Below, one piece after another: positions 1 through 64,000 of a stretch of DNA of 64,000 nt. Positions within the stretch are counted from its first letter, which is position 1, and each line of letters begins with the position of its first letter. The position numbers were made by a program, and so were the translations under genes. The notes under the pieces are model-generated. The model was not told the origin of the DNA and ran no database searches. It worked only from the letters and a program-made list of their open reading frames with translations. The stretch comes from an uncultured Chloroflexia bacterium (GTDB taxonomy: Bacteria; Chloroflexota; Limnocylindria; Limnocylindrales; CSP1-4). The stretch is from contig CAWFXA010000002.1 of the NCBI GenBank assembly GCA_963819655.1, positions 928,001 to 992,000 of the forward strand. Reading direction: 5' to 3'.

Positions 1-1
1 G

Positions 2-1027
2 CGTGCCTTTGCGGGCGACTACCTCCAGCAGTTCGTCCAGCTGCCGAGCCTCGCCGTGGCGATCGGCTTCATCGTCGTCGTCGCCCTCGTGAACTTCCGC
101 GGCGTCGGGGAGTCGGTCAAGGCAAACGTCGTCCTGACGTGTATCGAGTTGACCGGCCTGCTCATCGTCATCGCCATCGGGCTGCTGGCCTTCGGGCGCG
201 GCCAGGCCGATCCGGCGGCGATCGTCACCTTCGAGAGCGACGGCACGCCGCTCGGGCTCGTGGTCAGCGGCGCGGCACTCGCATTCTTCGCGATGGTCGG
301 CTTCGAGGACTCCGTGAACATGGCCGAAGAGACGGTCGACCCGCCACGGGTCTTCCCGCGGGCGCTGTTCCTCGGCATCTTCATCACCGGCGGCATCTAC
401 ATCCTGGTGACGGCCATCGCGACGATGCTCGTGCCCATCCCGGTGCTGGCGGAGTCCACCGCGCCGCTGCTCGAGGTCGTGAAGGCCGGCGCCCCGGCAT
501 TCCCGCTCACGCTGTTCTCGTTCATCGCGCTCTTCGCCGTCACGAACTCGGCCCTCATCAACATGCTCATGGCGTCGCGGCTCGTCTACGGGATGTCGCG
601 AGAGCGCATCATCCCGAGCATCCTCGGCACGGTCCATCCGCTGCGACGGACGCCGTGGGTCGCGATCGTCTTCACGACCGCTCTCGCGGTCGCGCTCATC
701 ACGGTCGGCAACATCGGCGGACTCGGTGGGACGACCGCGCTTCTCCTGTTGGGTGTGTTCACGATCGTGAACACAGCCGTGCTCGTGCTCCGGCGTCAGC
801 CCGTCGAGCACCGTCACTACCAGGCGCCCACCATCCTCCCGGTCCTCGGCATCGTCAGTTGCGCATTCCTGGCCAGCCCCTTGTCGGGCCGCGACCCGAG
901 CCAGTACGCCCTGGCTGGCGTGTTGCTCGCGATCGGCGTGGCCCTCTTCGTCGTCAACCGGCTCGTCGTCGGCCGGGTCGACATCGATCCGGAGCAGCTC
1001 GTCAAGGGCGGGGAGCCACATAACTGA
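2..1027 (+). CDS. APC-family amino acid permease (5' end outside the window)
   Basis: Frame is open from position 2. Many TM helices and APC motifs FFAMVGFEDSVNMAEE, SRLVYGMSRE and RRTPWVAI. Confidence 0.9.
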   Translation, partial: RAFAGDYLQQFVQLPSLAVAIGFIVVVALVNFRGVGESVKANVVLTCIELTGLLIVIAIGLLAFGRGQADPAAIVTFESDGTPLGLVVSGAALAFFAMVGFEDSVNMAEETVDPPRVFPRALFLGIFITGGIYILVTAIATMLVPIPVLAESTAPLLEVVKAGAPAFPLTLFSFIALFAVTNSALINMLMASRLVYGMSRERIIPSILGTVHPLRRTPWVAIVFTTALAVALITVGNIGGLGGTTALLLLGVFTIVNTAVLVLRRQPVEHRHYQAPTILPVLGIVSCAFLASPLSGRDPSQYALAGVLLAIGVALFVVNRLVVGRVDIDPEQLVKGGEPHN

Positions 1028-1091
1028 GCGGCACCGAGACCTGGGTCGACAGCACCGCAGGCATCTTGACGCGAGGGCGTAGGTTGCTTCC

Positions 1092-1376
1092 ATGAACGTC
1101 GAGGAACGCCAGCGACGCCTGGATCGCGCGCGCCTCGCAATCCAGGCCGAGCTCCTGATCGGCCTTATGGTGGTGATCCTGACGAGCTCCGTCTCCATCG
1201 ACGCTTGGCCATGGGGCTCTGATCCGATGTCGGGCTATGTGCCTGCCTTGATGCAGTTGCTTGTCGTGGCCGCTCCACTGGTCTCGCTCCTCGCGTGGGT
1301 CTGGATGCTGCGACTCTCACGACCGCAACCCGAGGTAGGCGAGCGGAGTTGGCGATACCGCGACGGTGCAGCGTAG
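1092..1376 (+). CDS. small two-TM hypothetical membrane protein
   Basis: Two hydrophobic segments. TAGGTT -10-like hexamer lies 6 nt before the ATG. Confidence 0.6.
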   Translation: MNVEERQRRLDRARLAIQAELLIGLMVVILTSSVSIDAWPWGSDPMSGYVPALMQLLVVAAPLVSLLAWVWMLRLSRPQPEVGERSWRYRDGAA

Positions 1377-1487
1377 GGATCAGACCGCCAAATGCCGTCG
1401 GGCGCGTCCTCCTGCGCCTGCTCCCGCTATGGATCCCCCTCTTCGAGCTGATCGCGTCCCGGGGTCGACTCTGCACGACGGGTCGCT

Positions 1488-1766
1488 ATGAAGATGCCCG
1501 AAGGCTCCGAAGCGGACCGGAGCTACCTACAGCGGGTGGTTGAGGACTGCGAGCAGCTCCTTGGGCCGGAGATCGAGTTGCGCGGGCTGGAGCTCGACGC
1601 CAACGCCGAGGTCGTCCTCCGGTTGAGATACCGATTGGGACCCGCGGAGTGGACGAGTGAGGGGCACGGGGAGACCGTCATCGCAGCTCACGCAGCCCTT
1701 CGGGAGCAACTGGTGCTCGACCGCATCCGCGTGGGTGTTCGGGCTATGGTCCGGCAGCCGCGGTAA
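1488..1766 (+). CDS. hypothetical protein
   Basis: 92-aa ORF with globular composition; no family recognised. Confidence 0.55.
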   Translation: MKMPEGSEADRSYLQRVVEDCEQLLGPEIELRGLELDANAEVVLRLRYRLGPAEWTSEGHGETVIAAHAALREQLVLDRIRVGVRAMVRQPR

Positions 1767-1791
1767 TCGTCACTCCTCGGGAGGGCTCCGA

Positions 1792-1822
1792 AGCGGGATC
1801 GAAGGTCCGGGACCGGAGCCGG
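1792..1822 (+). repeat. dispersed intergenic repeat, copy 1 (copy 2 at 48575-48606)
   Basis: AGCGGGATCGAA-GGTCCGGGACCGGAGCCGG versus AGCGGGATCGAAAGGTCCGGGACCGCTGCCGG. Confidence 0.7.
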
Positions 1823-2050
1823 CGCAGATAGCCTGGGTGTTCGAGCGTATTCCGGACTTATCGCATGAGGGCCCGCGGACTCTCCGACGCGGCGAGCCTG
1901 CTCCGTGCGGCTCTGATCGCCCATCTGTCGCCGCTCGCCCCACGTTTACCGCATTGCACGGCGCGTGAGTAAGGCGCCATAGGGGGAGGCCGCGGCTCAG
2001 GCGGGCCGGCGGATGATCGCGTGGCCGTATGATGGGCCGCGTCGGGACTC

Positions 2051-2074
2051 CGGGGAGTGGCGAGTTGGCAACGC
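2051..2074 (+). repeat. tandem duplicate of the tRNA-Pro 5' end
   Basis: CGGGGAGTGGCG-AGTTGGCAACGC equals the first 25 nt of the tRNA minus one T and lies immediately before it. Confidence 0.9.
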
Positions 2075-2150
2075 CGGGGAGTGGCGTAGTTGGCAACGCA
2101 CGTGCTTTGGGAGCACGAGATCGTGGGTTCGAGTCCCACCTCCCCGACCA
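2075..2150 (+). tRNA. tRNA-Pro(TGG)
   Basis: Acceptor stem CGGGGAG/CTCCCCG, anticodon arm CGTGC-TT-TGG-GA-GCACG, T-loop GTTCGAG, encoded CCA; 76 nt. Confidence 0.96.
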
Positions 2151-2230
2151 TCACCAGATCCGGCACCTCGCCCGCCTGCGTAGGCCCGGTTGACCGACTC
2201 TTGAACCAGCCAAGGTCCAGATGAGTTGCC

Positions 2231-3091
2231 ATGCCACGCCTGCAATCGCGCCGCTTTGCTACACCGGACGAGCGTCGAACGTTTGCGCACGGTCGTGCTG
2301 AATTGCTGAATCTCGATGAGTCGACGGTAGGTCGTGCGACATACGAACCCGGATGGCGATGGACCACTGACATGCCAGGGGTCGCCGGTACAGCGACCTG
2401 CCAATTCCACCACCTCGGGTACTCGATCTCTGGTGTCATGCACGTCGTGTCGGACGACGGACAGGAACTGGACATCGCCGCTGAGTCGGTCTACGAGATC
2501 CCAGCCGGTCATGACGCGTGGGTCGTCGGCGATGAACCGTGGGTGACGGTCGAATGGACGAGTGCCAGGTCATTCGGCGTTTCGCCAGAAGGCCCCGGCG
2601 AGCGCATCCTTGCGACAGTCCTGTTCACGGACATCGTGGACTCCACGGCCACGATGCAACGAGTCGGGGATGCCGCGTGGCGCGACTTGCTGTCCACGCA
2701 TAACCGCCTCCTGCGTAACGAACTCAATCTCTTCCGGGGGCGCGAAGTCGCGACGACCGGGGATGGATTCCTGGCCGTGTTCGACGGCGCCACACGGGCC
2801 GTTCGATGCGGCGTCGCGATGGCGCGCTCCGCCGAGAAGGTGGGTCTAGCGATCCGTGTCGGCATTCATACCGGCGAAGTCGAGTTCGTTGGGCCCGATG
2901 CGCGCGGCCTAGCAGTTCACGCGGCGGCACGAGTCATGTCGTTCGCCGGTTCGGGCGAGGTGCTCGTCTCGTCGACGACGAAGGACCTTTTGGAAGGCTC
3001 TGGCCTGGTCCTCGAGGATGCCGGAGCCCATGAACTGAAAGGGCTTGCCGGGGAGCGGCGCCTCTTCAGGCTTGCTGCTTTGGCGGACTGA
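2231..3091 (+). CDS. class III adenylate/guanylate cyclase with N-terminal cupin domain
   Basis: Cupin part PGWRW...CQFHHLGY...IPAGHDAWVVG. Cyclase motifs LFTDIVDST, TGDG, IRVGIHTGE, AVHAAARV, ELKG. Confidence 0.88.
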   Translation: MPRLQSRRFATPDERRTFAHGRAELLNLDESTVGRATYEPGWRWTTDMPGVAGTATCQFHHLGYSISGVMHVVSDDGQELDIAAESVYEIPAGHDAWVVGDEPWVTVEWTSARSFGVSPEGPGERILATVLFTDIVDSTATMQRVGDAAWRDLLSTHNRLLRNELNLFRGREVATTGDGFLAVFDGATRAVRCGVAMARSAEKVGLAIRVGIHTGEVEFVGPDARGLAVHAAARVMSFAGSGEVLVSSTTKDLLEGSGLVLEDAGAHELKGLAGERRLFRLAALAD

Positions 3092-3112
3092 ACGCGGCCG
3101 AGAGTCGCCTGC

Positions 3113-5128
3113 GTGATGACCTCGAAGTCGATGGCGGACCGGACCTCGCACGCGGCCGGCCACGACCGTCACGAGGGTCACTCGGTCGCGATGTTTCGCG
3201 ACAAGTTCTGGCTCAGCCTTGCCCTGACGATCCCGACCGTACTGCTCAGCGCCGAGGTCGCCGGATGGATCGGTTATTCGATCCCGTCGATCCCCGGCAT
3301 CGAGTCCGTGCCAGCGATCCTCGGTACGAGCGTCTTCTTCTTCGGCGGGATGGTCTTCATCCGCGGTGCACAGGCCGAGTTGGCCGATCGCAAGCCCGGG
3401 ATGATGACCCTCATCTCGCTGGCGATCGTGGTTGCCTTCGTGACTTCGTGGGCCAGCACGCTCGGCCTGTTCGCGGTCGAGATCTGGTGGGAACTCGCCA
3501 CCCTGATCACGGTCATGCTCCTCGGGCACTGGCTCGAAATGCGCTCGATCGCCCAGGCGCAGGGGGCGCTCTCCGCCCTCGCCGCATTACTCCCGGACAC
3601 GGCCGAGCGGGTCATGGCCGATGGCACCGAGGAGGTGCCGATCGCGCAGGTGAGCGTCAGTGACATCGTCCTGGTTCGGCCGGGGGCCCGTGTGCCGGCC
3701 GACGGAGAGGTCGTCGAGGGGACGGCCGAGGTCGATGAGTCGGTCATCACGGGGGAGTCGCGAGCCGTGACAAAGCAACCCGGCGACAGCGTCACCGCCG
3801 GCACCGTGGCCGCAGGCGGTTCCCTTCGAATCAGGGTCACCGCCACAGGGGAACAGACGGCTCTCTCCGGGATCATGCGCCTGGTCGCCCAAGCCCAGGC
3901 TTCGGCCTCCCGAGCCCAAGCACTGGCCGATCGAGCGGCGGCGATCCTGTTCTATGTCGCGCTCGCCGCTGGCGCCATCACGCTCGTCGGCTGGTTGCTG
4001 CTCGGAGACCCGGAGGGCGCGCTTGTCCGAACCGCGACTGTCCTCGTGATCGCATGCCCGCACGCCTTGGGCCTCGCTATCCCGCTGGTCATTGCCATCT
4101 CCACATCGATCGGTGCCCAGAACGGCCTGCTCATCAAGGACCGCATCGCCCTCGAGCAGGCCCGGACGCTCGACACTGTGATCTTCGACAAGACCGGCAC
4201 GCTCACGAAGGGCGAGCCGGTGCTGGCCGATGTCAGTGGCGACCCCGAGGCGCTCCGCCTCGCAGCTGCGGTGGAGGCCGACTCCGAGCACCCGCTGGCC
4301 CGCGCGATCGTCGTAGGCGCGAACGACCGCGGCCTGTCCGTCCCAACCGCGACATCGTTCGAGGCGCTAGCGGGTCAAGGGGCGCGCGCGACGGTCGAGG
4401 GTCACGACGTGGCCGTTGGTGGACCCCGCCTGCTCGCTGAAATGTCGCTCGAGCCACTGCCCGTCGCGGCTGACTGGGACAGCCAAGGTCGAACGGTTCT
4501 CCACGTGGTCGTTGACGGCAATGTGGCGGGGGTGATCGCGGTCGAAGACGAGGTGCGGCCGGAGTCGAAGGAAGCGATCGACGCTCTGCATGGGCTCGGC
4601 ATCCGGGTGGCCATGATCACGGGCGACAGCCAGGCCGTGGCCGACTCGGTCGCGCGCCGGCTCGGCATCGACGAGGTCGCCGCGCAGATCCTGCCGGCCG
4701 ACAAGGCCGCCGCGGTCAAGCGCTTCCAGGAGGGTGGCCGCAGGGTGGCCATGGTCGGCGACGGCGTGAACGACGCGCCGGCGCTTGCGACGGCCGACGT
4801 CGGGATGGCGATCGGTGCAGGCACAGACGTCGCGATCGAGTCCGCCGGCATCGTGCTTGTCCGCAGCGACCCACGCGACGTTGTGGCGGCCATCGAACTG
4901 TCGCGAGCGACCTACGGCAAGATGGTCCAGAACCTGATCTGGGCGACTGGCTACAACGTGGTCGCGATCCCAGTCGCCATGGGCCTCCTGGTCCCCTGGG
5001 GGATCGATCTGCCGATGGCGGTCGGGGCCGCCGCCATGAGCCTGTCGACCATCATCGTCGCGGCCAACGCCCAACTCCTGCGCCGCGTCCGACTGCGACG
5101 CGATACACGCGAACATGTTCGCGCCTAG
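3113..5128 (+). CDS. copB: copper-translocating P1B-type ATPase (CPH type)
   Basis: His-rich N-terminus, TGES, CPHALGLA, DKTGT, SEHP, GDGVNDAP, YN and MSLST motifs. Confidence 0.93.
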   Translation: MMTSKSMADRTSHAAGHDRHEGHSVAMFRDKFWLSLALTIPTVLLSAEVAGWIGYSIPSIPGIESVPAILGTSVFFFGGMVFIRGAQAELADRKPGMMTLISLAIVVAFVTSWASTLGLFAVEIWWELATLITVMLLGHWLEMRSIAQAQGALSALAALLPDTAERVMADGTEEVPIAQVSVSDIVLVRPGARVPADGEVVEGTAEVDESVITGESRAVTKQPGDSVTAGTVAAGGSLRIRVTATGEQTALSGIMRLVAQAQASASRAQALADRAAAILFYVALAAGAITLVGWLLLGDPEGALVRTATVLVIACPHALGLAIPLVIAISTSIGAQNGLLIKDRIALEQARTLDTVIFDKTGTLTKGEPVLADVSGDPEALRLAAAVEADSEHPLARAIVVGANDRGLSVPTATSFEALAGQGARATVEGHDVAVGGPRLLAEMSLEPLPVAADWDSQGRTVLHVVVDGNVAGVIAVEDEVRPESKEAIDALHGLGIRVAMITGDSQAVADSVARRLGIDEVAAQILPADKAAAVKRFQEGGRRVAMVGDGVNDAPALATADVGMAIGAGTDVAIESAGIVLVRSDPRDVVAAIELSRATYGKMVQNLIWATGYNVVAIPVAMGLLVPWGIDLPMAVGAAAMSLSTIIVAANAQLLRRVRLRRDTREHVRA

Positions 5129-5201
5129 GTGTCGTTCCCGGGGAGGTTGTCGACCGAGGCGGGCTGGAGCACATGCCTCCCAGATGGCGTAGCGTGGCGC
5201 C

Positions 5202-5654
5202 GTGAGCCGGGACGTCGAGGATCTGAACCGGCGCCTGCTGCGCGCACGCGACGCCATGGACCGCGCCTACGCCGAGCCGCTCGACGTCCGCGCCGTGGCC
5301 GCGGTGGCCCACGTCTCCGAGGCGCACTTCATCCGCAGCTACCGCGCCGTCTTCGGGGAGACGCCGCACCGCTACCTGCAGCGGCGGCGGGTGGAGCGCT
5401 CGATGTTCCTTTTGCGCGAGACCGACCGCAGCGTCACCGACATCTGCCTCGACGTCGGCTTCACAAGCCTGGGGACGTTCAGCCGCATGTTCCGCGAGAT
5501 CGTCGGCGAGACCCCGTCGGGCTACCGCAAGGGGCATGGGCCGATCGTCGCGCCTCACTGCGTCCAGCTGGCGGCCATGCGGCCGCGGGTCGCGGCGGGG
5601 GAGGCGATGCGATCGAGCAGTTTTGGAGAAGCCGCGGCTGTCGCAGCGCCCTAG
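5202..5654 (+). CDS. AraC-family transcriptional regulator (HTH only)
   Basis: AraC signature SVTDICLDVGFTSLGTFSRMFREIVGETPSGYR. Paired with the downstream VOC gene; TAGCGT 6 nt before the GTG. Confidence 0.9.
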   Translation: MSRDVEDLNRRLLRARDAMDRAYAEPLDVRAVAAVAHVSEAHFIRSYRAVFGETPHRYLQRRRVERSMFLLRETDRSVTDICLDVGFTSLGTFSRMFREIVGETPSGYRKGHGPIVAPHCVQLAAMRPRVAAGEAMRSSSFGEAAAVAAP

Positions 5655-5694
5655 GATCAGAGGACCCAATGAACTCGCACACGTGAGGATCGCC

Positions 5695-6126
5695 ATGATC
5701 AACAGACTCAACGTCGCCTCCATCTATGTCCTCGACAAGGAGGAGGCGCTTGACTTCTACGTCAACAAACTCGGACTCGAAGTCGGCAATGACGTCCGAC
5801 AGGGTGACTACCGCTGGCTGACGGTGCGCGTTCCCGGCAACCCGGAGACCGAGGTCTCTCTGGAGCAGCCCGGCTCGCCGCTGCACGACGAAGCGACCGC
5901 TTCGCAGCTTCGCGAGCTGATCACCAAGGGCGCCCTCGGCGGGCTCGTCTTCATCACCGACGATGCCCGGGGCCTGTACGAGACCCTCAAGGCACGCGGC
6001 GTCACCGACTTCACCCAGGAGCCAACCGATCACTTCTATGGCACCGACATGGGCCTGCGCGATCCCTTCGGCAACCCCATCCGGATCCTGCAGCAGGGCA
6101 AGGTCGCCCAGGAGGCGACGGCCTGA
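5695..6126 (+). CDS. VOC/glyoxalase-family protein
   Basis: ALDFYVNKLG, RWLTV, LRDPFGN. GAGG RBS before the ATG at 5695. Confidence 0.9.
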   Translation: MINRLNVASIYVLDKEEALDFYVNKLGLEVGNDVRQGDYRWLTVRVPGNPETEVSLEQPGSPLHDEATASQLRELITKGALGGLVFITDDARGLYETLKARGVTDFTQEPTDHFYGTDMGLRDPFGNPIRILQQGKVAQEATA

Positions 6127-6153
6127 CCGGTCCGGGATCGCACAGCACCTGGG

Positions 6154-6183
6154 GACGAGCCCGCCAGAGCCGGCGGGCTCGTC
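6154..6183. terminator. hairpin between convergent VOC and lysE genes
   Basis: Perfect 12-bp stem GACGAGCCCGCC/GGCGGGCTCGTC with a 6-nt loop; no clear U-tract. Confidence 0.6.
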
Positions 6184-6186
6184 GAT

Positions 6187-6805
6187 TCAGGCGATGGCCG
6201 ACGCGATGGCCACCACCGCGAACGCGCCGATGATCAGCCCGGACGCGACGTTGACCCGTCGCAGACCGGTCGGCGTCAGCCTTGACCGGAAGGCGCCGAC
6301 CGCAGCGACGAGCACCACCCACCACGCCGCCGACCCCGCGAACACGCCGAGGGTGAGCGAGGTGGCTCCGGCCGCGTCGCCGCCTGTCACGCCGAGGCCG
6401 ACGAACAGCGCGGCGAACGACAGGATCGTCATCGGATTGGCCAGGGTCAGACCGAGCGTGCTCAGGTACGCCGTCGGCAGGCCGCGACGGCCATTCGTAC
6501 CGGCCGTGGCCGCCTCGCCCGGCACGGACCGGAACGTGCGCCAGGCGAGCCACAGCAGGAAGGCGCCACCAACGATCCCGAGCGGCCGTCGCCAGTCGAC
6601 GAGAAGGTCGGTGACGGCCGTCAGGCCGAACGCGGCGATCGCCCCATACGTGGCGTCGGCGGTCGCGACGCCCATCCCCGACACCAGCCCGACCAGCCGG
6701 CCCTCCGCGAGGGTGCGCCGGATGCACGAGCAAGCTGATCGGACCGACCGCGGCGGCGATCGTGAAGCCGAGGACGAGGCCTCGGAGGAAGAGCGTCGGT
6801 TCCAT
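6187..6805 (-). CDS. LysE/RhtB-family exporter with a single-base frameshift near 6727 (sequencing error or pseudogene)
   Basis: MEPTLFLRGLVLGFTIAAAVGPISLL in one frame continues as CIRRTLAEG...G.ATADATYG...TLANP in another. One extra G in CTC-G-TGC restores the frame. Confidence 0.85.
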
Positions 6806-6827
6806 GGTGTGAAGCTCCGTGAACAGG

Positions 6828-6854
6828 AAAAACCCCCGGCGTTCGTGCCGAGGG
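6828..6854 (-). terminator. intrinsic terminator-like hairpin in the lysE 5' leader (attenuator)
   Basis: Minus strand CCCTCGGC-ACGAAC-GCCGGGGG-TTTTT, ending about 22 nt before the lysE ATG. Confidence 0.7.
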
Positions 6855-6900
6855 TGTTCCTCTCAGATCCGCGGTCGGCGCCCACGTGGGGCGCAGCGCA

Positions 6901-6969
6901 TCAGCTCGAGCGGGCCCTCGCGGGCCGCTGCTGCGACGAGGCGGCGGTGACGTCGATGAGGTGATGCAT
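6901..6969 (-). CDS. putative leader peptide MHHLIDVTAASSQQRPARARSS
   Basis: Hand-translated 22-codon ORF whose stop lies about 46 nt upstream of the terminator hairpin in front of lysE. Confidence 0.5.
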   Translation of the reverse strand: MHHLIDVTAASSQQRPARARSS

Positions 6970-7044
6970 CGCGCGCAGGGTGCGGGATTGTGATGTCCGG
7001 TGTCAATCTGCCGGTCCGCGTCGCGTCCCCGCTATCATCGCCCC

Positions 7045-8187
7045 ATGGACAGCCCCAGCCCTCGCCGCGGTCTTCGGGCGCGCGGACACCGATCCGGCGC
7101 CACGACCGACGCCGCCGATGCGGGGACGAGCACGATCGAGCCGGTCGACCACGACCGGTTCCCAGACGTCGCCACGCGCCGCGCGATCGACGGCGGCAAG
7201 GCCAGCCAGCGTTTCCGCGACGTCCTCGCCGAGGGAGGACCGGTCCTCGCGGACGGGGCCATGGGCACGATGCTGTTCGCCAACGGGCTCCAGTTCGGCG
7301 ATCCGCCCGAGGTCTGGAACCTGACCCAGCCCGAGGTCATCCGGCGCATCCAGCGCGGCTACCTCGACGCAGGGTCGCGGATCATCATGACCAACACGTT
7401 CGGCGGCAATCGCCTCCGGCTCGGTCTGCACGGCCTGAGCGAGCGTGTCGATGAGCTCAACCGCACCGCCGCCATCCTGGCCCGGGCCGAGGTCAACGCC
7501 GCAGGCGGGACGGCCCTCGTCGCGGGTGACATCGGCCCCAGCGGCGAGATCGTCGCTCCCCTCGGCACGCTCGAGTACGACATCGCGGTCGACGTCTTCC
7601 GCGAGCAGGCCGCGTCGCTCGTGGCCGGCGGCGTCGACCTCATCTGGATCGAGACGATGTCCGATCTCAACGAGATCAAGGCCGCCATCGAGGGTGTTCG
7701 CCGCGTGTCCCCCGGGATCGCGCTGGTCACGACGATGACCTTCGACACCCGCGGGCACACGATGATGGGCGTGTCTCCAGAGCAGGCCGTCGAGGCGCTC
7801 GTCGCGTGGGGGGCCGACGCGGTGGGTGGGAACTGCGGCAACGGACCGGACGAGCTGCTGCCGGTGATCGAGCGCATGCACGCTGCCAACCCCGAGGCGG
7901 TCCTCGTCGCGAAGTCGAACGCGGGGATGCCCGAGCTCGTCGACATGCGTGCCGTTTACCGCGCCGACCCGCCGACGATGGCCGCGTTCGGTGTCCAGAT
8001 GCGCGACGCAGGTGCCCGGATCGTCGGGGCGTGCTGCGGCAGTACCCCGGATCACCTGCGCGCCATGCACGACGCGCTGATCCCGGCGCGGCTCACTAGC
8101 CCCGGATGGGGGAGCGGCCGCTCAAGATCGGCGTCCAGCTGCCCGAGGTCGAACGAGAGGTTCGCTGGCCCGAGCTGCTCGACATGA
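7045..8187 (+). CDS. homocysteine S-methyltransferase family protein (stand-alone MetH Hcy-binding/BHMT-like domain)
   Basis: LADGAMGT, TNTFGG, ETMSD, GGNCG and GACCG Zn-binding motifs. TATCAT 6 nt before ATG 7045. The 3' end is uncertain because it overlaps the next gene by about 80 nt. Confidence 0.88.
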   Translation: MDSPSPRRGLRARGHRSGATTDAADAGTSTIEPVDHDRFPDVATRRAIDGGKASQRFRDVLAEGGPVLADGAMGTMLFANGLQFGDPPEVWNLTQPEVIRRIQRGYLDAGSRIIMTNTFGGNRLRLGLHGLSERVDELNRTAAILARAEVNAAGGTALVAGDIGPSGEIVAPLGTLEYDIAVDVFREQAASLVAGGVDLIWIETMSDLNEIKAAIEGVRRVSPGIALVTTMTFDTRGHTMMGVSPEQAVEALVAWGADAVGGNCGNGPDELLPVIERMHAANPEAVLVAKSNAGMPELVDMRAVYRADPPTMAAFGVQMRDAGARIVGACCGSTPDHLRAMHDALIPARLTSPGWGSGRSRSASSCPRSNERFAGPSCST

Positions 8188-9024
8188 CCCGGGCCATCGA
8201 GGATCTCGGGATACGACTCCGTCTGGCTCGGCGAGCATCTTCTCTACCGCTGGCCCGACCGACCCTCGCGCGGGCCGTGGGAGGCGTGGTCGATGCTTGC
8301 CGCGATCGCGGCGGTCACCGAGCGCATCGAGCTCGGCCCACTGGTCGCCTGCACGGCGTTCCACAACCCCGCCGTCCTCGCCAAACAGGCCTCGACGATC
8401 GACGAGATCAGCGGCGGCCGGCTGATCCTCGGCCTGGGCGCCGGCTGGAACGAGACCGAGTTCCGCGCGTTCGGCATCCCGTTCGACCATCGTGTCGACC
8501 GGTTCGAGGAGGCGTTCACGATCATCCGGACGCTGCTGCAGGTTGGTGCGATCGACTTCGACGGGCGCTTCTACCAGGCGCGCGACGCCGAGCTGCTGCC
8601 GCGCGGGCCCAGACCGAGCGGGCCGCCGCTGATGATCGGCTCGAACGGCCCACGGATGCTGCGGATCGCCGCGCCGCATGTCCAGGCATGGAACAGCTGG
8701 TTCGCCGACATCGGCAATGCCCCCGAGGGCGTGGCCGCGCTGCGTGACGTCGTCGACGCGGCGTGCCGCGACGTGGGGCGTGACCCGGCTGCCATCGAGC
8801 GGACCGTCGCGGTCCTGGTCAAGTTGCCTGGCGGCACCGGCCGCGTCCAGGGTTCCTACGCCGAGGCGCAGCCCGTGCCACTGGAGGGCTCGCCCGAGGC
8901 GATGGGCGACGTCCTGCGTGCCTACGCCCGAGCGGGCATCGCTCACGTCCAGCTCGTGATCGACCCGATCACGCGGGGATCGATCGAGGCGTTCGCGCCG
9001 GTCCTGGCCGAACTGGAGCGCTGA
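8106..9024 (+). CDS. LLM-class flavin-dependent oxidoreductase, frameshift in a G-run near 8208-8211
   Basis: MGERPLKIGVQLP...AIEDLG joins YDSVWLGEH...LAAIAAVTERIELG...NPAVLAK...DEISGGRLILGLGAGW if one G is removed from CTCGGGATAC. Confidence 0.85.
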
Positions 9025-9104
9025 ACCAACCCTCCGGCGTCCCGTGTGGCGGTACTAACGTTAGGGTCGACGGTGGGTCGCCGGCTGCCCAGAATCGCCG
9101 GGCT

Positions 9105-9698
9105 ATGGCTGGATCGCATACGAGGGGACCGCGATCGGTCGCTGCGCTCGTCGCCGCGGCTGTGCTTGTCGCCGCGTGCGGGGGCGCCACACCGAGCGCC
9201 GCGCCCTCCGCCGTCGCTGCGCCGCTCGCGACACCGAACCCGCACCTCCCGAGCCCGGCCACGGCTCAGCAGGTCTTCAGCGGCCTGGGCAAGGCCGGCC
9301 TGCGCATCACAGCGAACACGGCGTCGCTGGGCGCCGATGGAAGTGACGTCGTCACCAAGATCTACGCCACGTATCTCGGCTGGCCGCTCGACGTCACGCA
9401 GTACCGATCGTCGACCGCCCTGACGCGGATGACCGAATGGCCGGTCGGCGAGGCGCCTGGCAGTGGTGAGCCGCCGATCGCGCTGGCGGGCATGAACATC
9501 CTGATCACGTGGGGGCCGACCGCATCTGGCGCGGTGCCCCAGAAGCCCGACAGCCGTCAGTCGGACGGGCTGCGCGAGCTCGTCACCGCCCTCGACCTGC
9601 TGCTCTCGCCGCTCCGAGCACGCACGAACGTCCCGGTCGCGTACTCCGGACAGGTCGCTACCGCCCCCAGCGCGGCACCATCGGCGCCCGCGCCCTGA
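9105..9698 (+). CDS. putative lipoprotein
   Basis: Signal peptide with lipobox LVAAC, followed by an Ala/Pro/Ser linker. Confidence 0.7.
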   Translation: MAGSHTRGPRSVAALVAAAVLVAACGGATPSAAPSAVAAPLATPNPHLPSPATAQQVFSGLGKAGLRITANTASLGADGSDVVTKIYATYLGWPLDVTQYRSSTALTRMTEWPVGEAPGSGEPPIALAGMNILITWGPTASGAVPQKPDSRQSDGLRELVTALDLLLSPLRARTNVPVAYSGQVATAPSAAPSAPAP

Positions 9699-9754
9699 CC
9701 GTCGCCCCGAAAACGCAGGGTCACGACGGGGCCTGAAGGCCGTACCCTGTCCGT

Positions 9755-10255
9755 ATGACGGACGTCCTCCGGCCGCGAGCCCGTGCCGCGTCGAATCGCT
9801 CGGGCGAGGAGGTCTCGGACCTCGACAAGCGGATCATCGAGCACCTGCAGGCCGACGGTCGTCGGCCCTTCACGCAGATCGCCGCCGAGCTCGGCGTGAG
9901 CGAGGCAGCGGTGCGCGCTCGTACCAATCGACTGATCGAACGCGGCATCCTGCAGGTCGTCGGCGTCACCGATCCGTTGAAGCTCGGCTTCCACCAGATG
10001 GCGATGATCGGGATCCGCTGCGAGAGCGACAGGCTCGTGTCCGTGGCGGAGCAGGTCGCCGATATGCCCGAGGTCGACTACGTCGTGATCACCGCCGGCA
10101 CGTACGATCTGCTGATCGAGACCGTGTGCGAGGACAACGAGGCTCTGCTGCGCTTCCTGACCGAGAAGCTGCGCGCGATCGACGGCGTGCGCGAGACCGA
10201 AACGTTCGTCTATCTCCGCATGGTCAAACAAACGTACCAGTGGGGGACCCGCTAG
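9755..10255 (+). CDS. Lrp/AsnC-family regulator
   Basis: LDKRIIEHLQADGRRPFTQIAAELGVSEAAVRAR HTH; AGTYDL; GVRETET. Confidence 0.93.
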   Translation: MTDVLRPRARAASNRSGEEVSDLDKRIIEHLQADGRRPFTQIAAELGVSEAAVRARTNRLIERGILQVVGVTDPLKLGFHQMAMIGIRCESDRLVSVAEQVADMPEVDYVVITAGTYDLLIETVCEDNEALLRFLTEKLRAIDGVRETETFVYLRMVKQTYQWGTR

Positions 10256-10340
10256 AAGGCTGGCGCCTCCGCGCACCGTCCGTTGCCCGTCGCACGGACG
10301 CACCGGCCGATTCGGCCATGCCCGCGGCTAAGATGACCAC

Positions 10341-11606
10341 GTGGAGCTTGAGCCGATCCTCGCCCTGATCGTCGTTGCCGTGATCGCGAACCTTGTGGTC
10401 ATGGGTGCCCTCATCGCATCGCCGGTGGTCGGCCGTGTGCGGTCGAGGGGTACGGTCGACGATCGGATCGATGTCCGGGCGGAGCGGGCGATGGCGGCCG
10501 CGGCGGTCGTCGGGCACGCGGACGACGAGCGGACCGAGGACGGGGTCCCGACCCGGGCGTACGACCGCGTCGTGCGCATCGCCTCGTGGGTCTTCCTGCT
10601 CGCCGCGACGACCATCGTCGGTGTCACCGGCCTGTGGCCGGACAGCCAGACCGCCATCTTCATCCTGCTCGCGCTCGCCGGCGTGTTCGTGCTGGTCATC
10701 CACGACCTGCTGCCGACGACGGCGCTCGGTCCGGCCAAGTTCGTCGTCGAGGGCTCGGTCGCGATCACGGTCGCGACCATGCTGGTGGCCCTGACCGGTG
10801 GGGCGAAGAGCCCGTTCTTCTTCGTGTACCCGCTGATCGTCGGCGGCGCCGCGCTGGTCGTCAGCCCCGGCATCACCCTCGGGCTGGCGCTGACCGCGGC
10901 CTTGGGCTATGTGCTCGCGGTCATCCTGGGCTCGTCGGCCGCGGTCCTCGCGGAACCGGTCACGACCGCCACGGTCGGGATCAACCTCACGGCGCTGATC
11001 CTCCTGGCCTACATCGCGATGGTCATCGCGCGGGAACAGCGCAGCTCGCGCGACGCAGCGATCCGCCTGTCGACGATCGATCCGCTGACATCGCTGTTCA
11101 ATCGCGGCTTCTTCTTCGCCGCGCTGGAGCGCGAGATCGCCCGCAGCGCCCGGTCGGGTCGCGGGTTCTGCCTGCTGATGATGGACCTCGACGAGCTCAA
11201 GGCGATCAACGACCGCCTCGGCCATTTCCACGGCGATCGCGTGCTCAGCGCGGTCGGCCAGGTCGTGAACGACGGCGTCCGCCGGATCGACACGGCCGCA
11301 CGGTACGGCGGCGATGAGTTCGTCGTGCTGCTGCCGGAGACCGACCCGACCGGTGCGTTCGTCCTCGCCGAGAAGATCCGGATCGGGGTCAACGAGCTGG
11401 CCCTCGACCTGCCCGACGACGCGATCCGGCCGTCGATGTCGGTGGGTGTCGTGTCCTTCCCGGACGACGGCCAGACCGCGGACGAGCTGATGATCAGCGC
11501 CGACCGCGCGATGTACACGAGCAAGCGCGCGGGCAAGAACCGGGTCACGGGGGTGAGCATCCCGACGCCCGCCGACAGTCGGAAGGGCGTGGCCTCGAAG
11601 GCCTAG
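10341..11606 (+). CDS. membrane-bound diguanylate cyclase
   Basis: Several TM helices, DPLTSLFNR, KAIND..GH..GD, an RRID I-site five residues before an intact GGDEF, and SKRAGKNR. Confidence 0.93.
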   Translation: MELEPILALIVVAVIANLVVMGALIASPVVGRVRSRGTVDDRIDVRAERAMAAAAVVGHADDERTEDGVPTRAYDRVVRIASWVFLLAATTIVGVTGLWPDSQTAIFILLALAGVFVLVIHDLLPTTALGPAKFVVEGSVAITVATMLVALTGGAKSPFFFVYPLIVGGAALVVSPGITLGLALTAALGYVLAVILGSSAAVLAEPVTTATVGINLTALILLAYIAMVIAREQRSSRDAAIRLSTIDPLTSLFNRGFFFAALEREIARSARSGRGFCLLMMDLDELKAINDRLGHFHGDRVLSAVGQVVNDGVRRIDTAARYGGDEFVVLLPETDPTGAFVLAEKIRIGVNELALDLPDDAIRPSMSVGVVSFPDDGQTADELMISADRAMYTSKRAGKNRVTGVSIPTPADSRKGVASKA

Positions 11607-11619
11607 GGCTCGCTCCGGT

Positions 11620-12456
11620 TCAGGGGCTGGCGGACCACCGGAACGCCATCGACGCCGACAGGGCGCGACCCGGCTCGGCCTTGGGCGGCGCTGATCCCTC
11701 GGCGTCGGCGAGGTTGATGGCATCGGGCGGGGCGGTCTGCGGCTCGACGCAGATGCCCTCTGCGCGCTCGTCGAACACGACCCAGATCTCGGCGGTCGAC
11801 GTCATCTCGAGCTCGAGGACGCCCGGCCAGCGCAGGCGCGGAGGGGCGCGCACACCGGTGAAGGCGTCGTCCCACGGGCGTGGGCCGGGGCGCGATCGCG
11901 CCCCTGTCGGCAGCCCGTCGGCACCCCGGACGTACATCGATGACGCGTCGAAGTCGAGCTCGACGGCCGCGTCGCCGACCCGGCGCCGGAACCACGGATG
12001 CCAGCCGAGCCAGGCGGGCATCGCGTCGTCCGCCTCGAGGGTCAGCGTCGCGACGAGGCCACCCGGCTGCAGCGAGATCTCATGGGTGACCCGGCCGGCG
12101 AACGGCCAGCCGGGACCGAGATCGACCGCCAGCGTCGCCCTGTCCGGGCCGTGTGACAGCACGTGCCACGGGCGGTCGAACACCGTCCCGTGGATCGCGT
12201 GGGGCGGCAGGTTGCGCGTCAGCTGATGGACGCGGCCGGCGAACGTGAAGCTGCCATCGCGGATCCGGCCCGCGAACGGCACCATCGGGTAGCAACCCCA
12301 CCAGATCGGCCCGGCGCCTTCCGTGACCAGTATCTCGTGGCCGGCCACCTTTAACGAGGCGAAGCGCGCTCCGGCGCCGGCGTCGATCGTCAGCGTGTCT
12401 GCGCCGGAGCGCAGGACCAGCGGGGCGTCGCCCACGGCCGATGGCGGCGGCGTCAC
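11620..12456 (-). CDS. aldose 1-epimerase family protein
   Basis: YPMVPFAGRIRDG, HAIHG, GWHPWF, ICVEP. The GTG start overlaps the upstream TGA (GTGA). Confidence 0.88.
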   Translation of the reverse strand: MTPPPSAVGDAPLVLRSGADTLTIDAGAGARFASLKVAGHEILVTEGAGPIWWGCYPMVPFAGRIRDGSFTFAGRVHQLTRNLPPHAIHGTVFDRPWHVLSHGPDRATLAVDLGPGWPFAGRVTHEISLQPGGLVATLTLEADDAMPAWLGWHPWFRRRVGDAAVELDFDASSMYVRGADGLPTGARSRPGPRPWDDAFTGVRAPPRLRWPGVLELEMTSTAEIWVVFDERAEGICVEPQTAPPDAINLADAEGSAPPKAEPGRALSASMAFRWSASP

Positions 12457-13838
12457 GCGGTCAGCGTCATGACCCGGTCGGGCCGCAGCAGGAACGGCGG
12501 GAGATAGGCCGGGATGTTGGAGAACGGCAGCACGTCCGGGTGCAGCTCGATGCCCAGGGCGTCGGCCATGAACCGCCGTCGCGCCCCGATCCGGGCCCAC
12601 GCTTCCGGATAACCGCTCGCGAATGCGGCGCGGAGCGACGGGTCGGCGAGGGCGATACCGTCCTCGATGTTCGAGGTGAAATACGGCGACCCAGTCGCTG
12701 GGATGATGTCCACCTGGAACGCCATGCCCGAGCGCAGCTCGATCGACGAGCCCCGGCGGATCGGCGAGTTCACCCATTCGTCGAGCCCGATCTGGTGGCC
12801 CGGGTTGAGGAAGATGCCGAAGAACGGATCGCCGAGGTGGCGGTCGATGATCGCGTGCAGTGCCCCGCCGGTCTGGCCGATGTGCAGCGCGCGATACCAC
12901 TCGGCGACAGCGGTGAAGTACGGGCCGACCAGCCGCTCGACGTAGTCGCCGATCGCCTCGGGCAGGTCGCTCGCGTCCTCGACGACGAAGCCCGCGCGGC
13001 AGGTGAGCGCGCCCCAGATCCCGAAGGCGACGGTGAACGGGTCCCCGCGCTCGATCGGCCGGTCGCCCGGGCTGAGCAGCCCGAACGCGGCGCGCGGTCC
13101 CGCGCTGAGCATCAGATGGCACGACAACGGAGAGCCATCCCAACCGAGCAACGCGACCGCGTCGCGTTCGCGCATGCCCGGGCGCAAACCGGTCAGCACG
13201 GAACGGACCCCGCTCGATGTCGTGCACGCGGCGGCCTCCATCGCCGCCAGCTGCTCGACCTCGTTGATGACCCGCAGGCCGTCGCTCGCGTCGATCATCA
13301 GGTCGACCGCGTTCTCGACCGTGCCGCGAGGCCCCGTCAGCGAGCGGAGCTCGTCGGCGAAGACGGACGGCACGTCGAGCATCGAGGTGTCCGTGTACGG
13401 TTTCCAGCCGACGACGCCGACACGCGCACCGTCGGTGACACCTTCGCCCGCGAGGATGTCCGACAGGGGCCGCGAGCGGTCCCGCGGCTGACCGGGCAGG
13501 CTCAGGTCCTGGTACAGCTCGCGACGCATCGGGAGGGGCGCCGCGCCTGCCATCCCGAAGCACTCGTTGCCGACCAGGATCGCGGGCTCGGTGGCGTCGC
13601 CGACCACGAGGATCGCCTCCTCGAACCGCGGATCGAACCCGGTCAGATACGCCAGGTTCGCGCTGTGCTCGCGGTCCGCGTACACGACGATGCGGTCGTA
13701 GCCGCGCTGTTCCATCCGCTCGCGCAGCCGCGCCATGCGCTGGCCGTAGACGGACGCCGGGACCTCGGGCGTGATCGACGAACGGCCGAAATCCGGCAGC
13801 GCGACCTCGGCGAGACGGGCGTGGGGTGCGGTCGTCAT
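12453..13838 (-). CDS. M24/creatinase-like (pita-bread fold) protein
   Basis: YADREHSANLAYLTGFDPRFEEA, LNPGHQIGLDEW, QVDIIP, NIEDG. Confidence 0.8.
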   Translation of the reverse strand: MTTAPHARLAEVALPDFGRSSITPEVPASVYGQRMARLRERMEQRGYDRIVVYADREHSANLAYLTGFDPRFEEAILVVGDATEPAILVGNECFGMAGAAPLPMRRELYQDLSLPGQPRDRSRPLSDILAGEGVTDGARVGVVGWKPYTDTSMLDVPSVFADELRSLTGPRGTVENAVDLMIDASDGLRVINEVEQLAAMEAAACTTSSGVRSVLTGLRPGMRERDAVALLGWDGSPLSCHLMLSAGPRAAFGLLSPGDRPIERGDPFTVAFGIWGALTCRAGFVVEDASDLPEAIGDYVERLVGPYFTAVAEWYRALHIGQTGGALHAIIDRHLGDPFFGIFLNPGHQIGLDEWVNSPIRRGSSIELRSGMAFQVDIIPATGSPYFTSNIEDGIALADPSLRAAFASGYPEAWARIGARRRFMADALGIELHPDVLPFSNIPAYLPPFLLRPDRVMTLTA

Positions 13839-13852
13839 GGGGCCACTATCGC

Positions 13853-15544
13853 CTACGGGCTCACCGGCTGGGCGGCCGTCGCGCCTCGCTCGATGCGTAC
13901 GACCCGGTCCGCGTCCACCGCCATCCACGGGCCGATCTCGCCGCCCGGCCAGGTGACGCGGACCTCCGCGCGCGCGGCGGCGCCCAGGCCGAAGTGGATC
14001 GGGACCAGCTGCCCGCTGGCGTGCCCGCCACCGACCGTGACCTCGCGCTCGCGCTGTGTCGCGCCGGTGCGGACCGTGATCCACGAGCCGATGGCATCGC
14101 GATTCGGCCCGTCCTGCTGGAGGTCGAGGGCGATCCAGTGGCCCATCGGCCGTGCCGTTTGCCGGTCGCCCGACCCAGCGTTCCGCCACAGCTTGACGTT
14201 CTCGCGCCGGGCGACCTGGACCATGTCCAGCAGCCCGTCCCCGTTCAGGTCTACGAGCGCCGCCCCGCGGATCTGGGCATAGCCGACCATCCCCGCGGCC
14301 GGCGCGCCTTCGACGAAAGTGCCGTCGGCCTGGCCGATCAACAGGTTGCTGGGGTCCTTCGCGGCGTACTCGGTCTGGGTGTCGACGTTGCCCTTGCTGA
14401 CATACAGGTCGGTGAACCCGTCGTTGTTGACATCCTCGAACGCCGGGTGCCAGGCCGTGGACGCCAGCGGATCACTGCCGGCATAGGGTCTGTGGGCGGT
14501 CACCCCGCGCCGCAGCGCGATGTCCTCGTAGCGCGGCTGGGTCGGGCCGTCTGCCAGGGTCTGCAGCTTGTTGTCGGCCTGGCTGGTCAGGTAGACCTCC
14601 GGGTACGCGTCACCGGTGAGGTCCTCGCTGGCGATGCCCATGCCCCAGATCCGCAGCAGGGCCCAGCCCTCGTCGCGCGTGTAGAGTCGCGGCGCCTGGC
14701 CGGGCTCGATCCGCCACAGCTGTTCCTCGCCGTCCCGGTAGTAGTGGCGGTCGTTGGACACCCGAAGATCGCGCCGGCCCGACCGGTCCCAGTCGCTGAA
14801 GAGCATCGAGAGCGTGCACCAGCTCGGCGTCAACGCGACGGGTTCGGCGTACGTCATACCCGATGCCTCGGGTCGGACGAGCCGATCGTCCGCGCATGCG
14901 CTCGCCGGCTCCCGCTGGTCATCGAGCGCGAGGTAGTCGCCGAAGGCCAGCGTCGGCAGCGCCGCCGCCGGCGACTCCCATGTCGCACTGAACCCGACGG
15001 TCCAGCCGCTTCCCCCATCGAAGGCGAGCGGCTCGTTCGCCCGCTCGAACCGGCAGTCGCCGAGGCCGCGCAAGATCACGTCCTCGCCGAGTCGGAGCAC
15101 GGCCAGATCGATGTGACCGTCCCCGTCGATGTCGATCGGATACGCCCCTGTCACCGATGCCAGGTTCGTCGAGGGATCCCCGGCCTCGTCGAATCGCAGC
15201 GGGCCGCCGACCTCGCTCCGGTTGCGGTACAGCGCCGCGTTGCCCTCCCCGCCCGCCAGGTACAGATCCGTCCGCGCGTCGTCGTCGCAGTCGAACGCAG
15301 CGACGCCGCCGCCGACGACGTACGGGTAATCTCCGGCATAGATGTGCTCGATCCCGGCCTCGGCCGCCTCCTCGATGAGGCGGGGCGGGTCGAGCGCGAC
15401 AGGCGGCCCCGATGAGACCGAGTCCGCCGGTGACAAGGCCCGGACGACGAGCAGACCCCCGGCCACGACGGCGACCACGGTCAGCGCGATCACGGCCAGC
15501 CTAGCGCCGTGGGAAACGTCTCGAGCGCGGGTGGTGGTCGACAC
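13853..15544 (-). CDS. CRTAC1/ASPIC-UnbV FG-GAP repeat protein
   Basis: N-terminal TM segment; repeats DCDDDARTDLY, DIDGDGHIDL, DLTGDAYPEVY, DVNNDGFTDLY, DLNGDGLLD; C-terminal NRDAIG...GGGHASG...HFGLG...VTWP. Start approximate. Confidence 0.88.
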   Translation of the reverse strand: MSTTTRARDVSHGARLAVIALTVVAVVAGGLLVVRALSPADSVSSGPPVALDPPRLIEEAAEAGIEHIYAGDYPYVVGGGVAAFDCDDDARTDLYLAGGEGNAALYRNRSEVGGPLRFDEAGDPSTNLASVTGAYPIDIDGDGHIDLAVLRLGEDVILRGLGDCRFERANEPLAFDGGSGWTVGFSATWESPAAALPTLAFGDYLALDDQREPASACADDRLVRPEASGMTYAEPVALTPSWCTLSMLFSDWDRSGRRDLRVSNDRHYYRDGEEQLWRIEPGQAPRLYTRDEGWALLRIWGMGIASEDLTGDAYPEVYLTSQADNKLQTLADGPTQPRYEDIALRRGVTAHRPYAGSDPLASTAWHPAFEDVNNDGFTDLYVSKGNVDTQTEYAAKDPSNLLIGQADGTFVEGAPAAGMVGYAQIRGAALVDLNGDGLLDMVQVARRENVKLWRNAGSGDRQTARPMGHWIALDLQQDGPNRDAIGSWITVRTGATQREREVTVGGGHASGQLVPIHFGLGAAARAEVRVTWPGGEIGPWMAVDADRVVRIERGATAAQPVSP

Positions 15545-15684
15545 GGGCCGTGGCACCTCCCGGATGCGTCCCTGGCTGACCGACCGCGGTATTAGAGCAC
15601 AGGGATGACAAACCCCCTTGACCGCACCGTGGCGGCTCGCCATCCTCGTGCCTCCGTGGGGGACCGAACGGAGGGGTTCGTGCG

Positions 15685-17553
15685 ATGAAGCGGTTGCGTC
15701 TGGGAACCGTGGCAGCAGTCTCGGCGCTCGCGCTCGTGGCTGGGCTGCTTGGCGGGTGCGGTGACGCGAGGCCACCGTTCGTGGCGGAGGCCTGCACCCG
15801 TGGCGACCTAGCGGGCAGATCCGTCGCTCGCGTCTGGGATGACCAGACGCTCGAGCTCATCCGGGGGGTAGTCCCCGCACCGACCGTGCATGCGCGCAAT
15901 CTGTTCCACGTCTCGGCCGCGATGTGGGACGCCTGGGCCGCCTATGACGAGACCGCGGACGGGCTGTTCGTGACCGAGAAGCTGCGGGCCGACCAGCCCG
16001 ACGCCGCCCGCGAGATCGCGATGAGCTACGCGGCCTACCGCATCCTGCTGTGGCGCTACGGCACGGTGTCCGATCTACCTGCCGCGACCGAGCAGCTGAC
16101 TGCCACGATGGACAGCCTGTGCTATCGGACCGACTACACCTCGATCGACGGCGACAACCCGGCCCAGCTCGGGAATCGAATCGCCGCGGCGGTGATCGAA
16201 TTCGGCCGCCAGGATGGCGCGCACGAGGAGGAGCGGTACGCGGACCCGACCTACGCGCCGAAGAACGAGCCACTGGTGGTCACCGAGCCCGGCACCGTCA
16301 TGACCGATCCGAACCACTGGCAGCCACTGGCGCTGGACAAGCAGATCTCCCAGAACGGGCTGCCGATCCCGGGCAAGGTCCAGACGTTCATCGGGCCGTA
16401 CTGGGGTCACGTGACGTCGTTCGCGCTGCCGCCCTCCGACGCAGGGACCCCGATCGACCCGGGGCCGCCGCCGCTGCTGGGAGACGCCGCCACGGACCAG
16501 GCATTCAAGGACGAGGCGGTCGACGTCATCCGACGCAGCCACCTGCTGGACGCAACCAATGGCGTGACGATCGACATCAGTCCTGGTGTCTTCGGGGATA
16601 ACACGCTTGGCACCAACGACGGGAACGGCCACGACGTCAACCCGGCCACCGGGCAGCCGTACGAGCCGCACGCTGTCCTGCAGGCCGATTTCGCCCGGGC
16701 CCTCGCCGAGTACTGGGCGGACGGGCCGAAGTCCGAGACGCCACCCGGGCACTGGAATGTGCTCGCCAACGAGGTCTCGGACAGTCCGGGCTTCGCGTTC
16801 CGTATCGACGGTGAGGGTGAGCCGGTGGATCGCCTCGAATGGGACGTCAAGCTGTACCTGGCACTGAACGGCGCGGTCCATGACGCGGCGATCGCGACGT
16901 GGGGCGTGAAGGGCTTCTACGACTCCTCCCGCCCGATCTCGCAGATCCGCTTCATGGGCGGCAAGGGTCAGTCGAGCGACCCCGCCGGACCGGCGTACGA
17001 CACCCAGGGACTGCCGCTCGTGCCCGGCCTCATCGAGGTCATCAGTCCGGAGTCCAGCGCAGCCGGGCAGCGGCACGCCGGCTTGTCCGGCCACGTCGGC
17101 GAGATCGCCATCAACGCCTGGCGCGGGTTCCCGGAGGACCCGAAGACCCAGACGAGCGGGGTCGGCTGGATCCGGGCTGTCGATTGGGTGCCGTACCAGC
17201 GGAGCACGTTCGTGACCCCCGCGTTCGCAGGCTATCCGTCGGGCCACAGCACGTTCAGCAGGGCCGCAGCCGAGGTCCTCACGGCGTTCACCGGCGACGC
17301 CTACTTCCCAGGCGGGATCACGAGCTTCACGGTCAAGAAGGGCGACCTGCTGCATGAGGAAGGACCGACCCAGGACACGACGATCCAGTGGGCGACCTAC
17401 TTCGACGCGGCGGACCAGGCCGGGATCTCGCGGCTCTTCATGGGTATCCACGTGCCCAGCGACGACGTCGAAGGGCGCAAGATCGGGTCGACCTGCGGCA
17501 AGGACGCGATGGCCCTCGCATTGCGCTACTTCAACGGGACAGCGACTCCCTGA
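15685..17553 (+). CDS. vanadium-dependent haloperoxidase / PAP2-superfamily lipoprotein
   Basis: Lipobox LLGGC. Vanadate-binding motifs KGFYDSSRP, PAFAGYPSGHSTF, SRLFMGIH. Confidence 0.85.
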   Translation: MKRLRLGTVAAVSALALVAGLLGGCGDARPPFVAEACTRGDLAGRSVARVWDDQTLELIRGVVPAPTVHARNLFHVSAAMWDAWAAYDETADGLFVTEKLRADQPDAAREIAMSYAAYRILLWRYGTVSDLPAATEQLTATMDSLCYRTDYTSIDGDNPAQLGNRIAAAVIEFGRQDGAHEEERYADPTYAPKNEPLVVTEPGTVMTDPNHWQPLALDKQISQNGLPIPGKVQTFIGPYWGHVTSFALPPSDAGTPIDPGPPPLLGDAATDQAFKDEAVDVIRRSHLLDATNGVTIDISPGVFGDNTLGTNDGNGHDVNPATGQPYEPHAVLQADFARALAEYWADGPKSETPPGHWNVLANEVSDSPGFAFRIDGEGEPVDRLEWDVKLYLALNGAVHDAAIATWGVKGFYDSSRPISQIRFMGGKGQSSDPAGPAYDTQGLPLVPGLIEVISPESSAAGQRHAGLSGHVGEIAINAWRGFPEDPKTQTSGVGWIRAVDWVPYQRSTFVTPAFAGYPSGHSTFSRAAAEVLTAFTGDAYFPGGITSFTVKKGDLLHEEGPTQDTTIQWATYFDAADQAGISRLFMGIHVPSDDVEGRKIGSTCGKDAMALALRYFNGTATP

Positions 17554-18536
17554 TCCGCGGCCGCGAAGATCGCCTCGATCACCCGCAGATTCGCCACCGC
17601 ATCCGCGGGAGGCACGGGCGTCGGCAGGTCATCGAGGATCGCGGCCGCGAAGATCTCGGCCTCGACCGTGTATGGGTCGGCGGTCGGGAACTCGAGCACC
17701 TCCGTCGCCGGCGCGACCGGCGGGTCGCCGCCGGCCGTGAGGGAGATGCGCGTCGGACGGTCCGGCGGGATATTGAACGGGATGTCGATCGAGATCCGTC
17801 CATCCGTCCCGTAGATGTCGACCCGCTGGTCGGTCTCGGTCCGCGTCGAACACGTGAAGCTGGCGACGCCTGCGTCGAAGTCGAGGATCGCGCTCGTATG
17901 CACGTCGACGCCACTCACAGGGTCGCGCCGCATCGCAGCGGCGATCCGCGTCGGTTCACCGTTGAACAGCATCCGCGACAGGTTGACCGCGTAGCAACCG
18001 ATGTCGAACAGGGCACCACCGCCGAAGGCGCGGATGTTGCGGATGTTCGCCGCGTCGTCGTTGAAGTACGAGAACCATGTCTGGACCGCGGACAGCCGTC
18101 CGATCCGCCCCGCCTCGACCAGCCCGCGTGCGGCGACCCACGACGGATGGTGGCGATACATGAACGCCTCCATCAGGTGGACGCCGGCTGCGCCGGCCGC
18201 CTCGATCATCCGTTCCGCATCGGCTGCGGTCATCGCGAGCGGCTTCTCGCAGAGGACGTGCTTGCCCGCCCCGACCGCGGCGATCGTCCATTCGGCGTGC
18301 AGGTGGTTCGGCAGCGGGATGTAGACCGCATCGACCTCGGGGTCGCCGAGGAGCGCCTCGTAGGATCCGTGGGCCCTGGAGATCCCGAATTGCGCGGCAG
18401 CACCGCGGGCGAGCTCGGCGTCCCGCGAGGCGATAGCGACGATCTCGCACCGGTCGGCTTTCATGAACCCTGGGATCACTTTCCCGGTCGCGATCTTCGC
18501 GGTGGACAGGATCCCCCAGCGCAATGCGCGCGACAT
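17526..18536 (-). CDS. Gfo/Idh/MocA oxidoreductase (xylose-dehydrogenase-like)
   Basis: RWGILSTAKIA, DAVYIPLPNHLH, GKHVLCEKP, MEAFMYRHHP, GGGALFDIGCY. Confidence 0.92.
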   Translation of the reverse strand: MSRALRWGILSTAKIATGKVIPGFMKADRCEIVAIASRDAELARGAAAQFGISRAHGSYEALLGDPEVDAVYIPLPNHLHAEWTIAAVGAGKHVLCEKPLAMTAADAERMIEAAGAAGVHLMEAFMYRHHPSWVAARGLVEAGRIGRLSAVQTWFSYFNDDAANIRNIRAFGGGALFDIGCYAVNLSRMLFNGEPTRIAAAMRRDPVSGVDVHTSAILDFDAGVASFTCSTRTETDQRVDIYGTDGRISIDIPFNIPPDRPTRISLTAGGDPPVAPATEVLEFPTADPYTVEAEIFAAAILDDLPTPVPPADAVANLRVIEAIFAAADQGVAVPLK

Positions 18537-18597
18537 GGCCCCGCTCCCTCGAATCCGTCTTGACATGGCCGCCCGGTTGTACGAGTCTCGCACAGCC

Positions 18598-18621
18598 ATT
18601 TGAGAAAGAGGAACACAAACC
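18598..18621. promoter_or_regulatory. candidate ROK/XylR operator 1
   Basis: ATTTG-agaaagaggaa-CACAAACC, downstream of TTGACA at 18560-18565. Same arms and spacing as the site at 26297-26320. Confidence 0.65.
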
Positions 18622-19859
18622 TCGTGTTGATCGGTCGGGACGAGCTCGGACACCGGAGCGAGACCGTTCGGCGGGCGAACCTGAGCACGATCGTGCGCGA
18701 ACTGCACGGCAGCGGCACGCTCTCGCGCTCCGAGCTCGTCGGCCGCACCGGCCTGACTCGGAGTGCGATCCGCGGACTCATCGGGGAGCTCGTCGCTGGC
18801 CGCCTTGCGACCGAGGGTCCAGCGACCCTCGATGGCACGCCGGGACGGCCATCGCCTCTCGTCCGGCCGGATCCGAACGGCGCCGTGGTCCTCGCTCTCG
18901 AGATCGCCGTCGACTCGCTCGCGGCAGCGACGGTCGGGCTCGGCGGCGAGGTCATGGACCTCGTCCGCGTCGATCTCCCGCGCGGACGCTCGAGCGTCGT
19001 CGATATCGCCGCCGAGCTGGCGGAGCTCGCGCGCTCAGTGCGGGATCGACTCCCGGCGCCGGACGCGATCGTCGGCGTCGGCGTCGCCGTGGTCGGTGTC
19101 GTGCGCCGCAGGGACGGCATGGTGTCGACGGCCCCCAACCTGGGCTGGCGCGATGAGCCGCTCGGCGTGCATCTTGCCGAGAGCCTCGGATGGGACGTGC
19201 CGATCGCGTTCGCCAACGACGCCGACCTGGCGGCCCTCGCGGAGCATCGACGTGGCGTCGCCCGCGGCATCGACGACGTCGTGCTCGTCTGGGGGTCGGT
19301 CGGCGTGGGCGGTGGCCTCATCGTCGATGGTGAGCCGCTGACGGGCGTCGCCGGCTACAGCGGCGAGGTCGGGCACATCCCGGTCAACCCCGACGGGCGG
19401 CCGTGTCGCTGCGGGTCGATCGGCTGCTGGGAGACCGAGGTCGGGACCAGCGCGCTACTGCGCCGCGCCGGTCGACCGGCGGAGGGCGGCAACGATGCGG
19501 TCAGTGCGGTCCTCGCCGATGCGGAGGCCGGCGACCCGGTCGCGCTCGCAGCCTTTGCAGAGACCGGCCGCTGGCTCGGCATCGGCCTCGCCGGCATCAT
19601 CAACATCCTCAACCCGGAGCTCGTCGTGCTCGGTGGACGGCTCAGTGCGAGCTACCCGTTCGTGCGCTCGGCGCTGGAAGCCGAGCTAGACCGTCGCGTC
19701 GTGCGCGCGTCGCGCCGGATCATGCATGTCGTAACTACCCGCCTCGGTGCCGATGCGCCCCTCATGGGCGCTGCCGAGCTGGCGTTCGAACCGTTACTCG
19801 CAGATCCCGCGGCATGGCTGCGTCCCCGCCTGGCCATGACCGCACTGGCGAGCGCGTGA
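18600..19859 (+). CDS. xylR: ROK-family transcriptional repressor (XylR-like)
   Basis: N-terminal wHTH SRSELVGRTGLTRS...GRP; ROK motifs APNLGW, ANDADLAALAE, GEVGH, CRCGSIGCWET. Heads the xylose operon. True start may be 18624 or 18627. Confidence 0.88.
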   Translation: MRKRNTNLVLIGRDELGHRSETVRRANLSTIVRELHGSGTLSRSELVGRTGLTRSAIRGLIGELVAGRLATEGPATLDGTPGRPSPLVRPDPNGAVVLALEIAVDSLAAATVGLGGEVMDLVRVDLPRGRSSVVDIAAELAELARSVRDRLPAPDAIVGVGVAVVGVVRRRDGMVSTAPNLGWRDEPLGVHLAESLGWDVPIAFANDADLAALAEHRRGVARGIDDVVLVWGSVGVGGGLIVDGEPLTGVAGYSGEVGHIPVNPDGRPCRCGSIGCWETEVGTSALLRRAGRPAEGGNDAVSAVLADAEAGDPVALAAFAETGRWLGIGLAGIINILNPELVVLGGRLSASYPFVRSALEAELDRRVVRASRRIMHVVTTRLGADAPLMGAAELAFEPLLADPAAWLRPRLAMTALASA

Positions 19860-19968
19860 GGAGGCCGTAGAAAGGAGGGAACGAAGGGGGCGCGGGGCGT
19901 CACCGATGGTAGCCTTGGGTCCGACATCGGATCGCTCGAGGCGCAACCGCACAGGAGGAGAGTCAACG

Positions 19969-21096
19969 ATGTCCATTCGAAGGGTGGCCGCGCTCTCGTT
20001 GAGCGCCGTCCTACTTCTCGCCGCCTGCTCGACGGGCGGCGGTGCCTCATCGGCACCAAGCGCCGCAGCGAGCGCACCGGCTGCCAGCGAACCCGCAGCC
20101 AGCGCGTCGGGCAGCGCCGCCGCTACCGACTGCAAGGTCGGGGTGTCCTGGAACAACTTCAAGGAAGAGCGTTGGGCCAAGTGGGACGAGCCCAACATCA
20201 AGCAGGTCGTTGAGGGTGCGGGCGGCTCGTACGTCGGCACCGACGCGGGTTCGTCCGCCGAGAAGCAGGCGACGGACGTCGAGCAGCTCATCACCGACGG
20301 CGCGAAGGTGATCATCATCCTGGCCCAGGACGGCACGGCGATCCAGCCGACCGTGCAGGCCGCGGTTGATCAAGGCATCCCGGTCATCGCGTACGACCGC
20401 CTGATCGAGAACGAGAAGGCCTTCTACATCACCTTCGACAACCCGCTCGTCGGACAGCTGATGGCCGAGGAGATCGTCAAGGTCGTGCCCGCGGGCAACT
20501 ACGTGATCATCAAGGGCAACAGCGCCGACGCGAACTCCGACTTCCTGCGGGCGGGCATCGAGAAGGTCATCGGCGCTTCGGTCGCGTCCGGCGACATCAA
20601 GATCGTCGGCGAGGACTACACCGACAACTGGGATGCTGCCATCGCGCAGACCACCATGGAGCAGTTCCTCACCGCCGAGGACAACAAGGTCGACGCGGCC
20701 ATCGTGCTCAACGACGGCATGGCCGGAGGCGTCGTCGCGGCGCTCAAGGGCCAGGGCCTCGATGGCAAGGTCCCCGTCACGGGGCAGGACGCTGACAAGG
20801 CGGCCCTGAACCGCGTCGCGCTCGGCACCCAGCTCGTCAGCGTCGGCAAGGACGCTCGCCTGCTTGGCGCCGCGGCCGGCACCGCCGCCGTCGCGCTCTG
20901 CTCCGGCACTGCGCTCGCCGACGTCGCAGGCGCTGTCCAGTTCGAGACCCCCGAGAAGAAGATCATGATGAGCTCGATCTTCCTGCAGCCCGAGCCCATC
21001 ACCAAGGCCAACCTCCAGAAGGCCATCGACAACGAATGGGTCACCAAGGAGGAACTCTGCAAGGACGTGCCCGCCGGGTCCGTCGCCCCCTGCTGA
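19969..21096 (+). CDS. xylF: xylose ABC transporter substrate-binding lipoprotein
   Basis: AGGAGG RBS; lipobox LAAC; EERWAKWD, IAYDRLI, YITFDN, NDGMAGG, TGQDAD. Confidence 0.9.
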   Translation: MSIRRVAALSLSAVLLLAACSTGGGASSAPSAAASAPAASEPAASASGSAAATDCKVGVSWNNFKEERWAKWDEPNIKQVVEGAGGSYVGTDAGSSAEKQATDVEQLITDGAKVIIILAQDGTAIQPTVQAAVDQGIPVIAYDRLIENEKAFYITFDNPLVGQLMAEEIVKVVPAGNYVIIKGNSADANSDFLRAGIEKVIGASVASGDIKIVGEDYTDNWDAAIAQTTMEQFLTAEDNKVDAAIVLNDGMAGGVVAALKGQGLDGKVPVTGQDADKAALNRVALGTQLVSVGKDARLLGAAAGTAAVALCSGTALADVAGAVQFETPEKKIMMSSIFLQPEPITKANLQKAIDNEWVTKEELCKDVPAGSVAPC

Positions 21097-21119
21097 GATC
21101 CGCCCCAGCGCGATCATTC

Positions 21120-21154
21120 ACGCGCCCTGCTCCGCGCCGCGGAGCAGGGCGCGT
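21120..21154 (+). terminator. long hairpin between binding-protein and permease genes (mRNA-stabilising or partial terminator)
   Basis: Perfect 16-bp inverted repeat ACGCGCCCTGCTCCGC-gcc-GCGGAGCAGGGCGCGT. Confidence 0.7.
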
Positions 21155-21185
21155 CGCCAATCCCCGGCAGTGAGGGAGCCGCTCG

Positions 21186-22508
21186 ATGAGCCAGAGCACC
21201 GTCGCCGCCGCCGCAGAGGCGGGAGCCAGACCCCCTCGGCCCTTGCGGTCGATGCTCCTATCGATGGAGATCGACACACGGTTGCTGGGCATGATCGGGG
21301 CAACGGCCGTCATCTGGATCGTGTTCAACATCCTGTCCGGAGGGTCGTTCCTCACAGCTCGTAACCTCTGGAACCTCTCGGTCCAGTCGGCGGCGGTCGC
21401 GGTCATGGCCTCCGGCATGGTCCTGATCATCGTGTCCCGGAATATCGACCTGTCCGTGGGGTCCATGCTCGGGTTCACGGGGATGTTCATGGCGCTCATG
21501 CAGGCCGAGTGGCTGCCCAACACTCTTGGGCTCGGCCTGGGCAACCCGTTGACCTGGATCATCGCCCTGGCCGCGGGCATCATCGTCGGCATCGCCGTCG
21601 GCGGCCTGCAAGGGCTCCTGGTCGCCTACGTGGGCATCCCATCGTTCATCGTCACGCTCGGCGGGCTGCTCGTCTGGCGCGGCTTCGCATGGACCCTGGC
21701 CTCGGGTCGGACGATCGCCCCCCTGGACGGCACCTTCCTGCTCCTGGGCGGCGGACCCAGAGGATCCGTCGGGGCCACCATCTCGTGGATCATCGGCGGC
21801 CTTGCCGTTGCCGCGTTGATCTATGCCCTGATCAGCGGCCGGCGACGCCGACGCCGCTACGGCTTCCCGGTCCGCCCGATGTGGGCCGAGATCACGATCG
21901 GCCTGGTCGGTGGTATCGGCGCCTTCGGCGCGGTCTGGATCGCCAACAACTACTTCTGGCCCGAGGGCCTGGCCCGTGCGTTCGCCGAGGCCAATGGCAT
22001 CGCCTGGCCGGTCGGCGGACTGCAGATCCCGACCGGCATCGCCAACCCCGTGCTCATCGCGATCGGCGTGACGGTGATCATGACCATGCTCGCCACCCGG
22101 CGTCGCTTCGGTCGTTATGTCTACGCGATCGGCGGCAACCCCGAAGCGGCCGAGCTGGGTGGCATCAACACCAAGCGGATCATCATGATGACCTTCGTCC
22201 TCATGGGCGTCCTCGCTGCCGTCAGCGGTGCGATCTCGATCGCCCGCCTCGAGTCGGCGGTCGTCGGCCTCGGGGTTGGCGCGGAACTGGCGGTCATCGC
22301 CGCCGTCGTCATCGGCGGAACGTCGTTCGCGGGCGGCATCGGCACCATCCCCGGCGCGGTCTTCGGCGCCGTTCTCATGCAGTCGCTCCAGTCGGGCATG
22401 GCCCTCCTGAAGGTCGCCGCCCCCATCCAGGACATCATCGTCGGCATCGTGCTCGTCACGGCGGTCGGTCTCGATATCGTTCTCCGGCGTCGAGCTGGGA
22501 GGCCCTGA
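21186..22508 (+). CDS. xylH: xylose ABC transporter permease
   Basis: [47 protein letters not shown]. Confidence 0.92.
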
Positions 22509-23389
22509 TGACCCTCGCCCGATCCGGGACGCCTGAGCCCCAGCCGCCACAGCCTGCGGTCACGGATCCCGCCACCGATCCGGTCGTGGCGCCACCGGCG
22601 GCCACCTCCGTCGGGACGGCGCCGCTCGTCGAGATGCGGGACATCCGCGTCTCGTTCGGCGGCGTCCACGCCGTCGACGGCGTGAGCGTGGATCTCCAGG
22701 CCGGCGAGGTCGTCGGCCTGGTCGGCGGCAATGGCGCCGGCAAGTCGACCCTCATGCGGGTCCTGTCCGGTGCCCACCTCGCCGATTCCGGCCAGATCCA
22801 GGTCGACGGCGAGGAGGTCACGATCAACAACCCTCGCGACGCGAAGGCCATGGGGATCGAGACGATCTACCAGACCCTCGCGCTGGCGGACAACGTGGAC
22901 GCTGCGGCCAACCTGTTCCTTGGCCGTGAGCTGACCACGCGCTTCGGGTCACTCGACGACTCCGCCATGGAGTCCGCGACTCGCAAGGTCATGGGCCGGC
23001 TCAACCCCCGGTTCAGGAACTTCAAGGCCCCCGTCAAGTCCCTGTCGGGCGGCCAGCGCCAGTCCGTGGCCATCGCCCGGGCGATCCACTTCAACGCCCG
23101 GATCCTGATCATGGACGAGCCGACTGCGGCGCTCGGTCCAGCCGAGACCAACCAGGTCCGCGAGCTCGTGGCCCAGCTCAAGGACGAGGGCATCGGCATC
23201 TTCCTGATCAGCCACGACATCCATGACGTGTTCGACCTCGCCGATCGGATCAGCGTCATGCTCCAGGGCAAGCTCGTGGGCACGGTCAACAAGGACGACG
23301 TGACCAAGGACGAGGTCCTGGCGATGATCATCATGGGCCGAAAGCCCGGCGAGGTCACGGAGCGCGACCTCGCCGAGCTGCACGGCTAG
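22508..23389 (+). CDS. sugar ABC transporter ATP-binding protein (single NBD)
   Basis: [28 protein letters not shown]. The ATG overlaps the permease TGA. Confidence 0.92.
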
Positions 23390-24870
23390 AGCCGTCTGAA
23401 CGAGGGCGCCAGGGCGGGGTACAGCTCGCGGTATGCGGCGTGGACCTCGGCGTAGTGGCCGGCGTCCGGTCCGGGTGATGCCGCCGGCCTGATCCGGACG
23501 AAGGCGCGGGCCACCTCCTCGACCGTCGCATGCCAGCCGGCCCCCACCGCCCCCAGCAACGCCGCCCCGTAGGCGGCACCCTCCGTCGTCTCGACCGTCG
23601 CCAGCTCGGTCCCGAGCACGTCGGCCAGGATCTGCCGCCAGAGAGGACTGGCGGTCCCACCACCGGATGCTCTGATCTGATCCGGCGCCGGCATCCCGGT
23701 CGCGATCATCTGGTCGAGGCCGTCACGCAGGCCGAAGGCCACGCCCTCCAACACGGCTCGCGTGAGGTGCCGGCGATCGTGTGCGAGCGACAGCCCGACG
23801 AACGCGCCGCGTGCCTGGGGATCCGGATGGGGGCTCCGCTCGCCGCTGAGATACGGGAGGAACAGCAACCCGTCAGAGCCCGCCGCCACGCTGCCCGCCG
23901 CCGCGACCAGCGTCCCGAAATCCTCGCCCGGTGCGAGCGTGTCGCGGAACCAGCGCAGGCTGCCCGCCGCCGACAACATCACCGTCATCAGGTGCCAGCG
24001 CCCCGGCACGGCGTGACAGAACGCGTGGACCTGACCGGCCGGATCGCGGAGCGGCCGATCGGTGGTGGCGAACACGACCCCGGACGTGCCGAGCGAGAGC
24101 GCGACGACGCCGGGATCGACCGCGCCGACCCCGACCGCGTTCGCGGCCTGATCGCCGCCGCCGGCGATGACCGGGGTGCCGGCACGCAGACCGGTCGCCT
24201 CAGCCGCGGCCGTCGAGACCGTGCCCGTCACCTCCGGACCCTCGAAGGTCGGCGGCAGCCAGACCGGCTCGATCCCCAGGGCCTCGACGACCTCCCGCGA
24301 CCAGTCACGGCCCGCGAGGTCGAACAGGATCGTGCCCGCGCCATCGGCCTTGTCGAGGGCATGATCGCCGGTCAGCCGGAGCCGCACGTAGTCCTTGGGC
24401 AGGAGCACGTGGGCGACGCGCGACCACACGTCCGGTTCGTTGTCCCGGACCCAGACCAGCTTCGGTGAGGTGAAACCGGTCAGCGCGTCATTGCCGGTGA
24501 TCTCGATGAGGCGCTGCGGCCCGACCGCCTCGCGGATCGCATCGCACGCGGCGGCCGTGCGCTGGTCGTTCCACAGGATCGCCGGTCGGAGCACGGCGTC
24601 GTCCGCACCCAGCAACACGAGTCCGTGCATCTGACCGGTCAGACCGATGGCCGCGACCGCGTCGCCCGAGATGCCGGTCGAGCCCAACACCCCCCGGATC
24701 GCGGCGACCGTCGCGTCCCACCACAGGGTCGGTGATTGCTCCGTCCAACCGGGACGCGGGATCTCGAAGTCGTACTCGCTGACCCCGATCCCGACGACGG
24801 TCCCACCTTCGTCGACGAGGACCGCCTTGGTCGCGGTCGTCGACGTGTCGATGCCGACGACGTGGCGCAT
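23386..24870 (-). CDS. xylB: xylulokinase
   Basis: [53 protein letters not shown]. Confidence 0.95.
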
Positions 24871-24875
24871 CCCGG

Positions 24876-26240
24876 TCAGCGCCGTGGGCCGGTCGTCACC
24901 CGCGACGCGTCTGCCGACCAGACGGACTGGTTGACCAGGTTCTCGAGAAGCTCCTGGTGCCCGGACTGTGGGCTCGGGGAGATCGCGCCTGACGCCACCT
25001 TGGATTCGAGCGATTCCAGCGACTCCGCGCCATCGAGGATCGCCCGGCCGATCGGTCCGTCCCAGCCGGCATACCGCTCGGCCTTGCGTTCGGCCAACTC
25101 ACCACGCTCGATGAGGTCGGCCGCGACGAGCAGCGCGCGGGCCAGCGTGTCGAGGCCGCCGATGTGCGCATGGAACAGGTCGGTTCGGTGCGTACTCTGC
25201 CGACGCAGCTTCGCATCGAAGTTGAAGCCGCCAGGGTCGATGCCGCCGTGCTGCAGGATCTCGTAGAGCGGCAGTGCCAGATCCTCGACCGAGTTCGGGA
25301 ACTGGTCGGTATCCCAGCCGTTCTGCGGATCGCCCCGGTTCGCATCGATGCTGCCGAGGCTGCCGTTGGCGACCGCGAACGCGACCTCGTGATGGAAGCT
25401 GTGCCCCGCGAGCGTCGCGTGGTTGGCCTCGATGTTGACGCGGTACTCGCCCTCGAGGCCGTGCCGGACGAGGAAGCCGTGGACCGTGGCGACGTCGTAG
25501 TCGTACTGGTGCTTGGTCGGCTCCATCGGCTTGGGTTCGATCAGCAGCTGCCCGTCGAATCCGATGCGATGCTTGTGCTCGGCCACGAGGGACAGGAAGC
25601 GGGCCAGCTGCTCGCCCTCGCGCCGCAGGTCGGTATTGAGCAGGGTGTCGTAGCCCTCCCGGCCGCCCCACAGGACGTAGTTCTGGCCGCCCAGCCGGTG
25701 GGTGACTTCGAGCATGTGCTTGACCTGGGCGGCCGCATAGGCGAACACCAGCGGGTCCGGGTTGGTCGCGGCCCCGGCCTGGTAGCGCGGATGGGTGAAC
25801 AGGTTTGCCGTCCCCCACAGCAATCGCACTCCGGTCCGGTCCTGGTAGCCCGCCGCGTCGTCCACGAGCGCATCGAGGTTCGCGCGGAACTCCGCGAAGG
25901 TGTCGCCCTCCGGCGCGACATCCCGATCGTGGAAGCAGTAGTAGGGGATGTCGATCTTCGAGAAGAACTCGAAGGCAACGGCCATCTTGGTCCGGGCGTC
26001 GGCCATCGGATCCCCGCTGCCCGCCAGCCAGGGCCGGTCCAGCGTCCCGATGCCGAACATGTCGAACCCAGGCCAGGCGAACGAATGCCAGAAGCAGACG
26101 CCGGGTCGGAGGTGCTCCTCCATCCGCTTTCCGAGCACGACCCGGTCCTTGTCGTAGACCTTGAAGGCGAGCGGGCTCGTCGAGTCGAGACCCTCGAACC
26201 GGATCGGCTCGGTGACCTCCGTGAAGAACGCGTCGCCCAC
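24876..26240 (-). CDS. xylA: xylose isomerase (class II)
   Basis: [63 protein letters not shown] before GTG 26240. Confidence 0.97.
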
Positions 26241-26296
26241 CGCCGGATCCTCCTCGAAAACCCTCAGTCCACCCGCGCCCGCAGCGTAGCACCGCG

Positions 26297-26320
26297 ATTT
26301 GTAGGAGCGAAGCACAAACC
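26297..26320. promoter_or_regulatory. candidate ROK/XylR operator 2, over the xylA promoter
   Basis: ATTTG-taggagcgaag-CACAAACC, just upstream of a minus-strand extended -10 TGcTACGCT at 26283-26291. Confidence 0.65.
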
Positions 26321-26364
26321 GTCGTCCCTGGCCCAGCGATGCTCCGCGCGAGGGACGCGGAGGT

Positions 26365-26655
26365 CTAGTGCAGGCGGCTGACGGGGACGTCCTCGGGTGG
26401 ACGGTCGAGTTCGATCACCTCCGCCTGGGGGCCGACCTCGGATGCGCTCGGGCCCGCGGCGTCCCGCTCGGGGTGCTCAGAGAAGTCGAAGTGGATCGTG
26501 TCCTCTTCCTGGACCCCACGCGGCCACCCGTACGAGCGGTAGCCGATGAACCCCAGACCGAAGGCCTCGAGCGCGCGGCCGTCGCGCGCATCGGCAAGCC
26601 AGCCGACGAGGGCGGCGCCGACGAGGAGCACGACGATCATGGTCGCGAGATCCAT
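26365..26655 (-). CDS. small membrane-anchored hypothetical protein
   Basis: GAGG RBS, N-terminal TM segment, WPRGVQEED motif. Confidence 0.6.
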
Positions 26656-26743
26656 GCGATGACCTCTGTTCGCCTCGACTGTGCTCCCGTCCCTGCGACT
26701 CGTCAACCGTAGGGTCGGCCCCATGCGGTGTAGCATCGCGGCC

Positions 26744-27973
26744 ATGACCGACCGGGATCCGAAGGGTTTCTCGACCCGCGCCATCCGCGCGGCCTCGCGC
26801 ACGCCGGCCGTGAATCAGCGGCCGACCACCGTTCCGATCTACCAGACCGCAACGTTCACCTCGACCGACGCCGAGGAGCTGGCCGACGTCGTCAGCGACG
26901 CCCGGGCCGGGTACTCGTATACCCGCCTCTCCAACCCGACCAGCCGCGCCCTGGGCGACGCCTTCGCCGAGATCTCCGGAGCGGAAGCCGGCACCTCGCT
27001 GTCCTCGGGCATGGGTGCGGTCCACGCGGCCCTCGGCTCGCAGCTCAAGGCGGGCGACCGGATCGTCGGTCCGCTTGCGGCATATGGCTCGACCCGCAAG
27101 CTCCTGAGCGACATCTTCACCCGGTTCGGAGTCCGCGTCGACCTCGTCGACATGACCGACAACACAGCTGTGGCCGCGGCCATCGCGGCGTCACCGACCA
27201 CGGTCGTCTACGCCGAGACGATCGCCAACCCGACGACCGTGGTGACCGATCACGCGACGGTCGCTCGGCTCGCGCACGAGCACGGGGCGACCTACCTGGT
27301 CGACAACACGTTCGCCTCGCCCTACGTCTGCCAGCCGGTCGAGCTCGGCGCGGACCTCGTCATCGAATCGGCGACCAAGTTCCTCGGTGGCCACAGCGAT
27401 GTCATCGCGGGCGTCGTCGCCGGCCGCGCCGACCTGGTCCGTCAGGTCGAGGCGTTTCAGAACGACACGGGCGGCACCATCGGCCCCTTCGATGCGTTCC
27501 TCGTCCTGCGCGGGCTGCTGACGCTGGGCGTGCGGATGGAGCGCCATTCCGGGAATGCCGCGGCACTCGGGGCGTGGCTCGAGCGTCAGGATGGCGTGGT
27601 CCGCGTCCTGTATCCAGGTCTTCCCAGCCATCCACAGCATGATGTCGCCGTCCGCCAGTTCCGCGACGGCGTCTCCGGAGGGATGCTCGCCTTCGACGTC
27701 GAGGGCGGTCGCGAGGCCGGTCAGGCGATCATCGATGCGATGGCCCTCCCCGAGCTGACGGCCTCGCTCGGCAGCGTCCACACGTTCGTCGTCCACCCGC
27801 CATCGACCTCCCAGCGCCAGCTCTCGGAGGACGAGCTGGTCGCGTCGGGCATCAACCCGGGTCTGCTGCGCGTGTCCGTGGGCCTCGAGGATGTCGAGGA
27901 TCTGCAGGCAGACTTCGCCGCCGCACTCGAGGTCGCACGCGGCGCGGCGCGCCGCGCCACGGTCGGCGTCTAG
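26744..27973 (+). CDS. Cys/Met metabolism PLP enzyme (cystathionine gamma-synthase / O-acylhomoserine sulfhydrylase / Met gamma-lyase family)
   Basis: [55 protein letters not shown]. Confidence 0.92.
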
Positions 27974-27983
27974 CCTCTATCCC

Positions 27984-29426
27984 GTGGCGACACCGGCCGC
28001 TGTCCGGGCGACGAGCGCCGCGGGCATCCCCACCAACCCGCTCGCCCAGCTCGGCCGCGGCATCTGGCGCCTGCTGACGTCGGTCGACTTCGCGGTCGTC
28101 CAGATCATCTTCCTGTCGATCCTTGCGGTGATCGGCATGACCCTCCAGCAGCTGCCCGACTTCGCGTTCCGCTCACCGGGTGACTACGCGAACGCCATCG
28201 AGGCCATCCACATCCGCTACGACCCGGTGCTGGGTCCCGGGCTGGTCAATGTCCTCGAGCGGCTCGGCGCGTTCTCGATCTTCAAGTCGGCGATCTTCGG
28301 GATCGGCCTTGTCGTCCTGGTCGTGTCGATCGTCGTGTGCACGCTGGATCGCACCCCGCGTCTGTGGCGGGACGTGTCCGTGGTGCGGGTCGCGCAACCC
28401 GAGCCATTCTTCGATCCGCGGGTCCCCGACCGGGCGGCCATGACCGGCATCGCCGGCACCGACCTGCTGCGGCTCGTCCGCAGCCGGGGCTTTCATGTCC
28501 GTGAGGAGACGACCGCCGACGGCACGACCTACGTCTACGGCGACCGCCACCAGTACACGAAGCTCGCCACGCTGCTGACCCACCTCGGCCTGATCCTCTT
28601 CCTCGTCGCGGCCGCGGTCACGTCGCGCTTCGGCGACGAACAAGGGCTGGTCGTCCCCGAGGGCGAGTCGCTGACCGTTCAGAGCATCGGCACCCGCGAC
28701 CTGTTGCTGGTCAAGAACCTCGACTTCGAGGCGCCGGGCTTCGAGACCGGCATGCCGACCGACTTCACGACCGACCTCGCGGTCTTCCAGAACGGCACCG
28801 AGGTGGCTCGCAAGACGATCCGCGTCAACGATCCGCTCGCGATCGGCGGGTACACATTCCACCAGAACGGATTCGGACCCGCGCCGCACCTGGTCATCCG
28901 TGACACCGCCGGCGCGCCGCTGTGGGACGCCAAGGTGCCGATGACCTCGTCCGCCGGCGGCGCACCGTACGAGACGATGGCGGTCCCCGGTCGGGACCTC
29001 GGGCTGCAACTGCTCCTCGGGCGGAACGAGGTCGGCGAGGGCATCCTGGTCGTGCTGCCCTATCGCATCCTCGGTACCAACCCGGACGGGACAGATCGGA
29101 TCCAGAATTTCGACGCCGTCCAGCTCCGGCGCGGCGACGAGAAGGTGTCCGATGCGCTGGGCCTCTCGATCACACTCGCCGACTTCGGCGAGTACACGCT
29201 GCTCATCGCGAAGCGCGACCCGGGCCAGGGCATCGTGTGGGCCGCGTTCTTGTGTCTCATCGCCGGCATCACCATCTCGTTCTATCGCCCGCGCCGTCGG
29301 ATATGGGCCAGGCTCGCACCCGATGGGCGCCTCGGGCTGGTCTTCCGCGCGGATCGCTACGTCGACGTCGAGCGCGAGTTCGGGGCGTTACTCGACGACC
29401 TCGTCGCGGTCCGTCGACCCGCGTGA
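27984..29426 (+). CDS. resB: cytochrome c biogenesis protein ResB/Ccs1-like
   Basis: WRLLTS, IGM.LQQ, S..VCT..R, THLG, IRVNDPL..GGY.FHQ, and DPG...RRRIW at the C-terminus. Confidence 0.85.
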   Translation: MATPAAVRATSAAGIPTNPLAQLGRGIWRLLTSVDFAVVQIIFLSILAVIGMTLQQLPDFAFRSPGDYANAIEAIHIRYDPVLGPGLVNVLERLGAFSIFKSAIFGIGLVVLVVSIVVCTLDRTPRLWRDVSVVRVAQPEPFFDPRVPDRAAMTGIAGTDLLRLVRSRGFHVREETTADGTTYVYGDRHQYTKLATLLTHLGLILFLVAAAVTSRFGDEQGLVVPEGESLTVQSIGTRDLLLVKNLDFEAPGFETGMPTDFTTDLAVFQNGTEVARKTIRVNDPLAIGGYTFHQNGFGPAPHLVIRDTAGAPLWDAKVPMTSSAGGAPYETMAVPGRDLGLQLLLGRNEVGEGILVVLPYRILGTNPDGTDRIQNFDAVQLRRGDEKVSDALGLSITLADFGEYTLLIAKRDPGQGIVWAAFLCLIAGITISFYRPRRRIWARLAPDGRLGLVFRADRYVDVEREFGALLDDLVAVRRPA

Positions 29427-29441
29427 CGCCCTGAGCGCTCG

Positions 29442-30974
29442 ATGACGACGCTCCACGATCTCCGGCGTGCGCTCTTCCCGACGGCGCGCCCCATCGGGAG
29501 TGCGGAGCTCGGCCCAGAGCGTGGTCAGCGCGATGTCAGCTGGGTCCGCGTCCTCAAGCCTCGCGTGCCGGCATTCGAGGCCCTCGAGACCGGCGACCTC
29601 GCGATCATCCCGGGGCCCGCGCTGGCCGTCGTCGCGCCGGGGCCGGGGCAGATCCACGACCTGATCGTCGCACTCGTCCGTGCGCAGGTGCCAGCCGTCC
29701 TGCTGGTCGAGGGCGACACCGGCAACGACGCGCTCGATGCGCTCGGCGAGGCGGCCCGTACGGCTGGCCTCACTGCCCTCCACCTCGGTCGGGCCGATCC
29801 CGCGACTCTCGAGCGCAGCGTCATCGGCTTCCTCGTGAACCGCCGGGCTGAGCTCGACCGGCGGGCGGCGGACCTGGAGGCGCAGCTGGCCAGGTTCGCG
29901 TTGCTTGGGCGGGGTCTGGATGTCCAGGCCGCCACGATCGGTGCGTTCCTGGGCCGCGCCGTCGTCATCGAGGGCCGGCGCGGCGACCCGATCGCGGTCC
30001 ACGCCCCCGCCGATCTGCCGACTGCCGCCGCCGCGGTCGCGCGCTACCTCGCCCGACCCGGTGGCGCCGGTGCGCTCCGCATCGACATCCCGGCCGCGGC
30101 TGGTGAGCCTGGGCCGACGGGACGCCTCATCCTGCTCGGCGACGAGCCACCGAACGAGCTCGAACGGATCGCCGCGGAACGTGTGGCGGCACTGCTTGCG
30201 CTCGAGCTGGCCCGTGACGAGGCAGTCCGACAGGCGCGCGAGGAGACCCGCCGCGGTGACCCGCTCCCCGCCGATGGACCGCCGTGGGTCGTGATGCTCG
30301 CCTCGCAGGGCACGTCGATCGGACCGGAGGACATCGCGGCACGGGAAGAGACCCGGGCAGAGTTGCGGCTCCTGATGTCGCCCCGTCGGCTCGTCCTGCG
30401 CGGCAGCTCCGAGAGCCTCGAGCTCCGGCTGGTCGCCGCCGCGCCGTCCGACGATCCGGACGGTCTGGCGACCGCTGACCGGCTTGCCACGTTCCTGGCC
30501 CGGACCGTCGCGGTCAGCCGTCCGTTCAGCGAGCCTGGCGCCCGACCTGCGGCCGAGGCGGCGGCACGCGCCACGCTCGAAGCGGCCGACATCCTGCCCG
30601 ATCCGCCACGCGTCGTCCGAGCAGCGCGCCTTCCCGCGTACCTGCTGCTGGGCAACGTCCGGAATCTGCCCGACGGTGTGCGCCAGGCGCGCGAGCTGCT
30701 CGCGCCGATCCTCGTCGGACGCCCGGATGTCCAGCGGGAAAGGATCGACACCCTCGCGGCCGTCCTGTCGTCGCCCAGCCTCGCCGAGGCGGCCGTTCGG
30801 CTGGGCGTCCATCGCAACACGATCGCCTACCGGGTGCAGCGCCTCGAACAGCGCACGGACTGGGACCTGGCAGACCCTGAGCTGCGCGTGGCGCTCCTGC
30901 TAGCCGTCAGAGTCATGCAAAATGCACAAGAAGCGGCACCGACGCCGGTACTGAACCGCAACCCGGCCTCCTGA
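29442..30974 (+). CDS. PucR/CdaR-family transcriptional regulator
   Basis: N-terminal RDVSWVRV...GDL segment; C-terminal AAVRLGVHRNTIAYRVQRLE...DL HTH. Confidence 0.88.
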   Translation: MTTLHDLRRALFPTARPIGSAELGPERGQRDVSWVRVLKPRVPAFEALETGDLAIIPGPALAVVAPGPGQIHDLIVALVRAQVPAVLLVEGDTGNDALDALGEAARTAGLTALHLGRADPATLERSVIGFLVNRRAELDRRAADLEAQLARFALLGRGLDVQAATIGAFLGRAVVIEGRRGDPIAVHAPADLPTAAAAVARYLARPGGAGALRIDIPAAAGEPGPTGRLILLGDEPPNELERIAAERVAALLALELARDEAVRQAREETRRGDPLPADGPPWVVMLASQGTSIGPEDIAAREETRAELRLLMSPRRLVLRGSSESLELRLVAAAPSDDPDGLATADRLATFLARTVAVSRPFSEPGARPAAEAAARATLEAADILPDPPRVVRAARLPAYLLLGNVRNLPDGVRQARELLAPILVGRPDVQRERIDTLAAVLSSPSLAEAAVRLGVHRNTIAYRVQRLEQRTDWDLADPELRVALLLAVRVMQNAQEAAPTPVLNRNPAS

Positions 30975-31025
30975 TACTGTTGCCTCCCGAGGTGCATGAC
31001 CGCCCGTTTGGTGCGGGGTGCACAA
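30913..31025 (+). promoter_or_regulatory. glnA promoter region with two candidate PucR-type boxes
   Basis: TCATGC-N5-GCACAA (30913-30929) and TGGTGC-N5-GCACAA (31009-31025) flank an extended -10 TGaTACTGT (30972-30980). Confidence 0.5.
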
Positions 31026-31050
31026 ACCGGACGGGAGGAACACCATCGCG

Positions 31051-32508
31051 ATGACCACCCTCGAGCGGATCCCCAGCGGCGTCGCCGCCCCGACGTCGAC
31101 GGTCGCCGACGTCATGTCCCTGGCCCGCGAGGCGGGCGTCCTCATCGTCGATCTGCGTTTCGTCGACCTACCGGGCCAGTCGCAGCACTTCAGCATCCCC
31201 GTCAAGGACCTCGGGGAGGACCTGTTCATCGACGGGATCGGGTTCGACGGCTCCAGTATCCGCGGCTTCCAGCACATCCACGAGTCGGACATGCTGCTCA
31301 TGCCCGACCCGACCACCGCCTACGTCGACCCGACCCTCGACGTCACGACACTCATCCTGTCCTGCGACGTCGTCGAGCCTGGCAGCCGCACGCCGTACAG
31401 CCGCGACCCGCGTTATGTCGCTCGGAAGGCCGAGCGCTACCTGGGGGAGAGCGGCATCGCGACGACGTCGTTCTGGGGCCCCGAGGTCGAGTTCTACATC
31501 TTCGACTCGCTGCGGTTCGAGACCGCCGGCCACAAGTCGATGTACGAGATCGACTCGGACGAAGGCATCTGGAACTCCTCTCGCAACGGCACCTCGAACC
31601 TCGCGCATCGGCCCCGCCCGAAGGAGGGCTATTTCCCGGTCCCGCCGATGGACACTCTCCAGGACCTGCGCAGCAAGATGGTCCTCGCGCTGCAGGCGTC
31701 CGGCATCGACGTCGAGGTGCAGCATCACGAGGTCGGCGGTCCGGGCCAGGCCGAGATCGACATCCGTTACGGCACCCTTGTCGAGACCGCCGACAAGGTC
31801 CTCCGCTACAAATACTTGATCAAGCAGGTCGCCCACGCCGCCGGCAAGGTCGCGACGTTCATGCCCAAGCCGCTGTTCGGTGACAACGGCTCGGGGATGC
31901 ACACCCACCAGAGCCTGTGGAAGGACGGCACCAACCTGTTCTACGACGAGAACGGCTACGCGCTGCTGTCGGACACGGCGCGCTGGTACATCGGCGGGCT
32001 GTTGAAGCATGCCAAGGCGGTCCTCGCGTTCGCCGCTCCGACCACCAACTCGTACCGCCGGCTCGTGCCGGGCTACGAGGCGCCGATCAACCTCGTCTAC
32101 TCGCAGCGCAACCGCTCGGCGTGCATCCGCATCCCGACCTACTTCACGACCCCGGGTGCCCGTCGCCTGGAGTTCCGCTCGCCGGACCCGACGTGCAATC
32201 CGTACCTGTCGTTCAGCGCCCAGTTGCTCGCCGGCCTCGACGGCGTCATCAATAAGGTCGAGCCGCCGGCACCGGTCGACCGCGACATCTACGAGATGAG
32301 CGCCGAGGAGAAGGCAGGCATCGACGGCACGCCGGGCTCGCTCGAGGAGGCGCTCGACGCCCTCGAGGCCGACCAGGAATTCCTGTATCGCGGCGACGTG
32401 TTCACCAAGGACGTCGTCGACGCGTGGCTGGACTTCAAGCGCGCTGGCGCGAAGGAAGTCCAGCTCCGACCGCACCCGTACGAGTTCTACCTGTATAGCG
32501 AGATGTAA
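31051..32508 (+). CDS. glnA: glutamine synthetase type I-beta
   Basis: FDGSSIRGF, GPEVEF, KEGYFPVPP, HHEV, TFMPKP.FGDNGSGMH, YSQRNRSA. DRDIYEM adenylylation-type Tyr; PHPYEF. Confidence 0.96.
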   Translation: MTTLERIPSGVAAPTSTVADVMSLAREAGVLIVDLRFVDLPGQSQHFSIPVKDLGEDLFIDGIGFDGSSIRGFQHIHESDMLLMPDPTTAYVDPTLDVTTLILSCDVVEPGSRTPYSRDPRYVARKAERYLGESGIATTSFWGPEVEFYIFDSLRFETAGHKSMYEIDSDEGIWNSSRNGTSNLAHRPRPKEGYFPVPPMDTLQDLRSKMVLALQASGIDVEVQHHEVGGPGQAEIDIRYGTLVETADKVLRYKYLIKQVAHAAGKVATFMPKPLFGDNGSGMHTHQSLWKDGTNLFYDENGYALLSDTARWYIGGLLKHAKAVLAFAAPTTNSYRRLVPGYEAPINLVYSQRNRSACIRIPTYFTTPGARRLEFRSPDPTCNPYLSFSAQLLAGLDGVINKVEPPAPVDRDIYEMSAEEKAGIDGTPGSLEEALDALEADQEFLYRGDVFTKDVVDAWLDFKRAGAKEVQLRPHPYEFYLYSEM

Positions 32509-32608
32509 CTCGCCCAGCCCGACGCGACCACGCCCGGTCACCACGGTGGCCGGGCGTATCCTTGCCACCACCGCCCCGTCCCGCCCGGCCAAACATCAGG
32601 AGGTTCCG

Positions 32609-33982
32609 TTGACCGTCGCCACCCGACCCGAGTCCGGCCCAGACGCCGCCGCCAAGATCGAAGCTGCGAAGTCGAGCGGCATCCGCTTCATCCAGCTCCA
32701 GTTCACCGACATCATCGGCCACGTCAAGGCCGTCACGATCCCGATCCACCAGCTCGAGGGCTCGGTCAAGCACGGCACGTGGTTCGACGGCTCGTCGATC
32801 GAGGGGTTCACCCGGATCGCCGAGTCCGACCAGTACCTGATGCCGGACATGGACACCTTCGCGGAGATCCCGTGGCAGCCGGGATCCGGACCGCGCGGCA
32901 CGGCACGGGTGATCTGCGACGTCTTCACGCCGAACGGCGAGCCGTTCGTCGGCGATCCGCGGGGGGTCCTGCGCCGGCAGGTCGAGCGGGCGAAGAAGCT
33001 CGGTTACGTCGTCAACACTGGCCCCGAGCTCGAATTCTTCCTTTTCCGCCGCGGCGACGATGGGGCCATCGAACCACTGCCGCACGACCAGGCCGGCTAC
33101 TTCGACTTCTCGACCGACCTGGCCCAGGAGATCCGCCAGGACATGGTCGATGCCCTCGAGGCGTTCGGCATCCGGGTCGAGGCGGCGCATCACGAGGTGG
33201 CGGTCGGCCAGCACGAGATCGACTTCGAGTATTCGGACGCGCTGCGGACCGCCGACAACGCGATCACCTTCAAGTTCGCGCTCAAGGCGATCGCCCAGCA
33301 GCACGGCCTGTACGCGACGTTCATGCCCAAGCCCATCCACGGCATCAACGGCTCGGGTATGCATACGCACCAGTCGCTCTACTCGATCGCCGAGAACCGG
33401 AACGCGTTCGCCGACGCCGCGAACCCGTACGGCCTCTCGGACGTGGCGCGCTCGTACATGGCCGGGATCCTCGCCCACGCGCGCGGCATGATCGCGGTCC
33501 TTGCGCCGCTCGTGAACTCGTACAAGCGGCTCGTCCCCGGCTACGAGGCGCCCACCTACCTCACGTGGGGCCGCACGAACCGGTCGGCGCTCATCCGAGT
33601 GCCGATGGTGTCACCCGGCAAGTCGATCGAGGGGACGCGTGCCGAGGTCCGTTGCCCAGATCCGTCGTCGAACACCTACCTCGCGTTCGCGGCGATGATC
33701 GCCGCCGGCCTCGACGGCGTCGAGAAGGGCATGAGCCTGGCCGACCCGGTCGAGGAATCGCTCTTCGAGATGGACGCGACCCGGATCGCCGAGAAGGGCA
33801 TCCGCGAACTGCCCGGGACCTTGGGCGAGGCCCTCGACGAGCTCGAGCGCGACGACGTGATCCGCGACGCCCTCGGCGACCACATCTTCAACCACTACCT
33901 CGACGCGAAGCGCACCGAATGGGACGAGTACCGGACCCAGGTATCCGACTGGGAGGTCGACCGCTACCTGGACGAGTTCTAG
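32609..33982 (+). CDS. glnA: glutamine synthetase type I-alpha (second copy)
   Basis: AGGAGG RBS plus TTG start; FDGSSIEGF, GPELEFF, AGYFD, HHEVAVGQHEIDF, NGSGMH, NRSALIRVP. ESLFEM has no Tyr at the adenylylation position. Confidence 0.93.
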   Translation: MTVATRPESGPDAAAKIEAAKSSGIRFIQLQFTDIIGHVKAVTIPIHQLEGSVKHGTWFDGSSIEGFTRIAESDQYLMPDMDTFAEIPWQPGSGPRGTARVICDVFTPNGEPFVGDPRGVLRRQVERAKKLGYVVNTGPELEFFLFRRGDDGAIEPLPHDQAGYFDFSTDLAQEIRQDMVDALEAFGIRVEAAHHEVAVGQHEIDFEYSDALRTADNAITFKFALKAIAQQHGLYATFMPKPIHGINGSGMHTHQSLYSIAENRNAFADAANPYGLSDVARSYMAGILAHARGMIAVLAPLVNSYKRLVPGYEAPTYLTWGRTNRSALIRVPMVSPGKSIEGTRAEVRCPDPSSNTYLAFAAMIAAGLDGVEKGMSLADPVEESLFEMDATRIAEKGIRELPGTLGEALDELERDDVIRDALGDHIFNHYLDAKRTEWDEYRTQVSDWEVDRYLDEF

Positions 33983-33993
33983 GAGGACGCGCA

Positions 33994-34245
33994 ATGTCCC
34001 CCCTCATCGGCACGGGCATCTTCATCCTGGCGGCTGTCGTTTGGGTCGTCTGCGCGGTGTACGCGTATCGAATGGCTCCCAGCTTCGGCCGCGGCGCATG
34101 GACCTGGGGGATCCTCGGGATCATCCTGGGACCCATCGCGCTCATGATTCTCTACGTGTTGCCGAAGCACGCGCCGAAACCCGGCCACGGGCGATCCCAC
34201 GAGGACCCCCAAGCAGCCCTGTACGAGCGACCGAAGAAGCGCTGA
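33994..34245 (+). CDS. small membrane protein
   Basis: AGGAGG RBS; MSPLIGTGIF...GR.AWTWGILGIILGPIAL..LP pattern. Confidence 0.75.
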   Translation: MSPLIGTGIFILAAVVWVVCAVYAYRMAPSFGRGAWTWGILGIILGPIALMILYVLPKHAPKPGHGRSHEDPQAALYERPKKR

Positions 34246-35249
34246 TCCAGGGTCGCCCGTCCCGCCGTCGCGCGGCCTTGCTGCTGGGCGTGGCCGCGGC
34301 AATCGGCCTCCTGACGCTGTTGGTCGTGACCGATCCGCGTCGGATCGGGGTCTTCCGGGAACGAGCCGGCCGGACCGCGGAGCCTGGCGAGGCGGGCTGG
34401 GTGGCTCGCGCCGCGGCGCCGGTCGCGCTGACCGAGGTGGCCGCCGCCGCGCATGACGGCCGGATCTGGGTGGCGGGCGGCCTCGATGGCGGTGGTCGAG
34501 CGGTCGATCGGCTGCTTGCCTACGACCCGGCAGGTGACGCCTGGGCGGACGGGCCGCCCTTGCCCGAACCGGTCCACCATGCCGCTCTGGTGTCGGATGG
34601 TGAGGCGCTCGTCCTGATCGGCGGGTACGAGGGCGATGGCTTCGACCGTCCGACCGCTGCCGTCTGGCGCCTCGACGATGCGGCTGCGGGCGTCTGGGCG
34701 CTCGCCGAGCCGCTGCCCGAACCGCGCGGGGCTGGTGCGGCGGCGTGGAACGGGCGAGGCGGGGTCGTCTTCGGCGGAGGCGTCGGACCGGGCGGTCCTT
34801 CGGCCGATGTGTTCGTGCTCGAGAACGGCGAATGGCGTTTGTTGGCATCGCTCAGCCGGGCGCGCGAGCATCTCGCCGCGTCGTCACTGGGCGCCGGCTC
34901 CGTCTCGTTCCTTGGCGGCCGTGACGCCGGCGGCAATCTCGGGACGGTGGATCTCGTGTCCGAGGTGGGCGTGGTCGGGCGGGCCGAAGACCTCCCGACG
35001 GCCCGCGGAGGCATCGCCGCGTTCTCGGCGGGCGCGCTCGGTGATTGCGTCGCGGGTGGAGAGGGACCCGACGGGACCTTCGGGACGGTCGAATGCATCG
35101 GCGCGATCACGACGACGCTCCCCGGCCTGACCGTGCCGCGACACGGGCTGGGCGCCGCGTTCGTGGACGGCCGGGCGTACGCCGTGCTCGGCGGACCTCG
35201 GCCCGGCCTGACCGTCAGCGCCGTCGTCGAAGTGCTGGACCTGCGCTGA
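34242..35249 (+). CDS. Kelch-repeat protein with N-terminal membrane anchor
   Basis: Repeated VAGG/LIGG/FGGG/LGG...W...LP.PR units. Start uncertain. Confidence 0.8.
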   Translation: MIQGRPSRRRAALLLGVAAAIGLLTLLVVTDPRRIGVFRERAGRTAEPGEAGWVARAAAPVALTEVAAAAHDGRIWVAGGLDGGGRAVDRLLAYDPAGDAWADGPPLPEPVHHAALVSDGEALVLIGGYEGDGFDRPTAAVWRLDDAAAGVWALAEPLPEPRGAGAAAWNGRGGVVFGGGVGPGGPSADVFVLENGEWRLLASLSRAREHLAASSLGAGSVSFLGGRDAGGNLGTVDLVSEVGVVGRAEDLPTARGGIAAFSAGALGDCVAGGEGPDGTFGTVECIGAITTTLPGLTVPRHGLGAAFVDGRAYAVLGGPRPGLTVSAVVEVLDLR

Positions 35250-35459
35250 TCCAGGCCCCGGCATGCGCCCTCTGCCACTCCCTTGTCATGCACGAGGTGC
35301 ATACGAGGCCAGAGCGGCCAGAGTGGCCAGGATCACGTCGCGAGCTGCGACCGTTCTCATCGCTGCAGGGTCGAGAACCGTGTCGCGGGGTCCGCATGCG
35401 CGGGACGCATGACGAGGGAGTGTCCGCCCCAGTTGAGTGTCGGCCTAGTGGGATCGCGC

Positions 35460-36206
35460 ATGATGGCCGACATGCACGACGAACGACATGCGGCCGCGCA
35501 CCTGGGCACTGAACTACGCCGGGCCCGGCAGCGATGTCGTATGCGACAGAGCGACGTCGCAGCTCGCATTGACTGCTCGCAATCGATGATCAGCCGGATG
35601 GAGCTGGGCGGCGGCGCCTACATGCCACTGGCCACGTGGGCGGCTGCTGCCGAGGCGCTGGATCGGCGGCTGGTCGTCGATATCGTTCACGAGCGCCCAG
35701 AGCTCCCGCGGGAGGACTCGTTGGCCGTTCGCTGCCATCGTGCGATCACTCGGGAGGCGCAGGGCGGGAAGTGGTCGGCGGTGACGGAGATCCGATCCCG
35801 GCCTGGGCATCAGGAGATCGAAACCGTACTCGCGCGGGCCTCTGACACGGTCGTCGTCCACGCCTGGGATGTCGTTACGCGCGTCGCTACCCGGCTCGAG
35901 ATGCTGCTGGCAAGCGTGGATCGCGAGCGCTCGGGACCAGACGGTAGCTCCGTATGCGGGCTGGTCGTCGTTCCTTCGACGCCCGGCAATCGACGGCGGA
36001 TGACAGAAGAGAGGGCGCTACTAGGAACGGCCGTACCGGCCCTCGCTGCCCACTGGTATGCCGCCCTCCGCAATGCGCATCGACCGGTGCCGATCAGCGC
36101 AGGCGTTCTGTGGCTGGACCGTCACGCCGGGCGCCTGCTGCCGGCGCCGTTGTTGCCGGGTTGGATCTGGGTCACCCCGGATCACGCGAGCCGCGTACTG
36201 GGCTGA
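35460..36206 (+). CDS. XRE-family HTH protein with an uncharacterised C-terminal domain
   Basis: LRRAR...MRQSDVAARIDCSQSMISRMELG. Start uncertain. Confidence 0.7.
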   Translation: MMADMHDERHAAAHLGTELRRARQRCRMRQSDVAARIDCSQSMISRMELGGGAYMPLATWAAAAEALDRRLVVDIVHERPELPREDSLAVRCHRAITREAQGGKWSAVTEIRSRPGHQEIETVLARASDTVVVHAWDVVTRVATRLEMLLASVDRERSGPDGSSVCGLVVVPSTPGNRRRMTEERALLGTAVPALAAHWYAALRNAHRPVPISAGVLWLDRHAGRLLPAPLLPGWIWVTPDHASRVLG

Positions 36207-36268
36207 CGGGAAACTTCGACGGGAACGCGCCAAGGAACGGCCCCGATTCCGGCAAGATGGGCCGCGTG

Positions 36269-37465
36269 ATGGACGTCCGGCCGGGTCGCTCGCTCGGCCT
36301 GTTGTCGGTCGCGCACGCCGTCAACCACGCATTCGCGGTGCTGCTGCCGCTGATCTTCCTCGCGATCATCGACGAGTTCGGGGTCACGGTGCAGGCGGTC
36401 GCGTTCCTTGCCGCGGCGGGCTCGATAGCCGCGGGGCTCGTCCAGCTGAGCTATGCCGAGCTGACACGGCGTGTCTCGCGCCGGCGGCTCCTGGGGTTGG
36501 GCGGAATCCTGTTCGGCGGCGGGTTCGCCGCGATGGCCCTCGCCTCGAACTTCGCGACGTTCGCCGTCCCGAACATCGTGGCGCGGATCGGCTCCTCGCC
36601 GCAGCACCCGGTCGGCAACGGTCTGCTGGCCGAGCAATTCCCGCCGGAGCGACGCGGGTTCGCCATCAGCGCCCACATCGCGGGCGGCAACGTGGGCACG
36701 GTCGTGATCGCGGTCGTCGGGACGCCGCTGATGGCGCTGCTCGGGTGGCGCGGCGTGTCGATCGTGTTCGGCGTCGCCGCGATCGTGATCGCCCTCGGCG
36801 TCCTGACGTTCATCCGGGAACGCGGCACGGACCGGGCTGCTGCCCGGGCCGGTGGCAGCAGCCTCGACGCGCTCCGGCGGGTCGTCGCAGACCGCGACCT
36901 CCGCTGGCTGTTCCTGACGTCCGTCCTGGGCGGCGGAGGTCGCGGGCTCGGGGTCGTGAATCTGTTCGCGTTGATCTACATGACCCGGGTCATCGGCCTC
37001 GACGACGCGACATCCGGGCTGATGTACGGCGCACTGATCGTGTTCAGCGTGCCGATCCCGCTGCTGGCCGGCTGGCTATCCGACCGGTTCGGGCGCAAGC
37101 CGTTGATCATCCTCGCCTACCTCGGTGGCGCGGTCGGGTTCGGTGTGTTCATCCTCGGCGGCTCGTCGCTCGTGTGGCTGTGGACCGGGATCGTGATCAT
37201 GGGGCTGTTCTCCTTCGCGGAGTCGCCCCAGCTCCAGGCGCTCCTCGCCGACATCTCGCCGCCGGCGACCCGCGACGCGTCGTACGCGCTGTACTTCACG
37301 CTCGCGTTCGGGGTCGGGTCGTTGTGGACGGCGCTCTACGGCGTCGTCATCGAGGTGCTGGGGGAGCCGACCGGGGTGCCGGCCGTGTTCGGGCTGATGG
37401 CCGCGGCGTTCGTGGCAGCCGCTCTCACGACGCTCCCGATCCGGACGGAACGGTCCGCAGCCTAG
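36269..37465 (+). CDS. MFS transporter
   Basis: About 12 TM segments; GSSPQHP, ERRGFA, GWLSDRFGRK. Confidence 0.9.
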   Translation: MDVRPGRSLGLLSVAHAVNHAFAVLLPLIFLAIIDEFGVTVQAVAFLAAAGSIAAGLVQLSYAELTRRVSRRRLLGLGGILFGGGFAAMALASNFATFAVPNIVARIGSSPQHPVGNGLLAEQFPPERRGFAISAHIAGGNVGTVVIAVVGTPLMALLGWRGVSIVFGVAAIVIALGVLTFIRERGTDRAAARAGGSSLDALRRVVADRDLRWLFLTSVLGGGGRGLGVVNLFALIYMTRVIGLDDATSGLMYGALIVFSVPIPLLAGWLSDRFGRKPLIILAYLGGAVGFGVFILGGSSLVWLWTGIVIMGLFSFAESPQLQALLADISPPATRDASYALYFTLAFGVGSLWTALYGVVIEVLGEPTGVPAVFGLMAAAFVAAALTTLPIRTERSAA

Positions 37466-37480
37466 GGCATACTCCCGCGA

Positions 37481-38164
37481 ATGGACGCCAGGATCCTGCT
37501 CATCGAGGACGATCCGTCGATCCGGGAGGTGACCGCGATCGGGTTGCGGAACGCGGGTTTCACGGTCGAGACCGCGGACGACGGCCGTGCCGGGCTCGAT
37601 CGATTCGAGGCCGCGAACGTCGACCTGGTGCTGCTCGACGTCATGCTGCCGCGGATGGATGGCCTCGAGGTGGCCCGCGCGATCCGCCGCACCTCGATAG
37701 TCCCGATCGTGATGCTCACCGCGCGCGCCGACACGATCGACGTCGTGGTCGGCCTCGAGGCGGGTGCCGACGACTACGTGCGTAAGCCGTTCGAGGTGCC
37801 CGAGCTGGTGGCCCGCGTCCGTGCGGCGTTGCGACGCGTCGACCGGCGCGACGGGGACGAGGCCGCGCAGCTCCGCCTGGGCCCGCTGCTCATCGATCTC
37901 GCCGGTCGGAGCGTGACGCGGGACGGGGAGGACATCGCGCTCACGCGGACCGAATTCGACCTGCTGGCCGACCTGGCTCGCCACCCCGGTCAGGTGCTCG
38001 CGCGCGACACGCTGCTCGACCGGATCTGGGGCTACGACTACCTCGGCGATTCGCGCCTGGTCGATGTCGCGGTCGGACGGCTGCGCGCCAAGGTCGAGGC
38101 CGACCCCGCGTCCCCGGAGCTGATCCTCACGGTCCGTGGGGCCGGCTACAAGGCAGCGCGGTAG
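37481..38164 (+). CDS. mtrA: OmpR-family response regulator (MtrA-like)
   Basis: IEDD, LLDVMLP, VPIVMLTARADTIDVVVGLEAGADDY.KPF, WGY...DSRLVDV...RLRAKVE.DP, TVRGAGYK. Confidence 0.85.
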   Translation: MDARILLIEDDPSIREVTAIGLRNAGFTVETADDGRAGLDRFEAANVDLVLLDVMLPRMDGLEVARAIRRTSIVPIVMLTARADTIDVVVGLEAGADDYVRKPFEVPELVARVRAALRRVDRRDGDEAAQLRLGPLLIDLAGRSVTRDGEDIALTRTEFDLLADLARHPGQVLARDTLLDRIWGYDYLGDSRLVDVAVGRLRAKVEADPASPELILTVRGAGYKAAR

Positions 38165-38172
38165 GGCGCGGG

Positions 38173-39606
38173 ATGCACTGGCCGCGGGGGGTCCGGGCTC
38201 GACTTGCCGGCGCGCTGGTCCTCCTCGTGGCGCTCACCGCGGTCGTGCTCGGGGTCGGTGCGTCGGTCTTCGTCGACGTGCGCCTCCATGACCAGACGCT
38301 CCAGGACGCGGCAGCCCAGGCGCGCTTCGATCTCACCGTCACGGTGCCCGGCCGGCAGCTGCCCGACCGCCCGACGGTCGAGGACATCACGCGCAGCGGT
38401 CTGACCGACACGTTCCGGCGGCGCAACGTCGAATCGGTCATCGATCTCGGCGGCGGCCAGTCGGTCAAGTCCACCGATGCGCTCGGCGACCTCCTCGAGC
38501 GCCTGCCACCCGACGTCCCGGCGCGGGTCGGCCGGGGAGAGCTGGCCTACGCCTGGATCGACGTCGCGGGCGTCCCGTCGCTGGTCGTCGGCGGTCTCGC
38601 GCCGGGCGGCAGCATGGCCGTCTATTTCGTGCGAAGCGTCGAATCGATCTCGGCCGCGGTCGACCAGTTCCGGGCCGTGCTGCTGATCGGCTCCGCGCTG
38701 CTCGTCGTGATCGCGTTGTTGACGGCCAGGATCGTCGCCCGCGGCATCCTCGCCCCGATCGAGGAAGCGGGCCAGACCGCCGAACGCATCGAGCGCGGCG
38801 ACCTGCTCGCGCGGGTGCCCGTGACGTCGCACGACGAGTTCGGGACGTGGGCCGACCGCTTCAACAGGATGACGGACACCCTCGCCGAGTCGATCCGCCG
38901 GCTGGAGGCGGCCCAGCACCAGAATCGCCGGTTCGTGGCGGACGTGTCGCACGAGCTGCGAACACCGCTCACTGCTCTCGTCGCCGAGGCGTCGATCTTG
39001 CGCGAGCATCTCGACGAACTGCCGCCGGAGAGCCGGCGCGCGGCTGAGCTGCTGGTCAAGGACGTCGGGCGGCTGCGGACCCTGGTCGAGGAGCTCATGG
39101 AGCTGTCGCGCTTCGACGCCGATGCCGAGCAGGTGGCCCTCGAGCAGGTCGACCTTGGACGGCTCGTCGAGACCGTGCAGGCCGCGCGCTCGCCGAAGGC
39201 CACGTTCGTGGCACCCGACCGGCCGGTGGTCGTCGACGCGGACCCCCGCCGCCTCGAGCGGATCCTCGGCAACTTCCTCGACAACGCAAAGGAGCACGCC
39301 GCGGACGCCGACGTGGAGATCGAGATCGATGGCCGAGCGGAGGACGTCGTCATCGCGGTGTCCGACCGCGGCCCCGGCGTCCCGGGCGACCGGCTCGAAT
39401 TGATCTTCGACCGGTTCACGAAAGTCGATCCGTCGCGGTCCGGTGGGAGCAGTGGCCTGGGTCTGGCGATCGCGGCTGAACACGCGGCGCTCATGGGTGG
39501 TTATCTCCAGGCCATGAACCGCGAAGGCGGCGGCCTGCGGCTCGAGCTGGTCCTGCCCCGAGATGTTGCCCGATCGTTACGCGGCGGCGATGGGACGGCG
39601 ACATGA
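38173..39606 (+). CDS. HAMP-domain sensor histidine kinase (MtrB-like)
   Basis: Two TM segments, HAMP domain, H-box FVADVSHELRTPL, N-box NFLDNA, DRGPG, GLGLAI. Confidence 0.92.
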   Translation: MHWPRGVRARLAGALVLLVALTAVVLGVGASVFVDVRLHDQTLQDAAAQARFDLTVTVPGRQLPDRPTVEDITRSGLTDTFRRRNVESVIDLGGGQSVKSTDALGDLLERLPPDVPARVGRGELAYAWIDVAGVPSLVVGGLAPGGSMAVYFVRSVESISAAVDQFRAVLLIGSALLVVIALLTARIVARGILAPIEEAGQTAERIERGDLLARVPVTSHDEFGTWADRFNRMTDTLAESIRRLEAAQHQNRRFVADVSHELRTPLTALVAEASILREHLDELPPESRRAAELLVKDVGRLRTLVEELMELSRFDADAEQVALEQVDLGRLVETVQAARSPKATFVAPDRPVVVDADPRRLERILGNFLDNAKEHAADADVEIEIDGRAEDVVIAVSDRGPGVPGDRLELIFDRFTKVDPSRSGGSSGLGLAIAAEHAALMGGYLQAMNREGGGLRLELVLPRDVARSLRGGDGTAT

Positions 39607-39652
39607 CGGATCGAGCCTTGGGCGCAGTCACGTCGCACCTGGAGCCCAGCCG

Positions 39653-40639
39653 ATGAAAGCCGTTCGACGCCCATCCCTCGTCCCGGCCCTCGCGCTGGCC
39701 GGCCTGCTCGTCGCGACCGCGGCGTGCACGTCGTCCGGCAGTCTCGGGCAAGTCCCGAGCGTGCCGCCGACCACGGCTCCGTCGATCGACGCGGGTCCGC
39801 CCGACGCGACACCGGCGCCCTCGACCCCGCCATCGCCGTCCGGGCAGCCCTCGAGCGGGCCCCCCGCGTCGCCGAGCGGATCACCGTCGCCGTCGGTGCC
39901 GATCGAGAGGATGGTCATCCGCGCCTACTACGTGCTCGACGGCGACCCCGGCGTCGAAGGCATCGTGCCGACTCTCCGGGTGGTGCCGAAGACCAGCGGC
40001 GTGGCGCGCGCCGCCATGGAGGCGCTGCTCGACGCCGACGCGATCATCGGCCAGTACTCGCAGCTGTCGACCGCGGTCCCGGATGGGACGTCGCTCCTCG
40101 GCATCTCGATCAAGGACGGTGTCGCGACCGTCGACCTGTCGCGCGAGTTCGAGTCGGGCGGCGGCAGCGCATCGTCGACATACCGTCTCGGCCAGGTCGT
40201 CTACACGCTGACCCAGTTCTCGACGGTCCGCGCGGTCCTGTTCCAGATCGAGGGTCGGACCGTGACGACGTTCGGGCCCGAGGGCATCCAGCTCGACGGC
40301 CCGCAGGGCCGCGCCGACTTCGAGCAGCAGCTCCCATCGACCTTCGTCGATCGGCCGGCGTTCGGTGCGGCGGCCGGGAATCCGGCACGGGTCACGGGCA
40401 GCTCGAACGTCTTCGAGGCGACGTTCCGGGTCGCGATCCTCGATGCGTCGCGCAAGGTGCTCGTCGATCAGATGGCGATGGCCACGTGCGGCACCGGCTG
40501 TCGCGGCACGTTCGACGTCACGCTGCGGTACGACGTTCCGAAGGCCCAATGGGGAACGCTCCGGACGTACTTCGGGTCGGCCCAGGACGGCAGCCCGCAG
40601 GACATCCGCGACTACCCGGTCTGGTTGATCCCCGCATAG
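39653..40639 (+). CDS. GerMN-domain lipoprotein with Ig-like (Gmad2-type) C-terminus
   Basis: Lipobox TAAC; Pro/Ser linker; ATVDLS.EF..GGGS...QVVYTLTQF; G.SNVFEA. Confidence 0.85.
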   Translation: MKAVRRPSLVPALALAGLLVATAACTSSGSLGQVPSVPPTTAPSIDAGPPDATPAPSTPPSPSGQPSSGPPASPSGSPSPSVPIERMVIRAYYVLDGDPGVEGIVPTLRVVPKTSGVARAAMEALLDADAIIGQYSQLSTAVPDGTSLLGISIKDGVATVDLSREFESGGGSASSTYRLGQVVYTLTQFSTVRAVLFQIEGRTVTTFGPEGIQLDGPQGRADFEQQLPSTFVDRPAFGAAAGNPARVTGSSNVFEATFRVAILDASRKVLVDQMAMATCGTGCRGTFDVTLRYDVPKAQWGTLRTYFGSAQDGSPQDIRDYPVWLIPA

Positions 40640-40731
40640 ACCTCGATCATCGGGCCCGGCGGAACGGCCATAGCCGCTTCGTCGGGCTCTTTGTTATCAT
40701 CCGCAGGCTCTGTCAAACGAGCACTTTCAGT

Positions 40732-40810
<79 letters not shown>

Positions 40811-40938
40811 CTCACCAATCTTGCTTTCGAGCTCGATCACAGGCGGCAGCGTCGCGCTCGGCGGTGCTGGTGACGATCCCGTGGCGCCAGTTCGACCACA
40901 TGACTCACACCGGCGACGTGGCGAGGGCCTCATAGGCC

Positions 40939-41592
40939 ATGCGTGACGTGGCCGAGATCCAGCTCACCCGGGTCAAGGCCCACCTCATCCTCGAGCCCGA
41001 GCTGTCGCTGATCGACTGCGGCTATGCCGGCTCGGAGCGGCGGATCGCGCGCGCCATCACCGCCCACGGTCGCGACCCCGCGGAGCTTCGGCGCGTCGTC
41101 ATCACCCACGGCCACCCGGACCACGCGGGCAGCGCGCGCGCGCTGGCCGGGGCCGCCGTGAGCATCCTCATCCACCCCGCCGACGGGGCGAACCTGCGCA
41201 TCACCTGGCAGGACGTCGTTGCCCGCCCCACCCGTGGTCGCGTCTTCTCCGCCATGACGCCCGAACCGCCATCGTTCCAGCCGATCGAGGACGGCGACGT
41301 CCTGCCGATGCTGGGCGGACTCCGCGTGATCCACACGCCCGGCCACACCCCCGGCAGCGTGTGCCTGTATGGGGCGCGGGACCGGGTGCTGTTCGTCGGT
41401 GACACGCTGCAGCGGCGGTTCGGGCGCGTCTCGTTCGCGAGCGGCCTGTACAGCGACGACCAGGCGGCGGCACGGCGGGCCGTGAAACGCCTCACCGAGC
41501 TGGACGTCGAACGGATAGTGTTCAGCCACTTCGCGGCGCTCGAGGAGGGCGCGGCGGAGGTCCTCGCCGGGCTGGCGAGCCGCGTCGGCTGA
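40939..41592 (+). CDS. MBL-fold metallo-hydrolase
   Basis: LIDCG, THGHPDHAG, HTPGHTPG, GD, FSH. Confidence 0.9.
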   Translation: MRDVAEIQLTRVKAHLILEPELSLIDCGYAGSERRIARAITAHGRDPAELRRVVITHGHPDHAGSARALAGAAVSILIHPADGANLRITWQDVVARPTRGRVFSAMTPEPPSFQPIEDGDVLPMLGGLRVIHTPGHTPGSVCLYGARDRVLFVGDTLQRRFGRVSFASGLYSDDQAAARRAVKRLTELDVERIVFSHFAALEEGAAEVLAGLASRVG

Positions 41593-41631
41593 CCGCGCGC
41601 CGCCAACCGCACTCGGGAAGGGCGCCCATCC

Positions 41632-44133
41632 ATGGAGACACTCGTCGACCTAGTCAGGGCAGGGGCGGAGCGTTTCGATCGCCGGCCGGCACTGCTGATC
41701 CGGCCCTTCTTCCGGACGCGCACTTGGCGCTACCGCGACCTCGCCTGGATCGTGCCCCGGGCCGCCCGGGTCCTCCGCGAGGCGGGCGTCGGCGAGGGCG
41801 ATCGAGTCATCGTGTGGGCCGTCAATCGACCTGAGTGGGGGATCGCGTTCTTCTCGATCGCCCACCTCGGCGCCGTATCCGTACCCCTCGATGTCCGCCA
41901 CACCGTCGACTTCGGGCGAAAGATCGTCGGCCAGACCGATGCGAAGCTCGTCATCGCCAGCCGCCAGACCGAGGCGTCGGCGCGAGAGCTCGGGCTGCCG
42001 ATCGTGTTCGTCGAGAGCCTTCCCGACGCCGCCCGGCGGGCCCAGCCGGTCGATCCGGCCCAGGTGAAGAGCGACACCCTCGCGGAGATCGTGTTCACGA
42101 GCGGCACGACGGGCGAGCCGAAGGGCGCGATGCTCAGCCACGGCAACCTGATGGCCAGCGCGACGACGATGACGAAGGTGCTGTCGTTCGGCGTCAAGGA
42201 TCGCCTGCTGTCGGTGCTCCCGCTGTCGCACCTGTACGAACAGGTCCTGGGGTTCATGGCGCCGCTGACCGTGGGCGCGAGCGTGGTCTACCCGGTGAGC
42301 CGCCAGCCCGCGGTGCTGATCCGGACGTTCCGGGACTTCAAGGTGACGGTCCTGCTGATCGTGCCGCAGGGGCTGCGCCTGCTGAATGGCGCGATCGAGC
42401 GACGGGTGGATCAGGCGGGCCGGCGGTCGACCTTCGAGCGGCTGCACGCCATCGCGCGGCGCATGCCGAAGCCGATCAAGCGCCTTCTGTTCCGATCCGT
42501 CCTCAAGGAGTTCGGCGGCCGGCTGCACACCATCGGCGTGGGCGCCTCGGCCCTCGACACCGACATCGCGCGCCGCTGGACCGATATGGGCGTGGACGTC
42601 CTCCAGGGCTACGGCGCGACCGAGATGGGTCCCGTCGTGAGCTTCACCCGCCCGAACCGGAACGTGCTCGGGACGGTCGGCGAGCCCATCCCCGGGGTCG
42701 AGGCCCGGATCGCGGAGGACGGCGAGATCCTCGCCCGCGGCCCCGGCCGCTTCGCCGGCTACTGGAAGAACCCCGAGGCGACAGCCGCCGCGATCGACGG
42801 GGAGGGCTGGTACCACACGGGCGACCTCGGGGCGTTCACGAAGGACGGGATGCTCACGTTCCGTGGCCGGAAGAAAGACATGCTCGCGTTGCCTGACGGG
42901 CAGAAGGTCTATGCCGAGGACGTCGAGGCGGTGCTGAAGGACGACGGGCGGGTCAAGGACGCAGCGATCGTCGGCTGGCCGCTTGGTGCGGGGCTCAGGG
43001 TCCACGCGGTCCTGCTGCTCGACGACCCGTCCCTCGTGGACTCGGTCGTCAAGGACGCCAACACGAGGCTGGCGCCGCATCAGCACATCCGCGGCTCGAC
43101 CGTGTGGCCGGAGCCTGACCTGCCGCGCACCCACACCTTGAAAGTGCGGAAGCCGGACATCCTCGCTGGCCTCGAGGACCTCGAGCGCCCCGCGACGGCG
43201 CCGCTCCCGGCGGCGGCGTCCAAGCTGAAGGCCGACCCGCTCGACGCGGCCGTCGATCCGATCACGGTCATCGTCGCGGGTCTCGCGGGCGTCGAGGCAT
43301 CCACGATCCGGCCGTCGGCGCGCCTGTCGACGGACCTGGACCTCGACTCGCTCCAGCGGGTGGAGCTGCTCGGCGTCATCGAGGAGGAGACGGGCGTGTT
43401 CGTGGACGACGACGCGCTCCAGCCGGACACGACCGTCGGCGAGCTGATCGGCCTAGTGGAGGAGGCACGCGGCGCGAAGCGCGTCGTTGGCGCGTGGCGC
43501 TGGCCGCTGTCACCGTTCGTCCGCGCGATCGGCCTGGCGCTGCAGGTCCTCCTGATCTACCCGTTCGTCCATGTCTTCTACAAGATCAGGGTCACCGGGC
43601 TGGAGCGATTGGATCCCGATAACGGACCGTTCCTCCTCACGCCCAATCACTGCCTTCACCTCGACAACGGGATCATCCTCAGCCGCCTGCCGCTGGGACT
43701 CCGTTGGAAGCTCTCGGTGGCCGCGGCGGCGGACACCATCTACGACAACCCGATCCGGGGAATCCTCGCCTCCGTCCTGGCGAATGCCTTCCCGCTCCAG
43801 CGCGAGGGCGGCGTGCGCAAGAGCCTCGAGCTTCTCGGCTCCAGGATGGACAAGGGCTACAACATCCTGATCTACCCCGAGGGCAAGCTCACCGTGGGTG
43901 GCCCGCTGCAGCCGTTCAAGGCCGGTGCGGGGCTGGTCGCGGTCGAGGGCGGGTCGCCGATCGTGCCGGTCAAGCTGAAGATCAACCGCATGTCGATCAT
44001 CGACAAGCGACGCCTGCCGGCCGCCCTCCGCGGCGACGTCGAGCTCGTCATCGGCGAGCCGATCTGGTTCGATTCGACGATGGACCATAACGCCGCGACC
44101 ACCCGGCTCGAGGCCGCCGTCGCGGCACTCTGA
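41632..44133 (+). CDS. acyl-AMP ligase / ACP / PlsC-type acyltransferase fusion
   Basis: FTSGTTGEPKG, QGYGATE, TGD, GRKK; carrier motif LDLDSL; NHCLHLD (HX4D) and YPEG. Confidence 0.9.
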   Translation: METLVDLVRAGAERFDRRPALLIRPFFRTRTWRYRDLAWIVPRAARVLREAGVGEGDRVIVWAVNRPEWGIAFFSIAHLGAVSVPLDVRHTVDFGRKIVGQTDAKLVIASRQTEASARELGLPIVFVESLPDAARRAQPVDPAQVKSDTLAEIVFTSGTTGEPKGAMLSHGNLMASATTMTKVLSFGVKDRLLSVLPLSHLYEQVLGFMAPLTVGASVVYPVSRQPAVLIRTFRDFKVTVLLIVPQGLRLLNGAIERRVDQAGRRSTFERLHAIARRMPKPIKRLLFRSVLKEFGGRLHTIGVGASALDTDIARRWTDMGVDVLQGYGATEMGPVVSFTRPNRNVLGTVGEPIPGVEARIAEDGEILARGPGRFAGYWKNPEATAAAIDGEGWYHTGDLGAFTKDGMLTFRGRKKDMLALPDGQKVYAEDVEAVLKDDGRVKDAAIVGWPLGAGLRVHAVLLLDDPSLVDSVVKDANTRLAPHQHIRGSTVWPEPDLPRTHTLKVRKPDILAGLEDLERPATAPLPAAASKLKADPLDAAVDPITVIVAGLAGVEASTIRPSARLSTDLDLDSLQRVELLGVIEEETGVFVDDDALQPDTTVGELIGLVEEARGAKRVVGAWRWPLSPFVRAIGLALQVLLIYPFVHVFYKIRVTGLERLDPDNGPFLLTPNHCLHLDNGIILSRLPLGLRWKLSVAAAADTIYDNPIRGILASVLANAFPLQREGGVRKSLELLGSRMDKGYNILIYPEGKLTVGGPLQPFKAGAGLVAVEGGSPIVPVKLKINRMSIIDKRRLPAALRGDVELVIGEPIWFDSTMDHNAATTRLEAAVAAL

Positions 44134-44812
44134 AGTTCGCGACGCGAGGTTCCGAAACGACCATGGGCATGAGCACCGTCGGCATCGAGCCAGTTGGAGG
44201 CTACCCGACGGATGCACTGCCGATGGGGCGAGCGACGATCACGTCGTGGCGATATTTAACCAGTGACTGCTCCGTGGACGGACCGGCCTCGCCCTCGACG
44301 TGCCTCCGACCGGGTCCCTATTCCCGACGTAAGCGCCAGGCGAACAGCGCAGCCCTCTGTCCCAGACCGTTGAAGTCGGACCACCGCGGGCCCAGGCGTC
44401 CCCCGAAGGGCCGGGCAGTGGAACCCCCTGGCGTCATGTGACGCTCGGCCAGCTCATCACCGCTGGCCTGGTCCGCGTTCACTCGACATCGAGCACCGCT
44501 ATCGCGGCACCCACCTCGCCGCACGGATTGAGCATGCCACCCGAATTCGTGTTCGAAGAAGCGCTTACGACTCGCTCTCTACGGCCGGCGGGGTGGCGCG
44601 GAAGTCGATTAGCGGGTCCCCTCCGGGACGGGACTATCCGCAAAACGAACGGCTGGACTTCTGGCAGTTCCGGCGTCCCGACGGGACCTTGGGTGTACTC
44701 GATGACCCACGGCGCGAGTTCCACGAACGGAAGGTCGTGAGCCTCGTCGATGGCCGTCGTGGCAGAGGCGTAACACGGGCGATCCTGACCGAGGTCTGCA
44801 GGGCGCGACAAT

Positions 44813-45172
44813 ATGCTGGTGAAGGCACAGCTGGTCGCGTTCGGAGACCTGCGGATCGAGGGCAAGCGGTACGAACGCGACGTGGTGATCGAGGCCGGCC
44901 GAATCCGCCGACGGCGGAAAGGCCCCTCCAAGGCGCGACGCGGTGAGTTCGGGCACACACCGTTCACCAGCGCCGAGGACATTCCCTGGGGTGGTCGGCG
45001 GCTCATCGTCGGGACGGGCGCCGATGCCGCCCTCCCGATCAGCCCTGATGTCTACGCTGAGGCGGACCGACGCGGGATCCGCATCACGGCGTTGCCGACG
45101 CGTGATGCCTGCCGCCTACTCGCGAAGCTGGACGCGACTGAGGTCTACGCGGTCCTCCACGTCACCTGTTGA
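44813..45172 (+). CDS. Mth938-like domain protein
   Basis: FG...IEGKRYERDVVI, LIVGTG, LPTRDAC, LHVTC. Confidence 0.8.
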   Translation: MLVKAQLVAFGDLRIEGKRYERDVVIEAGRIRRRRKGPSKARRGEFGHTPFTSAEDIPWGGRRLIVGTGADAALPISPDVYAEADRRGIRITALPTRDACRLLAKLDATEVYAVLHVTC

Positions 45173-45651
45173 GGCCGGTACGGGTGGGCCAATCCTGTTG
45201 CACCTCTGTATTGGAACCTCAGAGGGTCTTGGAGCTTGAGGCGGCCCGCGGACTCGCCCTGGCACACGACGATGAAGACCCGGGGTCAGGAGAGTCCCTA
45301 TCGGAAGCACCCTCAGAGTCGCTTGTCATCCTTGCACTCTCAATTCCGACGTCTGTGGGTGACGTACGACACTGCTCTCGTCACGATCCGGGATGCTCTG
45401 CTCGTGATCCTGTAGAGGGACGCTCGTCCATTGTGTGGCACGTTGGGCACGACAACATGGGTTCATCGAGTTGGGGATTCTGACACCGCAATACACGGCG
45501 CCGGTCCGCCCGGACCGGCGATCAGGCTCGCCGCAAGCCGCGGCGACGATGAGGTGCGGTCGGCGGCGAGTCGGCACGGCGTCAGGCTCGTGCCCGCAAC
45601 AGCTGGCGCTCCCGAACGTCTCCACTGGTAAACCATCCAGATGGACATGAG

Positions 45652-46320
45652 ATGCACTCGTCGCACTCACGACTCGCAACCACGATCAGCGTCGGCCTGC
45701 TCATCGCGGCCGCCTGCACGTCAGCTTCAACCCCGGCGCCGGACGTGACACCAACGGCGTCGCCGTCGATCACCATCACCCCGGCGGCCGCGAGCCCGAC
45801 AGCGGCGGCGACCCCGGCGAGCCCGAGCCCGTCAGCGACCCCTCAGCCCACCCCAGAGCCCACGCCAGTCCCCGTGCCACCGAAGCCCACCGGGGTGAGC
45901 TTCGACGAGCAGATACGCGTGAGCGACGACGAATCAGTCTTGGAGATCACCCAGACGGTCACGTGGGGAGCGCCGTGGAGCGAGGGCGTCGAGATCCGGG
46001 TCTACGGCGTGACCGACTGCATCGCCGAGCCCGCCGACCCGCCCCCGGGCACCAGTGGGCCATGCCTTGTCGTGCACACCCCCCTGCCGGCGTCGGTCCG
46101 CACGCTGCTCGCGACGGTACCGGCGTCCGACGGCGTTGTGAGCTGGACGTGGACGCAGGAATCCGGTGACTGCGACATCGGTTACCCGGCCCACGACCGC
46201 GACGGACCCGTATACCGCGCGGTCGTGCTGGCCGCCTACAGCGCGTCGGATCACTCGATCTTTGCCATCGCAGAGCCTGGCGGATGGTGGCGAGCGGGTC
46301 TTGGCGACATAGTCTGCTGA
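45652..46320 (+). CDS. hypothetical lipoprotein
   Basis: Lipobox IAAAC, long Pro/Thr/Ser linker, Cys-containing beta-rich domain. Confidence 0.65.
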   Translation: MHSSHSRLATTISVGLLIAAACTSASTPAPDVTPTASPSITITPAAASPTAAATPASPSPSATPQPTPEPTPVPVPPKPTGVSFDEQIRVSDDESVLEITQTVTWGAPWSEGVEIRVYGVTDCIAEPADPPPGTSGPCLVVHTPLPASVRTLLATVPASDGVVSWTWTQESGDCDIGYPAHDRDGPVYRAVVLAAYSASDHSIFAIAEPGGWWRAGLGDIVC

Positions 46321-46477
46321 GACCTCCTGCGCTACATCCTGTGCCTTGCTGTGGAAACGGGAGAAGCACAAGGACTCCAGCGGTCGACCCGTCGTGACCG
46401 GATGAGCACCGCCAAGCGGCATCCCAACGCATTGGCAACTGGCCACTCCGCCGGCGTCGCGGCCGCCCTGCGGTGCC

Positions 46478-46927
46478 CTACAGGGCGTTCGACTCCATCA
46501 TTGCCTTGAGATTGTTGACGTCCCGCTGAAAGGCGCGCTGAAAGACGGCCATGAGCGGCCGGCCGAATGGCTTCAAGACTCCACCGGGTTCCATCTCCCA
46601 GCGCCAGTCGACGCGCGTGCCGCCGGCGACCGACGTCAACGTGTACTTCGTCCGTCCGCTTCCTCCCCATGACGCGCTGATCAGCCGGAGCGCGAGCATC
46701 CTATTCGGCTCGAGTTCAGTGACCTCCATCACGCTCTCCATGGTCCCGCCGAAGAAGCCCTTCACCACGGCTCGCCGGCGGCTGCCCACGCCGGGTGGCC
46801 CCGGAGTGAGAAGCTCGCCTTTGATCGCGTTGGCCGCCCACCTCGGCGACAGGGTTGGATCGGTCAGGACCCCGAACACGTCCTCCACGGGACGCGCGAT
46901 CGTGACGCTGACATCCGCATTCGCCAT
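46478..46927 (-). CDS. SRPBCC (polyketide cyclase/dehydrase-like) protein
   Basis: SVTIARPVEDVF...PRW, VTELEPNR, GGTRV, NLKAMME. Confidence 0.85.
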   Translation of the reverse strand: MANADVSVTIARPVEDVFGVLTDPTLSPRWAANAIKGELLTPGPPGVGSRRRAVVKGFFGGTMESVMEVTELEPNRMLALRLISASWGGSGRTKYTLTSVAGGTRVDWRWEMEPGGVLKPFGRPLMAVFQRAFQRDVNNLKAMMESNAL

Positions 46928-47072
46928 CTCGAGCAGTCCTCTCGGTGGGCCGGCCGTGTAGTAGGCCGTCGCAGACTGAACCTTGCCTTGCGCCGAATTC
47001 GGTCGCTGGCCCGACAGGCCAAAGCGTATGGGTCTTGCGCATGAACATGGCATTCGCGCTGAAGGGTTTCGC

Positions 47073-47250
47073 TCAGGGATCCAGGCTGCCAGGATGCAGC
47101 CGCACGGCGCCAGCATCACCATCGACGGTCACCTGCTGACCGTCGCAGAGGACGGCCGTACCGTTGCCCGTCGCGACAACCGCCGGGACGCCGTACTCCC
47201 GCGCGATTATCGCCGGGTGCGAGAGGATCCCGCCGCAAGACCACGCGGTC
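47073..47250 (-). pseudogene. C-terminal fragment of a PEP-utilising phospho-His swivel domain (PEP synthase / rifamycin phosphotransferase family)
   Basis: GGILSHPAIIAREYGVPAVVATGNGT..L.DGQQVTVDG..G.V. The 5' part is missing and the break abuts site A. Confidence 0.8.
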
Positions 47251-47277
47251 TGGCCACGATTCACTCATCGTGTCGGT
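47250..47277 (+). repeat. palindromic site A
   Basis: ctGGCCACGA-TTCACTCA-TCGTGTCGGt. Confidence 0.8.
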
Positions 47278-47300
47278 CCGCGGACGGTATGTCGTGAGGT

Positions 47301-47507
47301 GTGGCCACAAACTGGTCGCGGATGACAGCAGCGGAAGTGGTGATCCTTCTTGCCGTTCAGGGCGCCACGATCTTTGCGCTTCCTTACCTCGTGCCTTCGG
47401 GGGACGGACCCACCAGGCTAGCTCTATTCGGGTTCGCTAACGTCGCCGCCTTTGCGCTGATCGGAGTTGTCAGACTCATGAAGCGGAAGCGCCTGTCGGG
47501 GCCGTAG
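47301..47507 (+). CDS. small two-TM protein (between sites A and B)
   Basis: GAGG just upstream; two hydrophobic helices and a basic tail. Start may be ATG 47322. Confidence 0.6.
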   Translation: MATNWSRMTAAEVVILLAVQGATIFALPYLVPSGDGPTRLALFGFANVAAFALIGVVRLMKRKRLSGP

Positions 47508-47547
47508 ACCCGTCGTCGGGTCGCACCTCCGTGGATCGCGGTCCTCG

Positions 47548-47575
47548 CGGCACACAATTCACTCATAGTGAGACA
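47548..47575 (+). repeat. palindromic site B
   Basis: cgGCACACAA-TTCACTCA-TAGTGAGACa. Confidence 0.75.
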
Positions 47576-47715
47576 GATATGGGTGGCATGGCCCAGACCA
47601 CTGCCCAAACTCCCACTTTGCCTATCTGAGCGCCGTGTGCGTCGCCAGGATGGTCGCACGGGCGATTGGCGCTAGCCCAGCCGCCATGAGGCACGCCAGC
47701 GGGATACTTGGCCGG

Positions 47716-48438
47716 ATGAGCACGCCACAGAAGGCGCACGTGCCAGGGAGTCGCGAGTACCTGGCCGATCTTCTGAACCGTTGGCGGGACGGTGCGATCG
47801 CGCCGCGGGATGTATTCGCCGAGGCCAGGACACTGTGGCTGTCTCGCCGATGGCCCAAGCACCACGAGCCGGGCTACGACGCGGTCGGACAAGAGGTCCT
47901 GTACTTCTTGGCCGACGCCCGCGACTTGGGCCTCATGCACGACGACATCCCAGCGCTCCTGGAGTACCTGCGCACACCTCGTTCGCGGTACGACCAGGTC
48001 CAGCAACGGTTCTCCGCCTATGTGGAGGGTGTCGACTGGGAACAGCGTGAAACCCTACAGCAAGACGACGGCTATTACGGGCCGCTGTCTCCGGATGCCG
48101 AGGACGAGCGGCATGAGATCACGTTGTCGGACCCCGACGAGCGCCGGCTTCACCGCGGAGTGCGGCTCGCGCCTGAGACCGTCTGGACTGAGGTCCGAGC
48201 CAAGTTGTGTGACCCATCCCCGAGGGACCACGAGCTCCTGGTCGACCTCGTGGAGGACCTCATGTACCGCCATGCCGACGAGTTCATCGACCGCTTGGAG
48301 GCGGTGGCCGACGAATGCCCGGCGTCACACGAACTGCTGACAACGCCTCATCTCGGCGGCATCGCAACCACCGAAGCCGCCGAACGCTTCTGGAACCTGC
48401 AGGATCGGCTCCACCAAATGGGTGACCACCATGAATGA
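47716..48438 (+). CDS. hypothetical acidic helical protein (between sites B and C)
   Basis: 240-aa ORF with typical coding bias. GATACT 7 nt before the ATG. Confidence 0.7.
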   Translation: MSTPQKAHVPGSREYLADLLNRWRDGAIAPRDVFAEARTLWLSRRWPKHHEPGYDAVGQEVLYFLADARDLGLMHDDIPALLEYLRTPRSRYDQVQQRFSAYVEGVDWEQRETLQQDDGYYGPLSPDAEDERHEITLSDPDERRLHRGVRLAPETVWTEVRAKLCDPSPRDHELLVDLVEDLMYRHADEFIDRLEAVADECPASHELLTTPHLGGIATTEAAERFWNLQDRLHQMGDHHE

Positions 48439-48504
48439 CCATGTCCATTCGATGGCCGGGCCTGCCGATGTAAGTGCTGGTAGGCGATCGCGTCTCGTCC
48501 ACGG

Positions 48505-48532
48505 AAGCACACGATCCGCTCATCGTGTCGGT
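48505..48532 (+). repeat. palindromic site C
   Basis: aaGCACACGA-TCCGCTCA-TCGTGTCGGt. Confidence 0.8.
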
Positions 48533-48574
48533 GGGATGCACCCCGGTCGGCTCGGACCGACTGACCGCAAGCGC

Positions 48575-48606
48575 AGCGGGATCGAAAGGTCCGGGACCGC
48601 TGCCGG
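48575..48606 (+). repeat. dispersed intergenic repeat, copy 2 (copy 1 at 1792-1822)
   Basis: Two 12-nt exact blocks plus GCCGG are shared with copy 1. Confidence 0.7.
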
Positions 48607-48678
48607 GCTCGTGTCAGATTAGCCATCGGGACTTAGCTGCGGCCCAGGCTGGCTGGTACGCGTCCATAGGAGGGCAAC

Positions 48679-49068
48679 ATGTCTGATCCGGTCGTCTTCA
48701 TCAGCCACTTTCGAATCAAGCAAGGCAAGGTCGATTCGCTACGGCGGGTGTCTATCGAGACGACCGACCGCCTTCGATCAGAGAAGCCACGGACGGTCCT
48801 CTTCCTCAGCTACGCCGACGAGGACCGGGGCGTTATGAGCTTTCTCCACGCCTTCGCTGACGCCGATGCGATGGACGCCCACTTCGAGGGTGCCGACGAG
48901 AGATCGCGGAGAGCGCTCGAGTTTCTTGAGCCTGTCGGTTGGGAGTTCTACGGGAAGCCGAGTGCCGCGGCGCTCGAATCGGTCCGACAAGCGGCTACGG
49001 TGTCCAGCGCGACGTTGACGGTGGAGCCGGAATACGTCGCGGGCTTCCTGCGCCTCTCGGCAGTCTGA
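48679..49068 (+). CDS. ABM-like dimeric alpha/beta-barrel protein (between sites C and D)
   Basis: AGGAGG RBS; FRIKQGK...EKPRT...HAFADADAMDAH...EFYG pattern. Confidence 0.7.
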   Translation: MSDPVVFISHFRIKQGKVDSLRRVSIETTDRLRSEKPRTVLFLSYADEDRGVMSFLHAFADADAMDAHFEGADERSRRALEFLEPVGWEFYGKPSAAALESVRQAATVSSATLTVEPEYVAGFLRLSAV

Positions 49069-49164
49069 GCTCGTAGACCCGCACTGCGACGCAAGCCTCC
49101 GAGAGGTCAGCGGTTGGAAATGGTCGGTCGAGGCGTCATGACGCCCCGCTCGCGTGCCGACTCC

Positions 49165-49192
49165 ACGCACACGATTTGCTCATTGTGTCGCG
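49165..49192 (+). repeat. palindromic site D
   Basis: acGCACACGA-TTTGCTCA-TTGTGTCGCg. Confidence 0.8.
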
Positions 49193-50153
49193 ACACCGGG
49201 GTGACGTCACACTGGTCGGCGGGGGAGACCGGCCGTTCGGCTACCGCCACGACCGACGAACCATCGAGCCGACCGAGTCGGCCGCGATCCGCGAGGCTGC
49301 CGCGCGCATCCGCGCAGGCGACAGCCTCCGCGCCGTCGCGTCCGACTGGAACGCTCGCGGGATCACGTCGGTGCGCGGTCGGCCGTGGACGGTCCAGGTC
49401 CTGCGCCGGATGCTCATGAGCGCCCGTCTGTCCGGCCAGCGCTCGTATCAGGGTGAGATCGTCGCCAAAGGCGACTGGCCACCGATCCTAACGCCCGAGG
49501 ACACGACACAGCTCCAGGCAATCCTCGGCGATCCCGCCCGGTTCACCCGTCGCACCGTCCGGCGATATCTGTTGTCGGGTGGCCTGCTCCGCTGCTCGTT
49601 GTGCGGCTCCGTACTGGTGGCTCGTCCACGCACCGATGGCACGCGCCGCTACGTATGCGCAAAGGGTCCGGGCCTGACCGGGTGCGGCCGTATCGCCGTC
49701 CTTGCCGAGCCCGTCGAGGAGTTGATCACCGGGGCCGTCCTCTATCGCCTCGACACGCCCGAACTCGCGGACGCGCTGGCAGGCAAGGCGATGGAGGATG
49801 CCGAGGCCGATGCCGCTCAAGCGTCTGTCGCCGCCGATAGAACCCAGCTTGAAGAACTGGCGCGCGCGTACGGCGAGCGCCAGATCACGTTCCCGGAATA
49901 CCTGGCCGCCCGGAAGCCGATCGAGACGCGCATCGAGGCCGGCCAGCGCAAGGTTAGCCGCCTGACGCAGACGAGCGCGCTCGCCGGTCATGTCGGCAAT
50001 GCAGCGGCGCTTCGGTCGGCCTGGGCCGACCTACCCCTGACGCGTCAGCGAGCCCTCGTGGCCGCCGTGCTCGACCGTGCGGTCGTTCGACCGGCGATCC
50101 GCGGTCGGACGCGCTTTGACTCCGACCGGATCATGCCCGAGTGGCGGCTCTGA
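49176..50153 (+). pseudogene. large serine recombinase lacking its N-terminal catalytic domain
   Basis: Starts at GGDRPFGY. Recombinase DNA-binding domain (SLRAVA..WN.RG...W, WPPIL), YLLSG.LLRCSLCG...YVC...C zinc ribbon, coiled coil, W..L...QRALV tail. No Y.R.S motif in the ORF. Confidence 0.85.
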
Positions 50154-50281
50154 CCCAGCAGCACGACGATCGTCGCGACCGTGTCCCGGTCGGTAACCTT
50201 GACCGGGACACCCTGCTCCGCGCACGTCCGTTCCGCCCATCGACGGGCGATCTCGCAGGCGTCAGCCTTGGTCACGCCCAT
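50045..50281 (-). CDS. small protein coupled to Rep and antisense-overlapping the recombinase 3' end (candidate RDF)
   Basis: MGVTKADACEIARRWAERTCAEQGVPVKVTDRDTVATIVVLLG... Its start overlaps the Rep stop codon. Confidence 0.55.
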   Translation of the reverse strand: MGVTKADACEIARRWAERTCAEQGVPVKVTDRDTVATIVVLLGQSRHSGMIRSESKRVRPRIAGRTTARSSTAATRAR

Positions 50282-50748
50282 GACGCCCACAGCGCGGGCG
50301 GTCCGTCCCACGCTTGCTCGTCCCGCGACCGCCAGACCCGCTCAGCTGGGGCGCCCATGTACGTCTCGGCCCAGTCGATGACCTCGTCGGCCGACGTGCC
50401 GTGGATGGGCACCCCGCGCGGCTGGAACCCTTGCGCGACCTCGTAGCGATGGAGCCCGGACGGCTGGCCGCCTAGCGCCAGGTCCTTGCCGACGTACTTC
50501 GCGAGGTAGCGCGCGGCCAAACGTGCCTCGCCGAGTGACCCTGAGCCGACCGGCAGATCGCCGAGCAGCTTGATGTGGACGTGCCCGCGGCCCCATGCCC
50601 GCTTGATGTCTCCGTGGGCGATCCAGCGCCCGACGGCGAAATGCGCATGGAGGCCGTGCCCACCGGGGTGCCATTCCGGCGCCCACAGGTACGGGAGTGG
50701 CTCGCCTACCGCCCCGCGGAGTCGCCATGCGTGCACCCATACGCCCAA
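50272..50748 (-). pseudogene. rolling-circle HUH replication initiator, N-terminally truncated
   Basis: PYLWAPEWH..GHGLHAHF (HUH motif 2), W..G.V.I, and ARYLAKYVGK (motif 3 Tyr). No motif 1 upstream. Confidence 0.8.
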
Positions 50749-50883
50749 GCTGATGCGCTGCCGCTCGATCCGGCGATCGAGCCGGTTTCGATCTCCAAGG
50801 CCAACGCCGAGGAACAGCGCGCGATCGACCTATGCATCTCCTTCGCAGCGTCTGCCAACTCCGAGCCGAGATCGGAGGCCGAG

Positions 50884-51321
50884 TTACCCGAGGAACGGGG
50901 CCGGCTCCCCAGACTCCGCGTATGCCTTCAGGGCTCCGACGATCCGGCCCCACGTGTAGTTCACCCGCGCGTACTCGTCGTCGGGATAGTCGGCACCCCA
51001 GCCATCGTGCACGAAGGCCAGCGCCGTCCCGTGCCCGGACGGCGCTGGCGTGAGCGTCCAGCTGACCGTCGTCCCGGCCCAGTGAGGAAAGTCGCCGAGA
51101 CATGACCAGCGGACCTGCTGGCCCGGGCTCAGCTCATCGATCTGCATTCGCAGGTCGACGGGCGCTGATGGGAACCCGAACCGGGCGATCGAGCCAACCG
51201 CCGGCTCGACGTCGCAATCCGACGTCCAGAAGGCGGCTTCACCAGCCTGCGTGGTGATGGCTTCGTAGATCCGTTGTGCGTCGCTGTCCACGTCCACGGT
51301 GTGGAGCATCGGTCCGGTCAT
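50884..51321 (-). CDS. SRPBCC/AHSA1-like protein
   Basis: IYEAITT..G...FW, VRWSC, WAGT, FVHDGW, W...LKAYAESG. Confidence 0.85.
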   Translation of the reverse strand: MTGPMLHTVDVDSDAQRIYEAITTQAGEAAFWTSDCDVEPAVGSIARFGFPSAPVDLRMQIDELSPGQQVRWSCLGDFPHWAGTTVSWTLTPAPSGHGTALAFVHDGWGADYPDDEYARVNYTWGRIVGALKAYAESGEPAPFLG

Positions 51322-51791
51322 GGTTGATCTCCTGCTTGTTGCGATGTTTCGTCATCGAACCTCGCCTCGAGGCGTCGGCCGAGTTGGCGAAGGTCCGCCT
51401 CCAGGCTTCTCTTGATCTGGCGGCTCACGATCGGCCGCGCTAGACGCATCACCAAGCCGTATCCGCCGGTGACTCGCAGCCGTACCCGTGAGCCGGCTCC
51501 CTCGGGTTCGACGCCATAGGTCACCCCCATCGGAAACGGGGCCTTGACCGACTCCATGACCAGGAGACGGTCCGGGATGTGCTCCACGACCCGCAGCACG
51601 TAGTCGATCTGTCGACCCATGAACCTGGCCACTCGATGGGTCTCGGTGCCGACGGCCACAGGTGCGGTCGGCGGGTCGACCCGCTCGATCCCGGTGATCC
51701 AGGCGGGGTCGTGATGCGGGTCGAACATGTAAGCCGCGACGTCGTCTGGCGACCTGGCCACGTGGGCATCCACTCGGACATCGAACGGCAT
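51318..51791 (-). CDS. SRPBCC protein
   Basis: AGGAGG RBS; VAAYMFDP.HDPAW, ARFMGRQI.Y, PFPM, DLRQL. Confidence 0.82.
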   Translation of the reverse strand: MPFDVRVDAHVARSPDDVAAYMFDPHHDPAWITGIERVDPPTAPVAVGTETHRVARFMGRQIDYVLRVVEHIPDRLLVMESVKAPFPMGVTYGVEPEGAGSRVRLRVTGGYGLVMRLARPIVSRQIKRSLEADLRQLGRRLEARFDDETSQQAGDQP

Positions 51792-51869
51792 TGGGCTCCT
51801 CCTTGTTTTAGCCGTGGCTATAGTAGCGACCATGGCGCACCTATTCAAGTGAGCGCTAAAGTACGTGGC

Positions 51870-52175
51870 GTGGATGTGATCACGGCCATCGCTGCGCCGC
51901 GGAGGCGCGAGATCCTGCACCTCATCTGGGATCGCGAGTTGAGCGCGGGCGACATCGCTGCGGCTCTCCCGGTCACCTTCGGCGCTGTCTCGCAGCACCT
52001 ACAGATCCTGCGCGACGCCGGCATCGTCGACGTTCGCCAGGAGGGCACCTACCGCTACTACCGCGCCAACCAGGAGCGCATCGGCCCCCTGGCGGCCGTC
52101 CTCGAAGCGTATTGGACGGACGCTCTCGACCGGCTCGCCGACGCAGCCGAACGCGATGAGACGGCAGCAACGTGA
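51870..52175 (+). CDS. ArsR/SmtB-family regulator
   Basis: AIAAPRRREIL...AGDIA...AVSQHL.ILRDAG.V...GTYRYY. TAAAGT 7 nt before the GTG. Confidence 0.9.
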   Translation: MDVITAIAAPRRREILHLIWDRELSAGDIAAALPVTFGAVSQHLQILRDAGIVDVRQEGTYRYYRANQERIGPLAAVLEAYWTDALDRLADAAERDETAAT

Positions 52176-52633
52176 GCGCGCAGGTCGTTAGGATCATGGT
52201 GACCCGCCGGATCCGAGCACTGCCCGAGCGGGTCTACGGGTTCTTCACCGATGCCGCACTTTGGGCTAGTTGGCAGGGCACCTCGGCCACCGTCGACCCT
52301 CGCCCTGGCGGCATCCTGCAGATCGCGATGGGCCCGGACGGCACGGGATTGGCCGAAGGACGCTTCGTGGAGTTGGAACCCTTCGAGCGGATCGTCTTCA
52401 CCTGGGGATGGGCGAGCAGTCCCCTCTCGAGCCTGCCGCCGGGCTCCACCGTCGTCACGATCCACCTCCGTGCCGACGGCGATGGGACGATCGTGACGCT
52501 GACCCACGATTCGCTGCCCCCGAGCGAGCGCGACATCCACGAGGCCGGATGGTCGCTCTATCTGGACCGACTCGTGATGGTTGGCGAAGGCGGCGATCCG
52601 GGTCCCGATCCGTCTCTTGCGGGAACGGAGTAG
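52172..52633 (+). CDS. SRPBCC/AHSA1 protein
   Basis: PERVY.FFTD, DPRPGG, ERIVFTWGW, LTH, HEAGW..YLDRL. GTGA overlap with the ArsR gene. Confidence 0.88.
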   Translation: MSAQVVRIMVTRRIRALPERVYGFFTDAALWASWQGTSATVDPRPGGILQIAMGPDGTGLAEGRFVELEPFERIVFTWGWASSPLSSLPPGSTVVTIHLRADGDGTIVTLTHDSLPPSERDIHEAGWSLYLDRLVMVGEGGDPGPDPSLAGTE

Positions 52634-52660
52634 TCGCGGCCGCGGCGTTACGATCCGACG

Positions 52661-53155
52661 ATGACGAGGCTCCCGGATGGTTTTGAGGTCCAGGGTCCGG
52701 TCCAAGCCGAGGTCTTCGTCGTTTGGCTTGCCGGCGATCACCTCGAACTGACCGGTCCGTGCGGCGCCGCTCCCTGGCTGATCGAACTCGGGTCGGAGGA
52801 CCATCCGGTCGATGTCGTGACCCGGATCGTCAGCGAAGAGGTCGGCGTGCCGCTCCTCGTCCATTCCACATCCTGGCGGCGCGACCGCGAGGCAGTCATC
52901 CTCAGTTTCGTCGCGGTGATCGACCGGGGCCTCGTCGGATCGATGGCGAGCCTGCCGATCGAGCGAGCCGCGTTGGCGCGCGGGGAAGCCACGGCGGCTC
53001 CCCAGGACATCGCGACGACGCAGGTCGTCGAGCATGGGTTGCGACACATGGCCTGGCTGGCCGAGGACGATCCGGTGGTCGCGGCCAGACTGTCTCCGGA
53101 CTGGCGCGCCGTCCTCTCGACCTATGTCCCAGAGCCGTTCCGCAATCTCGGCTGA
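52661..53155 (+). CDS. hypothetical protein (possibly degenerate NUDIX-like fold)
   Basis: Co-oriented in the ArsR operon; HSTSWR and EHGLRHMAWL...DP segments. Confidence 0.7.
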   Translation: MTRLPDGFEVQGPVQAEVFVVWLAGDHLELTGPCGAAPWLIELGSEDHPVDVVTRIVSEEVGVPLLVHSTSWRRDREAVILSFVAVIDRGLVGSMASLPIERAALARGEATAAPQDIATTQVVEHGLRHMAWLAEDDPVVAARLSPDWRAVLSTYVPEPFRNLG

Positions 53156-53167
53156 AGGGAGCGCCCA

Positions 53168-53377
53168 GTGGATAGCGAGATCATCACGGTGCGTTGTGTC
53201 TGTGGCTGGGAAACGTCTGGCACCGAGTCGGATGTCGTAGGGGCCACCGCGGACCACGGTCGCCGACTGCACAACATGACGCCGACGCGCGACGAAGTCC
53301 TCGCCATGGCCGTCGAGGCAAGGCAAGGGCAGGAGGTGCCCGTCAAGCAGCCCGGTCCAGGCGGTGTGGTTCGTTAG
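53168..53377 (+). CDS. DUF1059-like small metal-binding protein
   Basis: GGAG RBS; CVCGW...G.E.DVV...H...H pattern. Confidence 0.7.
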   Translation: MDSEIITVRCVCGWETSGTESDVVGATADHGRRLHNMTPTRDEVLAMAVEARQGQEVPVKQPGPGGVVR

Positions 53378-53406
53378 CGATTCCCAGTAGCTGGCGCGAC
53401 GGTTGC

Positions 53407-53688
53407 TTAGCCTTTGCCGACGTCGCTGATCTCGACGTCGGCCTCGTCTCCGACCGCCAGGTGCGAGGCAGCCATCATCGCCTTGCTGACGCTGAGCGCG
53501 AGACGCCCGCCGCCCGCCGGCATGACGCTAGACGCGAACGCCTCTCCGGCGAGCGACCCTCGGACGCGCTGCTGCTTGAGGCCGCCGAGGGCAGGAACGT
53601 GTTCGGCGGGGATGTCGACGACGGCCAGGCCGCTGCCTTTTGCAGGGTCCCAGTAGTGGATAGTTCCGGGGAAGCGGATGCGGTCCAT
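53407..53688 (-). CDS. DUF1905-like protein
   Basis: VDIP...RVRGSL.G..F.SSVMP.GGG...L.V.K...VGDE. Confidence 0.75.
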   Translation of the reverse strand: MDRIRFPGTIHYWDPAKGSGLAVVDIPAEHVPALGGLKQQRVRGSLAGEAFASSVMPAGGGRLALSVSKAMMAASHLAVGDEADVEISDVGKG

Positions 53689-53734
53689 TCCAGAGCAAGC
53701 CAACCTCCGTCGTCGGCCCGTGTCAAGCCGACCG

Positions 53735-54946
53735 TCAGCCGATCGTCCGTGCCGCCCGTCGACGCTCCTCGAGGAAGAGGCGCTCGGCGTCGCTAGCAGC
53801 CAGGGTCGCGGCGCGCTGGTAGGCATCGCTCGCATGATCGTCGCGTCCGAGCCGTCGAAACAGGTCGGCGCGGGCGGCGTGGTAGAGGTGGTACTCGTCG
53901 AGGTCCAGTTCGTCGAGGACGTCAAGGGCGGCCTGGGGACCTCGCACCTCGCCCATGGCGATGGCTCGGTTCATCGCGACCACGGGCGTCGGGGTCATCG
54001 ACAGCAAATGGTCGTACAGGGCCAAGATCTGGCTCCAGTCGGTCGCGTCGAACGTGTCTGCGTCGGCGTGGACCGCAGAAATCGCTGCCTGGATTTGGTA
54101 CGGCCCCGGCTGATTGCGGCGGAGACACGCTCGCACGATCGCCTGGCCCTCCTGGATCAGAGCCCGGTCCCACGTCGACCGGTCCTGATCCCGTAGAAGC
54201 ACGAGCCGCCCATCCTCACCGAAGCGAGCCCGCCAGCGGGATTCCGCCAGCAGGAGCAGTGCCAAGAGCCCAGCGACCTCCGCCTCGTCGGGCATGAGGG
54301 CGTTGATGCTCCGCGCCAGCCGGACCGCCTCGTGGCGCAGGTCATCTCCGGAGGGCCCGTTCGTCCCGGCGTTGTACGTCAGGTACAGCACGGCCAGCAC
54401 CGGTCGGAGCCGCCCGGGCAGTTCAGCCTCGCTCGGGACTCGATAGGGGATGTGGGCCGCACGGATCTTGTGTTTGGCGCGGACCAGTCGCTTGGCCATC
54501 GTCGCCTCTGCGACCAGGAAGGCGCGGGCCACCTCCCCCGTGGTCAGGCCGCCGAGCAGCCGAAGGGTAAGGGCGATCTGCGCCTCCGTGGCGAGCGACG
54601 GGTGGCAACACGTGAAGATCAGGCGGAGTCGGTCGTCCTGCACAGCCCCGGTCTCCTCTCCTGGACGATCGTCGGTGTCATCGGCCACCTGGGTCAGCAG
54701 TTCGCGACCGCGCGACTCCCGACGCAGGTGATCGATCGCCCGATTGCGCGCGGTCGTCGTGATCCAGCCACCGGGGTTGGGAGGCAATCCGCCCGCGGGC
54801 CACTTCCGAAGGGCGAGGGCGAACGCCTCCTGGACGGCATCCTCGGCCAAGTCGATGTCGCCGAAGATACGGATCAGGGTGGCGACCGACCGACCGGACT
54901 CCTCGCGGAAGATCCGGCCGATCAGCGCGTCATCGACGATCGGCAA
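53735..54946 (-). CDS. ECF sigma factor with long C-terminal TPR-like extension (ECF42-type)
   Basis: LAEDAVQEAF, TARNRAID, DDRLRLIFTCCHP, EVARAFLV, LRDQDRSTW, GPYQIQAAI. Confidence 0.92.
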   Translation of the reverse strand: MPIVDDALIGRIFREESGRSVATLIRIFGDIDLAEDAVQEAFALALRKWPAGGLPPNPGGWITTTARNRAIDHLRRESRGRELLTQVADDTDDRPGEETGAVQDDRLRLIFTCCHPSLATEAQIALTLRLLGGLTTGEVARAFLVAEATMAKRLVRAKHKIRAAHIPYRVPSEAELPGRLRPVLAVLYLTYNAGTNGPSGDDLRHEAVRLARSINALMPDEAEVAGLLALLLLAESRWRARFGEDGRLVLLRDQDRSTWDRALIQEGQAIVRACLRRNQPGPYQIQAAISAVHADADTFDATDWSQILALYDHLLSMTPTPVVAMNRAIAMGEVRGPQAALDVLDELDLDEYHLYHAARADLFRRLGRDDHASDAYQRAATLAASDAERLFLEERRRAARTIG

Positions 54947-54949
54947 GGT

Positions 54950-55312
54950 TCAGCCGCCTGCCGTGTCCACGAATGGCCAGACCTCGATCGGCGAGGAGAT
55001 GAGTTGCGTCACCTTTGCCGCCCAACCAAGCGCTTCGTCGAGATCGGACGCCTCGATGATGTAGAAGCCGGCGATGTGCTCCTTCGCCTCGACAAACGGA
55101 CCGTCCGTCGTCACGACTTCGCCGTCGGATACGCGGACCACCGTTGCCGTGTCGGGGTCATGCAGGCGGGCCGAGAAGACCCAGGCACCCGCCGACTTCA
55201 TCTCCGCCTCAAGTGCCTGGATCGGTTCCCATGCCCGCTGCATCTCCTCGTCGGTGATCGGCTCACGGGTCGCTCCAGCGGTGCTGTGCGTGGATAGCAG
55301 GTATCGCGGCAT
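54950..55312 (-). CDS. YciI/DGPF-domain protein
   Basis: TTDGPFVEAKEHIAGFYII, IEVWP. The usual partner upstream of ECF42 genes. Confidence 0.92.
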   Translation of the reverse strand: MPRYLLSTHSTAGATREPITDEEMQRAWEPIQALEAEMKSAGAWVFSARLHDPDTATVVRVSDGEVVTTDGPFVEAKEHIAGFYIIEASDLDEALGWAAKVTQLISSPIEVWPFVDTAGG

Positions 55313-55515
55313 GAGGTGCTCCTCGGGTCGGCTGGCTTGCCCAGCCTCTCACCTCCCTACGAATGGCGTGCGGCCAGATGGACAGCCGCGTGCTCGAGAT
55401 GCGGCGTTGCACTCCACGCGGGTCATGTCGCCGGCTACGATCCGAGCGACGTATACAGACTGTGCGCAGCGCGACGTGGAGCTGGATACGACTCGATGGG
55501 GTGAAGGGAGCCGCT

Positions 55516-55791
55516 ATGTACGCCGTCGTGGTTCGAGAGACCGGACAACGTGAGGCGATCGAGGGCAGCGGGGAGCTTCTCACGGCGAACCTGTTGCCCC
55601 GTGTGCGTGAGGCGCCGGGGGTAGTCTCGGCCTCCTTCATGTCGGACGGGGAGGGCGCGACCCTGAACGTACTCGTCTTCGAAAGTGAGGAAGCAGCGCG
55701 AGCCGCTCTCCAGCTAACCCGCAATGCCCCACGTCCAGGGTTCCTCGAGCTGGAGAGCGCCGACGTCTACCGGGTGCTCGCGCACTTCTGA
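55516..55791 (+). CDS. small ferredoxin-like/ABM-like hypothetical protein
   Basis: GGGAG RBS; PRVREAPGVVS...VFESEEAA...YRVLAH. Confidence 0.65.
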   Translation: MYAVVVRETGQREAIEGSGELLTANLLPRVREAPGVVSASFMSDGEGATLNVLVFESEEAARAALQLTRNAPRPGFLELESADVYRVLAHF

Positions 55792-55825
55792 TGACTCGAC
55801 CTCGCGGCGCCATTCGATTCGCAGG

Positions 55826-56266
55826 CTACAGAGACCCCACCCCGATGACCGGGATCTCGAAGTCCACCAGTCGGATCCCAGTGGACGGGTCCCACGCCGT
55901 CGCGATCAACGTTCCCCTCTGGACCCATCCGGCGAAGAATGCCGTCGGCGAGAAGCGCACCACTGCATAGCAACTCTCCCCGGCCGCGAGAGTCGCGCCT
56001 GGAGTGAGGGCTGGGCAGGTCGAGCCTGGCATGAGGCCGAAGCCGAAGTCGTCGGGCAGGCCTCCGCTCACCAGCAGAAGCACGTCCGCGCCACTCGTGT
56101 TGGTGATCTTGGTTCGCTTGTAGTTCTCGGTTCCGACCTGCCGTTTGTGGAAATCGATCGTCGATGGACGGGCGGTCAGGACGCCCGGTTGTGCCGCGGA
56201 AACCGCCCCGACCGCGGCGCTCAGGATCAGGCTCCCGGCCATGAGAATGGCAACCATCCGGCTCAT
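55826..56266 (-). CDS. secreted Ig-like beta-sandwich protein
   Basis: Signal peptide; P..IDF...VG...ITNTS...F...TC...LAAGESC...VRFSP. Confidence 0.7.
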   Translation of the reverse strand: MSRMVAILMAGSLILSAAVGAVSAAQPGVLTARPSTIDFHKRQVGTENYKRTKITNTSGADVLLLVSGGLPDDFGFGLMPGSTCPALTPGATLAAGESCYAVVRFSPTAFFAGWVQRGTLIATAWDPSTGIRLVDFEIPVIGVGSL

Positions 56267-56433
56267 CGCGACGGCTCCCTCGAGGGGTGACGGGATCAGG
56301 TGTTGGACGGCCCTCTTCGATGGATTGTCCGATCCTCCGCACGGCGAGTCCAGTACTTTCGTCCCATCCCGGTGCCTCCGGACACCAGGCACGTAGTCGT
56401 CCGGAAGCCCTGGTTCCCGGGTAGACTCCGAGC

Positions 56434-57729
56434 GTGCCAGCGCCGGGCGAGACCGTGGTCGTTGTCGTCGCGATCGGGCTCGCCATCCTGTTATCTGTCC
56501 TGTTGTCCGTGCGCGTCCTGACCGCCGTCCCTGGCTGGGTCCGTCGGGCCCGCACGCCCGAGACGCGCGCGCTCCGCGTCATCGGTGTCGGTGGCGGCGG
56601 CAGCAACGCGGTCGATCGGATGGTCCAGGCGCGGATCCAGGCGGTCAGTTTCGTGAGCTGCAATACGGATGCCCAGGCTCTGCGTCGCTCGAGCGCGAAG
56701 ACGAAGCTCCGGATCGGTGACTCGATCACGGGCGGCCTCGGTTCTGGCGGAGACCCGGAGATCGGGCGTCGGGCTGCCGAGGAGGACCACGATAGGATCG
56801 CTCGCGCCGTTCACGGCGCAGACCTTGTCTTCGTCACCGCCGGTCTTGGCGGTGGAACGGGATCCGGCGCCGCGCCGATCGTCGCTGCCAGCGCCAGGGA
56901 TCAAGGCGCCCTGACGATCGCGGTCGTGACCAAGCCATTCGGTTTCGAGGGATCGCAACGGAAGCGCGTCGCCGACACCGCGGCGGCCGAGCTTGCCGCG
57001 AATGTCGACGTCCTGATCGTCGTGCCGAACGATCGTGTCGGCGACGTTCTCGCCGAGGACGCCACCATGGTCGATGCGTTCCGAGTCGTCGACGACGTCC
57101 TGCTGCAGACTGTCCAGGGGATCATCGACCTGATCGCCGCGCAGGGGTTGATCAATCTCGACTTCGCCGATATCCGGTCCGTGATGAAGGACGCCGGTCC
57201 TGCGGTCATCGGCCTGGGTCGTGGCAGCGGCGAGCACCGTGCGATCGACGCGGCTCGTCAGGCGATCGCCAGCCCGCTTCTCGAAGCGAACATCGATGGC
57301 GCTCGCGGGATCCTGTTCAATATCTCCGGCCCGGCCGACCTCGGATTGCGCGAGGTCCGGCTGGCGGCCGACGAGATCCGCGGGCGCGCCGATGCCGACG
57401 CGAACGTCATCTTCGGGACGACCTTCAGCGAATTGCTCGGCGAGGACGTTCTCATCACCCTGATCGCGACTGGGCTGAACGGGCAGGATCGGACCCAGAA
57501 GCCGGCGGTGGAGGCTTCCTCGAACGGTGGCCATCCTCCGGTAGCCGGGGAGGTGCGGCCGCCGAGGCGTTCGGCGCGGACGGTCAAGGAGGCGTCCCCT
57601 GTGGATGCGCCTGCGTCGCCGGTCGAGGCTTCCGATCAGGCACCACAGCCATCGCCGACTCCGGATGACGATGACACCGAGGTGCCGAGTTTCCTGCGCC
57701 GGACGGGGCAACCTCCTGGCGTCACGTGA
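56434..57729 (+). CDS. ftsZ: FtsZ with an N-terminal hydrophobic (TM) extension
   Basis: VIGVGGGGSNAVDRM, NTDAQAL, GLGSGGDP, AGLGGGTGSG, TKPF.FEG, PND, T7 loop LINLDFAD, N.IFG, LIATG, and the C-terminal peptide EVPSFLR. Confidence 0.95.
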   Translation: MPAPGETVVVVVAIGLAILLSVLLSVRVLTAVPGWVRRARTPETRALRVIGVGGGGSNAVDRMVQARIQAVSFVSCNTDAQALRRSSAKTKLRIGDSITGGLGSGGDPEIGRRAAEEDHDRIARAVHGADLVFVTAGLGGGTGSGAAPIVAASARDQGALTIAVVTKPFGFEGSQRKRVADTAAAELAANVDVLIVVPNDRVGDVLAEDATMVDAFRVVDDVLLQTVQGIIDLIAAQGLINLDFADIRSVMKDAGPAVIGLGRGSGEHRAIDAARQAIASPLLEANIDGARGILFNISGPADLGLREVRLAADEIRGRADADANVIFGTTFSELLGEDVLITLIATGLNGQDRTQKPAVEASSNGGHPPVAGEVRPPRRSARTVKEASPVDAPASPVEASDQAPQPSPTPDDDDTEVPSFLRRTGQPPGVT

Positions 57730-57882
57730 GTCCCGGCCCGGTACGCGAACAGACGGCGTCGGCCAATCGTGGATCGGCGGTCGGTTCGTCGGTCGTGGGC
57801 ATTTGACCTGGCGCGGACAATTGAGGTCACCGCGGTCCCGCGCCGCATGACCCCGATCTCGTGGCGCGCCAAGGAGAGCCTG

Positions 57883-58164
57883 ATGCAGGCACCGAGCCCG
57901 TTCCCGGCCAGCGTCCTACGGCCTCCGTCCCCCTCGGCGCGCTGCACCTGCAAACATTGGGTCTATTGCGATTGCACGTGTCACGGCCGGTACTGCGATC
58001 CGTCCGAGAACATGTGCGACCTCGCCTTCCTGCCCGACGACGGCGGCCTCGCCTATTGGGGCTGCGCGGGTTGCACACCCGGTGAGGGGGCGCTGCACTA
58101 TCTCGGATGCGAGCTGATCGGCTGGAACGTGCCACTCGGAGGCACCCCGGAAACCCCGCAGTAA
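57883..58164 (+). CDS. small Cys-rich protein
   Basis: AAGGAG RBS; 93 aa with 10 Cys and 3 His. Confidence 0.7.
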   Translation: MQAPSPFPASVLRPPSPSARCTCKHWVYCDCTCHGRYCDPSENMCDLAFLPDDGGLAYWGCAGCTPGEGALHYLGCELIGWNVPLGGTPETPQ

Positions 58165-58186
58165 CCTGATCTCGGAGGATCACCGG

Positions 58187-58264
58187 ATGGACAAGAAGGC
58201 GAAAACCCCGAAGAAACCGAAGCAGACAAAGACGAAAGACGGCCGGACCGCAAAGACGCAGTAG
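58187..58264 (+). CDS. Lys-rich micropeptide MDKKAKTPKKPKQTKTKDGRTAKTQ
   Basis: GGAGG 8 nt before the ATG; 25 codons; not in the supplied ORF track. Confidence 0.55.
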   Translation: MDKKAKTPKKPKQTKTKDGRTAKTQ

Positions 58265-58284
58265 CCGCCTGGGCGCATCGGCGC

Positions 58285-60003
58285 TCAGGACGGTGGACTC
58301 ATCTCGCTCTGCAACGCCTCGACTGCCGCGCTGACAGACGGATAGAAGCGGTCCTTATCGATGGTCTCGAGGAGCCCGTACGTCACGATCATCTCGCGTA
58401 CGCCTGACTGGAGCTCGGCGAACGCGAGATGGATCCCCGTCGAGTTCAGTTCGAGGTCGAGGTCTGCCAGCATCGCCCCGGCGGTCGTGTCGATGTCCGT
58501 GATCGGCTCGGCGGCGATGAGGACCCACTGTGGCGGACGAGCGGCCGCCTTCACAAGGTCGCGGATCCGGTCGCGGAACTGGTTCGCATTCGCGAAGAAG
58601 AGTGGTGCTGACCAGCGAAGGATGAGGAGGCCCGGGACCTGCTGTGCATCCGGGTGGGTCCGGATGTCGTGGAACCCGGGCACGCGCGGTGCCTTCCCAA
58701 GGACCGCGGAGTAGGGTGCCCACGCGCGCTTGAAGATGTAGATGACCGACAGGGCGACGGCGACGACGATGCCCTCCAACACGCCGATGAAGGCCACGCC
58801 GAGACCGCAGGCGACGGCCAACGCGAACTCCATCTTGCGAACGCGGAATAGCCGGCGCAGCGCCGCGAGGTCGAACAGGCTGATCGACGCCGCGATGATG
58901 ACCGCCGCCAGCACTGGCTGCGGCATCGACTGGACGAGGCCGGGCACGACGAGGAGCATCGCGAGTACCAGTCCGGCCGCGATGAGGCCGGTCAGTTGGG
59001 TCTTGGCTCCCGACTGGGCAGCAACGGCCGTCCGGGAGCCGCTCGTACTCACGGCGAATCCCGAGAACAGGCCTGCGGCCAGATTGGCCGAGCCGATCCC
59101 CGCGAGCTCCTGGTTACCGTCCACCTCGTAGCCCCTGCGCGAGGCGAAGCCTCCTGAGGTCGAGATGGTGTCACCGATGGCCACGAGCGAGATTCCCAGC
59201 GCGGCGGCCGCCAACAGCGGGATGTCGGAGACAGCCACGGCTGGCAGCGCCGGCAGCGGGAACCCCTGCGGGAGCACGCCGATCACGGAAACGCCATGCG
59301 ATGCGAGGTCGAGAACGATCGACAGCGCGATCGCGACCACGACCGCGACGAGGATGCCCGGCGTCCGCGGCGACACTCGCATGAGGCCCAGGATGATGAC
59401 GAGGCTGAGCAGGCCGATGCCGAGCGCCCAGGGATTCGTCTGGTCGACACCCCGGAGGAATGCGGACGCCTCGCCTAGGAGCCCACTCGCGTCGGTGCTG
59501 AATCCGAACAACTTGGGCAGCTGGCCGATGAAGATCACGATCGCAAGACCAGCCAGGTACCCGGTCCGGACCGGGTTCGAGAGCAGGTCAGCGACGAAGC
59601 CGAGCTTGGCTGCGCCCGCGCCGACCGTGACCAGCCCGACCAGGAGGGCGAGCATCCCAGCGAGGGCGATCGCTTGCTCCTGGTTGCCGGCGGCAAGCGG
59701 CAGGATCGTCGCGGCGATCATGGGCCCGAGGGAGGAATCCGGGCCAAGAACGAGGATCGGCGACGGTCCGACGAGGGCGTAGGCGACCAGACAGACGACG
59801 GTCGTATACAGCCCGGTGATCGCGGGCAGCCCAGCTAGCTCGGCGTAGGCCATGCCTTGAGGCACGAGCAGGGTGACGAGAACGACGCCGGCGACGATGT
59901 CGCGTGACAACCACGACCGTTCGTAGGTGCGGATGACGCGCACGCCGGGCATCCACCGCTCGACCCGCCCGAGCAGGGGATTCGTCGCCCCTTGGTACTG
60001 CAC
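58285..60003 (-). CDS. SulP-family anion transporter with STAS domain
   Basis: DIVAG, PQGMAYAELAG, GLY, GP, NQEL..IG.AN, SRT; STAS motif PLFFAN...DIDTT. Confidence 0.94.
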   Translation of the reverse strand: MQYQGATNPLLGRVERWMPGVRVIRTYERSWLSRDIVAGVVLVTLLVPQGMAYAELAGLPAITGLYTTVVCLVAYALVGPSPILVLGPDSSLGPMIAATILPLAAGNQEQAIALAGMLALLVGLVTVGAGAAKLGFVADLLSNPVRTGYLAGLAIVIFIGQLPKLFGFSTDASGLLGEASAFLRGVDQTNPWALGIGLLSLVIILGLMRVSPRTPGILVAVVVAIALSIVLDLASHGVSVIGVLPQGFPLPALPAVAVSDIPLLAAAALGISLVAIGDTISTSGGFASRRGYEVDGNQELAGIGSANLAAGLFSGFAVSTSGSRTAVAAQSGAKTQLTGLIAAGLVLAMLLVVPGLVQSMPQPVLAAVIIAASISLFDLAALRRLFRVRKMEFALAVACGLGVAFIGVLEGIVVAVALSVIYIFKRAWAPYSAVLGKAPRVPGFHDIRTHPDAQQVPGLLILRWSAPLFFANANQFRDRIRDLVKAAARPPQWVLIAAEPITDIDTTAGAMLADLDLELNSTGIHLAFAELQSGVREMIVTYGLLETIDKDRFYPSVSAAVEALQSEMSPPS

Positions 60004-60170
60004 GCAGCCCTCCCTTCTCGCGGTGAACAGCCCTGATGCTAACCTCGGACCGAGCTGGCGCGGTCATCCCACGGCACGATCTGGGCGCAGTGATCCGCGA
60101 CCTACGACTACACCTCTTGTCGGCCGAGGCGTACCCTTTGCCGTGTTGGGATCAGGCGGGAGGACGAGAA

Positions 60171-60398
60171 ATGACGACGATGCGCGAGGCGCTCGAGCGG
60201 GCAATGGGACGGACACCCGACAACCAGATGATGCGGCAGCTCGAGGAGGGCGGCCTGGCCGTTGTCGACGTCGACTCGATGAGCCAGGCGATCCATGACG
60301 TGTATTGCGGGATCATGGCCGACCACTCGCACCCGAACGAGAAGGACAAGGACCAGGCTCGCTCGATGATCGCCGCGCTCCAGAAGGTGTCAGCCTGA
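60171..60398 (+). CDS. small hypothetical protein
   Basis: GGAGG RBS; AIHDVYC...DHSHP possible metal site. Confidence 0.65.
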   Translation: MTTMREALERAMGRTPDNQMMRQLEEGGLAVVDVDSMSQAIHDVYCGIMADHSHPNEKDKDQARSMIAALQKVSA

Positions 60399-60505
60399 TC
60401 GAAGCCTTGGGCCGCGACAGAGCTGCGGGCCCATGACCATCGTGCGTCCGCAGGCACGACCGATGGGTCTGGCATAACCGGCCACGCAGTCCCCACACTC
60501 AGCCG

Positions 60506-60781
60506 ATGCGCCGTCGAGTCGTTGCCGCTACGGTCGCCGCCGCGTTCGCCGATGAACGCGCCGCGAGCTACGCCGTCAAACTGATCGCCTCGTCGCCCGA
60601 GATCGACGTGCGGTTCAAGCTCCGCCGCGTCCTCGGCGAGCGGGACGAGATCCAGATGGTGGTCCTCGAGGCGTCGCTCACCAACGCCGCGCAGGCGGAT
60701 CGGGTCGAGACGTGCATGGCCGGAGCTCACGGCTCGATCATCCCGGCCGAGATCGTGGCGCAGGCAGCCCGGGCGAGCTAG
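60506..60781 (+). CDS. hypothetical protein
   Basis: 91-aa ORF with typical coding bias. Confidence 0.5.
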   Translation: MRRRVVAATVAAAFADERAASYAVKLIASSPEIDVRFKLRRVLGERDEIQMVVLEASLTNAAQADRVETCMAGAHGSIIPAEIVAQAARAS

Positions 60782-60795
60782 CGCGCTCCTGGAGG

Positions 60796-61746
60796 CTATC
60801 CGCTCGGCGCAGGTGACGGGGTCGGGAAGGGCGGGCTCACGCTGTTTGAATCGGCGAATCGATCGTAGAGCCGGTCCCAAAGGGACACGTAGACGCGCGA
60901 GGGTGGGGCCGTCCCGCGCGCCACGGCAAACCAGATACCGGTCAGGCCCTGCGGATCTCCGAGGGCACAGAAGCCGTAGATCCGATCCTCGATATCCGCG
61001 TCGACGATGTCGACCCAGGTCCGACTAGCGTTGTCGTTCAGGCCGCACGGCTCGAGGTCCGGCGCCGCTGCGAAGAGCTCAGCTGGGTAGTCGGCCCAGT
61101 TCGCCACGCTCAGGTCGTACGAGGTGTATGGGTTGCCATCCGACCCGATGTAATCCTCTGTTCCGTCGAATTGCAGGTGGGGAACAGGGAGGTCGGGCAC
61201 GTCGGGCTCGGGCACAGGATCCGTGTCGATCTCGCCCCAGTCGATCCATGGCTCACCGTCGTGGTCCGCGGCCGCGACCCAACCGGACATGATCCCGCCG
61301 CGGAGGGAGGGGCCATCCTCCAGGTGCACCCGGTACCACCAGTATCCCGACCCTGCCACGGGTCCGGCGAGGACGCGAAGATATGTGCCGACCTTGAGCA
61401 GCGGCTCGTACTTCACGGAGTCGGAGCTCACGCGTGGTTTGGACCGGACCCGGATATCGTCGGACACGGTGACAAGCAGGGCCTCGGGCGCGAACGGAGG
61501 CCTCGGGCCGATCGTCGGGCTTCGCGCCGGTGCTCCGGGGCTTGGCTCAAATCCTGGGTGGACCGACATCCGGGCGGACGGCGCGGCGACCGAAGGTACG
61601 GTCGATCCGAGGTCTCCGACCGCCGAGGGATCGGGAGGAAAGGGCTCGATCGCTCCTGGATCCGAGGCGGACGGCCTCGGCGATGGCTGGGCGCAGCCGG
61701 CGATCACGGTCGCAAGAACCAGGATCGAGCCGATACGTCGCACCAT
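60796..61746 (-). CDS. lipoprotein with SH3b-like domain
   Basis: Lipobox IAGC; IRVRSKP...GPV.GSGYWWY.V...GWVA. Confidence 0.75.
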   Translation of the reverse strand: MVRRIGSILVLATVIAGCAQPSPRPSASDPGAIEPFPPDPSAVGDLGSTVPSVAAPSARMSVHPGFEPSPGAPARSPTIGPRPPFAPEALLVTVSDDIRVRSKPRVSSDSVKYEPLLKVGTYLRVLAGPVAGSGYWWYRVHLEDGPSLRGGIMSGWVAAADHDGEPWIDWGEIDTDPVPEPDVPDLPVPHLQFDGTEDYIGSDGNPYTSYDLSVANWADYPAELFAAAPDLEPCGLNDNASRTWVDIVDADIEDRIYGFCALGDPQGLTGIWFAVARGTAPPSRVYVSLWDRLYDRFADSNSVSPPFPTPSPAPSG

Positions 61747-61825
61747 CGTGCCCTCCGCCCTAGGATGTCAGCACAGTCCAAGACGCCCGGGCAGGTGAAC
61801 TGTTGCAGTCACCGGTTGGACCGCC

Positions 61826-62395
61826 CTACGCGGTCTGCAACCGCTGGTGGATGCCGCGCAAGCGCCAGCCGAGCATGATCAGCAGGATCCCGAACGCGAT
61901 CGCGAAGCCGCCGATGATCCACACGATCGTGAGTGCCCCGGCCGCCGGGAACAGGAACAGCAGCACACCGAAAACGATCGACAGCACGCCCGCGATCGCC
62001 AGCCAGAGCTCGCCGGTGATCTGCTCACGGAGCCTGATCGCCAGGACGATCTCGATGACACCGGTCACGATCGACCACGCCGAGATGAGCAGCAGCAGCG
62101 CACGGGCCGCGATGTCCGGGAAGGCCAGGGCCAACAGCCCGACGATGATGCCGACGATGCCTTCGAGGATCGTCAACCACCACGACCGATCCATGGTCCG
62201 ATGCCGGATCGCGGCAACGATGTCGAACATCCCGTCGACAAGCGCCCAGGCGCCGAACAGCAGGACCAGCGCCGCGATCGTCACCGGTGGCGAGATGAAC
62301 GCGATGACTCCGAAGAGGATCGCCAGCACCCCCCGCAGGATGAACGTCCACCACCAGCGCGAGAGCTCCGCCGTCGTGGCGATGCCGATCGTCAT
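61826..62395 (-). CDS. HdeD/DUF308 membrane protein
   Basis: GGAG RBS; WW..ILRGVLAILFG...P; repeated FGAW..VDG and AWSIVTG units. Confidence 0.9.
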   Translation of the reverse strand: MTIGIATTAELSRWWWTFILRGVLAILFGVIAFISPPVTIAALVLLFGAWALVDGMFDIVAAIRHRTMDRSWWLTILEGIVGIIVGLLALAFPDIAARALLLLISAWSIVTGVIEIVLAIRLREQITGELWLAIAGVLSIVFGVLLFLFPAAGALTIVWIIGGFAIAFGILLIMLGWRLRGIHQRLQTA

Positions 62396-62499
62396 GTCAC
62401 CGATCTCCTCACCCCCAGCGGCCGGGTCGCGCGCCACCCACCCGCGCAGATGCTACGCCCCGTGTCGCGCGTCGCCGTTGGTGGCACCCTTGCCTCGAC

Positions 62500-62934
62500 A
62501 TGACAGGAGGCCCATTCGTCCAAAGGTTCCCGATCGAGCTCGGCCGTCGGTCCCGTCCGCTGCTTCGTGTCCTGTTCGGCGTTCGCCCGGACCGTGCATA
62601 CGTCCACCTCGATGAGAATCTCGACGCGCGGTTCGGCTTCGGTCACCTGCGGACGCCGCTCAGTAACGTCGTCTCGTGGCGGATCGAAGGGCCGTGGCTG
62701 TGGATCACCGCCATCGGCATCCGACGGAGCATCCGCCACGGCGACTTCACATTCGCTGGAACCCACCGCTGCGGCGTACGCCTGGATTTCCGGGAGCGGG
62801 TCCGGGCCATGGGTTTCCGGGTCCCCGCCCTGTACGTGACCGTCGAGGATCCCGCGGCGTTCACGGCGGCCCTGACCGCGCGCGGCATCCCCGGAGAGGA
62901 TGCCCGGGGCACTCCTGCTGCCGGGTCCGCCTAG
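62500..62934 (+). CDS. hypothetical protein (PH-like)
   Basis: ARFG...TPLSNV...LYVTVEDP..F pattern. Confidence 0.65.
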   Translation: MTGGPFVQRFPIELGRRSRPLLRVLFGVRPDRAYVHLDENLDARFGFGHLRTPLSNVVSWRIEGPWLWITAIGIRRSIRHGDFTFAGTHRCGVRLDFRERVRAMGFRVPALYVTVEDPAAFTAALTARGIPGEDARGTPAAGSA

Positions 62935-62999
62935 CTCGGCTCGCGCCGATGCGCAACCACCGGTCGACAACGGCGGCGCGGCGCTAGCATCGCCGCGAT

Positions 63000-64000
63000 A
63001 TGGCCCGGCAATTCGATTACATCATCGTCGGCGGTGGATCGGCGGGTTCGGTGCTGGCAAACCGCCTCACCGAGGACCCGCAGACGCGCGTTCTCGTGCT
63101 GGAAGCCGGGCGCTCCGACTGGCGGATCGACCCCTTCATCCACATGCCGGCGGCGCTCACGTTTCCGATCGGCAGCCGGTTCTACGACTGGCGCTACGAA
63201 TCCGAGCCCGAGCCGTTCATGCACGGCCGTCGGATCTTCCACGCGCGCGGCAAGGTCCTTGGGGGCAGCAGCAGCATCAACGGTCAGATCTTCCAGCGCG
63301 GCAACCCACTCGATTTCGAGCGCTGGGCGGCCGATCCGGGTATGGAGACGTGGGACTTCGCCCATTGCCTGCCCTATTTCAAGAAGATGGAGACCGCGCT
63401 CGCCGCGGCTCCGGACGATCCGTGGCGCGGTCACCGCGGGCCGCTCGTCGTCGAGCGCGGACCGGCCACCAACTCGTTGTTCGCGGCGTTCTTCGACGCA
63501 GCACGGGAGGCGGGCTACTCGCGGACCGACGACGTCAACGGCTACCGGCAGGAAGGCTTCGCCGCGTTCGACCGGAACATCCATCGCGGTCGGCGGCTCA
63601 GCGCGGCACGCGCGTACCTCCACCCGATCCTGCGCAGCCGCGGGAACCTCGCCGTGTGGACGCAGCGATTCGTGACCCGGGTGCTGTTCCAGGGATCACG
63701 CGCGATCGGGGTGGAGGTCGCCCGCGGGCCGCGCGGACGCGGGGGTGTCGAGCGGTTGACGGCCGGTGAGGTCATCCTCGCCGGTGGCGCCATCAACAGC
63801 CCGCAGTTGCTGCTGCTCTCGGGGATCGGCGCGGCGGCCGACCTCGGCCAGCTCAGGATCCCGGTGGTCGCCGACCGGCCGGGCGTGGGCCGCAACCTGC
63901 AGGATCATCTCGAGGTCTACGTCCAGCACCAGAGCCTCAAGGCTGTGTCCATGCAGCCGTCGGCGACGGAGCTCTGGCGACGGCCCTTCATCGGCGCCCG
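63000..64000 (+). CDS. betA: choline dehydrogenase (GMC oxidoreductase), runs off the window
   Basis: Hand translation [26 protein letters not shown]...LEAG...HMPAAL...[14 protein letters not shown]...[13 protein letters not shown]. Confidence 0.88.

What the first reader, a model, noticed from the sequence alone, without database searches (positions are those of the whole stretch)
47250..49192. Candidate gene-cassette array delimited by four direct copies of a palindromic Xer/cer-like site
Seen: four co-oriented copies of consensus GCACACGA-TYYRCTCA-TCGTGTCG at 47250, 47548, 48505 and 49165, spaced 298, 957 and 660 bp. Each has inverted arms around an asymmetric spacer. Each of the three intervals holds exactly one unrelated + strand gene (small TM protein, acidic hypothetical, ABM-like). 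The outer sites sit next to gene breakpoints: site A abuts a decapitated PEP-utiliser gene, and site D lies about 25 bp before the first recognisable motif of a decapitated serine recombinase. Established: inverted arms around a 6-8 bp asymmetric spacer is the tyrosine-recombinase core-site layout, and cer has an 8-bp spacer. The arms differ from E. coli dif arms (GCGCATAA / TTATGTTAA) only by transitions, although at many positions. Inference: an integron-like or dif-module-like gene accretion system using short sites that do not resemble attC, with the recombinase acting in trans, since none is in the window.
Basis: partly seen in the sequence, partly recalled or inferred. Interest (0 to 1): 0.9.

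Follow-up and report, generated by a model that had tools for sequence, protein, structure and literature searches.

The report
Orphan array of recombinase-type sites
Four copies of a short palindromic DNA site bracket three small genes in a soil Chloroflexota genome, and they most likely are crossover sites of a mobile Xer/Cre-like recombinase encoded elsewhere in that genome, so the locus looks like a small gene-cassette array of a kind not yet described.

Summary
Four co-oriented sites lie at 47252, 47550, 48507 and 49167, and site B is degenerate. They read best as 8-6-8: CACACGAT-NNNNTC-ATCGTGTS. Only about 22 bp are shared.

In the window's own genome the motif with its CTCAT core occurs only here, plus one distant copy, against 0 control hits. 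It recurs in 31 of 400 genomes of the taxonomic family (Ca. Limnocylindrales), also against 0 control hits.

A site with the same arms sits about 85 bp upstream of a multi-copy Xer-like tyrosine recombinase. This held in all 31 loci that could be assessed. The window's genome has an intact copy about 240 kb from the array.

Further sites lie only upstream of that recombinase gene and mostly in the same orientation (18 upstream, 16 co-oriented, 0 downstream).

Sites A and D abut a truncated PEP-utiliser gene and a truncated serine recombinase gene. Metagenome contigs lose homology at their edges.

Against a working cassette system:
- Cassette movement is not shown.
- ABM homologues elsewhere lack sites.
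- Window-type sites were never the recombinase-proximal site.
- How the recombinase unit ends at its right side is unexplained.

Verdict: tyrosine-recombinase core sites forming an orphan, integron-like array. This is a new variant of a known kind. Confidence 0.6, interest about 0.6.

The parts
47252..47275 (+). Site A, GGCCACGAT-TCACTC-ATCGTGTCG. It abuts the truncated PEP-utiliser gene.
   Evidence: 28.2 bits. Two metagenome contigs (runs X1 and X3) lose homology at 47254.
47550..47573 (+). Site B, degenerate copy, GCACACAAT-TCACTC-ATAGTGAGA. Same spacer as site A.
   Evidence: 20.6 bits. Missed by the arms-only scan.
48507..48530 (+). Site C, consensus copy, GCACACGAT-CCGCTC-ATCGTGTCG.
   Evidence: 37.4 bits.
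49167..49190 (+). Site D, GCACACGAT-TTGCTC-ATTGTGTCG. It lies 22 bp before the start of homology to serine recombinase genes.
   Evidence: (32.3 bits). Two metagenome contigs (X1 and X3) lose homology at 49187.
47301..47507 (+). Segment 1 gene: 68-aa hydrophobic protein, coding status uncertain.
   Evidence: No Pfam family at E 0.01. GC3 0.70 against GC2 0.51. No DNA relatives in 400 family genomes.
47635..48438 (+). Segment 2 gene: acidic protein of 267 aa (start codon uncertain).
   Evidence: DUF6869, E 0.0034, below the cut-off. A 48%-identical relative lies in G417, 3.7 kb from the related serine-recombinase/Rep element.
48541..48623 (+). GC-rich dispersed repeat of about 85 nt, inserted between site C and the ABM-like gene.
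   Evidence: Three copies in G419. Many copies in genus genomes. No Rfam family.
48679..49068 (+). Segment 3 gene: ABM-like protein of 129 aa.
   Evidence: ABM, E 0.017, below the cut-off. 91% identical DNA in G308 over window 48659-49079 only.
47073..47264 (-). 3' fragment of a PEP-utilising enzyme gene (last ~55 residues of the mobile domain).
49176..50153 (+). Large serine recombinase gene lacking its catalytic N-terminal ~155 aa. Homology to intact genes starts at 49212.
50272..50748 (-). 5'-truncated HUH replication-initiator gene of the same decayed integrative element. Homology ends at 50726.
   Evidence: (PF23343).
40732..40808 (+). tRNA-Pro. Genus-wide synteny ends at its 3' end, so this is the left border of the accessory island that holds the array.
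   Evidence: GC falls to 0.62-0.65 over 45-49 kb.

Best explanation
The four sites are double-stranded core recombination sites: two inverted 8-bp arms around an asymmetric 6-bp spacer. They belong to a Limnocylindrales-specific family of simple (arm-less) Xer/Cre-like tyrosine recombinases.

In this lineage the recombinase gene is a multi-copy unit of about 1 kb. It starts inside such a site, and further sites pile up only upstream of it in the same orientation. This is what repeated site-specific insertion at the gene-proximal site would give.

The window holds an orphan array of this kind inside a decayed tRNA-Pro island. Three gene-sized segments lie between four sites. The outer sites are recombination junctions against a truncated PEP-utiliser gene and a truncated serine recombinase gene. 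The only candidate enzyme, an intact homologue, is encoded about 240 kb away.

Shown:
- the site family and its frequency;
- its fixed position next to the recombinase gene;
- the one-sided placement (polarity) of extra sites;
- the gene truncations;
- strain-level junctions at sites A and D.

Inferred:
- that this recombinase binds and cuts these sites;
- that the segments entered as circles.

Proposed, from the established rule that partner sites need matching spacers: the differing spacers (TCACTC, TCACTC, CCGCTC, TTGCTC) now keep the array from collapsing.
For: 1. Site family.
- 31 of 400 family genomes hold the motif with up to 1 mismatch, against 0 hits of the reversed control in all 401 genomes.
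- Of 14 exact matches among GTDB species representatives, 11 carry Chloroflexota-type names.
- The window's genome has 13 arms-only places against 0 for the control.

2. Link to the recombinase.
- In all 31 loci where the upstream DNA is present (2 of 33 are cut by contig ends), a site with the same arms lies about 65-90 bp before the start codon (read by eye).
- DNA homology between copies starts at the site and ends at the stop codon.
- In three ~90%-identical copies in one genome, the left arm and the first 3 spacer bases differ while everything from there on is shared. The junction is therefore inside the site.

3. Polarity.
- Across 47 recombinase loci there are 18 further sites of 17 bits or more upstream (16 co-oriented) and 0 downstream, in 128 kb against 147 kb (binomial p 1e-6).
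- Without the 3 loci that were fetched through the motif, the counts are 12 upstream, all co-oriented, and 0 downstream.

4. Co-occurrence. 14 of 31 motif genomes carry the recombinase against 31 of 369 others (odds ratio 9.0, p 5e-7). Related genomes are not independent.

5. The enzyme.
- It is present in the window's genome at 100% open frame.
- R, K, HxxR, H and Y are all present.
- Its nearest solved relatives are XerD, archaeal XerA, XerH and the Brujita integrase gp33.

6. Junctions in the window. Truncated genes lie at sites A and D. Two contigs from two runs break at 47254 and two break at 49187.

7. Arrays elsewhere. Of 18 distinct metagenome contigs with 2 or more sites, 12 are wholly co-oriented; one has 5 sites. 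Spacing in 15 intervals is 277-3088 bp.

8. Gene-sized modules. Two modules, about 90% identical and in different order, are shared between this island and a site-bearing island of G308.

9. Simple scans find no promoter-like or terminator-like signal at the sites.
Against: - No cassette was found twice with breakpoints at the sites.
- The 9 further ABM-homologue loci have no site of 12 bits or more. G308 has only a degenerate one, found by eye.
- Sites with the window's CTC spacer were never followed by the recombinase leader: 0 of 92.
- None of 80 metagenome contigs with an exact site carries the recombinase. Only 3 of 20 site-centred 20-kb loci do.
- 17 of 31 motif genomes show no recombinase, though many of them are incomplete MAGs.
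- The spacer of the genome's own recombinase-proximal site (CCCGGC) matches none of the four window spacers.
- Genes in site-bounded intervals are co-oriented with the sites in only 9 of 15 cases, and in 6 of 12 outside the window.
- The right end of the recombinase unit has no full site, so its own mobility is unexplained.
- Between distant copies, sharp homology borders could reflect selective constraint rather than junctions.
- The metagenome contigs come from one study, and only 30 loose letters could be seen.
Confidence: 0.6

Rival explanations
1. The sites are dif-like sites used by the host's own XerC/XerD, as in Acinetobacter dif modules, and not by the dedicated mobile recombinase.
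For: - The arm-spacer-arm layout with a 6-bp spacer fits Xer sites.
- 17 of 31 motif genomes show no copy of the mobile recombinase.
- Window-type sites are never the recombinase-proximal site.
- The genome holds two more distant tyrosine recombinase genes.
Against: - The motif is in only 31 of 400 family genomes, so it is not the chromosomal dif.
- Sites with the same arms are fixed next to the mobile recombinase gene and pile up only upstream of it.
- Presence of the motif and of the recombinase are associated across genomes.
- dif modules are flanked by sites of alternating orientation (recalled; I saw search listings and abstract starts only). Here all four sites are direct.
Confidence: 0.1
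2. The motif is the operator of a DNA-binding regulator carried by mobile elements. It would be repeated in front of element genes, the recombinase gene included, and would not be a recombination site.
For: - The site sits at a fixed distance upstream of the recombinase start.
- In the window each site precedes a + strand ORF.
- Another repeat family in the same genomes does look like a repeated upstream motif.
Against: - Neighbouring genes are not conserved.
- The asymmetric spacer keeps one orientation: 16 of 18 sites upstream of the recombinase.
- Interval genes are co-oriented with the sites in only 9 of 15 cases.
- Sites coincide with gene truncations and with strain junctions.
- The junction falls inside the site in near-identical recombinase copies.
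- There are no promoter-like hexamers.
Confidence: 0.1
3. The sites are attachment sites of large serine recombinases, like the repeats that delimit tandem SCC elements, and the decapitated serine recombinase next to site D is the remnant of the enzyme.
For: - A serine recombinase fragment starts 22 bp after site D.
- Large serine recombinase genes lie 2.3-3.8 kb downstream of the tyrosine recombinase in 7 loci of one type, and in 2 of another.
Against: - The intact relatives of the window's serine recombinase in G340 and G417 have no such site nearby (upstream sequences).
- The genome has no resolvase domain at all.
- The fixed partner of the site is the tyrosine recombinase gene.
- A 22-bp 8-6-8 site is shorter than typical serine-integrase att sites (recalled).
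Confidence: 0.04
4. Chance similarity or a local duplication, with no function.
For: The arms alone are not above chance within the window. Site B is degenerate.
Against: - There are 0 control hits against 5 in the genome and 45 places in the family.
- The flanks are unrelated, so this is not a segmental duplication.
- The same site occurs in many unrelated contexts.
Confidence: 0.02

Closest known systems
Cre/loxP-type systems (Cre, Dre, Vika/vox, Nigri/nox and newer Cre-type recombinases)
   Same: - A simple tyrosine recombinase without an arm-binding domain.
- A palindromic target with an asymmetric spacer, placed directly next to its own gene.
[quoted passage not shown] It also takes as a working presumption that two sites recombine only with matching spacers.
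   Different: - The site is 8-6-8 (22 bp), not 13-8-13 (34 bp).
- By sequence the protein is nearer to XerD and XerA than to Cre.
- The gene is a chromosomal multi-copy unit, with up to 5 or more copies per genome.
- Arrays of several direct sites bracketing genes are not a feature of Cre-type systems.
Integrons (IntI, attI, attC cassette arrays)
   Same: - A tyrosine recombinase with a proximal site.
- A one-sided array of co-oriented sites that delimit mostly gene-sized segments of very diverse content.
- Orphan arrays exist without the recombinase, comparable to integron-integrase-less attC clusters (CALINs, recalled).
   Different: - There is no IntI-type protein: the integron-integrase models score 38.9 and 27.7 bits against cut-offs of 265 and 435.
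- The sites are 22-bp duplex-type palindromes, not 57-141-nt folded attC (recalled size).
- The hairpins are weak.
- The recombinase gene points the same way as the sites instead of diverging.
- Interval genes are not consistently oriented.
Acinetobacter dif modules (pdif sites with XerC/XerD)
   Same: Short Xer-type sites bracket single accessory genes, and the recombinase acts in trans.
   Different: - pdif sites are 28 bp (11-6-11) and alternate in orientation on plasmids (recalled; search listing and abstract starts seen).
- Here all sites are direct and chromosomal, and they are linked to a dedicated mobile recombinase.
Brujita-type arm-less phage integrases and XerS/difSL or XerH/difH single-recombinase modules
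   Same: - A simple tyrosine recombinase acting on small sites.
- Brujita gp33 is among the solved relatives (5vfz, E 1e-4).
- The simple-recombinase subgroups linked to mobile elements are described in PMC8138268 (passages read).
- The cognate site lies beside the gene in the XerS and XerH modules (recalled).
   Different: - Those systems have one site per replicon or phage, not arrays.
- No phage context is established here; there is only one weak small-terminase hit.

Membership tests
Integron | An integron integrase (IntI) with its characteristic extra domain | tested here: not met
   NCBIfam integron-integrase models score 38.9 and 27.7 bits against cut-offs of 265 and 435. The best families are XerC, XerD and XerA, also below their cut-offs. 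No tyrosine recombinase was seen among the window ORFs examined.
Integron | attC sites: long imperfect inverted repeats that fold as single strands | tested here: not met
   Only 22-24 bp are shared. The hairpins have 6-7 pairs, energies of -2.6 to -9 kcal/mol and z-scores of -0.1 to -2.8.
Integron | A one-sided array of co-oriented sites next to the recombinase gene, delimiting gene-sized cassettes | tested here: met
   18 sites upstream (16 co-oriented) against 0 downstream of 47 recombinase loci. Intervals measure 277-3088 bp. The window's own array has no adjacent recombinase.
Integron | Cassettes excise and insert as circles | not testable with these tools
   Only assembled contigs were available and no joints were reported. 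No cassette was found twice with site breakpoints.
dif modules (pdif) | 28-bp XerC/XerD sites in alternating orientation around each module | tested here: not met
   All four sites are co-oriented and 8-6-8. The pdif layout itself is recalled.
dif modules (pdif) | Recombination by the host's XerC/XerD | not testable with these tools
   Two distant tyrosine recombinase genes exist in the genome.
Cre/lox-type simple tyrosine recombinase system | Catalytic R, K, HxxR, H/W and Y in a two-domain protein without an arm-binding domain | tested here: met
   In the alignment of 5 copies, R170-172, K197/K200, H268-x-x-R271, H294 and Y303 are invariant. Pfam finds only Phage_integrase plus a weak SAM-like N-domain.
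Cre/lox-type simple tyrosine recombinase system | A palindromic target with an asymmetric spacer next to the recombinase gene | tested here: met
   Present in all 31 assessable loci, about 65-90 bp upstream of the start. The window's four sites share the arms but not the position.
Cre/lox-type simple tyrosine recombinase system | The recombinase recombines two such sites | not testable with these tools
   Indirect only: the junction lies inside the site in ~90%-identical copies, and strain junctions fall at sites A and D.
XerC/XerD chromosome-dimer resolvases | Score above the curated equivalog cut-off, and one conserved copy per genome | tested here: not met
   99 and 98 bits against cut-offs of 335 and 330. 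The gene is present in 45 of 400 family genomes, with up to 5 or more copies each.
Transcription-factor operator | The motif lies upstream of a conserved set of genes | tested here: not met
   There is no recurrent neighbouring gene family among 29 and then 71 site-centred loci. The recombinase gene itself is the exception.

The most novel reading that the evidence does not exclude
Limnocylindrales (soil Chloroflexota) carry a previously undescribed integron-like gene-capture platform. A ~1-kb mobile Xer-like recombinase unit would insert gene-sized DNA circles at its own 22-bp lox-like site. This would build one-sided arrays whose members are kept stable by differing spacers. The window would show an orphan array left after loss of the recombinase unit by a site-adjacent deletion. 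The system would be abundant in soil metagenomes: at least 3498 recombinase homologues at E<=1e-20, many on contigs of 1.0-1.2 kb.
Probability: 0.3. Interest if true: 0.8.

Novelty: new variant of a known kind. Interest (0 to 1): 0.6.

Why it matters
If the recombinase does use these sites, this is a second, mechanistically simpler route to integron-like gene accretion. It would use short duplex sites and a Xer-type enzyme, in an uncultured and abundant soil lineage where I found no description. A search for 'Limnocylindria' plus 'recombinase' gave 0 papers. Searches for integron-like systems gave nothing matching.

It would also give a compact new recombinase and 22-bp target pair with natural heterospecific spacers, which is of practical interest for genome engineering. 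The site could serve as a marker for finding accessory DNA in Chloroflexota MAGs.

If the recombinase does not use the sites, the locus is just a scarred, decayed genomic island.

Tried and rejected
- Arms-only scan of the window: not above chance.
- Rfam: nothing for window 44000-53000 or for two related loci.
- Promoter and terminator scans: nothing at the sites.
- Hairpin folding: weak, so a folded attC-like or REP-like reading was dropped.
- Search for a conserved neighbouring gene around sites: none.
- Window proteins against the first 29 site loci: no hits.
- Synteny with 40 genus genomes: too poor beyond tRNA-Pro for a clean empty-site comparison.
- L044 against L051: only the response-regulator gene is shared, so the pair is not a usable occupied/empty comparison.
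- Right end of the recombinase unit: I tried reading the gene's 3' end (GCSAT-CGGGGT-CTGA) as a half-site and as the source of a circle junction. The spacers at the two ends do not match, so I left it unexplained.
- 36-nt repeat array near the genome's own recombinase: it does not occur near the recombinase in three relatives, so I treat it as a separate feature.
- Upstream regions of the intact serine recombinase genes: they do not match the loose letters seen at 47254.
- Sequencing runs: none held more than 0.10 of the sampled words and all are contigs, so no circles, joints or depth could be read. Parts of the stretch without cover say nothing.
- Supplementary files of papers were not consulted.
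Full report
**What is there**

The window shows four co-oriented copies of a short site at 47252-47275 (A), 47550-47573 (B), 48507-48530 (C) and 49167-49190 (D). Spacing is 298, 957 and 660 bp. An alignment of the four with 60-bp flanks shows that only about 22-24 columns are shared.

B is a decayed copy, with 5 arm mismatches. The arms alone are not above chance in the window: 4 matches against 2.54 expected, with B missed. With the conserved CTCAT included, the pattern has 5 matches in the whole 3.49-Mb genome, four of them here, and none for the reversed control.

Comparison with relatives shows that the site is best read as CACACGAT / NNNNTC / ATCGTGTS. That is 8-bp inverted arms around a 6-bp asymmetric spacer, not an 8-bp spacer.

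**Surroundings**

The array lies in an accessory island. Genus-wide homology stops at the 3' end of tRNA-Pro (40732-40808), and GC falls from about 0.70-0.72 to 0.62-0.65.

To the left of site A is the last ~55 residues of a PEP-utilising enzyme gene on the minus strand.

To the right of site D is a large serine recombinase gene without its catalytic domain. Intact relatives in G340 (466 aa) and G417 align from window 49212 onward, 22 bp after D. The genome has no resolvase domain anywhere.

Next to it is a 5'-truncated HUH replication gene of the same decayed element.

The three enclosed ORFs are:
- a 68-aa hydrophobic protein;
- a 267-aa acidic protein;
- a 129-aa ABM-like protein.

The acidic protein has a 48%-identical relative 3.7 kb from the homologous serine-recombinase/Rep element of G417. 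It may therefore belong to that old element rather than being an independent arrival.

An ~85-nt dispersed repeat sits between site C and the ABM-like gene.

**The site is a lineage-wide family**

With up to 1 mismatch the motif occurs in 31 of 400 genomes of the taxonomic family, at 45 places including the window's own two. There are 0 control hits in 401 genomes. The flanks are unrelated.

Of 14 exact matches among one genome per GTDB species, 11 are in records named Limnocylindrales, Chloroflexi, Chloroflexia or Dehalococcoidia. This also names the host lineage.

A capped metagenome scan returned 80 contigs. Of 18 distinct contigs with two or more sites, 12 are wholly co-oriented and one has five sites.

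No gene family recurs next to the sites. That argues against a regulon.

**The link to a recombinase**

In 3 of 20 site-centred 20-kb loci, a ~322-aa tyrosine recombinase gene lies just downstream of a site. The window's genome has a 71%-identical, fully open copy at C2:733393-734355, inside a tRNA-Thr island.

The family occurs in 45 of 400 family genomes, often in 2-5 or more copies that are 76-82% identical within a genome.

In all 31 loci where upstream DNA is available, a site with the same arms lies about 65-90 bp before the start. It is followed by a conserved leader, TTGCWWT..CCTGAGTGA.

DNA homology between copies runs from the site to the stop codon. In three ~90%-identical copies of one genome, the left arm and the first three spacer bases differ while the rest is shared. 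This places a junction inside the site.

Further sites of 17 bits or more lie only upstream of the gene: 18 upstream (16 co-oriented) against 0 downstream in 47 loci. After dropping the three loci that were found through the motif, the counts are 12 (all co-oriented) against 0.

Genomes with the motif are enriched for the recombinase: 14 of 31 against 31 of 369. Related genomes are not independent.

The protein has all the catalytic residues. It scores far below the XerC, XerD and integron-integrase cut-offs. Its nearest solved relatives are XerD, XerA, XerH and Brujita gp33.

It is very common in metagenomes, often on contigs of 1.0-1.2 kb, and carries only generic names.

**Junctions at the window's sites**

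Contigs of four rhizosphere runs from one study were laid on 46500-50500.
- Two contigs (X1, X3) follow the window up to 47254 and then continue differently.
- Two contigs (X1, X3) follow the ABM-like segment up to 49187 and then continue differently.
- A third contig (X2) holds only 48646-49070 between other flanks.

So the edges of A and D are places where related strains differ. I could see only the first 30 loose letters, and no joints were reported.

G308, a genus relative, has a co-oriented array. It shares two gene-sized modules with this island, at ~90% identity, in a different order and with unrelated flanks:
- the ABM-like gene, which in G308 is followed by a degenerate site;
- a Cys-rich 131-aa gene, at window 57797-58172.

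**Reading**

The simplest account is that these are core sites of this simple tyrosine recombinase. Cre-type enzymes provide the parallel: their palindromic targets lie beside their genes, and two sites are presumed to recombine only with matching spacers (PMC10250229, passages read). Arrays would then grow by repeated insertion at the gene-proximal site, which explains the one-sided, co-oriented pattern.

The window's array has no adjacent recombinase, and its outer sites abut truncated genes. This fits site-adjacent deletions or recombination with secondary sites.

The four spacers differ: TCACTC twice, CCGCTC and TTGCTC. By the matching-spacer rule this would keep the array stable.

**What speaks against, or is missing**

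- Movement of a cassette is not shown.
- ABM homologues in 9 other loci have no site.
- The other two genes have no DNA relatives in 400 genomes.
- Sites with a CTC spacer were never the recombinase-proximal site (0 of 92).
- No recombinase lies on the 80 metagenome contigs.
- Interval genes are co-oriented with the sites in only 9 of 15 cases.
- The recombinase unit has no full site at its right end.
- 5'-truncated remnants of the recombinase gene occur downstream of intact copies, and I cannot explain them.
- Borders of homology between distant copies could reflect constraint rather than junctions. Only the ~90% pairs escape this objection.

**Comparison and novelty**

The system works like a Cre/lox or Xer/dif system and looks like an integron in its architecture. 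It fails the membership tests for integrons (no IntI, no attC) and for dif modules (direct rather than alternating sites).

I found no description of it. The searches gave listings and abstract starts only, apart from passages of PMC8138268 and PMC10250229.

I rate it a new variant of a known kind, with confidence 0.6 in the recombination-site reading. I put the probability at about 0.3 that it is a working integron-like capture platform.

Noticed in passing
Own genome C2:726177-730171 (locus L065 6177-10171), outside the window: Eight co-oriented copies of a ~36-nt repeat (core AGTGTCCGGGAATGTCACC) are spaced 369-802 bp, and at least three of them lie just upstream of a small minus-strand ORF. 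They lie 3 kb from the Xer-like recombinase gene in a tRNA-Thr island. The same 19-mer clusters in G417 (three clusters, one beside the serine-recombinase/Rep element), G316 and G081, against 0 control hits. It could be a repeated promoter/operator or a second cassette-type repeat.
   Followed up: partly
window 48541-48623: A GC-rich repeat of about 85 nt with internal hairpins lies between site C and the ABM-like gene. G419 has three copies upstream of genes. Several genus genomes and own C3:496577 also carry copies. There is no Rfam family.
   Followed up: partly
window 57797-58172: A small Cys-rich protein gene (131-aa ORF 57769-58164) with its upstream region is 90% identical to a segment lying between two sites in the G308 array (L096 901-1274). 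The flanks are unrelated. It looks like a gene-sized module shuffled between islands.
   Followed up: partly
Loci L083, L084, L088, L089, L091 (genus g9), 150-870 bp downstream of the recombinase gene: A conserved ~125-nt element with two or three AGATAAG direct repeats, followed by an ~85-nt stretch closed by GGGTCGGG...CCCGACCC. Homology ends sharply after it. It could be a structured RNA or an element end.
   Followed up: no
Loci L125, L124, L122, L113, L120, L108, L083, and L056, L067: A full-length large serine recombinase gene lies 2.3-3.8 kb downstream of the Xer-like recombinase gene in the same orientation. In L125 a weak small-terminase hit lies between them. The tyrosine recombinase may ride on larger elements that integrate by the serine enzyme.
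   Followed up: partly
Loci L110, L111, L118, L073, L077: 5'-truncated remnants of the recombinase gene (the last 60-170 nt, ending at the stop codon) recur 0.6-4.6 kb downstream of an intact copy. L118 has three in a row.
   Followed up: partly
window 50884-52633: A cluster of three SRPBCC/AHSA1-type genes and an ArsR-type regulator (ArsR named from the look of the sequence, not from a search) lies right of the decayed element. A further SRPBCC gene is at 46478-47122, left of the array. Its 91%-identical relative in G419 follows a copy of the 85-nt repeat.
   Followed up: no

Follow-up and report, generated by a model that had tools for sequence, protein, structure and literature searches.

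The window analysed here, a 64,000-nucleotide stretch of DNA from a soil Chloroflexota bacterium of the class Limnocylindria, carries at positions 56434..57729 an ftsZ gene whose product of 431 amino acids is an FtsZ paralogue with a predicted transmembrane (TM) anchor. This gene, like all features described below, lies on the forward strand; it begins with GTG, the first start codon past an in-frame stop, with three open codons upstream. The assignment is supported by the open reading frame itself, by NCBIfam, in which the FtsZ equivalog model TIGR00065 scores 371.3 bits over residues 44-359 (cut-off 295.2), and by Pfam. The Tubulin/FtsZ GTPase domain (PF00091; residues 48-205, 56575..57048; 150.7 bits, E 7.4e-44) contains the nucleotide-binding motifs GVGGGGSN (the G-box, residues 51-58) and GGGTGSG (residues 139-145), both invariant in 20 family members. 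It is followed by the T7 synergy loop NLDFADIR (residues 241-248, 57154..57177), which aligns with NLDFADV of a solved FtsZ and provides the catalytic aspartates of the NxDxxD motif (D243 and D246); N241, D243, F244, A245, D246 and R248 are invariant in an alignment of 20 TM-FtsZs. The FtsZ C-terminal domain comes next (PF12327; residues 255-348, 57196..57477; 98 bits, E 4e-28), then a little conserved, disordered linker (residues 349-413, 57478..57672; pLDDT 30-41 from residue 351, with residues 351-431 disordered in the AlphaFold2 model) and finally the conserved C-terminal peptide DTEVPSFLRR (residues 414-423, 57673..57702), matched by a CTP-like motif in 111 of 120 homologues. The GTP-binding loop, the T7 loop and the C-terminal peptide are all intact, as the first-pass annotation of this DNA had read them, and the core appears complete and is predicted to polymerise in a GTP-dependent manner.

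The N-terminal extension and the start of the gene

Ahead of the core, the window FtsZ has an extension of about 46 residues that consists of a strongly hydrophobic helix and a basic stretch. All 49 solved FtsZ sequences start aligning at residues 43-48 of the window protein and none covers residues 1-42; because no solved FtsZ reaches this region, the extra N-terminal part, put at about 45 residues in the first-pass annotation, can be considered real. It begins with a short acidic tail (residues 1-6, M/V-PAPGE, 56434..56451) that is predicted to be extracytoplasmic from the charge pattern of the homologues. The predicted membrane span (residues 7-35, 56452..56538), which is based on hydrophobicity, the AlphaFold2 model and the homologues, comprises a hydrophobic helix at residues 7-26 (TVVVVVAIGLAILLSVLLSV), an embedded arginine (R27) and the interfacial segment VLTAVPGW. 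R27 is conserved, and homologues repeat the motif [15-16 hydrophobic]-R-[IL]L..VPGW. Within the helix of the window protein, a tandem duplication of 12 nucleotides (56488..56511), recognised in the sequence and in the homologue alignment, encodes LLSV-LLSV (residues 19-26) and lengthens the helix by four residues with respect to close homologues; the G-box is preceded by 50 residues in the window FtsZ and by 45 or 46 in 95 of 120 homologues. The span is followed by VRRAR, the beginning of a basic juxtamembrane linker (VRRARTPETRA, residues 36-46, 56539..56571) that is defined by charge, pLDDT (<50 at residues 33-41) and conservation, R40 and R45 being nearly invariant among TM-FtsZs.

Several lines of evidence agree with the transmembrane segment proposed in the first-pass annotation. 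The best 19-residue Kyte-Doolittle mean of the extension is 3.11 (residues 8-26); elsewhere this protein does not exceed 1.56, and the canonical FtsZ of the same genome does not exceed 1.21. AlphaFold2 models a helix at residues 4-31 and disorder at residues 33-41, with the first strand of the core following at residues 47-52. The hydrophobic extension is kept in 118 of the 120 closest database homologues (64-91% identity). In these 118 proteins the net charge of the ten residues before the hydrophobic window averages -0.9 and is never above 0, while that of the 20 residues after it averages +4.3 with a minimum of +3, so that the positive-inside pattern, from which a cytoplasmic core had been deduced, is present without exception. 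A Sec-type secreted protein was considered and rejected, since MPAPGE precedes the helix instead of a basic n-region and the charge at this position is zero or negative in the 118 homologues. In the closest orthologue pair the dN/dS ratio of the N-terminal part is 0.21 (six synonymous and three nonsynonymous changes), and in more distant pairs it rises to 0.5-1.1, which indicates that hydrophobic character, and not the sequence as such, is what is clearly constrained. Membrane insertion and topology of the window FtsZ are predictions from these features.

The position of the start codon is supported by its upstream sequence. A -10-like hexamer of the form TANNNT (TAGACT, 56422..56427) ends 6 nucleotides before the GTG and was proposed to be the promoter of a leaderless mRNA. 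Relatives and the genome at large fit this proposal: TAGACT or TAGCGT is found at the same distance from the start in eight of the nine TM-FtsZ genes read (the window gene, L004, L115, L116, L117, L118, L119 and L122; it is absent at the annotated start of L120), and a TANNNT starting at position -12 forms a genome-wide class, with 110 of 2138 long open reading frames compared with about 5 at background positions. A scan for E. coli-type promoters (-35/-10 pairs) and terminators detected no site of either kind. The mRNA of the window gene is probably leaderless. A start just before the core, which the first-pass annotation had raised as the alternative, is made unlikely by the lack of any in-frame start codon between codons 27 and 62; relative L117 lacks a further one up to codon 56. 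A search for RNA runs matching the locus returned 15 runs, all with small shares (0.04-0.10). Contigs assembled from four of them are short, derive from relatives, may include DNA and are silent on strand and 5' ends. RNA-library contigs of a close relative span the helix-to-core junction (56488-56714), and another contig extends from 56306 over the proposed transcription start, which, if it represents RNA and not carried-over DNA, counts against a strictly leaderless transcript.

Genomic context, phylogeny and possible descent

The neighbours of the window ftsZ are unrelated genes, namely those for an ECF-type sigma factor, a YCII protein, unannotated small proteins and a SulP transporter. 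The gene lies outside any dcw cluster and, as the first-pass annotation had noted, neither ftsA, ftsQ, sepF nor mur genes are found near it. It had therefore been described as a solitary ftsZ, which holds for its neighbourhood and fails for the genome, where three ftsZ genes are present. The canonical, dcw-linked copy whose existence was to be checked resides on contig C3, together with ftsA, in the order ftsW-murG-murB-ddl-ftsQ-ftsA-ftsZ; its product (P0002) ends in the C-terminal motif DLEIPSFLRRK and is 56% identical to the window FtsZ. The third copy encodes a second TM-bearing paralogue of the same layout (61% identity to the window FtsZ), so the genome has two such paralogues and not the single one first proposed. 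SepF (PF04472) was not found in this genome, which is 91% complete. In the loci examined, TM-FtsZ genes always lie outside dcw clusters. When 18 window proteins were compared by tblastn with nine related loci, FtsZ itself was the sole match, and Pfam scans of 31 neighbours across six loci revealed unrelated genes and no shared partner. With no conserved neighbour, genomic context gives no functional clue for TM-FtsZ.

A tree built from the FtsZ core alone, with the helix columns left out, groups 22 single-helix FtsZs in one clade (support 100/97), which sits within a 100/99 clade that also holds canonical FtsZs from the same family and is nested in the canonical FtsZs of the class Limnocylindria. 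The window FtsZ, which shows the features of this group (a helix no more than about 20 residues from the G-box, acidic residues before it and basic residues after it), falls in a subclade of nine rows (99/92). The single-helix clade sits on long branches, which suggests that it evolves faster than the canonical copy, and the C-terminal peptide has been lost in some of its subfamilies. Members of the MDWLTQ-type subfamily all stem from metagenome contigs. The anchored form occurs in nine of 121 Limnocylindria genomes, and this patchy distribution implies that it is dispensable. Second ftsZ copies of four genomes (G119, G025, G010 and G064) encode no helix, and no anchored FtsZ was detected outside the class among the other Chloroflexota candidates examined (eight phylum-level candidates, all without a helix). 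Results of a wider scan of 185,579 species genomes were dominated by ordinary FtsZs. Five of the 105 FtsZ frames retrieved (loci L006-L114, from 80 scan loci and 29 class loci) passed the hydrophobicity filter, and L006 is the sole true TM-FtsZ among the 80 species-scan loci. L106 also passed this filter and was discarded as a spurious upstream frame; P0124, an apparent long relative, is an 840-amino-acid tandem FtsZ-FtsZ fusion without a helix. Judged by its core sequences, the TM-FtsZ family is one clade born inside the Limnocylindria.

On the core tree, four YggT-FtsZ fusions (P0130, P0278, P0279 and P0280) are sister to the single-helix FtsZs (84/95). These resemble the window FtsZ at the junction, where a helix and a basic stretch are followed by R.IRVVGVGGGG, but contain a complete YGGT domain with its two helices (32.5 bits in Pfam, cut-off 27). 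The window FtsZ is not such a fusion: YGGT (PF02325) has no match in it at E values up to 1, and an HMM of the YggT proteins of the class scores 4.4 bits (E 53) against its N terminus. The N terminus of the second TM paralogue gives a marginal match, aligned to YggT helix 1 (16.2 bits, E 0.011 in 24,640 sequences), and a reciprocal HMM of the 38 N-terminal residues matched the two TM-FtsZs of the genome and no YggT. The single helix may nevertheless descend from YggT, if ftsZ was once fused to yggT, a membrane gene of the division cluster, and the fusion was subsequently trimmed to one helix.

Comparison with known FtsZ tethers

Canonical FtsZ, a soluble protein, depends for its contact with the membrane on adaptors that bind its C-terminal peptide. 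The window FtsZ shares with it (P0002 and the solved structures 4m8i and 2vam) the GTPase domain, FtsZ_C, the T7 loop, the disordered linker and the docking peptide (E 5.7e-103 against 4m8i). It differs in its roughly 46 extra N-terminal residues, in its non-dcw location and in belonging to a separate, faster-evolving clade; canonical FtsZ is defined by having no membrane-spanning segment, whereas a helix is predicted here. A close functional analogue is an engineered protein of Osawa and Erickson, mts-H-FtsZ-YFP, in which the membrane-targeting sequence of MinD was moved to the N terminus of E. coli FtsZ (excerpts of PMC5979038 and PMC9111741). According to these excerpts, N-terminally tagged FtsZ attaches to membranes, treadmills and assembles into dynamic rings (PMC5979038). 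Liposome deformation, concave with a C-terminal tag, becomes convex once the tag is placed at the N terminus, and the rings take on the opposite chirality (PMC5979038; PMC9111741). As described there, this construct is attached, like the window FtsZ would be, through a short spacer on the N-terminal side of the core and needs no adaptor, but its tag is a peripheral amphipathic helix and its own C-terminal peptide is replaced, while the window protein has a natural, predicted integral helix and keeps the peptide. The predicted topology also resembles that of E. coli ZipA, which in the excerpted account consists of a short N-terminal stretch outside the cytoplasm, a single helix and a cytoplasmic part that holds FtsZ at the membrane (PMC5979038). 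ZipA is, however, a separate protein that grips the C-terminal peptide of FtsZ via a long linker, and in the window protein the helix belongs to the FtsZ chain itself.

The FtsZl-1 and FtsZl-2 families, divergent members of the tubulin superfamily beyond FtsZ proper that are encoded in vWA operons or in others (Makarova and Koonin 2010, PMC2875224), were rejected as a match, since the window protein passes the FtsZ equivalog model, nests in canonical FtsZs and lies in no operon of this kind. Our literature search found no paper on this N-terminally anchored FtsZ. Public annotation labels such proteins 'cell division protein FtsZ', a name that masks the difference between anchored and canonical forms.

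Possible roles beside the main Z ring

The first-pass annotation had proposed a self-anchoring second FtsZ paralogue, and this proposal is sustained by the conservation of the helix in 118 of 120 homologues, the presence of a canonical dcw-linked ftsZ elsewhere and the support for the start codon, with the anchoring itself a prediction. The reading we favour, to which we assign a probability of roughly 0.55, is that this FtsZ tethers itself, polymerises and acts as an accessory to the main Z ring. The window FtsZ would be a bitopic protein with a six-residue tail outside the cell, one helix, a basic linker some 11-15 residues long and a cytoplasmic FtsZ that is complete and competent for catalysis, and probably sits in the membrane unaided, via the face opposite to that used by canonical FtsZ. 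With a probably leaderless mRNA, translation would start at the GTG and the helix would always be made. Such a protein would polymerise like FtsZ with every subunit fixed to the membrane by its N-terminal side, making an adaptor unnecessary, and its role would be an accessory one in a cell that retains a canonical FtsA-tethered FtsZ in the dcw cluster. As the window copy retains the C-terminal peptide, docking on FtsA or on other peptide-binding partners is probably still possible, and we infer that the protein, acting as a built-in tether, most probably enters the Z ring or nucleates it, polymerising and co-assembling with the main FtsZ. The loss of the peptide in some subfamilies means that FtsA docking is not the general mechanism of the family. 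A simple helper role in constriction is hard to square with the in vitro observation, in the excerpts of PMC5979038, that N-terminal tethering bends membranes in the direction opposite to C-terminal tethering.

This same reversal of liposome deformation and ring chirality (excerpts of PMC5979038 and PMC9111741) favours a less likely alternative, in which TM-FtsZ forms a separate membrane-shaping filament outside the Z ring, of opposite curvature relative to the membrane. This filament may push the membrane outward or wrap inward tubules, with budding, vesicles, shape change or a stress-induced alternative division as possible outcomes. The long branches and faster evolution of the clade, the dropping of the FtsA-docking peptide in several subfamilies and the constant location of the gene outside dcw clusters fit such a function. 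However, 111 of 120 homologues of the window's own subfamily keep the docking peptide, which is hard to explain without contact with the division machinery, and no conserved partner genes surround TM-FtsZ. A more speculative and somewhat more doubtful variant pictures an 'inside-out' FtsZ that possibly began as a yggT fusion. With the side opposite to the usual one against the membrane, its filaments would bend the membrane away from the cytoplasm or enclose inward tubules, and the cell would have a second FtsZ machine, inverted in curvature, that cooperates with the FtsA-tethered ring or opposes it.

Rather improbable is a regulatory role, in which membrane-fixed subunits would cap, poison or sequester canonical filaments and so delay or position division, e.g., in starvation. 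Mixed contacts with canonical FtsZ are plausible given the conserved longitudinal interface motifs and the 56% identity, and the gene is accessory, patchy and under its own proposed promoter apart from the dcw cluster, but the catalytic residues, which one would expect a cap or poison to have lost, are all invariant including the T7 loop, and one genome keeps two paralogues. Finally, it is very improbable that the extension reflects wrong annotation, or an export signal that is cleaved off, and that the mature protein is an ordinary soluble FtsZ: GTG starts are frequently miscalled in high-GC genomes and in-frame TTG24 and GTG26 codons exist in the window gene, but starting at either codon still leaves VRVLTAVPGW and the basic linker, these internal start codons are not conserved in relatives (L117 has none), 118 of 120 homologues share the frame, the start position and the helix, the helix is preceded by acidic residues where a Sec signal peptide has basic ones, and a GTPase dependent on cytoplasmic GTP would be useless outside the cell.

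To our knowledge, the side of FtsZ filaments that faces the membrane and the direction in which they bend, an old dispute about force generation, have so far been probed by engineered tags alone. If the favoured reading of a self-tethered FtsZ is correct, a natural and conserved FtsZ with an N-terminal membrane helix would represent evolution's own run of the tag-swap experiment. TM-FtsZ forms with and without the C-terminal peptide, from cells that also have a normal FtsZ, would provide material for liposome and localisation assays. The family also suggests that FtsZ paralogues are able to acquire new modes of membrane attachment inside one bacterial class.

The window protein and its N-terminal extension

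The open frame at 56434-57729(+) comprises 431 codons and begins at the first possible start after a stop, with three open codons upstream. Every sequence test run identifies its product as an FtsZ: Pfam recognizes a Tubulin domain (residues 48-205) and an FtsZ_C domain (residues 255-348), the score for the NCBIfam equivalog TIGR00065 is 371.3 bits where the cut-off is 295.2, and 49 solved FtsZ sequences match it, each with E <= 1e-40. Alignment to all 49 begins only at residue 43-48 of the window protein, so that residues 1-45 are extra, as the first-pass annotation had described. The GTP-binding loop, T7 loop and C-terminal peptide that this annotation regarded as intact are all found (G-box, GGGTGSG, NLDFADIR and DTEVPSFLRR), and its description of the protein was correct. 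The extra part reads, in order, M/V-PAPGE, TVVVVVAIGLAILLSVLLSV, R-VLTAVPGW and VRRARTPETRA, and is followed by the first core strand, LRVIGVGGGG. The 19-residue Kyte-Doolittle mean peaks at 3.11 within this extension and does not exceed 1.56 in the rest of the protein, while the maximum in the canonical, dcw-linked paralogue of the same genome is 1.21. An AlphaFold2 model built with 20 family members as input (mean pLDDT 76.4) shows residues 4-31 as a helix and residues 33-41 with low confidence, followed by a confident FtsZ core and a tail that is disordered from residue 351. At 56488-56511, a 12-nt tandem duplication (LLSV-LLSV) makes the membrane helix four residues longer than in close homologues.

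Four lines of sequence evidence, namely the available starts, the promoter signal, conservation and selection, indicate that the helix is translated. Codons 27 to 62 contain no in-frame ATG, GTG or TTG, and the sole alternative starts (codons 8, 24 and 26) all lie within the helix. Such internal start codons are not kept among relatives, one of which (L117) has none from codon 1 to codon 56. The proposed GTG start is preceded by a TAGACT hexamer ending 6 nt upstream, and TAGACT or TAGCGT occurs at equal spacing in 8/9 genes for transmembrane FtsZs (TM-FtsZs) read at the DNA level, which upholds the start and hexamer originally proposed. Genome-wide, 110 of 2138 long ORFs have a TANNNT starting at -12, compared with about five at neighbouring positions. 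The genome thus has a clear class of probably leaderless genes, and the window gene fits it. Counting TANNNT starting anywhere from -15 to -12 gives 208 long ORFs in all, and a Shine-Dalgarno-like peak is also seen. A short contig from a relative's RNA library covers 56306-56517, across the proposed start; if it is RNA it would count against a strictly leaderless transcript, but such contigs are indistinguishable from carried-over DNA.

The extension is conserved in homologues: a hydrophobic 19-mer (Kyte-Doolittle mean >= 1.8) lies directly before the G-box in 118 of the 120 best database matches (64-91% identity), and the two exceptions, P0037 and P0116, are gene calls with a shortened N terminus. 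In all 118 helix-bearing homologues the net charge is <=0 over the ten residues that precede the helix and >=+3 over the twenty that follow it. This pattern bears out the positive-inside arrangement claimed from the window protein; as judged from sequence, it is that of an N-out/C-in anchor and the opposite of a secretion signal. Within the extension, the closest orthologue pair differs by six synonymous and three nonsynonymous changes (dN/dS 0.21). More distant pairs give a dN/dS of 0.5-1.1, a pattern in which residue character is kept, not residue identity.

Paralogues and related architectures

The source genome (3.49 Mb, 3 contigs, 91% complete) encodes three FtsZs. The canonical gene that the first-pass annotation proposed searching for sits next to ftsA in ftsW-murG-murB-ddl-ftsQ-ftsA-ftsZ. 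A PLP-binding ylmE-like gene comes next, then yggT, which is thus a division-cluster gene in this genome. The canonical FtsZ lacks a hydrophobic segment and ends in DLEIPSFLRRK. The third gene, flanked by clpX and valS (G000:C3:251888-253087(-), equal to L004:8871-10124(-)), encodes a 417-aa protein with 61% identity to the window protein and the same layout, with a short acidic tail leading into a helix, IPGLFRRGRHPETR, the core and ELPTFLRK. The window copy, annotated as a solitary FtsZ, is indeed second to a canonical copy, but the genome holds three ftsZ genes, two of which encode a helix. A search for SepF (PF04472) was negative in this genome and positive in 7/14 control genomes, which leaves FtsA as the only classical tether detected. 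Downstream of the canonical ftsZ, at L005:7360-8688(-), a 442-codon frame matches both Ala_racemase_N (ylmE-like) and DUF167 (yggU) and has a separate YGGT gene within it in another frame; it probably reflects open reading through two genes at high GC rather than a true fusion.

Other architectures occur among the relatives. Two further TM-FtsZ subtypes begin MDWLTQYWPYL, with all members from metagenome contigs, and MDFLANDL. Both lack the C-terminal, FtsA-docking peptide and have basic or long tails. Loss of this peptide is seen in L118, L119, L121 and L122 (genus g21), L120 (genus g26), P0127, P0136, P0145 and P0153, and the peptide-less proteins end in basic or long low-complexity tails. 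In four 90%-identity clusters of metagenome proteins (P0130, P0278, P0279 and P0280, 486-519 aa), a full two-helix YGGT domain is joined directly to the FtsZ core through the same junction as in single-helix FtsZs (helix-basic-R.IRVVGVGGGG). On Pfam this domain reaches 32.5 bits, above the cut-off of 27, and an HMM made from 22 of the class's YggT proteins gives it 57-64 bits. Derivation of the single helix from YggT by trimming could not be shown: the N terminus of the window protein gave E 53 and the reciprocal search returned no YggT, and only the N terminus of the second TM paralogue matches YggT helix 1, marginally (E 0.011 among 24,640 sequences). The metagenomic protein P0124 (840 aa) consists of two complete FtsZ units in tandem, ends in IPEFLRRR and has no membrane helix.

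Distribution and descent

FtsZ is present in 96/96 Limnocylindria genomes that are >= 90% complete, and a helix-bearing copy in only 9 of the 121 genomes sampled from this class: in family f1 (4/36) the source genome G000, with two copies, G059, G089 and G113, and in family f4 (5/40) G012, G024, G099, G117 and G108. Families f2 (0/5), f3 (0/39) and f5 (0/1) have none. Three same-genus genomes without a helix copy are fragmented (90-190 contigs), so that absence there is not firm. One close homologue carries the source label 'Candidatus Limnocylindrales bacterium', and related loci are labelled Chloroflexota. In 301 Chloroflexota genomes searched with a profile made from 20 family members, only class members (G000 twice, G012 and G024) matched from profile position 1-2 among the matches listed, beyond which there were 311 weaker ones; eight other candidates, matching from positions 23-34, have no helix. 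Many Chloroflexota families outside the class have 2-3 ftsZ matches per genome, and the eight copies examined carry N-terminal extensions without hydrophobic helices. A multi-phylum scan of species genomes gave a helix in 1/80 loci, from a Chloroflexota MAG. The tallies take in nine genomes flagged unpublished, all counted negative. Among the 150 best matches from a library with one representative per 50%-identity cluster, ten pass an N-terminal hydrophobicity filter, and P0134, whose G-box was missed by the pattern and whose helix is visible by eye, brings the helix-bearing representatives to eleven, at ranks 1, 3, 4, 5, 8, 10, 12, 14, 23 and 31.

Descent was addressed with a maximum-likelihood core tree (IQ-TREE, LG+C20, 59 rows), obtained from a 92-row first quick tree by removing 35 long-branch or redundant representatives and adding two YggT fusions, and rooted on Bacillota, Acidobacteriota and Pseudomonadota rows. 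Because the alignment begins 8 residues before the G-box, the helix columns have no influence on it. All 22 single-helix FtsZs group in a single clade (ultrafast bootstrap 100, SH-aLRT 97), with three YggT-FtsZ fusions as its sister (84/95, not a starred branch). Together they fall within the family f1 canonical FtsZs (33 rows, 100/99), and this group in turn within the class (37 rows, 100/98). The nesting indicates that the anchored form arose from a duplicate of an ordinary FtsZ inside the class, and its long branches point to faster evolution after duplication. Since family f4 genomes also carry it, the form was either transferred later or stems from an older duplication followed by losses, and the tree is compatible with both. 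On the same tree the second TM paralogue diverges earlier than the window copy; the two closest complete relatives, G059 and G089, lack an orthologue of it.

Predicted topology and function

In the proposed arrangement, the helix would span the membrane with the N terminus outside. A basic linker of 11-15 residues joins it to a core with invariant catalytic and interface motifs. This core would be kept within a few nanometres of the membrane's inner face, attached on the side away from the C-terminal linker. An engineered E. coli FtsZ with its membrane tag moved to the N terminus has its closest natural likeness in the window protein. This construct is reported still to bind membranes, form rings and treadmill, with its rotation reversed and liposomes deformed convexly instead of concavely (PMC5979038; PMC9111741).

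Three functional readings were ranked. The favoured one is an intrinsic tether that becomes part of the Z ring, since the docking peptide is kept in 111/120 homologues of the window's subfamily, in a cell with FtsA. Next is a separate filament with inverted curvature, and last a regulatory role. The neighbours of TM-FtsZ genes do not help in this ranking, as none is conserved. On the strand that carries ftsZ, 40 nt 3' of its stop codon, lies a cysteine-rich ORF of 131 aa (57769-58164(+)); it matches nothing in Pfam, and no equivalent sits next to the TM-FtsZ genes of relatives.

A full-text literature search returned no report of a naturally occurring bacterial FtsZ that carries a membrane helix at its N terminus, which is no proof of absence with most subscription journals outside its coverage. 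In the only paper found with both Limnocylindria and FtsZ, FtsZ serves solely as a marker HMM, and Makarova and Koonin 2010 (PMC2875224) mention one divergent FtsZ-like protein, from a crenarchaeon, that has helices at its N terminus. The FtsZ with an N-terminal helix is real and conserved and, by this search, undescribed in print; its localization and function are predictions. As a variant of a very well-known protein, it bears clearly on the way in which FtsZ contacts and curves membranes.
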